From IMG/VR virus record IMGVR_UViG_3300027836_000006: a stretch of DNA of 19,652 nt; one strand, written 5' to 3'. How positions within the stretch are numbered: position 1 is the stretch's first letter; every line of letters starts with the position of its first letter. Positions 1 through 19,652 of the stretch are shown piece by piece. The translations under genes and the position numbers were made by a program. The notes beneath the pieces were generated by a model. It searched no databases. It worked only from the letters and a program-made list of their open reading frames with translations, and was not told the DNA's origin. The stretch is from a virus (lineage: Duplodnaviria > Heunggongvirae > Uroviricota > Caudoviricetes).

Positions 1-7384: not shown

Positions 7385-7472
7385 GGATCTTGTTCCCCAT
7401 TGCCGGCTGTAACCCGGTAGCCATTAATAAGTGGGGTGGCGGCAAGTAGTTCGATTCTATCAAGGTCCACCA
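7385..7472 (+). tRNA. atypical D-armless tRNA-Tyr(GUA)-like RNA
   Basis: 8-bp acceptor, gccgg-ctGTAac-ccggt arm, 4-bp T stem, ACCA. Confidence 0.6.
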
Positions 7473-7478
7473 ATTTTT

Positions 7479-7552
7479 TCCCGGATAGTTAAATGGTATA
7501 ACAATCGGCTGATAACCGGTCATTACAAGTTCGATTCTTGTTCTGGGAACCA
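7479..7552 (+). tRNA. tRNA-Ile(GAU)
   Basis: cloverleaf, loop ctGATaa, CCA. Confidence 0.9.
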
Positions 7553-7557
7553 AGTTT

Positions 7558-7616
7558 AGGATAGCAACAGCAAATTTAAAATTTCACTGTAAATGAAAAC
7601 AAAATGCTATCCTGTT
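7558..7616 (+). ncRNA. ACAGCAA-motif RNA 1 with Tyr(GUA) anticodon hairpin
   Basis: aggatagca/tgctatcct helix, acagcaa, tttca-ctGTAaa-tgaaa. Confidence 0.7.
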
Positions 7617-7623
7617 TAATTAT

Positions 7624-7698
7624 ACTGTCGTCGTCTAGTGGCTAGGACGCTACCCTTTCAAGGTGGAGAAGCGGGATCGATACCCGTCGACAGTACCA
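7624..7698 (+). tRNA. tRNA-Glu(UUC)
   Basis: cloverleaf, loop ctTTCaa, CCA. Confidence 0.88.
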
Positions 7699-7702
7699 AT
7701 AT

Positions 7703-7777
7703 ACCGCAGTAGTCCTCTGGGAGGGCAACGGATTGTCTATCCGACTTAGGCGAGTTCGATTCTCGTCTGCGGTGCCA
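7703..7777 (+). tRNA. tRNA-Asp(GUC), divergent
   Basis: loop ttGTCta, T arm, GCCA; weak D arm. Confidence 0.8.
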
Positions 7778-7785
7778 AAATTTAT

Positions 7786-7863
7786 TGTCCGAGAGCAAGC
7801 ATGGTGTAGGCGCTTCGCTGTTAACGAAGAATGAGCTAGGTTCGATCCCTAGTCGGACAGCCA
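7786..7863 (+). tRNA. tRNA-Asn(GUU)
   Basis: loop ctGTTaa, GCCA. Confidence 0.85.
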
Positions 7864-7870
7864 ATCAATT

Positions 7871-7945
7871 GGGGGAAGTAGTGGGCTACGGTATGGGCTT
7901 GCACCCTGTATGACTACAAGAGTTCGATTCTCTGGTCCTCCACCA
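7871..7945 (+). tRNA. tRNA-Ala(UGC), divergent
   Basis: loop ctTGCac, G3-U70 pair, A73, CCA. Confidence 0.75.
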
Positions 7946-7952
7946 ATTTTAT

Positions 7953-8028
7953 CTCTCTAAAGCGTTATCTGGTTGCGTACACGGTTTGGGGCCGTGTGGT
8001 CAAGGTTCGAATCCTTGTAGGGAGACCA
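7953..8028 (+). tRNA. tRNA-Pro(UGG)
   Basis: loop ttTGGgg, CCA. Confidence 0.88.
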
Positions 8029-8036
8029 ATTTTTAT

Positions 8037-8110
8037 GCCTCGGTAGTTTAATGGTAGAACTACGGTGTTACATACCGTTGATGACAGTTCGATTCTGTAA
8101 CGAGGTACCA
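8037..8110 (+). tRNA. tRNA-Val(UAC)
   Basis: loop gtTACat (unusual G32), CCA. Confidence 0.82.
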
Positions 8111-8116
8111 ATTTAT

Positions 8117-8200
8117 AGATAGCAGTGCGTGGGACGCAAGCTGGTTTGCTAAACCGGTCTACTGGAAACGGTAACAGTTCGAGTCTGTTGCTATCTGCCA
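8117..8200 (+). tRNA. tRNA-Ser(GCU)
   Basis: loop ttGCTaa, long variable arm, GCCA. Confidence 0.85.
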
Positions 8201-8205
8201 ATCAT

Positions 8206-8294
8206 GGAAGGTTAACTGGACTGGGTCCAGCTCTGTCTTGAAAACAGAAGGTGTGCGTGAGCGCATAGAGTTCGATTCTACTATCCTTCCTCCA
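8206..8294 (+). tRNA. tRNA-Ser(UGA), divergent
   Basis: loop ctTGAaa, long variable arm, bulged T stem, U73. Confidence 0.78.
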
Positions 8295-8300
8295 AATTTT

Positions 8301-8374
8301 GCTCTATTAGTATAATGGTAGTACACCGGTTTTGTAGTCCGGTAATCGTGGTTCGATTCCTCGATGGAGCACCA
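8301..8374 (+). tRNA. tRNA-Thr(UGU)
   Basis: loop ttTGTag, CCA. Confidence 0.82.
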
Positions 8375-8379
8375 AGTTA

Positions 8380-8443
8380 AGGATGTTAACAGCAAATTTT
8401 ATACACTAGACTTTTAATCTAACCAGTAAAATACATCCTGTTT
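8380..8443 (+). ncRNA. ACAGCAA-motif RNA 2 with Lys(UUU) anticodon hairpin
   Basis: aggatgt/acatcct helix, acagcaa, taga-ctTTTaa-tcta. Confidence 0.7.
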
Positions 8444-8448
8444 TATTT

Positions 8449-8524
8449 GCTACTTTAGCTGATGTGGTCATAGCGGCGGTCTGAAGAACCGTTGAAAGAG
8501 GTTCGATTCCTCTAGGTAGCACCA
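8449..8524 (+). tRNA. tRNA-Phe(GAA)
   Basis: loop ctGAAga, CCA. Confidence 0.9.
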
Positions 8525-8529
8525 AGTTT

Positions 8530-8590
8530 AGGATACTAACAGCAAACTTAAAAAATTCAATTTGAACTTGAAAAGTAAATGTATCCTGTT
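8530..8590 (+). ncRNA. ACAGCAA-motif RNA 3 with Ser(UGA)-like anticodon hairpin
   Basis: aggatac/gtatcct helix, acagcaa, ttcaa-ttTGAac-ttgaa. Confidence 0.68.
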
Positions 8591-8608
8591 TTATAGTAAG
8601 GAACTCAA

Positions 8609-8737
8609 ATGGCAAATGTCAAAAAAGGTAACCTAACAGCGCCTCCACAATGGTGGAAGCATTTGAAAGATTGGAAACGAGTGTTTTGGAAATCAGAACG
8701 CCAAGCCCAAAAGAAAAATATCAACAAAGGAGAATGA
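8609..8737 (+). CDS. small basic Trp-rich protein (42 aa)
   Basis: AAGGA RBS; MANVKKGNLTAPPQWWKHLKDWKRVFWKSERQAQKKNINKGE. Confidence 0.65.
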   Translation: MANVKKGNLTAPPQWWKHLKDWKRVFWKSERQAQKKNINKGE

Positions 8738-8738
8738 C

Positions 8739-8762
8739 ATGAAACGTACAGGTAAACGTTAG
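8739..8762 (+). CDS. micro-ORF MKRTGKR
   Basis: AAGGAG RBS, 7 codons, TAG, followed by a hairpin. Confidence 0.4.
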   Translation: MKRTGKR

Positions 8763-8824
8763 TGTCATCTTTGACCCCCGTATGGTCTTAGATGGCACGT
8801 AAAAGAAAATAATTACGAATCCAT

Positions 8825-8899
8825 CCACGCTAAACTTTAGTGGCGAAGTACCCGGCTCTTAACCGGACTAACTGAGTTCGATTCTCAGAGCGTGGACCA
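8825..8899 (+). tRNA. tRNA-Lys(CUU)
   Basis: loop ctCTTaa, CCA. Confidence 0.88.
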
Positions 8900-8902
8900 T
8901 AT

Positions 8903-8976
8903 GGGGGTATAACTTAACGGCAAAGTAGTAGGCTTTTAACCTATTAATCAGAGTTCGATTCTCTGTGCCCCTACCA
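8903..8976 (+). tRNA. tRNA-Lys(UUU)
   Basis: loop ctTTTaa, CCA. Confidence 0.9.
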
Positions 8977-9103
8977 TATGCTAACACACTTTCAATCTGA
9001 ATTGACAGATACAAACAACCAAGGGGAGCCACTGGGTTCATTCCAGTTTCATCCTGAATTGACAGGAACAAGGTTGTAAGGGGAGCCGAGTGTGTTAACA
9101 TAT
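8976..9103 (+). ncRNA. structured RNA candidate with internal tandem duplication
   Basis: closing helix taacacact/agtgtgtta; two ctg-aattga-cag hairpins each followed by aaggggagcc. Confidence 0.55.
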
Positions 9104-9179
9104 GGTAACGTAGCATAGTGGCTAATGCACCACCTTCATACGGTGTTTATCGTCGGTTCGAGTCCGACCGTTACTACCA
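9104..9179 (+). tRNA. tRNA-Met or Ile2 (CAU)
   Basis: loop ttCATac, CCA; elongator type. Confidence 0.85.
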
Positions 9180-9182
9180 AGT

Positions 9183-9399
9183 TTTGTAAGTGTCAGCAAG
9201 AGAATGTCACGCTATAAAGGTTTCTTCGAAGGACTGATATAGTAGAAGGTTAATGGGTTCAACTCCCACCCGCGGGGAACTGCGGAGGTCTGTAACGGAG
9301 ACTATACTGGACTAGTATTCCAAGTGACGTACCGAGTCCCGTCCGGACTAGTTAATTCGGGTGAATGGTTGCTATAACGATGGAGCAACTACTTACAAA
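9183..9399 (+). ncRNA. long variant CAGCAA-motif RNA 4
   Basis: tttgtaagt/acttacaaa helix followed by gtCAGCAA; internal hairpins. Confidence 0.45.
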
Positions 9400-9463
9400 T
9401 TCAACAGACCCCCGCTTTGTCAGGTTGTGCGGTGAACAACTTGACACTTTATTAAATAAAGAT

Positions 9464-9704
9464 GTTAGTAAAAGGTTTAAGGTGTAATAGTGTTTCGAAA
9501 GAGCTTTGCGAATGTCGGAAGCATTCAATAAGAGAAGTTATAGACTTCAACACTCGCTGACGGATAGAGTAAGGTATTGTTTTCAGCATTGACCTTACAG
9601 TCAGCAATGCATTCCATGTTGGGCGAGACTAAGAGAGCAGATCTGAAAAATCTGGGTCGCCAGTGCTAACGCTAAAACCAAAACTCTGCGAATCTTTTAC
9701 TAAC
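9464..9704 (+). ncRNA. orphan ~240-nt structured RNA candidate
   Basis: 11-bp closing helix gttagtaaaag/cttttactaac between tRNAs; no long ORF. Confidence 0.45.
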
Positions 9705-9713
9705 TTCTTTTAT

Positions 9714-9787
9714 GCGGGTATGATGTAATGGTAACCTGAAACCTTGCCAAGGTTTATTCGCGAGTTCGATTCTCGCTACCCGCTCCA
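9714..9787 (+). tRNA. tRNA-Gly(GCC)
   Basis: loop ttGCCaa, UCCA. Confidence 0.9.
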
Positions 9788-9839
9788 AATTATGGCTCCT
9801 AAACTTGTTCGCATAGCGTCCTCTAGGAGTTTTCTTTTT

Positions 9840-9968
9840 AGGATACTAACAGCAAATTAAAATTCGCCTTCTAAGCGAGTGGTCGTTGGTTCGAGTCCAA
9901 CATTTGATCAAGCCTAAAAAGCAGTCAAATTAGCTCAGTTGGTAGAGCACTTTAAAATGTATCCTGTT
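9840..9968 (+). ncRNA. ACAGCAA-motif RNA 5 containing a circularly permuted tRNA-Arg(UCU)
   Basis: order: anticodon arm, V, T arm, acceptor 3', linker, acceptor 5', D arm, inside aggatac/gtatcct helix. Confidence 0.8.
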
Positions 9969-9976
9969 TTTTCTGT

Positions 9977-10050
9977 TCCCGGATTGTGTAATGGTAGCAC
10001 AACAGACTTTGACTCTGTTAGCCTAGGTTCGATCCCTAGTCCGGGTGCCA
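9977..10050 (+). tRNA. tRNA-Gln(UUG)
   Basis: loop ctTTGac, GCCA. Confidence 0.9.
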
Positions 10051-10055
10051 AATAT

Positions 10056-10130
10056 ATCGCTATAGTATAATGGATAATACACTACGCTACGAACGTGGGA
10101 ATAGAGGTTCGATTCCTTTTGGCGGTACCA
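10056..10130 (+). tRNA. tRNA-Arg(ACG)
   Basis: loop ctACGaa, CCA. Confidence 0.88.
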
Positions 10131-10136
10131 ATCTAT

Positions 10137-10212
10137 GGTGTCTTTAGTGTAGTGGCCTGCACCCTGCTCTGTGAAAGCGGTAGTACCGGATCGATACCGG
10201 TAAGGCACCCCA
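10137..10212 (+). tRNA. tRNA-His(GUG)
   Basis: G-1/C73, loop ctGTGaa, CCA. Confidence 0.88.
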
Positions 10213-10218
10213 AACAAT

Positions 10219-10295
10219 GCCCCTCTGGCGCAATTGGTAGACGCGGCTCTCTCAAAAGGAGTGTGTTCCCCGTTCGAGTCGGGGGAGGGGCACCA
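10219..10295 (+). tRNA. tRNA-Leu(CAA) with short variable loop
   Basis: Leu-type D arm, loop ctCAAaa, 5-nt variable region, ACCA. Confidence 0.8.
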
Positions 10296-10454
10296 AGTTT
10301 CGAAGATAGACGATAGTGTTGAGTCCCTTGTATGCTAGTGCCCTATTCTTGAGCATGACACACCAGTAGCTGTACAAGGTAGTTTAAACTCTGCTATTCG
10401 AGACAATCCAGCGAGTCCTTGAGAAAGATAGTTGGGCGCTTTGAAAACCTATTT

Positions 10455-10528
10455 GCTCTTATAGTTAAATGGCAGAACACCTCTTTGGTATGGAGGCAAT
10501 GAAAGTTCGATTCTTTCTAAGAGCACCA
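10455..10528 (+). tRNA. tRNA-Thr(GGU)
   Basis: loop ttGGTat, CCA. Confidence 0.82.
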
Positions 10529-10535
10529 GTTATAT

Positions 10536-10610
10536 CTGGCTATCGTATAATGGATAATACATAGAGCTTCTACCTCTAGAATGTGGGTTCGATTCCTGCT
10601 AGCCGGACCA
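10536..10610 (+). tRNA. tRNA-Arg(UCU)
   Basis: loop ctTCTac, CCA. Confidence 0.88.
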
Positions 10611-10723
10611 TATTAGAGCATCGAGTGAGACGGCATTGGTGTGCTGAAACTTCGTATAGATATGCCTAGGCGTCACATGTCTGAAGTATCTCTTTACTGG
10701 TTCGAATCCAGTATGCTCTAATA
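10611..10723 (+). ncRNA. tRNA-like RNA (acceptor + T arm, non-cloverleaf core)
   Basis: 11-bp terminal helix and actgg-ttcgaat-ccagt T arm. Confidence 0.5.
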
Positions 10724-10730
10724 TGGTTTT

Positions 10731-10805
10731 CGGGCTTTGGTGAAATGGATATCATTTCGGTCTTCGAAACCGACGGTGTAGGTTCGATTCCTACAAGCCC
10801 GGCCA
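10731..10805 (+). tRNA. tRNA-Arg(UCG)
   Basis: loop ctTCGaa, GCCA. Confidence 0.88.
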
Positions 10806-10834
10806 AAGTATTTCAAAAATAGTTCATAAAAGCG

Positions 10835-10863
10835 TTGACAGATTGCGCTAGATGTTATATAAT
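10835..10863 (+). promoter_or_regulatory. consensus sigma70 promoter inside the tRNA array
   Basis: TTGACA-N17-TATAAT. Confidence 0.85.
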
Positions 10864-10917
10864 AGTCACATACTAAGCAATTAGTAAAAACGCTCTTTAA
10901 AAATTTAATGTGACAAT

Positions 10918-10992
10918 GACGCCATCGTCTATCGGTTAGGACACTAGGTTTTCATCCTGGCAAGCGGGGTTCGATTCCCCGTGGCGTCTCCA
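10918..10992 (+). tRNA. tRNA-Glu(UUC)
   Basis: loop ttTTCat, CCA. Confidence 0.9.
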
Positions 10993-11132
10993 TTGTTAAG
11001 TACTATAAGGTATCGTGTAGGGACGCTTACACTATCCGGGTCAAAGCTGCCGGCGACTGATCCTGACATAACTGCATCGGCATTGAGTATGTTTAGCGAC
11101 TATCTCAGAATTTGCAAATAGTACTTAACAAT
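10992..11132 (+). ncRNA. orphan stem-closed RNA candidate
   Basis: perfect 15-bp helix attgttaagtactat/atagtacttaacaat. Confidence 0.45.
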
Positions 11133-11142
11133 GGAAAATTAT

Positions 11143-11226
11143 GCGCAAGTGGTGGAATGGTATACACGGTGGTCTTAGAAGCCACTGCCGAAAGGATTGA
11201 GAGTTCGAGTCTCTCCTTGCGCACCA
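11143..11226 (+). tRNA. tRNA-Leu(UAG)
   Basis: loop ctTAGaa, variable arm, CCA. Confidence 0.92.
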
Positions 11227-11231
11227 AACAT

Positions 11232-11316
11232 GGAGTAGAAGCATCAATGGTGATGCAGTGGACTGTAAATCCGCCGCCTTCGGGCACGCCTGGTTCGATC
11301 CCAGGATACTCCACCA
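11232..11316 (+). tRNA. tRNA-Tyr(GUA)
   Basis: loop ctGTAaa, variable arm, CCA. Confidence 0.92.
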
Positions 11317-11398
11317 AATCAAAGTAGGGAAATCTTCCTAAGTACACGGAAGTACTAAGTGTTAGAGATAATGAAAATTATCCCCCTGCGCCAAATTA

Positions 11399-11488
11399 GG
11401 AAATGTGACAGAGTCCGGTTTATTGTAGCAGTCTTGAAAACTGCCGTGTCGAAAGGCACCGTGAGTTCGAATCTCACCGTTTCCGCCA
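11399..11488 (+). tRNA. tRNA-Ser(UGA)
   Basis: loop ctTGAaa, variable arm, GCCA. Confidence 0.92.
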
Positions 11489-11493
11489 AGTTT

Positions 11494-11612
11494 GCTTGCT
11501 AAAGTTTAACTACACTGACAACCGATAAGAAGCGTATAAGTCGACCCGTACGTGAAAGGCTCAGGAAGATAAGGAGTTAGACAGTTCCGTTCGAATCGGA
11601 TAGCGAGCACCA
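11494..11612 (+). ncRNA. tRNA-like RNA with CCA end and no cloverleaf core
   Basis: 8-bp acceptor gcttgcta/tagcgagc, tccg-ttcgaat-cgga T arm, ACCA. Confidence 0.6.
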
Positions 11613-11617
11613 TAGTT

Positions 11618-11692
11618 GGTCTCATAGTATATCGGTTAGTATAATGGCCTGTCACGCCGTAGGGACGAGTTCGATTCTCGTTGAGACCGCCA
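11618..11692 (+). tRNA. tRNA-Asp(GUC)
   Basis: loop ctGTCac, GCCA. Confidence 0.92.
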
Positions 11693-11698
11693 AATAAT

Positions 11699-11772
11699 GT
11701 ATCTCTAATGTAATGGCAGCATGACAGTCTCCAAAACTGTTCGTCGGGGTTCGAGTCCCTGGAGGTACGCCA
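11699..11772 (+). tRNA. tRNA-Trp(CCA)
   Basis: loop ctCCAaa, GCCA. Confidence 0.9.
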
Positions 11773-11786
11773 GTTAAATATAAGTG

Positions 11787-11815
11787 TTGACAGTAGTTAA
11801 CACAGAAAGTATAAT
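11787..11815 (+). promoter_or_regulatory. consensus sigma70 promoter
   Basis: TTGACA-N17-TATAAT. Confidence 0.85.
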
Positions 11816-11820
11816 AGACA

Positions 11821-12048
11821 ATGTATAAAATAATAGGTAAAGAAGAAACTTTCAAAACACTCACACTCGGTGAAGCAATGAATGTTGCTAAGATGATGAA
11901 CGAATTTGTAAGAATTGTTGGAACAGATTTTGAAGTAGTAGGACGATTTGGAGTTGACTCTGTGGTAGATGGTAAGTGCCCAGATGGTGTTACTTATGAT
12001 TGGAACAAAGCAAGCCGCATCGGCAGAGTAAAGAAAGAAAGAGTTTAA
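11821..12048 (+). CDS. hypothetical protein (probably leaderless)
   Basis: ATG 5 nt after the -10 box; 75 aa. Confidence 0.65.
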   Translation: MYKIIGKEETFKTLTLGEAMNVAKMMNEFVRIVGTDFEVVGRFGVDSVVDGKCPDGVTYDWNKASRIGRVKKERV

Positions 12049-12053
12049 AGATT

Positions 12054-12138
12054 GCGACTGTGGTGAAATAGGTAGACACAAGAGACTTAAAATCTCTCGC
12101 CGAAGGGCGTCCCGGTTCGATTCCGGGCAGTCGCACCA
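12054..12138 (+). tRNA. tRNA-Leu(UAA)
   Basis: loop ctTAAaa, variable arm, CCA. Confidence 0.92.
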
Positions 12139-12164
12139 AATAGAAGTGGTAAGTAAAAGAGTAA

Positions 12165-12254
12165 GGAGCGGTGGCCGAACGGTAAGGCAGCGGATTGCTA
12201 ATCCGTACAACGTGTTAAAGCGTTGACTGGGTTCGACTCCCAGTCGCTCCGCCA
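12165..12254 (+). tRNA. tRNA-Ser(GCU)
   Basis: loop ttGCTaa, variable arm, GCCA. Confidence 0.92.
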
Positions 12255-12272
12255 ATATTAAAAAGGAAAAAT

Positions 12273-12500
12273 ATGTTGAAACCAACGAGTACGTACAAAA
12301 TGTCAAAGACACTTAAAACAAGTCTTGCACTTAGTAAATTTAAAACCTTAGAACAACGTCACGCATGGAAACGTGCTTGTATTGACGCTGAACTATGTAG
12401 CAAGATTGTTGTTAAGAGTGCGCCGCGTGATAAAAATGCGCCGCGTGGAACTGCTAACTATCAGACTAACGATACTGGTACAGCAAGTACTCAAGTATAA
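12273..12500 (+). CDS. small basic hypothetical protein
   Basis: AAGGA RBS; 75 aa. Confidence 0.6.
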   Translation: MLKPTSTYKMSKTLKTSLALSKFKTLEQRHAWKRACIDAELCSKIVVKSAPRDKNAPRGTANYQTNDTGTASTQV

Positions 12501-12507
12501 GAATTAT

Positions 12508-12583
12508 TCCGCCTTAGCTCAGTTGGTAGAGTAGATGACTGTTAATCATTTGGTCCCTGGTTCGAGCCCAGGAGGTGGAGCCA
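12508..12583 (+). tRNA. tRNA-Asn(GUU)
   Basis: loop ctGTTaa, GCCA. Confidence 0.92.
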
Positions 12584-12593
12584 GGTTTATGTG

Positions 12594-12669
12594 GGGGGTG
12601 TAGCTCATTTGGGAGAGCGCCTGCTTTGCAAGCAGGATGTAGCAAGTTCGATCCTTGTCACCTCCACCA
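12594..12669 (+). tRNA. tRNA-Ala(UGC)
   Basis: G3-U70, loop ttTGCaa, ACCA. Confidence 0.92.
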
Positions 12670-12680
12670 AGATTTAGGAG

Positions 12681-12875
12681 ATGTTAGATATGGCAGGTAA
12701 AGGTAGTAAAGCAAGACCGTTAAGTGTTGATACTAAAACATTTGATAGTAATTGGGATTTAGCTTTTGGAAAAAAGAAAAAGACTGAGGCTGAATTATTT
12801 GACGAAAAGGTTGTAATGAAAGATGAATACTTTGATTTAGACGTCGATCCAGAAAATCCAGATCAAGTAAAATAA
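12681..12875 (+). CDS. small hypothetical protein
   Basis: AGGAG RBS; MAGKGSKARP... (alternative start 12690). Confidence 0.65.
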   Translation: MLDMAGKGSKARPLSVDTKTFDSNWDLAFGKKKKTEAELFDEKVVMKDEYFDLDVDPENPDQVK

Positions 12876-12890
12876 CAAGAGGATACTAGC

Positions 12891-13076
12891 ATGGCAAAAG
12901 GTGCCGGTGGTAAAAAAGTAAGAATAGCAAGTCCAATGCTAACAAAAAATGGAAAACAAAGATTAGGCCCATTAAGTTTAGAACAGTTAAAAACGATGTT
13001 AGAAAAATCTAGTCGTCCAAAAGACAAAGCAAAGATTCAAAGTCGTGTTAAAATACTAGAAGCAAGAATTAAGTAG
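12891..13076 (+). CDS. small basic hypothetical protein
   Basis: GAGG RBS; ends TAG immediately followed by TAA. Confidence 0.65.
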   Translation: MAKGAGGKKVRIASPMLTKNGKQRLGPLSLEQLKTMLEKSSRPKDKAKIQSRVKILEARIK

Positions 13077-13083
13077 TAACAAT

Positions 13084-13159
<76 letters not shown>

Positions 13160-13166
13160 TAGTTTT

Positions 13167-13282
13167 AGGATAGATGACAGCAAACCCTTAGCGGTGAAAG
13201 CCGCATCTGATGGTCTGGGGTAACCCGGACGAGCATGTTAAGCTGGATCATGTTTAAAAAATTCGGCAAAGCCTATCCTGCT
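13167..13282 (+). ncRNA. ACAGCAA-motif RNA 6 (multi-hairpin cargo)
   Basis: aggatag/ctatcct helix, acagcaa, gcgg-tgaaag-ccgc and gtctggg-gtaa-cccggac hairpins. Confidence 0.6.
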
Positions 13283-13495
13283 TAACCCCGTCTTACTATT
13301 TCTACGTTAACGAAATAGCGTCCCTGTAACGATAGACCAGGGGGTACACTAGGACCTGACCTCACAGTCCCCGGTTATGGGGATACTGGAAACTGCCTAG
13401 GGTGAGGTATAACACCAATGCCAGAAGAACAAATGTTATGGACAGAGTAACTGCTCAGTTTAGGGCTCATGTGGTGTGAGTAGCTAGACACTTTA

Positions 13496-13579
13496 TATAA
13501 ACACACTTTGGCTTGGCTATAAGCTAGGAAGTAAGGACTGCACACCACCGTAGGGAAAAGTGACAAGTGTGTTTTTATA
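13496..13579 (+). ncRNA. stem-closed RNA candidate (ACACACU/AGUGUGU helix)
   Basis: aaacacact/agtgtgttt closing helix. Confidence 0.35.
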
Positions 13580-13582
13580 AAG

Positions 13583-13657
13583 TGCGGGGTTAGTTTAATG
13601 GTAAAACAGCAGATTTCCAATCTTCGGTCGAGAGTTCGATTCTCTCACTCCGCTCCA
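13583..13657 (+). tRNA. tRNA-Gly(UCC)
   Basis: loop ttTCCaa, UCCA. Confidence 0.9.
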
Positions 13658-13669
13658 TAAGGATATAAT

Positions 13670-13822
13670 ATGCCAATGTATGAAACAACTGTGCGTACAC
13701 CGCAAGGTGAAGAAAAGAAGCGTATCTATGCGGACACACCGCAAGAGGCTAAAAAACTTTTTGAACAACTGTATGGTGGCCCGAGAGCAGTTCCTTATAT
13801 ACCACACATAATAGCAAGTTAA
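13670..13822 (+). CDS. small hypothetical protein (50 aa)
   Basis: AAGGA RBS; MPMYETTVRTPQGEEKKRIYADTPQEAKKLFEQLYGG... Confidence 0.6.
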   Translation: MPMYETTVRTPQGEEKKRIYADTPQEAKKLFEQLYGGPRAVPYIPHIIAS

Positions 13823-13825
13823 TTT

Positions 13826-13903
13826 CGGAATGTAGCGCAGTCTGGTTAGCGCATCGCGTTTGGGACGCGAGGGTCGTAGGTTCGAATCCTACTATTCCGA
13901 CCA
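13826..13903 (+). tRNA. tRNA-Pro(UGG)
   Basis: loop ttTGGga, CCA. Confidence 0.92.
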
Positions 13904-13909
13904 ATCAAT

Positions 13910-13985
13910 CGCGGGATGGAGAAGGTGGTATCTCGGAAGTCTCATAAGCTTCAGATCGTCGGTTCGACTCCGACTCCCGCAACCA
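13910..13985 (+). tRNA. initiator-like tRNA-Met(CAU)
   Basis: CGCGGG start with C1:A72 mismatch, loop ctCATaa; lacks the three G-C anticodon-stem pairs. Confidence 0.82.
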
Positions 13986-13990
13986 TTTTC

Positions 13991-14052
13991 CAATCGTTAG
14001 TTTAATAAAAACGTATAACTCACAGTTATGAGATGTTCATAGAACACGATTG
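13991..14052 (+). ncRNA. miniature tRNA-like cloverleaf (CAC anticodon, 3-nt T loop)
   Basis: caatcgt/acgattg, gttt/aaac, tataa-ctCACag-ttatg, gttc-ata-gaac. Confidence 0.5.
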
Positions 14053-14057
14053 TTTTT

Positions 14058-14149
14058 GCCAGCGAGACTGGGTAGTCAGAGAGGTTTTATAAACCTTTTA
14101 GCGCCAGATTAGCGTTCTTGATAGGGTTCGAATCCCTACGCTGGTACCA
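14058..14149 (+). tRNA. atypical long-variable-arm tRNA with UAU anticodon
   Basis: gccagcg/cgctggt, tiny D arm, loop ttTATaa, variable stem, canonical T arm, ACCA. Confidence 0.65.
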
Positions 14150-14161
14150 ACACCAAAGTAG

Positions 14162-14190
14162 TTGACTTTATGTCAATTATGCTATATAAT
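14162..14190 (+). promoter_or_regulatory. sigma70 promoter
   Basis: TTGACT-N17-TATAAT. Confidence 0.8.
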
Positions 14191-14211
14191 AATGCTTTAC
14201 AAAGGAAACTT

Positions 14212-14466
14212 ATGAGACAAGCAAACGAAGTGAGAAAGCCCCTGGATCTTAGCCGTGGCCCTTCCATTGATATGGAAAAATGTGTGGCGGCAGTAGGCGG
14301 GAATCGATTTAATTTAGTTTTGATTGCTTCTGCTCGTACCAGAGAAATCCGTCGACAACATGCCCATAGCGATAAAAGAGAACATGTACATCCAATTGTT
14401 ACTGCTCTCGCTGACATCGAAGCAGGCGGAATTGAATCAGGCAAGTATCTAGCTAAAGTAAAATAA
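14212..14466 (+). CDS. rpoZ: RNA polymerase omega subunit-like protein
   Basis: AAGGA RBS; GNRFNLVLIASARTREI and VTALADIEAG resemble omega NRFDLVLVAARRARQ and VIALREIEEG. Confidence 0.8.
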   Translation: MRQANEVRKPLDLSRGPSIDMEKCVAAVGGNRFNLVLIASARTREIRRQHAHSDKREHVHPIVTALADIEAGGIESGKYLAKVK

Positions 14467-14471
14467 AATTT

Positions 14472-14546
14472 GCCTGGTTAGCTCAGGGGTAGAGCGTCTC
14501 GTTTACACCGAGAGGGTCGGCAGTTCGAAACTGTCACCAGGTACCA
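14472..14546 (+). tRNA. tRNA-Val(UAC)
   Basis: loop ttTACac, CCA. Confidence 0.92.
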
Positions 14547-14570
14547 TAATAATAACAGGAAGAGTAGAGA

Positions 14571-14813
14571 ATGTCTGACCCTTTAGATAGTTTCGAAAGT
14601 AATAACGAAGAAGAAGCAGAAATTGCTCAGATTCTTAATTTACAACGAAACACAGCGGCAGTAGATGCCATTAGAGCAAAAATTGGTAAAGGTCCAAGCC
14701 TAAGCCATTGCGAGGAATGTGGAGAAGAAATTCCCAAGGCTCGACAAACAGCTATTGCTGGTTGTAGAATGTGTATTGAATGCCAAACGTATTCTGAACG
14801 ATGGAAAAAGTAA
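14571..14813 (+). CDS. TraR/DksA-family C4 zinc-finger protein
   Basis: MSDPLD N terminus; CEECGEEIPKARQ...CRMCIECQ. Confidence 0.88.
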   Translation: MSDPLDSFESNNEEEAEIAQILNLQRNTAAVDAIRAKIGKGPSLSHCEECGEEIPKARQTAIAGCRMCIECQTYSERWKK

Positions 14814-15715
14814 AACTTGAATTGAACAACGACCATAGTGTTGGTCTTGGAGACAATTTGTGCTTACTTTCTGCTTTGGCAAATATTCCAGCACCTATTG
14901 AACTGTATGTTAATAACGACCACGATACGTATGATAGATTAACTCACTATAAACGTATCTTTCGTATTCCTAAAGATCAGTTAGAAATTTTTCCAACGGA
15001 AGCAAGTGGTAATTTTAACAATGTTGGTTGGCCTGTAAAGTTCTTTACAGATTATTATAAGCCACTTTTTGTAAATTTAAAAAGTGGTATTGTTAAACTT
15101 AACACTAATCCGTCGGAAAAGAAATGTATAGCAATAGCGGCACAGTTTGACAGCAATCCGGAACAGGCAGATCAATGGCCATGGTGTCGAGGTCGGCCAA
15201 TTGAGTACTGGGCGCAAATATTTGCGCATGTCAAAAAAATGGGCTTCGATGTAATTACTGTTGATCATGCCCAACATGACTTAGAACATAAAATCGAATT
15301 GTTGACAAAACATTGTAGAGCAATTATTAGCTATGAAGGCGGTATGGCTCATTTAGCCCATATGATTGGACTACCTTGCTTCTTAGTTGACTGGCAATAT
15401 CCGAGTCCTAGTACTGTACTAGGAAATTTTCATTGTGACTTTGTACACAAAACAAATTCAGTTTACATACTACGAGATGATACCGAACTGTTTACTTGGA
15501 ATAAGGATGAGTTTGGCAAGAAGATTTTTGAGTTAGAACAAGGAAAAGGAAATAATCGTTTAGTAAATGGAGATTGTAATCTTAATTTTGATGGGCCGGG
15601 GTGTAAAGGCGATATAACAGTAACATCAACGTATAAAGACAAAATTTTATTAAAAACATCTCCAATTTTTGGTGATAGTAAAGTAACCGAATTATTATCT
15701 AAATATTACACGTAA
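14801..15715 (+). CDS. putative glycosyltransferase (GT9/heptosyltransferase-like)
   Basis: GLGDNL N-terminal motif; IISYEGGMAHLAHMIGLP resembles DSGxxHLA motif. Confidence 0.55.
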   Translation: MEKVKLELNNDHSVGLGDNLCLLSALANIPAPIELYVNNDHDTYDRLTHYKRIFRIPKDQLEIFPTEASGNFNNVGWPVKFFTDYYKPLFVNLKSGIVKLNTNPSEKKCIAIAAQFDSNPEQADQWPWCRGRPIEYWAQIFAHVKKMGFDVITVDHAQHDLEHKIELLTKHCRAIISYEGGMAHLAHMIGLPCFLVDWQYPSPSTVLGNFHCDFVHKTNSVYILRDDTELFTWNKDEFGKKIFELEQGKGNNRLVNGDCNLNFDGPGCKGDITVTSTYKDKILLKTSPIFGDSKVTELLSKYYT

Positions 15716-15718
15716 CAT

Positions 15719-15796
15719 GTAGCGGTGGCAGAGCGGCCCATTGCAACGGATTGCAAATCCGTAAAACCGTGAGTTCAAATCTCACCCGCTACTCCA
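15719..15796 (+). tRNA. tRNA-Cys(GCA)
   Basis: loop ttGCAaa, U73, CCA. Confidence 0.9.
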
Positions 15797-15857
15797 AATT
15801 TTGCTAGTTTTGAAAAACTAGTTGGTGGAAGCTACACTTAACCGTGTCGCCCCTTTT

Positions 15858-15911
15858 AGGATACTAACAGCAACTTTTAACTTTTATGGTAAAAAGAAAA
15901 TGTATCCTGTT
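15858..15911 (+). ncRNA. ACAGCAA-motif RNA 7 (short; possible Thr GGU hairpin)
   Basis: aggatac/gtatcct helix, acagcaa, tttt-atGGTaa-aaag. Confidence 0.65.
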
Positions 15912-15924
15912 TAGCCAAAATGTC

Positions 15925-15953
15925 GTGACAAGACACAGCAAAGATATTATAAT
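15925..15953 (+). promoter_or_regulatory. sigma70 promoter for motif RNAs 8-10 and the TROVE-like gene
   Basis: GTGACA-N17-TATAAT. Confidence 0.7.
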
Positions 15954-15990
15954 AGATACATAGCAAGCAGTAATGCTTGTAGAGAGTTTT

Positions 15991-16159
15991 AGGATCGGTA
16001 CAGCAACATTCATATTACTATGAATCGTTAGACACTGTGGTAGTAACTGGAGCAGAGTGCTTAAAAACACCGAGCGTTGAAGGGTGCTATTGAAACAAGA
16101 CTAACAAGCTCAGAGTGATGGCCTGAGTAAAATAAAAGCAGTCAACAACGATCCTGTTT
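15991..16159 (+). ncRNA. ACAGCAA-motif RNA 8 (long)
   Basis: aggatcg/cgatcct helix, acagcaa, tgttt tail. Confidence 0.65.
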
Positions 16160-16165
16160 AGTCAT

Positions 16166-16397
16166 AGGATGACTACAGCAACCTAAAATACTAACGTAAC
16201 TGCTATCGAAGGTGACCGTAGGGTACAGTAGAAATACTGTTCTAGCAATAGACGCTCAAGGGATAGATAGACTGGCAAAGCACCAGATATGATTTACATA
16301 CAGAAAAACATGTAATAGGCAACATGAATGTTGCTAGGGTCTGGGTGCTATAATTGGCCAGACCAGAAAATAAACAAATTGGCACACTCATCCTGTT
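16166..16397 (+). ncRNA. ACAGCAA-motif RNA 9 (long)
   Basis: aggatga/tcatcct helix, acagcaa, tgtt tail. Confidence 0.65.
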
Positions 16398-16405
16398 AAA
16401 GTTTT

Positions 16406-16462
16406 AGAATGTTAACAGCAACTTTTAAATTTCAAGCATATCGAAAATAAAATACATTCTGT
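16406..16462 (+). ncRNA. ACAGCAA-motif RNA 10 (short), abutting the TROVE-like RBS
   Basis: agaatgt/acattct helix, acagcaa, tttc...gaaa inner hairpin. Confidence 0.65.
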
Positions 16463-16475
16463 AAAGGTAATTAAA

Positions 16476-17885
16476 ATGAACGCATTTGTAAACGCAGTAG
16501 CAAACCAAGAAGCCCGTACCGAAAACGGTATGAAGGCACGTAAGTCAACAGCCAAGGCTACAGTTGACTTGTTTTACAAGATTGGCGCAAGCCGTGGCAA
16601 GGACATCACTCGTGATTTCACCGCGGCATACGTTGAAAACTCTGATGTAGCACTACGCATCGCACAATGGGCACGTGATGTCCGCGGTGGTGCTGGTGAA
16701 CGTCAGTTGTTCCGCGATATTCTAGTACATCTAGAAAAGCGTGACCCAGACGCCGCTTTGGCTCTTCTAAAGAAGATTCCAGAAGTTGGTCGTTGGGATG
16801 ACATCTTTGTCTTCACCAACCCAGACCTGAAGTCAGCCGCTTATACCATGTTGGGCGATGCCCTTCGTGCTAAGAACGGTTTGGCTGCAAAGTGGACTCC
16901 TCGTAAGGGTAAGATTGCGGCTGAAGTACGAGCATTCTTCGGAATGTCTCCAAAGCAGTACCGCAAGTCATTGGTAACAATGACAACCGTTGTTGAAACC
17001 CAAATGTGTGCAGGAGATTGGGATAACATCAACTTCAGTCACGTACCTTCTGTTGCTTCACGCAACTACAAGAAGGCATTCAACCGTCACACACCTGCGT
17101 TTGCAGAGTATGTGGCCAAGTTGGTAAGTGGTGATAAGACTGTTAAGGTTAACGCCAGCGCAATCTTCCCGCATGACGTGCTGAAGGGCATTGCTCACAG
17201 CTACACCAAGCTGGACAAGACAGAAACTGACCATGTGATCGCACAATGGGACGCTCTGCCAAACTACGTAGGTGACGCAAGTATCCTACCTCTAGTTGAC
17301 GTGTCTGGTTCGATGACTACATCTGTTGGTGGTAACACCGCAGTGCGTTGTTTGGATGTGGCAGTTTCACTGGGCTTGTACCTTGCGGACAAGAACAAGG
17401 GTGCGTTCAAGGACACATTCTTGACTTTCTCAAGCAAGCCAGAACTTGTTACCCTAAAGGGTAACATTGTTCAAAAGGTGGAACAAATGAGCAAGAGCAA
17501 CTGGGAAATGAGCACTAACCTACATGCCGCTATGGACAAGATCCTAAGCGTTGCGGTTAAGGGTTCAGTACCAGCTAGCGACATGCCAGCCATGTTGCTA
17601 ATCTTGTCAGACATGCAGTTCGACCAATGCGCTCGTTACGACGATAGCGCAATGGAAATGATTGAACGTAAGTTCGAAGCCGCAGGCTACAGCATGCCAC
17701 AAATTGTTTTCTGGAACCTAAACAGTTCAGATAACGTGCCTGTTAAGGCAGACAAGAGTGGTGCCGCATTGGTAAGTGGATTCAGTCCATCAATCATGAC
17801 TAGCTTGCTAGCCGCTGATTTGGATCAATTCACTCCAGAAGGCATCATGCTTAAGACAGTAATGAGTGATCGTTACGCTCTGTAA
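16476..17885 (+). CDS. TROVE/Ro60-like (DUF2828-type) protein with C-terminal vWA domain
   Basis: RDVRGGAGERQLFR, GRWDD, AAKWTPRK helical region; vWA MIDAS DVSGSM, ILSDMQFD, IVFWNL. Confidence 0.8.
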   Translation: MNAFVNAVANQEARTENGMKARKSTAKATVDLFYKIGASRGKDITRDFTAAYVENSDVALRIAQWARDVRGGAGERQLFRDILVHLEKRDPDAALALLKKIPEVGRWDDIFVFTNPDLKSAAYTMLGDALRAKNGLAAKWTPRKGKIAAEVRAFFGMSPKQYRKSLVTMTTVVETQMCAGDWDNINFSHVPSVASRNYKKAFNRHTPAFAEYVAKLVSGDKTVKVNASAIFPHDVLKGIAHSYTKLDKTETDHVIAQWDALPNYVGDASILPLVDVSGSMTTSVGGNTAVRCLDVAVSLGLYLADKNKGAFKDTFLTFSSKPELVTLKGNIVQKVEQMSKSNWEMSTNLHAAMDKILSVAVKGSVPASDMPAMLLILSDMQFDQCARYDDSAMEMIERKFEAAGYSMPQIVFWNLNSSDNVPVKADKSGAALVSGFSPSIMTSLLAADLDQFTPEGIMLKTVMSDRYAL

Positions 17886-18063
17886 GTAACTGCTGGCCCA
17901 CCTTAGCCTAGGCTGAGAATCCAGCATCCGCGATACACGAAATGTGGGATGAGCTGTGTATCCGGGGTTTGTAATTTCCTGACACAAAAATAATTATAGT
18001 ATTGGACACGCATACTTAAAAGCGAGGTGGGTGTAGGTGGAAACCCTACAACTAATTTTTGAG

Positions 18064-18088
18064 TAGCACCTTCGGGTGCTATTTTTTT
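18064..18088 (+). terminator. Rho-independent terminator
   Basis: tagcacc-ttcg-ggtgcta plus T7. Confidence 0.85.
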
Positions 18089-18133
18089 GGTAACGGCCCT
18101 ATCGATGTGTTCAATTTTTGGCAACATCAATAG

Positions 18134-18162
18134 TTGACTGGTAGCTGGATATTTGCTATAAT
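18134..18162 (+). promoter_or_regulatory. sigma70 promoter
   Basis: TTGACT-N17-TATAAT. Confidence 0.8.
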
Positions 18163-18198
18163 ATACACATACACAAACAAACACTGAAAGGTTTTCCA

Positions 18199-19652
18199 AT
18201 GCTATTGCACACTGCTCCACAAGACCAGGCTATTTTGAGCAACGTTGGTGAAGTTGGCGACTTTAAAATCAAAGCGTCAGCTAAGGCATTTAACATTTTG
18301 AGCTCAGGCTTGTATGCTAACAAGATCCGTGCTATTGTACGTGAATTGAGTTGTAATGCTGTGGACAGTCATGTTGCGGCTGGCAAACAAGATACACCGT
18401 TTGATGTCCATCTTCCAAACGATTTGGAACCTTGGTTTAGCATCCGTGACTACGGTACAGGACTTACACACGAACAAGTCACATCAATCTATACGACATA
18501 TTTTGAAAGCACTAAGACAGACAGCAACGATTATATCGGCGCTTTGGGTCTTGGTTCAAAGTCTCCATTTAGTTATACAGACAACTTCACAGTAACAGCC
18601 GTTCGTGATGGCAAGAAAGGCATCTATAGCGCATTTATTAATGCACAAGGTGTACCGAGCATTGCTCAAATGATGACTGAAGACACTACAGATCCTGCTG
18701 GCGTTGAAATTAAATTTAGCGTTAATGATCGATATGACTACAGCAAGTTCCGCGACGAAGCACGTACTGTCTACACTTATTTCAAATTGCGTCCTGTTGT
18801 AACTGGTTATAAGGACTTTCAATTTTACGAAGTAACATATGACTCTACAAATATTATTCCCGGTGTACATAGTTGTCAGGGCGGACGCTCTGTTGCTATT
18901 ATGGGTAATATTGCTTATCCGGTAGACATTCCTAATGCTGACAAGGTATTGGGCGAGTTGCGTAGTTTGTTGGGCTGTGGTTTGGAAATGCACTTTGCTA
19001 TTGGCGAATTGGACTTCCAAGCATCACGCGAAGGCTTGTCGTACATTCCTTCGACTATCGAAGCCATCAAGGCTAAGTTGATTGCGGTTAACGGTGCGTT
19101 GACTGGTGTGCTGGCTAAAGAAGCTGATGCTATCGAAAACTTATGGGAACGTGCTTTGTTCTTGAAGGCCAAGCGTGACAGCGCATTGTGGGCCAATGCT
19201 ACTGTTAAGTATGTTACCGACACTAAGTTTGCGTTGGCAAATCCTGACCAAAAGCAACACTGGAACTTCTTGAAGGACAATAAAGTCACTACTGATGACT
19301 TGGCAAGTAAGTATAACATTACTATCACACAGTTTAGTCACAGTGGCTCAAGTACTACAGTTACTAATGGCAAATCCAGCTACGAGCATGTTCGCCAACC
19401 AGACGGTACTCACAAGAGTATTCATCACTGGCCATTCAGCATTGACCGTGGCATCCGCTTTGTTATTAACGATTTGAACATTGGTGCTACTGAACGTGCT
19501 AAGTTCCACTGGAAGAATACTCCAAAGGAAAAAACTGAGGCAGGTACACACAATGTTTATGTATTGGCCAAGTTTGATAAGACTAAGCCAATGAACACTA
19601 AGGCGTTCTTTGCGGCGCTTCACAATCCTCCAACAAACTGGACTATGAATGC
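18199..19652 (+). CDS. rIIA: rIIA-like protein with N-terminal GHKL ATPase, 3' truncated
   Basis: AFNILSSGLYANKIRAIVRELSCNAVDSH, IRDYGTGL, IGALGLGSKSPFSY; frame appears open to window end, so absent from ORF track. Confidence 0.85.
   Translation, partial: MLLHTAPQDQAILSNVGEVGDFKIKASAKAFNILSSGLYANKIRAIVRELSCNAVDSHVAAGKQDTPFDVHLPNDLEPWFSIRDYGTGLTHEQVTSIYTTYFESTKTDSNDYIGALGLGSKSPFSYTDNFTVTAVRDGKKGIYSAFINAQGVPSIAQMMTEDTTDPAGVEIKFSVNDRYDYSKFRDEARTVYTYFKLRPVVTGYKDFQFYEVTYDSTNIIPGVHSCQGGRSVAIMGNIAYPVDIPNADKVLGELRSLLGCGLEMHFAIGELDFQASREGLSYIPSTIEAIKAKLIAVNGALTGVLAKEADAIENLWERALFLKAKRDSALWANATVKYVTDTKFALANPDQKQHWNFLKDNKVTTDDLASKYNITITQFSHSGSSTTVTNGKSSYEHVRQPDGTHKSIHHWPFSIDRGIRFVINDLNIGATERAKFHWKNTPKEKTEAGTHNVYVLAKFDKTKPMNTKAFFAALHNPPTNWTMN

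Follow-up and report, generated by a model that had tools for sequence, protein, structure and literature searches.

Large arrays of tRNA genes have been described as array units in prokaryotes (PMC4758250) and in cluster C1 mycobacteriophages, which carry ~33 tRNAs per phage (PMC10264068). Anticodon-loop variants of phage tRNAs have been proposed or shown to evade tRNA-targeting defenses (PMC10264068), a phage tRNA is described as neutralizing PARIS (PMC11464382), and phage tRNAs are likewise described as evading retron effectors (PMC11555353).

Analyzing a 19,652-nucleotide stretch of DNA (hereafter, the window) from an uncultured jumbo phage, we found an array of two tRNA sets that looks like a built-in spare translation kit. 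As in other tRNA-rich phages, it is a dense one-strand run (plus strand) of ~40 closely spaced tRNA genes that together serve almost every amino acid, and it lies in a large phage genome. Unlike those arrays, it consists of two sets that are distinct in structure and phylogeny, share ten anticodons, meet at a sharp border, and have different control elements upstream, a layout of which full-text literature searches returned no description. Set 1 (7385-10805) comprises 23 phage-type genes of old lineage, all retaining acceptor stems, T loops, encoded CCA, and synthetase identity marks, and many having non-standard D arms or anticodon loops. Set 2 (10918-15796) comprises 17 cell-like genes, mostly readers with U34 or G34.

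Structure of the paired copies

Tyr GUA, Glu UUC, Asp GUC, Asn GUU, Ala UGC, Pro UGG, Val UAC, Ser GCU, Ser UGA, and Thr UGU occur once within 7385-8374 and again past a promoter at 10835, as an initial annotation had claimed and as ARAGORN calls, together with an alignment of Tyr homologues, confirmed. ARAGORN reported 37 tRNAs at default settings and, when relaxed, additionally the upstream Ala, upstream Ser UGA, and downstream Tyr, so that nine of the ten pairs were called directly; the upstream Tyr was missed by both ARAGORN and Rfam. Among the first 11 elements only Ile(GAU) (7479-7552; 63.5 Rfam bits) has no second copy, and all second copies lie past 10835, a block-wise split with P ~9e-9 under random gene order for blocks defined after the fact. 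The remainder of set 1 is a middle block (8449-10805) of 12 phage-type tRNAs that have no promoter-driven downstream copy (Phe, Lys CUU, Lys UUU, Met, Gly GCC, Gln, Arg ACG, His, Leu CAA, Thr GGU, Arg UCU, and Arg UCG), among which hairpin or Y-RNA-like modules are interspersed.

The proposal that the downstream copies are more canonical held for nine of the ten pairs by Rfam tRNA score and failed for Glu, where the order was reversed (55.4 bits upstream vs 53.9 downstream). Upstream Asp, Pro, Val, and Thr scored 40.7, 46.3, 46.3, and 58.2 bits, respectively; upstream Asn, Ala, Ser GCU, and Tyr were not reported by the Rfam tRNA model even at E ≤ 10; and the sole Rfam match of upstream Ser UGA was the tRNA-Sec model. 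The downstream copies reached 50.8-66.9 bits, apart from Tyr at 33.6, which is low in itself. ARAGORN and Rfam placed the downstream Glu(UUC) at 10918-10992, Ser(UGA) at 11399-11488, Asp(GUC) at 11618-11692, Ser(GCU) at 12165-12254, Asn(GUU) at 12508-12583, Ala(UGC) at 12594-12669, Thr(UGU) at 13084-13159, and Val(UAC) at 14472-14546; Pro(UGG) lies at 13826-13903 (66.9 bits) and the class II Tyr(GUA) at 11232-11316. The downstream Thr is 84-90% identical to tRNA-Thr annotated in phage-collection records (coliphages, Pseudomonas jumbo phages, and Salmonella and Acinetobacter records).

Allo-tRNAs are known as non-canonical cloverleaves, and the upstream block too holds unusual folds. The Tyr(GUA)-like RNA (7385-7473) lacks a D arm, as had been noticed before and as the homologue alignment bore out; the D region pairs at long range with the loop of a variable arm of 3 bp, forming a pseudoknot, and the anticodon loop CTGTAAC, discriminator A73, and CCA are present. 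Across 35 distinct homologues, 98.9% of cells were paired and 15 of 25 pairs had changed on both sides, and, judged by this alignment, the element is a conserved tRNA-like RNA. Glu(UUC) (7624-7698) has A1-U72 and A73, and Asp(GUC) (7703-7777) has a U at position 37 that recurs in 31 of 36 distinct homologues. Asn(GUU) (7786-7863) combines a 2-3 bp D stem with an 11-nt D loop, and Ala(UGC) (7871-7945) keeps G3:U70 and has a D hairpin of 4 bp and 4 nt that follows the acceptor stem directly. Pro(UGG) (7953-8028) has C1-G72 and A73, Val(UAC) lies at 8037-8110, Ser(GCU) (8117-8200), called by ARAGORN, yielded just two homologues, and Thr(UGU) (8301-8374) has an invariant U31.U39 mismatch. In Ser(UGA) (8206-8294), the previously noted U73 and bulged T stem were both found. 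This tRNA resembles tRNA-Sec (RF01852) in its 6-bp D stem, long variable arm, and shortened, interrupted T stem, barely reaching the gathering score of that model (47.6 vs 47 bits), but the upstream-type Ser anticodon is UGA or CGA, for serine codons, instead of UCA. A Sec-type 9-bp acceptor was considered for it, and covariation favored a 7-bp acceptor.

The loop differences quoted in the initial annotation were correct for Asp (ttGTCta vs ctGTCac), Val (gtTACat vs ttTACac), and Thr (ttTGTag vs ctTGTaa). Since the loops are identical between copies in three of the ten pairs (Asn, Ser GCU, and Ser UGA), and the U33-G34-U35 core does not differ between the copies for Tyr, Asn, or Asp, loop-based escape from nucleases cannot be general. 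Over their full length, paired copies share 50-66% identity, close to the background of 53 ± 5% between unrelated tRNAs, and hence did not arise by recent duplication. As with defense-evading phage tRNAs, the phage copy is unlike the cell-type tRNA that has its anticodon; here, by contrast, it is chiefly the D arm and the overall fold that differ, and the phage also encodes the cell-like version.

Promoters and attenuator

The trp, his, and leu leaders are leader-peptide transcription attenuators of amino-acid operons, and we found a similar arrangement ahead of set 1. Three tandem sigma-70-type promoters (6533-6745; 12/12 at 6533 and 6717, 11/12 at 6617) head the array, and five relatives (L043, L030, L053, L028, and L070) have two to five such promoters ahead of the upstream block. 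A leader ORF of 49 codons (6804-6953) holds all 20 amino acids, as do 36 of the 42 distinct homologues of its peptide (41-67 aa), for which the random expectation is ~1-16%, depending on length. In the antiterminator/terminator switch (6927-7021), strand 6927-6933 pairs with 6985-6991, overlapping an intrinsic terminator (stem 6988-6994/7004-7010, T-run 7011-7021). Across eight loci the T-run is invariant and stem changes are compensated, and the antiterminator pairing, read by eye from the sequences, covaries across relatives. As in the trp, his, and leu leaders, a short ORF stops immediately ahead of an antiterminator/terminator pair that includes a T-run, and the genes under control follow; unlike in them, no single amino acid is enriched and it is tRNA genes that are controlled. 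Downstream of the terminator and ahead of the first tRNA lies a conserved structured leader RNA of ~120 nt (7187-7310), with three hairpins and compensatory changes in 18 of 21 predicted pairs (27 sequences), which had no Rfam match.

Between 7021 and 10835 we found no promoter scoring at least 11/12, and none of consensus type between the attenuator and the upstream tRNAs, and the attenuated unit appears to extend across the 12 tRNAs without a downstream copy. A promoter-like site at 8568 scores 10/12, with 12/12 at the same place in L043, and may split the attenuated unit, freeing the middle block from the attenuator. At the border between the sets, a consensus promoter (10835-10863; TTGACA, 17 nt, TATAAT) precedes the downstream Glu and is kept in nearly all relatives examined. 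The promoter scan found a second internal consensus promoter at 11787-11815, and an 11/12 promoter (14162-14190) precedes an omega-like ORF and the downstream Val. With a conserved attenuator ahead of set 1 and consensus sigma-70 promoters, kept in relatives, serving set 2, different regulation of the two sets is plausible.

Recurrence and ancestry of the two sets

The lineages of the upstream copies turn up again in other viral contigs, numbering from dozens to at least 120; the upstream-type Ala motif is found in at least 120, with sizes up to 383 kb. In upstream-type Asp, 100% of cells were paired and 10 of 20 pairs had changed on both sides, as had 9/20 in Ala, 9/21 in Thr, and 12/27 in Ser UGA; the covariation score was equalled in 0 of 500 shuffles for each of Asp, Ala, Thr, Tyr-like, and Ser UGA. 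Identity marks were kept among upstream-type homologues: G3:U70 in Ala (51/51 distinct homologues), C1-G72/A73 in Pro (21/21), G1-C72/A73 in Thr (44/48), G1-C72/G73 in Asp (36/38), and U1-A72/G73 in Asn (6/6). Judged from such sequence comparisons, set 1 is under purifying selection.

Upon searching 5,426 E. coli genomes with blastn, we obtained no match for 7385-8374, a single match for 8440-10810, and at least one match per genome for 10900-14560. With E. coli as a proxy for "cell-like," the border at 10835 is, by sequence similarity, a sharp one, with 23 phage-type tRNAs before it and a cell-like block after it. The two-set layout recurs in related phages, across which separate upstream-type and downstream-type lineages are seen. 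Among 45 non-identical arrays, each with 30 tRNAs or more, Glu was doubled in 78%, Asn in 73%, Pro in 69%, Asp in 68%, Ala in 62%, and Thr in 60%; other anticodons were doubled in at most 29%, Met CAU aside, for which several copies are expected.

Alternative explanations and a proposed backup role

We put at about even the chance of our favored explanation, in which two working tRNA sets differing in ancestry, shape, and control make up the array and provide the backup described below. It seems very improbable that the upstream copies stand outside translation, as decaying pseudogenes or as uncharged decoys that soak up nucleases: the low or absent Rfam scores of Tyr, Asn, Ala, Ser GCU, and Asp and the missing D arm of the Tyr-like RNA would fit, but every helix shows compensatory changes in all tested upstream families, and the retained identity marks and CCA would be needless in a decoy or pseudogene. 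In addition, some large arrays (e.g., L229) have upstream-type Ala only, and it can be the one Ala tRNA in an array of 38, indicating that it can act as sole supplier, a point that also weighs against its being a mere spare. Given this, and the recurrence of the lineages, the decay that the initial annotation had named as its refutation was not borne out. We also consider it unlikely that the sets hedge host range, each being tuned to the synthetases, modification, or processing enzymes of different hosts such that every host offers at least one usable tRNA per codon. Many upstream tRNAs do have A1, U1, or C1 in place of an initial G, the two Glu copies are unlike at base pair 1-72 and at the discriminator, and arrays are highly mosaic among relatives; yet both copies of Ala, Pro, Asn, Thr, and Tyr share bacterial identity marks, giving no sign of two synthetase rule sets.

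A live and serious rival, to which we attach a limited probability, is that supply is matched to demand, with two genes for each heavily used single-anticodon codon family, both expressed and used alike, and with copies that differ through separate acquisition and a divergence that avoids recombinational deletion. It gains its standing from the doubled anticodons being largely those of highest codon load: among 2,584 codons in the window, Ala (226), Val (184), Asp (173), Thr (170, a load split with a distinct Thr GGU gene), Glu (140), and Asn (139) lead, and each of them is doubled; Gln (68), His (67), Cys (40), and Trp (36), families of low use with one anticodon each, stay single; and Lys, Leu, Gly, and Arg, with several isoacceptors each, are not doubled. 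Furthermore, single upstream tRNAs match counterparts in various relatives at 97-100% identity, which points to gene-by-gene shuffling. Codon load explains much of the choice of doubled anticodons. However, 69% of arrays double Pro (107 codons) and 5% double Phe (110 codons), and the pairs in this array include Tyr (86) and Ser UCN (56). Dosage also leaves unexplained why in every pair one copy is phage-type behind the attenuator and the other cell-like behind promoters, and why odd features such as U37 in Asp and the remodeled D arms are conserved.

The initial annotation had read the array as an inducible, nuclease-resistant backup plus a constitutive set. Its outline stands in that there are two sets unlike in structure, ancestry, and control, the upstream one functional-looking and behind a conserved attenuator, the downstream one behind conserved sigma-70 promoters. 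It needs amending in that the upstream unit is more than a backup of ten: the 12 set 1 tRNAs without a second copy fit a main set better than a spare, and three tandem consensus promoters before the attenuator suggest substantial basal read-through. Nuclease resistance of the upstream set is conjectural. Because three strong promoters, an all-20 leader ORF, and an antiterminator/terminator switch precede set 1, a ribosome stalling for lack of any charged tRNA would probably raise its transcription. Through the ten shared anticodons, the codon families in heaviest use would each be served by two tRNAs of unrelated structure, and we infer induction of set 1, charging and use of both sets, and an escape of set 1 from whatever removes cell-like tRNAs. 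If the cell-like tRNAs, both the host's own and those of set 2, were depleted or cleaved, phage translation could then go on, and in this backup reading the array would keep it running when host-type tRNAs are destroyed.

Paired tRNAs and the division at 10835

Ten anticodons of the array were found as two copies each, one on either side of the promoter at 10835. With default settings, ARAGORN called 37 tRNAs in the window, and relaxed settings added the upstream Ala (7871-7945), the upstream Ser UGA (8206-8294) and the downstream Tyr (11232-11316); the upstream Tyr(GUA) element at 7385-7473, here termed the Tyr-like RNA, was called neither by ARAGORN nor by Rfam. On this basis, the pairing described in the initial annotation held: Tyr, Glu, Asp, Asn, Ala, Pro, Val, Ser GCU, Ser UGA and Thr UGU each have one copy within 7385-8374 and another beyond 10835, they make up 10 of the first 11 array elements, and the loop sequences quoted for them proved correct on re-reading. 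Such a block-wise split has P ~9e-9 under random gene order (exact calculation, with the blocks set after the fact). The + strand carries every tRNA gene of the array, and each of them encodes CCA. Away from the main array, an amber suppressor tRNA with a CUA anticodon was detected at 957-1030 (Rfam 44.6 bits; ARAGORN label 'Pyl'). CUA tRNAs, and sometimes UUA (ochre) tRNAs, are also present in several related arrays (e.g. the viral loci L125, L154 and L126), a possible sign that stop codons are reassigned in some genes.

The view that the downstream copy is the more canonical one was borne out for nine of the ten pairs, in which its Rfam bit score was higher, but not for Glu. All ten downstream partners exceeded the gathering threshold of Rfam RF00005 (29 bits), as did 6 of the 11 upstream genes; the upstream Ser UGA passed the tRNA-Sec model only, and the upstream Tyr, Asn, Ala and Ser GCU gave no Rfam tRNA match even at E<=10. 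A 7-bp acceptor stem, a discriminator base and CCA are common to the 11 upstream genes and to every downstream one, each gene has U33 in the anticodon loop, and position 37 is a purine in all but the upstream Asp (U37). The D arm is standard in the upstream Ile, Glu, Asp, Pro, Val and Thr and in all downstream copies, and atypical in the upstream Ala, Asn, Ser UGA and Ser GCU. Between the two copies, the anticodon loops differ at positions 32, 37 or 38 in seven of the ten pairs and are identical in three. As the identity within pairs (50-66%) is only at the background level between unrelated tRNAs of the array (53 +/- 5%), recent duplication was rejected as the origin of the pairs.

In 5,426 complete E. 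coli genomes, a mere stand-in for cellular tRNAs, blastn found no match to 7385-8374 and a single match to 8440-10810, whereas 10900-14560 matched in all 5,426 genomes, at 77,179 places. This contrast shows a sharp division at 10835, the 23 genes ahead of the promoter (7385-10805) being phage-type in sequence and the block behind it (10918-15796) cell-like. Among GenBank phages, megablast of the array returned short single-tRNA matches only (~1% of the query) and no close relative, and a distant blastn search with the upstream block gave isolated matches of 74-82% to single phage tRNAs only, the upstream Ile, Thr and Pro matching tRNAs of cultured Pseudomonas and Klebsiella phages at this level.

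The window derives from a large, uncultured phage. A Ro-like DUF2828/DUF7788 gene at 16476-17885 (PHROG 'RNA-binding protein') is followed by an rIIA-like gene, and protein relatives of the former, at 87-96%, lie on IMG/VR contigs as long as 356 kb. A module repeated at 7556-7620, 8387-8447, 8525-8597 and 9843-9975, in which AGGATA...TATCCTG closes a stem and the motif ACAGCAA occurs, gave in its longest copy a weak match to YrlA (Y RNA-like; 35 bits). Anchored first on the Ro-like gene, and next on a motif taken from the unusual D arm of the upstream Ala, our searches gathered >200 related loci; this motif matches at least 120 viral contigs. A PfkB-like gene (5406-6161), also tried as an anchor, had relatives that were at most 73% identical and not beside tRNA arrays. 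Synteny, which had been proposed as a check, was found: the two-block layout recurs among relatives with the same gene order, namely an upstream block (Tyr-like, Ile, Asn, Gln, Glu, Asp, Cys, Arg, Ala, Pro, Val, Thr), then Phe, Lys, Lys, Met and others, and then a core (Arg UCG, Glu, Leu, Tyr, Ser, Asp, Trp, Leu, Ser, Asn, Ala, Thr, Gly, Pro, Met, Ile, Arg, Val, Cys). In 45 non-identical arrays, each with 30 tRNAs or more, which are not independent by descent and many of which were found via the Ala motif, the doubled anticodons were Glu (78%), Asn (73%), Pro (69%), Asp (68%), Ala (62%) and Thr (60%), and every other anticodon was doubled in at most 29%, CAU aside, for which several genes are expected. 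At 14058-14149, a 92-nt tRNA for Ile AUA (anticodon UAU), with a long variable arm, has >=80% identity in 22 relatives and >90% in 18 of these.

Selection and unusual folds in the upstream set

Across relatives, the lineages of upstream and downstream type stay separate, and the helices of the upstream families covary. In the cloverleaf alignments, 100% of cells were paired for Asp (10 of 20 pairs changed on both sides), 92.9% for Ala (9/20) and 90.5% for Thr (9/21); for Ser UGA and the Tyr-like RNA, the values were 94.7% (12/27) and 98.9% (15/25). The covariation score was reached by none of 500 shuffles in any of these five families, pairing fell to 35-56% in slid-partner controls, and the acceptor stems covary in the tested families. 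Judged by the E. coli identity sets, the synthetase identity marks of the upstream set are essentially invariant: G3:U70 for Ala in 51/51 distinct upstream-type homologues, C1-G72/A73 for Pro in 21/21, G1-C72/A73 for Thr in 44/48, G1-C72/G73 for Asp in 36/38 and U1-A72/G73 for Asn in 6/6, with G1-C72 in 35/35 and an invariant A73 in the Tyr-like RNA. An upstream-type Ala is the sole Ala tRNA of some 38-tRNA arrays, such as that of the related locus L229. The upstream copies are tRNAs under selection and very probably chargeable, as predicted from the identity rules. That they are decaying pseudogenes, the outcome that the initial annotation had named as counting against its reading, was rejected on the covarying helices and kept identity elements, and a role as pseudogenes or decoys of any kind is very unlikely.

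Several of these families adopt unusual folds. U37 is present in 31 of 36 distinct upstream Asp homologues, a U31.U39 mismatch is invariant in the upstream Thr, and the upstream Ala carries a 4-bp/4-nt hairpin right behind the acceptor stem, one pair of which covaries. For the upstream Ser UGA, both U73 and an interrupted T stem were found as first described, with an internal bulge splitting the T arm and a covarying 6-bp D stem; two members of this Sec-like family (L232, L209) have CGA instead of UGA while keeping the odd fold and U73, which fits serine identity. The absence of a D arm from the Tyr-like RNA was likewise confirmed by the family alignment, which alone gave its structure, single-sequence folding being uninformative (z = -0.97). 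In 35 distinct sequences, a CCCYR strand at the D position pairs with YRGGG in the loop of the variable arm, which has a 3-bp stem, and the D-region and variable-arm helices both covary and cross, forming a pseudoknot. A conserved TGG follows the D-region strand, and we speculate that it sits where the GG of the D loop normally acts. To our knowledge, no tRNA of this topology has been described, and a full-text literature search, of incomplete coverage and thus weak evidence of novelty, found no description of a D-arm/variable-arm pseudoknot tRNA. The upstream set is a natural collection of predicted chargeable tRNAs with non-standard folds (U37 Asp, hairpin-D Ala, pseudoknotted Tyr-like and Sec-like Ser), relevant to tRNA structure and to orthogonal tRNA engineering.

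Control of the two sets

Three consensus or near-consensus promoters (6533, 6617 and 6717) lie ahead of the array, followed by a 49-codon leader ORF (6804-6953) and an intrinsic terminator (6988-7021), whose T-run is invariant and whose stem is compensated in eight relatives. The ORF holds an antiterminator strand (6927-6933) pairing with 6985-6991, and this pairing changes in step among relatives, as judged by eye. The region has the ORF, predicted to be translated, the antiterminator and the competing terminator of a leader-peptide attenuator. The leader peptide contains all 20 amino acids, as do 36 of 42 distinct homologous leader peptides (41-67 residues), compared to a random expectation of ~1-16%. 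A conserved leader RNA (7187-7310) of ~120 nt sits downstream of the terminator and ahead of the first tRNA, with three hairpins, 18 of 21 pairs compensated in 27 sequences, strongly conserved single-stranded stretches and no Rfam match; it might be a processing signal or a sensor. The same interval holds a further conserved hairpin. A conserved TTTAAT-containing motif directly ahead of the Tyr-like RNA makes up one strand of this hairpin, whose loop varies in length, and is unlikely to be a promoter. Between the terminator and the leader RNA, a 49-codon ORF with a strong ribosome-binding site (7036-7185) is absent from the corresponding spot in the related loci L070 and L028.

From the terminator to 10835, no promoter matching at least 11/12 positions was found; a 10/12 promoter-like site is present at 8568, and its counterpart in L043 matches 12/12. 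Behind the border, the consensus promoter ahead of the downstream Glu is kept in nearly all relatives, as are those ahead of Val and ahead of the Ro-like gene. The separate control initially proposed for the upstream copies is made plausible at the sequence level by the putative attenuator ahead of the upstream set and the conserved consensus promoters ahead of the downstream one. Two small ORFs within the array (14170-14466 and 14571-14813) match Rpb6/omega of RNA polymerase (E 5e-07) and a DksA/TraR zinc finger (E 9e-11), and their products might modulate host RNA polymerase at the promoters of stable RNAs.

Supply, escape and matched tRNA pairs

What phage tRNAs are for is a 50-year-old question, to which codon supply and escape from tRNA-targeting immunity are the main answers. 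The best-supported reading of the array is a composite of two working sets of different ancestry and control, an attenuator-gated phage-type set for 18 amino acids and a promoter-driven cell-like set for 15, with ten anticodons in common. The main rival explanation, that supply is matched to codon demand, draws support from the doubled anticodons, which largely coincide with the top codon load (Ala 226, Val 184, Asp 173, Thr 170, Glu 140 and Asn 139 of 2,584 codons), yet it leaves unexplained both Pro versus Phe and the fact that each pair consists of a phage-type gated copy and a cell-like promoter-driven copy.

Within the composite of two sets, the gated one could act as a spare supply that escapes tRNA-targeting defences, in keeping with the architecture and with published precedent among phage tRNAs (PMC10264068, PMC11464382, PMC11555353). 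This escape reading is weakened because three pairs share identical anticodon loops, because the gated unit includes 12 unique tRNAs and because of the possible internal promoter at 8568. We tentatively advance, as a possible but doubtful scenario, that a large clade of as yet uncultured jumbo phages has a dual tRNA system as a hard-wired trait, with a remodelled emergency set, tied to defence and to a 20-amino-acid leader switch, beside a routine cell-like, promoter-driven set. The emergency set would be near-complete and 'orthogonal-looking', with one member building its D stem by a pseudoknot with the variable arm; a leader peptide sampling each of the 20 amino acids would turn it on, and it would cover for cell-type tRNAs destroyed by host defences, while the cell-like set would meet routine codon demand.

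Both tRNA arrays and nuclease-evading tRNAs are already known from phages. The latter are defined here by a change, relative to the host tRNA, in the loop or body at the site where a known nuclease binds or cuts. In the full-text literature, whose incomplete coverage makes this weak evidence, we found no conserved two-set phage tRNA array with the same anticodons under separate control. At this locus and in at least dozens of related arrays, both kinds of tRNA are adjacent, with the same anticodons and different control, so that supply and escape become directly testable on matched pairs, in which the timing of expression, the charging and the resistance to anticodon nucleases of each copy can be compared.

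What the first reader, a model, noticed from the sequence alone, without database searches (positions are those of the whole stretch)
7558..8590. Short motif RNAs display isolated anticodon stem-loops (Tyr, Lys, Ser): possible anticodon-nuclease decoys
Seen: the only structure inside the short copies is a hairpin with a 7-nt loop in tRNA format: ctGTAaa (Tyr, 7587-7593, identical to the loop of tRNA-Tyr at 11232), ctTTTaa (Lys, 8411-8417, identical to tRNA-Lys at 8903) and ttTGAac (Ser, 8561-8567). Weaker cases are atGGTaa (15886-15892) and agCATat (16435-16441). Known: anticodon nucleases target such loops (PrrC and PARIS AriB on tRNA-Lys; colicin E5 and retron PtuAB on tRNA-Tyr). Inference: unchargeable anticodon mimics that titrate, sense or inhibit host tRNases or modification enzymes, possibly stabilised by the Ro60-like protein.
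Basis: partly seen in the sequence, partly recalled or inferred. Interest (0 to 1): 0.88.

Follow-up and report, generated by a model that had tools for sequence, protein, structure and literature searches.

The report
Anticodon-arm mimics on phage Ro-like RNAs
Two, perhaps three, small RNAs between the tRNA genes of this large phage join a constant docking handle, probably for the phage's Ro60-like protein, to a selectively maintained copy of a tRNA anticodon stem-loop; a role as bait for tRNA-cutting host defences is plausible but untested.

Summary
The Tyr-like loop (7587-7593) and the Lys-like loop (8411-8417) are identical to the loops of the phage's own tRNA-Tyr and tRNA-Lys(UUU).

Each hairpin is the tip of a 51-60 nt RNA module. 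The module has a covarying 7-bp closing helix, ACAGCAA two bases inside it, and GUU after it. There are nine such modules in the window. The last one sits in the leader of a gene whose predicted fold is Ro60.

I collected 123 distinct homologous short modules. Of these, 42 carry a stem of at least 4 bp with a 7-nt loop of the form C-U-NNN-A-A, against 1.1 expected from shuffles. The stems covary. The middle triplet changes fastest, is never A at position 34, and always matches a real anticodon loop of these phages.

Copies 1 and 2 are therefore supported. Copy 3 (Ser) has no orthologue and folds better another way. The two "weaker cases" belong to other loop classes (UGG; GCAUA) and are not anticodon mimics.

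The link to the Ro60-like protein is supported by fold and by co-occurrence in distant phages. The decoy function is untested.

The scan has already found this RNA family and such mimics on other DNA. My literature searches found no published description.

The parts
7558..7616 (+). Short module 1. Closing helix 7558-7564 with 7607-7613, ACAGCAA 7567-7573, anticodon-arm mimic 7582-7598 (stem TTTCA/TGAAA, loop CTGTAAA 7587-7593, Tyr GUA format), tail GTT. It starts 6 nt after the CCA of tRNA-Ile(GAU).
   Evidence: loop identical to tRNA-Tyr; orthologues keep the stem and the 7-nt loop length, with loops CTTTTAA, ACGTTAA, ATGTTTA
8380..8442 (+). Short module 2. Closing helix 8380-8386 with 8433-8439, ACAGCAA 8389-8395, middle helix about 8397-8404 with 8426-8432, anticodon-arm mimic 8407-8421 (stem TAGA/TCTA, loop CTTTTAA 8411-8417, Lys UUU format). 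It follows tRNA-Thr(UGU).
   Evidence: all eight close orthologues have CTTTTAA or CTTGTAA on four covarying stems
8530..8590 (+). Short module 3. Closing helix 8530-8536 with 8581-8587, ACAGCAA 8539-8545, candidate hairpin 8556-8572 (TTCAA/TTGAA, loop TTTGAAC 8561-8567, Ser UGA-like). Ambiguous: the best fold uses a 3-nt loop instead, and the 3' half overlaps a promoter-like site 8568-8597 in front of a 42-codon ORF (8609-8737).
   Evidence: no orthologue among 196 loci; best Rfam RF01414 score of the copies, 24.1 bits
9840..9968 (+). Long module. Same handle, carrying an anticodon arm (9862-9880, loop CTTCTAA, Arg UCU), a T arm (9885-9901), a closed acceptor hairpin and a D arm (9931-9949). 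It shows that the hairpin position of the short modules corresponds to the anticodon arm of a rearranged tRNA.
   Evidence: full-length sub-threshold YrlA match of 35.1 bits against a cut-off of 69
15858..15911 (+). Short module 4. Same handle; the tip holds ATGGTAA. It is not an anticodon mimic but a member of a UGG-loop class.
16406..16463 (+). Short module 5. Variant handle AGAATGT/ACATTCT, 9-nt loop with conserved GCATA. It ends 15 nt before the start codon of the Ro60-like gene. Not an anticodon mimic.
16476..17885 (+). Gene for the Ro60-like protein (Pfam DUF2828 + DUF7788, 469 aa), the presumed protein partner of the handle.
6533..6745 (+). Three consensus sigma-70-type promoters in front of the tRNA array. 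No terminator-like site lies at modules 1-3, so they are probably co-transcribed with the tRNAs.

Best explanation
Modules 1 and 2 (module 3 less surely) are the smallest members of a Y-RNA-like family.

What the sequence and the comparisons show:
- Each RNA has a constant handle: a covarying closing helix, single-stranded ACAGCAA, and a 3' G-U tail.
- Each has a variable tip.
- In these copies the tip is an anticodon-stem-loop look-alike: a 4-5 bp A/U-rich stem that covaries, and a 7-nt loop C32-U33-NNN-A37-A38 whose triplet comes from real anticodons and turns over quickly between related phages.

What is inferred:
- The RNAs are transcribed with the tRNA array from the promoters at 6533-6745 and are released by the enzymes that trim the flanking tRNAs.
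- The handle docks on the phage's Ro60-like protein (16476-17885).
- The particle presents the anticodon-loop copy to a protein that reads anticodon loops.

The partner I think most likely is a host anticodon-loop nuclease, with the RNA acting as bait or competitive inhibitor (about 0.3 on its own). An anticodon-loop modification or repair enzyme is the next option.
For: Family and handle:
- Nine copies in the window have different but complementary helix sequences.
- There are 261 distinct copies in 160 related loci.
- The same handle lies beside the homologous gene in Synechococcus, Cronobacter, Vibrio, Escherichia (Felix O1-type), Listeria, Mycobacterium, Campylobacter, Staphylococcus and Enterococcus phages.

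Protein:
- The model has pLDDT 91.9.
- The top 13 PDB matches are all Ro60/TROVE, E 2e-8, TM 0.55-0.62.
- Ro60 also tops the Swiss-Prot models.

Anticodon format:
- 42 of 123 cargos are strict against 1.1 in shuffles; 64 against 9.9 for U33+R37.
- There are at least 13 different stems and 12 triplets.
- On 53 17-mers chosen by loop motif alone, 80.6% of cells pair against 52.2% in shuffles and 47.5-54.8% when the partner is slid by one. The covariation score is 0.69 against 0.21, and all five pairs change on both sides.
- A is 0 of 27 at position 34 and 1 of 27 at position 35, although the cargo is 46% A. All 12 displayed loops occur in real tRNAs of these phages.
- The loop is identical to a co-resident tRNA's loop in 35 of 45 cases.
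- The long copy at 9840 has a full anticodon arm in the same position.

Context:
- There is no terminator at the modules, and promoters lie upstream.
- RNA ligase or RtcB genes sit near the homologous gene in Listeria phage A511 and Salmonella phage Munch.
- AriB recognises the tRNA-Lys anticodon stem-loop (PMC11464382).
- Phage tRNAs are proposed to escape anticodon nucleases by loop changes (PMC10264068).
- The Ro60-like gp130 of phage Bas63 counters the Ppl defence (PMC11482910).
Against:
- The stems are weak (G+C 0.24 against 0.60 in real anticodon stems). Copy 1's hairpin has only about 0.5 pair probability even with the handle fixed.
- In distant phages only 1 of about 14 short copies shows the strict format, so display of an anticodon loop is not a general property of the family.
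- Some orthologues of copy 1 lack U33 or R37 (ACGTTAA, ATGTTTA).
- Many anticodon nucleases need the whole tRNA or its modifications (general knowledge).
- A stoichiometric decoy would have to be abundant.
- Fast turnover of the triplet could mean absence of constraint rather than an arms race.
Confidence: 0.5

Rival explanations
1. The handle is the functional part. The tip is only a spacer hairpin inherited from a tRNA-derived ancestor such as the rearranged tRNA at 9840. Its anticodon-loop format persists because a C-U...A-A loop makes a well-behaved U-turn cap, not because any protein reads it as an anticodon.
For: - Short copies of distant phages have other tips.
- Other classes in this same clade carry UGG or GCAUA loops.
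- The triplet varies freely.
- The stems are A/U-rich and marginally stable.
Against: - C32, U33, A37 and A38 are kept on at least 13 different covarying stems.
- A is avoided at positions 34 and 35 in cargo that is 46% A.
- Every displayed loop is a real anticodon loop of these phages, and 78% are identical to the co-resident tRNA's. A mere cap would not need this.
Confidence: 0.25
2. The particle is a tether rather than a decoy. As Y RNA tethers Ro60 to PNPase, the anticodon-arm tip recruits a tRNA repair or modification enzyme (ligase, kinase/phosphatase, or an enzyme for position 34 or 37) to the Ro60-like ring. The ring would hold damaged tRNAs.
For: - The fold is Ro60-like.
- The long copy is a distant YrlA-like RNA.
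- RtcB and RNA ligase genes lie near the homologous gene in A511 and Munch.
- YrlA is a substrate of tRNA enzymes (PMC4201824).
- Every displayed triplet ends in U, A or C and is followed by A37, the context of the t6A and i6A enzymes (general knowledge).
Against: - I saw no ligase, kinase or RtcB gene in this window (one search covers only the ten largest ORFs).
- Repair enzymes act on broken loops, not intact ones.
- A37 was part of my selection criterion, so the modification-context argument is partly circular.
Confidence: 0.13
3. The loop is a U-turn (YUNR) recognition loop for RNA-RNA pairing, as in antisense RNAs. It kisses a complementary sequence in an mRNA or another RNA.
For: The Y-U-N-R format is shared by anticodon loops and antisense recognition loops (general knowledge). 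The variable triplet could set target specificity.
Against: Three to five A/U-rich bases give little specificity. I found no complementary partner. The loops match real anticodon loops along all seven positions.
Confidence: 0.07
4. These are DNA-level or transcription signals (terminators, promoters, recombination sites) rather than stable RNAs.
For: They lie in intergenic spacers and end in G-T-T-T. Module 3 overlaps a promoter-like site.
Against: - No terminator-like call falls at any module.
- The helix covaries while ACAGCAA stays fixed on one strand only.
- They always lie on the strand of the tRNAs and of the Ro60-like gene.
Confidence: 0.03

Closest known systems
Bacterial and phage Y RNAs of the YrlA type with Ro60/Rsr (Rfam RF02553; Chen et al. 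2014, PMC4201824)
   Same: Both are small RNAs encoded beside a Ro60-fold protein on the same strand. Both join a closing helix that is the presumed protein site to a module that imitates tRNA. The long copy at 9840 matches the YrlA model end to end (35.1 bits).
   Different: - The protein is DUF2828/DUF7788, not a Pfam TROVE protein, with 13-16% identity to Ro60.
- The handle motif is ACAGCAA, not GNCGAA.
- YrlA imitates the acceptor, T and D arms and puts the Ro helix in place of the anticodon arm. The short copies here do the opposite and keep only an anticodon arm.
- There are nine copies per genome, spread through a tRNA array.
- No copy reaches the Rfam cut-off.
Class I RNAs of Dictyostelium (Rfam RF01414; Kjellin et al. 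2021, PMC7919456)
   Same: The architecture and size are the same: a 6-7 bp terminal helix starting at G, then C-U-(U/A)-ACAGCAA, a variable A/U-rich middle, and a 3' strand followed by C-U-G-U, in 51-60 nt. Four of the five short copies give end-to-end matches (18.2-24.1 bits).
   Different: The scores are below the cut-off of 41.5. Class I RNAs are eukaryotic, have their own promoter element, and were reported as restricted to dictyostelids. The one protein shown to bind them directly is an RRM protein. Nothing is known of anticodon-like tips there. Whether the likeness is homology or convergence is open.
Phage tRNAs that neutralise tRNA-cutting defences (T5 tRNA-Lys against PARIS, PMC11464382; tRNA-Tyr against Retron-Eco7, PMC11555353; anticodon-loop variants, PMC10264068)
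   Same: Both are encoded in a phage tRNA cluster. The anticodon loops concerned are those of Lys(UUU) and Tyr(GUA), among others.
   Different: Those are complete, chargeable tRNAs that replace the cut host tRNA. The RNAs here have no acceptor, D or T arm, so they cannot be charged. They could only act by binding.

Membership tests
ACAGCAA-handle RNAs linked to DUF2828 Ro60-like genes (no published description found; seen repeatedly by this scan) | Closing helix of 7-9 bp whose sequence differs between copies but stays complementary | tested here: met
   The window's helices are AGGATAG/CTATCCT, AGGATGT/ACATCCT and AGGATAC/GTATCCT. Other phages use unrelated helices.
ACAGCAA-handle RNAs linked to DUF2828 Ro60-like genes (no published description found; seen repeatedly by this scan) | ACAGCAA 1-3 nt after the 5' strand of the helix, and G(U) directly after the 3' strand | tested here: met
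   Present in all three copies. The pattern has 8 matches with 0-2 mismatches on the + strand.
ACAGCAA-handle RNAs linked to DUF2828 Ro60-like genes (no published description found; seen repeatedly by this scan) | Same strand as, and near, a DUF2828/DUF7788 gene, usually within a tRNA cluster | tested here: met
   The gene is at 16476-17885 on the + strand. Modules 1-3 lie 8-9 kb upstream in the same tRNA array, and modules 4-5 within 620 nt.
tRNA anticodon arm (as a mimic, not as a tRNA) | 5-bp stem closing a 7-nt loop | tested here: met
   Copy 1 has 5 bp, copy 2 has 4 bp plus a C-A pair, copy 3 has 5 bp but in a disfavoured fold. On loop-selected 17-mers, 31 of 52 have at least 4 consecutive pairs, and the pairs covary.
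tRNA anticodon arm (as a mimic, not as a tRNA) | Pyrimidine 32, U33, purine 37, and a non-Watson-Crick 32/38 pair | tested here: met
   The loops are CU...AA, CU...AA and UU...AC. The strict form occurs in 42 of 123 homologous cargos against 1.1 in shuffles. The window's real tRNAs have CU...AA in 17 of 37.
tRNA anticodon arm (as a mimic, not as a tRNA) | Positions 34-36 form a triplet used by real tRNAs | tested here: met
   GUA, UUU and UGA here. All 12 loops displayed by homologues occur in real tRNAs of these phages, and A34 is absent.
tRNA (complete gene) | Acceptor, D and T arms; recognised by tRNA models | tested here: not met
   Neither ARAGORN nor the Rfam tRNA model calls 7553-7623, 8375-8448 or 8525-8600.
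YrlA Y RNA (RF02553) | Rfam gathering score of 69 bits; tRNA-like acceptor, T and D domain; GNCGAA motif in the Ro helix | tested here: not met
   The short copies give no YrlA match. Only the long copy at 9840 scores, at 35.1 bits. The handle has ACAGCAA instead of GNCGAA.
Dictyostelium Class I RNA (RF01414) | Terminal 6-bp helix from a 5' G, an 11-nt motif ending in ACAGCAA, a 3' CUGU, and a length of 42-65 nt | tested here: met
   The alignment shows these features. The features themselves are taken from PMC7919456.
Dictyostelium Class I RNA (RF01414) | Rfam gathering score of 41.5 bits | tested here: not met
   The copies score 18.2-24.1 bits.
Anticodon-nuclease decoy (functional class) | Bound or cut by an anticodon nuclease, and protects tRNA or rescues infection | not testable with these tools
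   No assay is available. The host and its defences are unknown, as no genome is held for the window.
Ro60 (TROVE + vWA ring) | Whole-length structural match to solved Ro60 | tested here: met
   The top 13 PDB hits are Ro60/TROVE over about 500 aligned columns.
Ro60 (TROVE + vWA ring) | Sequence membership in Pfam TROVE | tested here: not met
   Pfam gives DUF2828 and DUF7788 only. phmmer against PDB sequences finds nothing.

The most novel reading that the evidence does not exclude
The handle is a display platform. Large phages use it to show interchangeable anticodon-loop copies (UUU, UGU, GUA, UUC, GCU, GCA and others) on a Ro60-like particle. The triplet is swapped over short evolutionary distances to match whichever tRNA-cutting defence the current hosts deploy. 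That would be an RNA-based, fast-evolving anti-defence repertoire working next to the phage's replacement tRNAs. The same handle-protein pair may be ancestral to the unexplained Class I RNAs of social amoebae.
Probability: 0.2. Interest if true: 0.88.

Novelty: new variant of a known kind. Interest (0 to 1): 0.66.

Why it matters
Phage tRNA clusters are now read as counter-measures to tRNA-cutting immunity, but only through whole replacement tRNAs. If this finding holds, it adds a second layer: unchargeable RNAs that copy just the part those nucleases read, carried on a Ro60-like particle.

That would give a function to three things. The first is a protein family found in more than 700 sequenced phages, one member of which is reported to counter a defence system (PMC11482910). 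The second is the many unannotated spacers in phage tRNA arrays. The third, possibly, is the Y-RNA principle outside the TROVE family.

It is directly testable with E. coli systems (PARIS, PrrC, Retron-Eco7, colicins E5 and D) and with cultured phages that carry the handle.

Tried and rejected
- RNAalifold on MAFFT alignments of the two orthologue groups predicted only the closing helix. The inner stems are too weak and the cargo alignments too ragged, so I used loop-anchored 17-mers instead.
- Single-linkage clustering of cargos at 25% edit distance lumped most A/U-rich cargos together. It was used only for the list of stems.
- Terminator reading: rejected, because no terminator-like site falls at any module.
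- Reading atGGTaa as Thr GGU and agCATat as Met CAU: rejected.
- I tested whether the mimic loops differ from the phage's own tRNA loops, as a "sensitive decoy beside resistant tRNA" model might predict. They are mostly identical, which does not discriminate.
- No tRNA species consistently precedes a given mimic.
- Tools that gave nothing: no whole genome is held for the window; phmmer against PDB sequences found nothing; a megablast of the array against phage records found only single tRNAs.
- The AlphaFold cluster search hides organisms, so I could not check whether Dictyostelium has the protein.
- Complex prediction was not used, because the question concerns RNA and protein.
Full report
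**Setting.** The window holds at least 37 tRNA genes on the + strand between 7479 and 15796, plus one at 957. Consensus promoters lie at 6533-6745 and at several internal sites. After the array comes a 469-aa ORF (16476-17885) that Pfam assigns to DUF2828 and DUF7788. No whole genome is held for the window. The protein has relatives of 87-96% identity on viral contigs of up to 356 kb and homologues in 711 phage records, so this is a large phage.

**The observation.** CTGTAAA (7587-7593) equals the anticodon loop of the tRNA-Tyr at 11232-11313. CTTTTAA (8411-8417) equals that of tRNA-Lys(UUU) at 8903. TTTGAAC (8561-8567) differs from tRNA-Ser(UGA), CTTGAAA, at positions 32 and 38.

**What the hairpins belong to.** Each hairpin is the tip of a module with three constant features:
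- a 7-bp closing helix whose sequence differs between copies but stays complementary;
- ACAGCAA two bases after the 5' strand;
- GTT(T) after the 3' strand.

A pattern search and a script find nine such modules in the window:
- five short ones (51-60 nt): 7558, 8380, 8530, 15858, 16406;
- four long ones: 9840, 13167, 15991, 16166.

Modules 1-3 start six bases after the CCA of tRNA-Ile, tRNA-Thr and tRNA-Phe. No terminator-like site coincides with them. They are therefore probably made as part of the tRNA precursor.

The long module at 9840 carries, in this order, an anticodon arm (loop CTTCTAA), a T arm, a closed acceptor hairpin and a D arm. It matches the Rfam YrlA model end to end at 35.1 bits, below the cut-off of 69. 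The hairpin of the short modules sits where the anticodon arm of this rearranged tRNA sits.

**The protein.** An AlphaFold model built on 85 diverse relatives has mean pLDDT 91.9. Its 13 best PDB matches are all Ro60/TROVE structures over the whole length (E 2e-8, TM 0.55-0.62, 13-16% identity). They include the Ro60 of Thermus phage phiLo. Ro60 proteins also lead the Swiss-Prot models. Sequence search against PDB chains finds nothing. "Ro60-like" is thus a statement about fold.

**Is the RNA tied to the protein?** I fetched the neighbourhood of the homologous gene (25-48% identity) in 11 distant phages and scanned for a helix plus CAGCAA. The handle lies on the gene's strand, directly beside the gene or within a few kb, in:
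- Synechococcus phage BUCT-ZZ01 (two copies just upstream);
- Cronobacter phage S13;
- Vibrio phage nt-1;
- Escherichia phage VpaE1 (four copies between the tRNAs downstream);
- Listeria phage A511 (three copies just upstream);
- Mycobacterium phage LeBron (at least two copies just downstream);
- Campylobacter phage PC14;
- Staphylococcus phage 6ec (three copies downstream);
- Enterococcus phage EFDG1 (two copies).

Salmonella phage Munch gave none with my criteria, and Sinorhizobium phage phiM19 only one doubtful long candidate. The helices differ completely between phages while ACAGCAA stays. The most economical reading is that the handle is the protein's docking site, as the conserved helix of Y RNAs is for Ro60. 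No binding has been shown.

**A second resemblance.** Before consulting earlier notes I ran Rfam at relaxed thresholds. Four of the five short copies gave end-to-end matches to RF01414, the Class I RNAs of Dictyostelium (18.2-24.1 bits against a cut-off of 41.5). The alignment shows the same plan: a terminal helix from a 5' G, C-U-(U/A)-ACAGCAA, an A/U-rich variable middle, and a 3' strand followed by CUG(U). These are the features that Kjellin et al. list as defining (PMC7919456). This is a likeness of architecture below the family threshold. I could not test the protein side.

**Test of the anticodon format.**
- From 196 related loci a script extracted 261 distinct modules, 126 of them short.
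- Among 123 distinct short cargos, 88 have a stem of at least 4 bp with a 7-nt loop (shuffles: 48).
- 64 of these have U at loop position 2 and a purine at position 6 (shuffles: 9.9 +/- 2.9).
- 42 have C-U-NNN-A-A (shuffles: 1.1 +/- 0.95, maximum 4).

Relatedness inflates such counts, so independent features matter more:
- The strict loop sits on at least 13 different stems and holds 12 triplets: UUU, UGU, GUA, UUC, GCU, GCA, UCU, UGA, CGA, CUU, CGU, CAU.
- I took every distinct 17-mer centred on CTNNNA(A/C) in short cargos, without asking for pairing. Flanking pairs are bimodal: 31 of 52 have at least 4 consecutive pairs and 16 have none.
- On that alignment 80.6% of cells pair, against 52.2 +/- 2.3% in shuffles and 47.5-54.8% when the partner is slid by one. 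All five pairs show changes on both sides. The covariation score is 0.69 against 0.21.
- The cargo is 46% A, yet A occurs 0 times in 27 at position 34 and once at position 35.
- All 12 displayed seven-mers occur as anticodon loops of real tRNAs in these loci, ten of them at least 14 times.
- Where the same locus holds a tRNA with that anticodon, its loop is identical in 35 of 45 cases. It differs only at position 32 in nine of the other ten.
- The stems are not copied: G+C is 0.24 against 0.60.

**Copy by copy.**
- *Copy 2.* There are eight close orthologues, all CTTTTAA or CTTGTAA, on four covarying stems. Its own hairpin is predicted with probability 0.9-0.99.
- *Copy 1.* Orthologues keep the stem TTTCA/TGAAA and the 7-nt length. 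The loops are CTTTTAA (three), ACGTTAA and ATGTTTA, so the format is mostly but not always kept. Pair probability is about 0.5.
- *Copy 3.* None of the fetched loci holds an orthologue. The favoured fold uses a 3-nt loop. Its 3' half overlaps a promoter-like site in front of a small ORF.
- *Copy 4.* Orthologue loops vary from 5 to 7 nt and share GG.
- *Copy 5.* The loop is 9 nt with conserved GCATA.

TGG and GCATA are each enriched in hairpin loops over shuffles (19 against 4.8; 20 against 0.3). The short modules thus fall into at least three tip classes, and only one of them is anticodon-like. In distant phages only the BUCT-ZZ01 short copy (CTTTTAC on 6 bp) shows the format, out of about 14 short copies.

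**Turnover of the triplet.** Within groups that share a stem, and so share recent ancestry, most differences fall in positions 34-36. Examples are UUU/UGU, GUA/UUU, UGA/GUA/CGA and GCA/CCA. Fewer fall in positions 32, 33, 37 and 38, and fewest in the stem. This fits either diversifying selection on the displayed triplet or mere lack of constraint there. The avoidance of A and the match to real anticodons argue against pure drift.

**Mechanism.**
- *Shown:* the anatomy, the conservation and the genetic linkage.
- *Inferred:* co-transcription with the tRNAs and release by tRNA-processing enzymes; docking of the handle on the Ro60-like protein; presentation of the loop to a protein that reads anticodon loops.

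Which protein that is remains open. The decoy idea fits the setting. AriB recognises the anticodon stem-loop of tRNA-Lys (PMC11464382). Phage tRNAs are thought to escape anticodon nucleases through loop changes (PMC10264068). The Ro60-like gp130 of phage Bas63 counters the Ppl defence (PMC11482910). UUU, the commonest display, is the anticodon of the tRNA hit by PrrC (PMC10264068) and PARIS (PMC11464382). None of this is a test. A tether for repair or modification enzymes is the main functional rival, and a structurally convenient relic is the main null.

**Comparison with what is known.** The closest known system is Ro60 with YrlA-type Y RNAs. These RNAs work like it in plan, but they are not members: the protein family, the handle motif and the tRNA part imitated all differ, and the scores are below threshold. 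My searches of the held literature found no description of ACAGCAA-handle RNAs or of anticodon-arm mimics on such RNAs.

The scan itself has noted the family, its likeness to Class I RNAs and anticodon-loop mimics many times on other DNA.
- a shuffle-controlled and covariation-controlled test on 123 homologous cargos;
- the composition signature at positions 34 and 35;
- the loop identity with co-resident tRNAs;
- the separation of the two non-anticodon tip classes.

Noticed in passing
window 16406-16475: Short module 5 has a variant handle (AGAATGT/ACATTCT) and ends 15 nt before the ATG of the Ro60-like gene, just ahead of its ribosome-binding site. Its 9-nt loop with GCATA is conserved in 25 close relatives. 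The protein might bind its own leader (autoregulation).
   Followed up: partly
window 15881-15896; L202 9461-9514: The tip of module 4 (ATGGTA/ATGGTAA) belongs to a class of loops with UGG, enriched 19 against 4.8 in shuffles. Mycobacterium phage LeBron has the same ATGGTAA loop on TTTCA/TGAAA. The loop resembles a tRNA D loop (AAUGGUA in this phage's tRNAs) or a CCA-pairing UGGU more than an anticodon loop.
   Followed up: partly
window 8568-8737: A promoter-like site (TTGAAA, 18 nt, TATAGT) overlaps the 3' half of module 3. It is followed by AAGGA and a 42-codon ORF (8609-8737) for a small basic Trp-rich peptide.
   Followed up: no
window 13167-13279, 15991-16155, 16166-16394: Three long modules with the same handle carry G+C-rich structured cargo that is not obviously tRNA-like. 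Their nature is unknown.
   Followed up: no
window 9183-9700: After tRNA-Met (9104-9179) the usual AGTTT junction leads to a variant with only CAGCAA, followed by about 500 nt without a listed + strand ORF of 50 aa or more. The stretch contains a T-arm-like GGGTTCAACTCCCAC.
   Followed up: no
window 957-1030 and 8206-8290: ARAGORN calls a tRNA with anticodon CUA (amber suppressor type). Rfam places a tRNA-Sec-like RNA at 8206-8290 just at its gathering score (47.6 against 47).
   Followed up: no
L201 10851-14563; L204 6476-7684: In Listeria phage A511 the homologous Ro60-like gene lies 1.3-4 kb upstream of genes annotated as tRNA splicing ligase (RtcB), tRNA amidotransferase and RNA ligase. 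In Salmonella phage Munch an RNA ligase gene lies directly upstream. This places the protein family in an RNA-repair setting.
   Followed up: no
window 1-6500: The left part carries bacterial-type genes (Gcw_chp outer-membrane family, AhpC/TSA peroxiredoxin, CMD-family protein, PfkB-like kinase fragment) next to the phage tRNA array. They may be auxiliary metabolic genes.
   Followed up: no

What the first reader, a model, noticed from the sequence alone, without database searches (positions are those of the whole stretch)
9840..9968. Complete circularly permuted tRNA-Arg(UCU) embedded in a motif RNA
Seen, 5' to 3': anticodon arm ttcgc-ctTCTaa-gcgag (9863-9879), variable tggtc, T arm gttgg-ttcgagt-ccaac (9885-9901), acceptor 3' strand atttgat, a 15-nt linker, acceptor 5' strand gtcaaat (9924-9930), then canonical D arm gctc-agttggta-gagc (9933-9948). 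The tRNA is opened at 26/27 and the acceptor end is sealed by a loop. Known: YrlA RNAs have T-acceptor-D order, but there the Ro-binding stem takes the place of the anticodon arm. Here a full anticodon arm is retained, linking this RNA to the anticodon-only copies. It could be a non-chargeable full tRNA mimic, or be matured into a tRNA by ligation and acceptor-loop cleavage.
Basis: partly seen in the sequence, partly recalled or inferred. Interest (0 to 1): 0.86.

Follow-up and report, generated by a model that had tools for sequence, protein, structure and literature searches.

The report
Permuted tRNA mimic on phage Y-RNA handle
A freshwater T4-like phage encodes a small RNA that is a whole arginine tRNA wired in rotated order and mounted on a conserved stem that travels with a Ro60-shaped protein gene. 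It is most likely a tRNA look-alike (decoy or adaptor), not a working tRNA.

Summary
Window 9840-9965 holds, in order:
- a 7-bp closing helix with a UAACAGCAA box;
- a full anticodon arm with loop CUUCUAA;
- a variable loop, a T arm, a 7-bp acceptor stem sealed by a 15-nt linker, U8-A9, a D arm and A26.

After reordering, ARAGORN calls tRNA-Arg(UCU). The core is 54/60 identical to a cyanophage tRNA-Arg(UCU).

Six distinct orthologues from related uncultured phages keep every helix: 100% of cells are paired and 9 pairs show compensatory change. One orthologue carries GCA (Cys) instead of UCU.

The closing helix plus ACAGCAA is shared by at least 8 other small RNAs in the tRNA array. The array ends at a DUF2828/DUF7788 gene whose predicted fold matches Ro60 (top 13 PDB hits).

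Several points argue against a decoding tRNA:
- no CCA, while 37/37 true tRNAs here encode it;
- A20, the ArgRS identity base, is missing;
- a normal tRNA-Arg(UCU) sits nearby;
- same-slot orthologues have 5-nt loops;
- the linker is 5 or 15 nt;
- no BHB motif, and no RtcB or Rnl2-type ligase in near-complete relatives.

Best reading: a Y-RNA-like, YrlA-style tRNA mimic that keeps its anticodon arm. It scores below the Rfam YrlA threshold and carries a different handle. This scan has met the same RNA family before in many other phage genomes.

The parts
9840..9846 (+). Handle helix, 5' strand (AGGATAC)
   Evidence: Pairs with 9959-9965 in the MFE fold. The same helix type occurs in 8 other motif RNAs of the window. 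It is invariant in the six orthologues.
9847..9862 (+). 5' joiner carrying the family box UAACAGCAA (9847-9855), then an A/U-rich spacer
   Evidence: The box is shared by all handle RNAs of the window and of 80 related loci. The spacer after the box varies between orthologues.
9863..9879 (+). Anticodon arm (positions 27-43): 5-bp stem, loop CUUCUAA, anticodon UCU
   Evidence: The 31-39 pair covaries (C-G to A-U) and the loop becomes CUGCAAA in L029.
9880..9884 (+). Variable loop TGGTC (44-48; G45, G46, C48)
   Evidence: It matches the class-I tRNA tertiary pattern (G15-C48, G46-G22-C13, G45-G10-C25), read directly from the sequence.
9885..9901 (+). T arm (GTTGG / TTCGAGT / CCAAC)
   Evidence: Three of its five pairs covary in orthologues. 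It is identical to the T arm of the S-CAM4 tRNA-Arg.
9902..9908 (+). Acceptor 3' strand (ATTTGAT)
   Evidence: Pairs with 9924-9930. Four pairs change on both sides and three on one side among orthologues.
9909..9923 (+). 15-nt linker sealing the acceptor end; no CCA
   Evidence: It is replaced by a 5-nt T(C/T)CAT in L009, L054, L018 and L029. The long form is conserved in class-B paralogues of other phages.
9924..9932 (+). Acceptor 5' strand (GTCAAAT) plus U8 A9
9933..9949 (+). D arm (GCTC / AGTTGGTA / GAGC) plus A26; the D loop has U20, not A20
   Evidence: It is identical to the S-CAM4 tRNA-Arg D arm except that A20 is absent. The 12-23 pair covaries.
9950..9958 (+). 3' joiner CTTTAAAAT (an A-rich run before the 3' helix strand is a family feature)
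9959..9969 (+). Handle helix 3' strand GTATCCT followed by GTTT
16476..17885 (+). Gene for the presumed protein partner: DUF2828 + DUF7788, Ro60-like fold (helical ring plus vWA domain)
   Evidence: Pfam. PHROG 850 'RNA-binding protein'. AF2 model with pLDDT 91 and pTM 0.90. The Foldseek top 13 PDB hits are all Ro60/TROVE, E 5e-8 to 4.5e-6, query TM-score 0.37-0.62.
7558..7613 (+). Paralogous short handle RNA with an anticodon-format hairpin (CUGUAAA)
8380..8439 (+). Paralogous short handle RNA with an anticodon-format hairpin (CUUUUAA)
8530..8587 (+). Paralogous short handle RNA (loop UUUGAAC)
   Evidence: Rfam RF01414 scores 24.1 bits, below threshold.
15858..16460 (+). Four further handle RNAs (15858-15908, 15991-16155, 16166-16394, 16406-16460) directly upstream of the Ro60-like gene
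10536..10610 (+). Ordinary tRNA-Arg(UCU) of the same array (A20 present, CCA encoded), which makes the permuted copy redundant for decoding

Best explanation
Window 9840-9969 is a small-RNA gene of the phage 'stem + ACAGCAA handle' family.

The handle is a 7-bp helix, a UAACAGCAA box, an A-rich 3' joiner and a GUUU tail. I infer that it docks the RNA onto the Ro60-like ring protein encoded at 16476-17885, as Y RNAs dock onto Ro60.

The cargo is a complete tRNA-Arg(UCU)-derived cloverleaf in rotated order, opened between positions 26 and 27, with the acceptor end closed by a linker. It can form the full tRNA L-shape, including the anticodon loop. It cannot be charged as made.

It therefore most likely works as a non-decoding tRNA mimic. 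It would present a tRNA body and an anticodon loop to a tRNA-recognising factor and so tether or titrate that factor. My preferred sub-hypothesis (about 0.3) is a decoy for host anticodon-specific tRNA nucleases or modifiers, alongside the anticodon-arm-only paralogues.

Shown: sequence anatomy, selection on all five helices, membership in the handle family, the Ro60-like fold of the neighbouring protein, and redundancy with a normal tRNA-Arg.

Inferred: transcription as a discrete RNA, protein binding, and the decoy or tether role. RNase P opening of the 7-bp acceptor is possible in this long-linker copy, as reported for M. smegmatis YrlA, but it is not needed for the model.
For: - Anatomy is exact, and the MFE fold reproduces it.
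- Reordered, ARAGORN calls tRNA-Arg(tct). Positions 8-65 are 54/60 identical to the Synechococcus phage S-CAM4 tRNA-Arg(TCT).
- Six distinct orthologues have 28/28 pairs paired in 100% of cells, with 9 compensatory pairs spread over the acceptor, T, anticodon and D stems. CM R1 finds the class only in the window, L004/5/84/85, L009, L018, L054 and L029 at more than 126 bits.
- The anticodon changes to GCA in L029 while the scaffold is kept.
- The handle is shared with 8 other RNAs in the window and with hundreds in 80 related loci. It also occurs directly upstream of the DUF2828 gene of Vibrio phage vB_VpaP-MS02.
- Rfam YrlA gives a partial match of 35.1 bits, E 2e-6 in the local scan, over T arm, acceptor and D arm.
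- The neighbouring protein has a Ro60-like fold.
- Not built like a tRNA gene: no CCA against 37/37 encoded CCA. It has U20 where all three true tRNA-Arg of the window and the S-CAM4 tRNA-Arg have A20 (A20 as an ArgRS identity base is established knowledge for E. coli). Every phage with the element also has a normal tRNA-Arg(tct), and L029 also has a normal tRNA-Cys.
- Anticodon-format hairpins are a recurrent cargo: 25 of 61 distinct short handle RNAs against 1.7 +/- 1.3 in shuffles.
Against: - No direct evidence of a discrete transcript, its ends, or protein binding. RNA-library contigs cover the region only at background depth and cannot show ends.
- The Ro60-like gene lies 6.5 kb away, and its link to the handle rests on co-occurrence.
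- A perfect anticodon loop, all tertiary-contact bases and a 7-bp acceptor are more than a scaffold would seem to need. [quoted passage not shown]
- Same-slot orthologues (L044, L031, L033) have a 5-nt loop in the hairpin, so anticodon display is not universal.
- The decoy target is unknown.
Confidence: 0.7

Rival explanations
1. It is a true permuted tRNA gene. The handle is cut away, positions 26 and 27 are ligated (circular intermediate), RNase P and a 3' nuclease open the acceptor loop, CCA is added, and a working tRNA-Arg(UCU) results. A variant is that RNase P plus CCA addition alone yields a two-piece tRNA clamped by the handle.
For: - The cloverleaf is complete, with a canonical anticodon loop and all tertiary bases.
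- The 7-bp acceptor is the feature that makes M. smegmatis YrlA an RNase P and CCA-adding substrate in vivo (PMC4201824).
- Wang et al. 2018 raised this possibility for YrlA.
- L029 has U73 with a GCA anticodon.
Against: - There is no bulge-helix-bulge motif at the termini. The junction is a 7-bp helix with 16- and 9-nt unpaired joiners.
- The same handle encloses cargos that can never become tRNAs.
- Same-slot orthologues have a 5-nt loop.
- A20 is absent, and no CCA is encoded although 37/37 tRNAs encode it.
- It is redundant with normal tRNA-Arg(UCU) in every carrier.
- Most orthologues have a 5-nt acceptor loop.
- No RtcB or Rnl2-type ligase was found in two relatives that are 94-96% complete.
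Confidence: 0.08
2. It is a processing or stability module. The tRNA-like fold serves mainly as an RNase P / RNase Z 'punctuation' signal or a nuclease-resistant cap within the long tRNA-array transcript, with no role in trans for the anticodon arm.
For: - It lies between tRNA-Gly and tRNA-Gln in a co-oriented array with no adjacent promoter or terminator.
- Handle RNAs abut tRNA 3' ends.
- Chen et al. 2014 proposed that the stable tRNA fold protects Y RNAs from nucleases.
Against: - Neighbouring true tRNAs already provide processing sites.
- The anticodon loop keeps tRNA format (Y32, U33, R37) in all six class-A sequences, and the anticodon is swapped rather than degraded.
- Anticodon-format hairpins are strongly enriched in the paralogues.
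Confidence: 0.12
3. It is a decayed remnant of two tandem tRNA genes: the first has lost its D arm and the second is truncated after position 26. Such remnants are a known false positive of YrlA models.
For: - The Rfam tRNA model scores 33.2 bits on 9851-9909, using AGCAAAT as an acceptor 5' strand with the D arm deleted.
- Chen et al. 2014 warn about dimeric tRNAs.
- A dimeric-tRNA origin of YrlA has been proposed.
Against: - AGCAAAT is part of the universal ACAGCAA box, and its complementarity to the acceptor 3' strand is not kept in orthologues.
- The two acceptor strands pair in cis and covary.
- The linker is only 5 nt in most orthologues.
- All helices are under selection.
- A tandem-tRNA origin remains plausible as history, not as the present state.
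Confidence: 0.02

Closest known systems
YrlA, the tRNA-like Y RNA bound by bacterial and phage Ro60/Rsr (Rfam RF02553; Chen et al. 2014, PMC4201824; Wang et al. 2018, bioRxiv 10.1101/312249; Thermus phage phiLo Ro60-Yrl, PMC12135203)
   Same: - Order is T arm, loop-closed acceptor, D arm, inside a terminal stem.
- It has tRNA tertiary bases.
- It sits among tRNA genes and near a gene for a Ro60-shaped protein.
- It is described in the literature as resembling a circularly permuted tRNA.
- A 7-bp acceptor is also found in M. smegmatis YrlA.
   Different: - It scores 35 bits against the gathering score of 69.
- The protein-binding module is a short helix plus ACAGCAA, not the GNCGAAN0-1G helix.
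- The partner is DUF2828/DUF7788, not Pfam TROVE.
- The anticodon stem is not formed by the 5' and 3' strands. Instead a complete local anticodon arm with a 7-nt loop is present, which published YrlA lacks ('YrlA lacks the anticodon loop').
Circularly permuted tRNA genes of Cyanidioschyzon merolae and some archaea (Soma et al. 2007; review PMC3978253)
   Same: The 3' half lies upstream of the 5' half. The acceptor is initially a closed loop. All tRNA parts are present.
   Different: Those use a bulge-helix-bulge motif, the splicing endonuclease and a ligase, and they yield essential decoding tRNAs. Here there is no BHB, the host is bacterial or phage, the element is redundant with a normal tRNA, A20 and CCA are missing, and the flanks are a handle shared with non-tRNA cargos.
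Class I RNAs of dictyostelid amoebae (Rfam RF01414; Kjellin et al. 2021, PMC7919456)
   Same: The handle grammar is alike: a short terminal stem, a conserved (CU)UACAGCAA motif next to its 5' strand, and a 3' end ...CUGU. RF01414 gives below-threshold hits on short handle RNAs (28.1 bits in L001; 24.1 bits at window 8531-8588).
   Different: All hits are below the gathering score of 41.5, and none falls on the 9840 element itself. Class I RNAs have no tRNA-like cargo and are reported as unique to dictyostelids. Any relationship is untested.
tmRNA and viral tRNA-like structures (TYMV TLS)
   Same: RNAs that exploit the tRNA L-shape without being ordinary tRNAs.
   Different: Those have a free, chargeable CCA end and work in translation or replication. 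This element has a sealed acceptor end and a true anticodon arm.

Membership tests
YrlA (Rfam RF02553) | Reaches the curated Rfam gathering score (69 bits) | tested here: not met
   35.1 bits over 9857-9975. The score comes from the T arm, acceptor and D arm only.
YrlA (Rfam RF02553) | tRNA-like domain in the order T arm, closed acceptor stem, D arm, with tRNA tertiary nucleotides | tested here: met
   Covariation in all three helices.
YrlA (Rfam RF02553) | Ro60-binding helix with the conserved GNCGAAN0-1G motif (Chen et al. 2014) | tested here: not met
   The handle is AGGATAC + TAACAGCAA ... AAAAT + GTATCCT. It has no CGAA motif.
YrlA (Rfam RF02553) | Anticodon-stem equivalent formed by the 5' and 3' strands and continuous with the Ro-binding stem; no anticodon loop | tested here: not met
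   A local 5-bp hairpin with a 7-nt loop is present. Class-B paralogues in other phages do have the YrlA topology.
YrlA (Rfam RF02553) | Encoded near, and bound by, a TROVE-domain Ro60 orthologue | tested here: inconclusive
   The gene at 16476-17885 has no Pfam TROVE hit, but its predicted fold matches Ro60 structures. Binding is not testable here.
Phage 'stem + ACAGCAA handle' RNAs next to DUF2828 (unnamed; not in Rfam) | 6-9-bp terminal helix, (U)AACAGCAA next to its 5' strand, A-rich run before the 3' strand, GU(UU) after it | tested here: met
Phage 'stem + ACAGCAA handle' RNAs next to DUF2828 (unnamed; not in Rfam) | Co-occurrence with a DUF2828/DUF7788 gene, usually in or beside a tRNA array | tested here: met
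   Window, 80 IMG/VR relatives, Vibrio phage vB_VpaP-MS02 and Synechococcus phage BUCT-ZZ01.
Circularly permuted tRNA genes (C. merolae type) | 3' half upstream of 5' half, with all tRNA parts recoverable by reordering | tested here: met
   ARAGORN calls tRNA-Arg(tct) after reordering, and likewise for five orthologues, including Cys(gca).
Circularly permuted tRNA genes (C. merolae type) | Bulge-helix-bulge motif at the junction of the termini, for the splicing endonuclease | tested here: not met
   The termini form a 7-bp helix separated from positions 27 and 26 by 16 and 9 unpaired, poorly conserved nucleotides.
Circularly permuted tRNA genes (C. merolae type) | Matured to a linear, CCA-ended, chargeable tRNA | not testable with these tools
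   Only assembled contigs of RNA libraries were available. No 26/27 back-joint is listed, but contigs cannot show absence.
Functional tRNA-Arg | ArgRS identity set (A20, C35, U/G36) and a 3' CCA, as in the array's other tRNAs | tested here: not met
   C35 and U36 are present. Position 20 is U in all six orthologues, while the three true tRNA-Arg have GGATA. No CCA, against 37/37. The identity rule itself is from established E. coli work, not tested here.
Dictyostelid Class I RNA (RF01414) | Reaches the gathering score (41.5 bits) | tested here: not met
   No hit on 9780-9985 at E <= 10. Paralogous short RNAs reach 24-28 bits.

The most novel reading that the evidence does not exclude
The handle is a maturation or assembly signal, not only a docking site. 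After RNase P opens the 7-bp acceptor and CCA is added, the RNA becomes a chargeable tRNA. It would be either two pieces clamped by the handle and the Ro60-like protein, or religated at 26/27. That would be the first permuted or split tRNA gene expressed in a bacterial virus, and a tRNA cut-and-join pathway unknown in bacteria.
Probability: 0.08. Interest if true: 0.92.

Novelty: new variant of a known kind. Interest (0 to 1): 0.62.

Why it matters
Published Y-RNA tRNA mimics (YrlA) lack an anticodon loop, and their effector is unknown. This element has three features that bear on that.

- It is a conserved Y-like RNA that keeps a whole tRNA, anticodon arm included.
- It sits on a different handle, and the neighbouring protein is Ro60-shaped but not of the TROVE family.
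- Its anticodon is swapped between closely related phages (UCU to GCA), and its short paralogues carry only anticodon arms.

This points to anticodon-specific recognition as part of the function, for example baiting host tRNA-cleaving defence nucleases or tRNA-modifying enzymes. It also gives a concrete test system.

The element also looks like the intermediate predicted by the dimeric-tRNA model for the origin of Y RNAs: first-tRNA anticodon and T arms, then second-tRNA acceptor strand and D arm. It shows that tRNA-gene finders overlook a class of complete tRNA sequences in phage tRNA arrays.

Tried and rejected
- Megablast of window 9000-12000 against 50,697 phage records gave no match. The phage is uncultured, and relatives came from IMG/VR instead.
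- No whole genome is held for the window.
- The Rfam tRNA hit at 9851-9909 (33.2 bits) reads AGCAAAT as an acceptor strand. I rejected it because that string is part of the universal ACAGCAA box and its complementarity is not conserved.
- My first motif finder mis-set the helix offsets and was discarded. It was replaced by the finder.
- RNA-library runs: X1 and X2 hold 96-98% of the sampled words, and contigs span 9758-10050 at background depth. No joint linking 9949 back to 9863 is listed. A few joints starting near 9949/9950 lead to other tRNA-like places and are probably graph links through the common D-arm sequence. Contigs cannot show RNA ends, strand, level or absence, so this neither supports nor refutes processing.
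- Sequence-only PDB searches with the protein were insignificant: single sequence and profile (E about 0.1, although the top hits were Ro60). The fold search was needed.
- A search for the T4 Rnl1 family found nothing, but its controls did not ring either, so it is uninformative. RtcB and Rnl2-type searches were negative in relatives. Two of those records are 94-96% complete but do not carry the class-A element in the fetched loci, so this is only weak evidence.
- A promoter and terminator scan around the element found nothing telling.
- Sim and Wolin 2018 and Sim et al. 2020 are not held. The dimeric-tRNA model is cited through Wang et al. 2018.
- A literature search on DUF2828 returned only unrelated plant and tardigrade papers.

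Full report
**Context.** The window is a fragment of an uncultured freshwater T4-like phage.
- It carries 37 tRNA genes on the + strand and an rIIA gene at its 3' end.
- It has no close relative among deposited phage genomes.
- No whole genome is held for it.

**Observation.**
- From 5' to 3': helix strand AGGATAC (9840-9846), then a joiner that starts with TAACAGCAA.
- Anticodon arm at 9863-9879: stem ttcgc/gcgag, loop cttctaa.
- Variable loop tggtc, then the T arm at 9885-9901.
- Acceptor 3' strand atttgat, a 15-nt linker, acceptor 5' strand gtcaaat, TA, the D arm at 9933-9948, and A26.
- Joiner ctttaaaat, then helix strand GTATCCT (9959-9965) followed by GTTT.

An unconstrained fold returns exactly these five helices. 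After moving 9924-9949 in front of 9863-9909, ARAGORN calls a 73-nt tRNA-Arg(tct). The bases for the classical tertiary contacts are all present by direct reading: U8, A14, G15-C48, G18 G19, A9-A23-U12, G45-G10-C25, G46-G22-C13, T54 T55 C56 and A58.

**Origin of the sequence.** The reordered element aligns end to end with the tRNA-Arg(TCT) of Synechococcus phage S-CAM4.
- Identity is 62 of 77 columns overall and 54 of 60 for positions 8-65.
- The anticodon loop and T arm are identical.
- The D arm is identical except that A20 is absent.

Both halves therefore derive from one Arg(UCU)-type tRNA.

**Is it selected?** A search with the neighbouring protein brought in 80 related IMG/VR loci, and a DNA pattern scan brought in four more. 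BLAST and a covariance model built here (R1) find the element in the window, L004/5/84/85, L009, L018, L054 and L029 at 126-142 bits.

On the six distinct sequences (alignment A1):
- all 28 proposed pairs are standard pairs in 100% of cells;
- nine pairs change on both sides (four acceptor, three T, one anticodon stem, one D stem);
- none of 500 column shuffles reaches this, and sliding the partners drops pairing to 25-44%.

This rules out chance and a decaying pseudogene.

The orthologues also show which features are free to vary.
- The acceptor linker is 15 nt in the window but only 5 nt (T(C/T)CAT) in four other variants.
- The spacer after the ACAGCAA box is variable.
- In L029 the anticodon loop reads CTGCAAA, and ARAGORN calls the reordered RNA tRNA-Cys(gca).

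**The frame around it.** The closing helix with (U)AACAGCAA on its 5' side and GU(UU) after its 3' strand recurs in the window at 7558, 8380, 8530, 15858, 15991, 16166 and 16406. A further copy lies at about 13167 and a variant at about 9186. It also recurs hundreds of times in the related loci. I call this the handle.

Cargo ranges from about 30 nt to more than 200 nt. Among 61 distinct short handle RNAs, 25 contain a hairpin with a 7-nt loop in tRNA format (Y32, U33, R37). Composition-matched shuffles give 1.7 +/- 1.3. The displayed triplets include UUU, UGA, UAU, GGU, GCA, GUA and UUC, and they change between orthologues while the stems covary.

The 9840 element is the only handle RNA in this window with a T-acceptor-D module. 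Chen et al. 2014 report that each species has at least one Y RNA with a tRNA-like domain, so I read this element as the phage's equivalent of that RNA.

**The presumed partner.** The array ends at a 469-aa gene (16476-17885).
- It matches Pfam DUF2828 + DUF7788 and PHROG 850 'RNA-binding protein'.
- 711 deposited phage genomes hold homologues.
- A model built on 64 diverse homologues has pLDDT 91 and pTM 0.90.
- Its 13 best PDB matches are all Ro60/TROVE structures, full length, E 5e-8 to 4.5e-6, query TM-score 0.37-0.62. They include Xenopus and human Ro60, D. radiodurans Rsr and Thermus phage phiLo Ro60.

The same handle RNAs lie directly upstream of the DUF2828 gene in two distant cultured phages: Vibrio phage vB_VpaP-MS02 and Synechococcus phage BUCT-ZZ01. 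The link between handle and protein is by association. Binding has not been shown.

**What it is not.**
- It is not a member of Rfam YrlA. The score is 35.1 bits against a threshold of 69. The match covers only the T arm, acceptor and D arm. The Ro60-binding GNCGAA helix is absent.
- Published YrlA forms its anticodon-stem equivalent from the 5' and 3' strands and 'lacks the anticodon loop' (Wang et al. 2018). Here the anticodon arm is a complete local hairpin. Paralogues with the true YrlA topology (class B) do exist in related phages, at another slot next to the DUF2828 gene.
- It is not a C. merolae-type permuted tRNA gene either. There is no bulge-helix-bulge at the termini, only a 7-bp helix kept apart from positions 27 and 26 by 16 and 9 unpaired nucleotides.

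**Decoding tRNA or mimic?** The case against a decoding role:
- All 37 tRNA genes of the window encode CCA. The element has C-AAG after its acceptor strand.
- Position 20 is U in all six orthologues. The three genuine tRNA-Arg of the window and the S-CAM4 tRNA-Arg have A20. A20 is a major ArgRS identity element in E. coli; this is established knowledge, not tested here.
- Every phage with the element also has an ordinary tRNA-Arg(tct). L029, whose copy reads GCA, has an ordinary tRNA-Cys.
- L044, L031 and L033 carry, in the same slot after tRNA-Gly(gcc), an orthologue whose hairpin has a 5-nt loop.
- The handle also encloses cargos that cannot become tRNAs.
- No RtcB or Rnl2-type RNA ligase was found in related phage records, two of which are 94-96% complete. 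The Rnl1 search was uninformative.

The case for some processing: the 7-bp acceptor is the feature that makes M. smegmatis YrlA a substrate for RNase P and CCA addition in vivo. The long-linker copy in this window may therefore be opened. The 5-nt loops of most orthologues suggest that opening is not essential.

RNA-library contigs from freshwater samples contain the region but cannot show ends or junctions.

**Mechanism proposed.** The handle docks the RNA on the Ro60-like ring. The cargo folds into a full tRNA L-shape that presents an elbow and a genuine anticodon loop but cannot be aminoacylated. It therefore acts as bait or tether for a factor that reads tRNA shape plus anticodon.

Three observations make me favour a decoy for host anticodon-specific nucleases or modifiers, at about 0.3:
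- anticodons are swapped between close relatives;
- many paralogues carry only anticodon arms;
- the RNAs are embedded in a tRNA array, a setting linked to countering tRNA-targeting defences.

A Y-RNA-style tether to an exoribonuclease is an alternative, as reported for phiLo Ro60-Yrl with PNPase. The structural and family assignments are shown. Transcription as a unit, protein binding and the target are inferred.

**History.** The layout matches the intermediate predicted by the dimeric-tRNA model for the origin of YrlA, as cited: first-tRNA anticodon arm, variable loop, T arm and acceptor 3' strand, then a spacer, then second-tRNA acceptor 5' strand and D arm.

**Earlier notes of this scan.** The handle family next to DUF2828 has been reported many times on other phage genomes. 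Several of those reports include complete permuted tRNAs. I reached the family, the Ro60-like fold and the Class I RNA resemblance from my own calls before reading those notes. They agree with this report but are not independent evidence. I found no publication describing the family.

**Verdict.**
- Observation: confirmed.
- Interpretation: supported in its 'non-chargeable mimic' form.
- Novelty: a new variant of the Ro60/Y-RNA tRNA-mimic theme.
- Interest: 0.62.

Noticed in passing
window 9186-9397: A variant handle RNA: helix GTAAGT.../...ACTTAC with UCAGCAA, about 200 nt of structured cargo and a T-arm-like hairpin. RNA-library contigs reach very high depth here (up to about 70,000 in X3 and 38,800 in X5). 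In X1 and X2 the depth is up to about 20-fold that of the flanks. No Rfam family matches 9170-9715 even at E <= 5. It may be a very abundant stable phage RNA, or it may share a piece with an abundant RNA of other organisms.
   Followed up: partly
L001 (Vibrio phage vB_VpaP-MS02) 2963-3205: A nested pair of tRNA-like RNAs. The outer one is a permuted T-acceptor-D RNA on a handle. Its acceptor 'loop' contains a second tRNA-like RNA in normal order, whose anticodon arm is replaced by a handle helix closed into a hairpin (ATAGCCT-GTAG-AGGTTAT + TAACAGCAA). The Rfam tRNA model scores 52 bits across it with a 48-nt 'intron'.
   Followed up: partly
window 8531-8588; L001 2799-2857 and 3233-3287: Short handle RNAs give below-threshold hits to Rfam RF01414, the Dictyostelium Class I RNA (24-28 bits; gathering score 41.5). 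That family's consensus is a stem plus CUUACAGCAA, ending in CUG. Class I RNAs are reported as unique to dictyostelids (PMC7919456). DUF2828 is a family with eukaryotic members (from memory of the Pfam description, not checked here).
   Followed up: partly
L015 2335-2451 and L025 3378-3495: Handle RNAs with the T-acceptor-D order in which a hairpin follows the D arm, so the break is at 43/44 rather than 26/27. In L015 the hairpin is a 5-bp stem with loop TTTCAAG (anticodon-format UCA).
   Followed up: no
L007 1375-1486, L011 258-369, L018 159-271, L040 317-427, L044 4607-4721, L015 2543-2653: Another class of permuted tRNA-like handle RNAs. Each has an anticodon-format hairpin (CTTGAAA or CTGTAAA, with covarying stems), a T arm, a 4-bp 'acceptor' closed by a GNRA tetraloop, and a D arm. 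This class is not present in the window.
   Followed up: no
window 9909-9923; L015/L016, L028, L073, L012: The long acceptor linker (T)CAAGCCTAAA(A/C)AGCA(G) is nearly invariant between the window's element and class-B paralogues of other phages, although the flanking acceptor and T stems differ. A related string (AAAAGCAGTCAAC) ends the 15991-16155 RNA. This suggests the linker has a role of its own, or that paralogues recombine.
   Followed up: no
window 957-1030, 8206-8290, 14058-14149: Unusual tRNAs: a CUA-anticodon tRNA (amber-suppressor type, called Pyl by ARAGORN), a tRNA-Sec-like hit just at threshold (47.6 against 47 bits), and a long-variable-arm tRNA with anticodon UAU.
   Followed up: no
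window, all 37 tRNA genes: Every ARAGORN tRNA in the array ends in an encoded CCA (37/37).
   Followed up: yes
window 10536-10610: The phage's ordinary tRNA-Arg(UCU) has the anticodon loop CUUCUAC (C38). The permuted mimic has the common bacterial form CUUCUAA.
   Followed up: no
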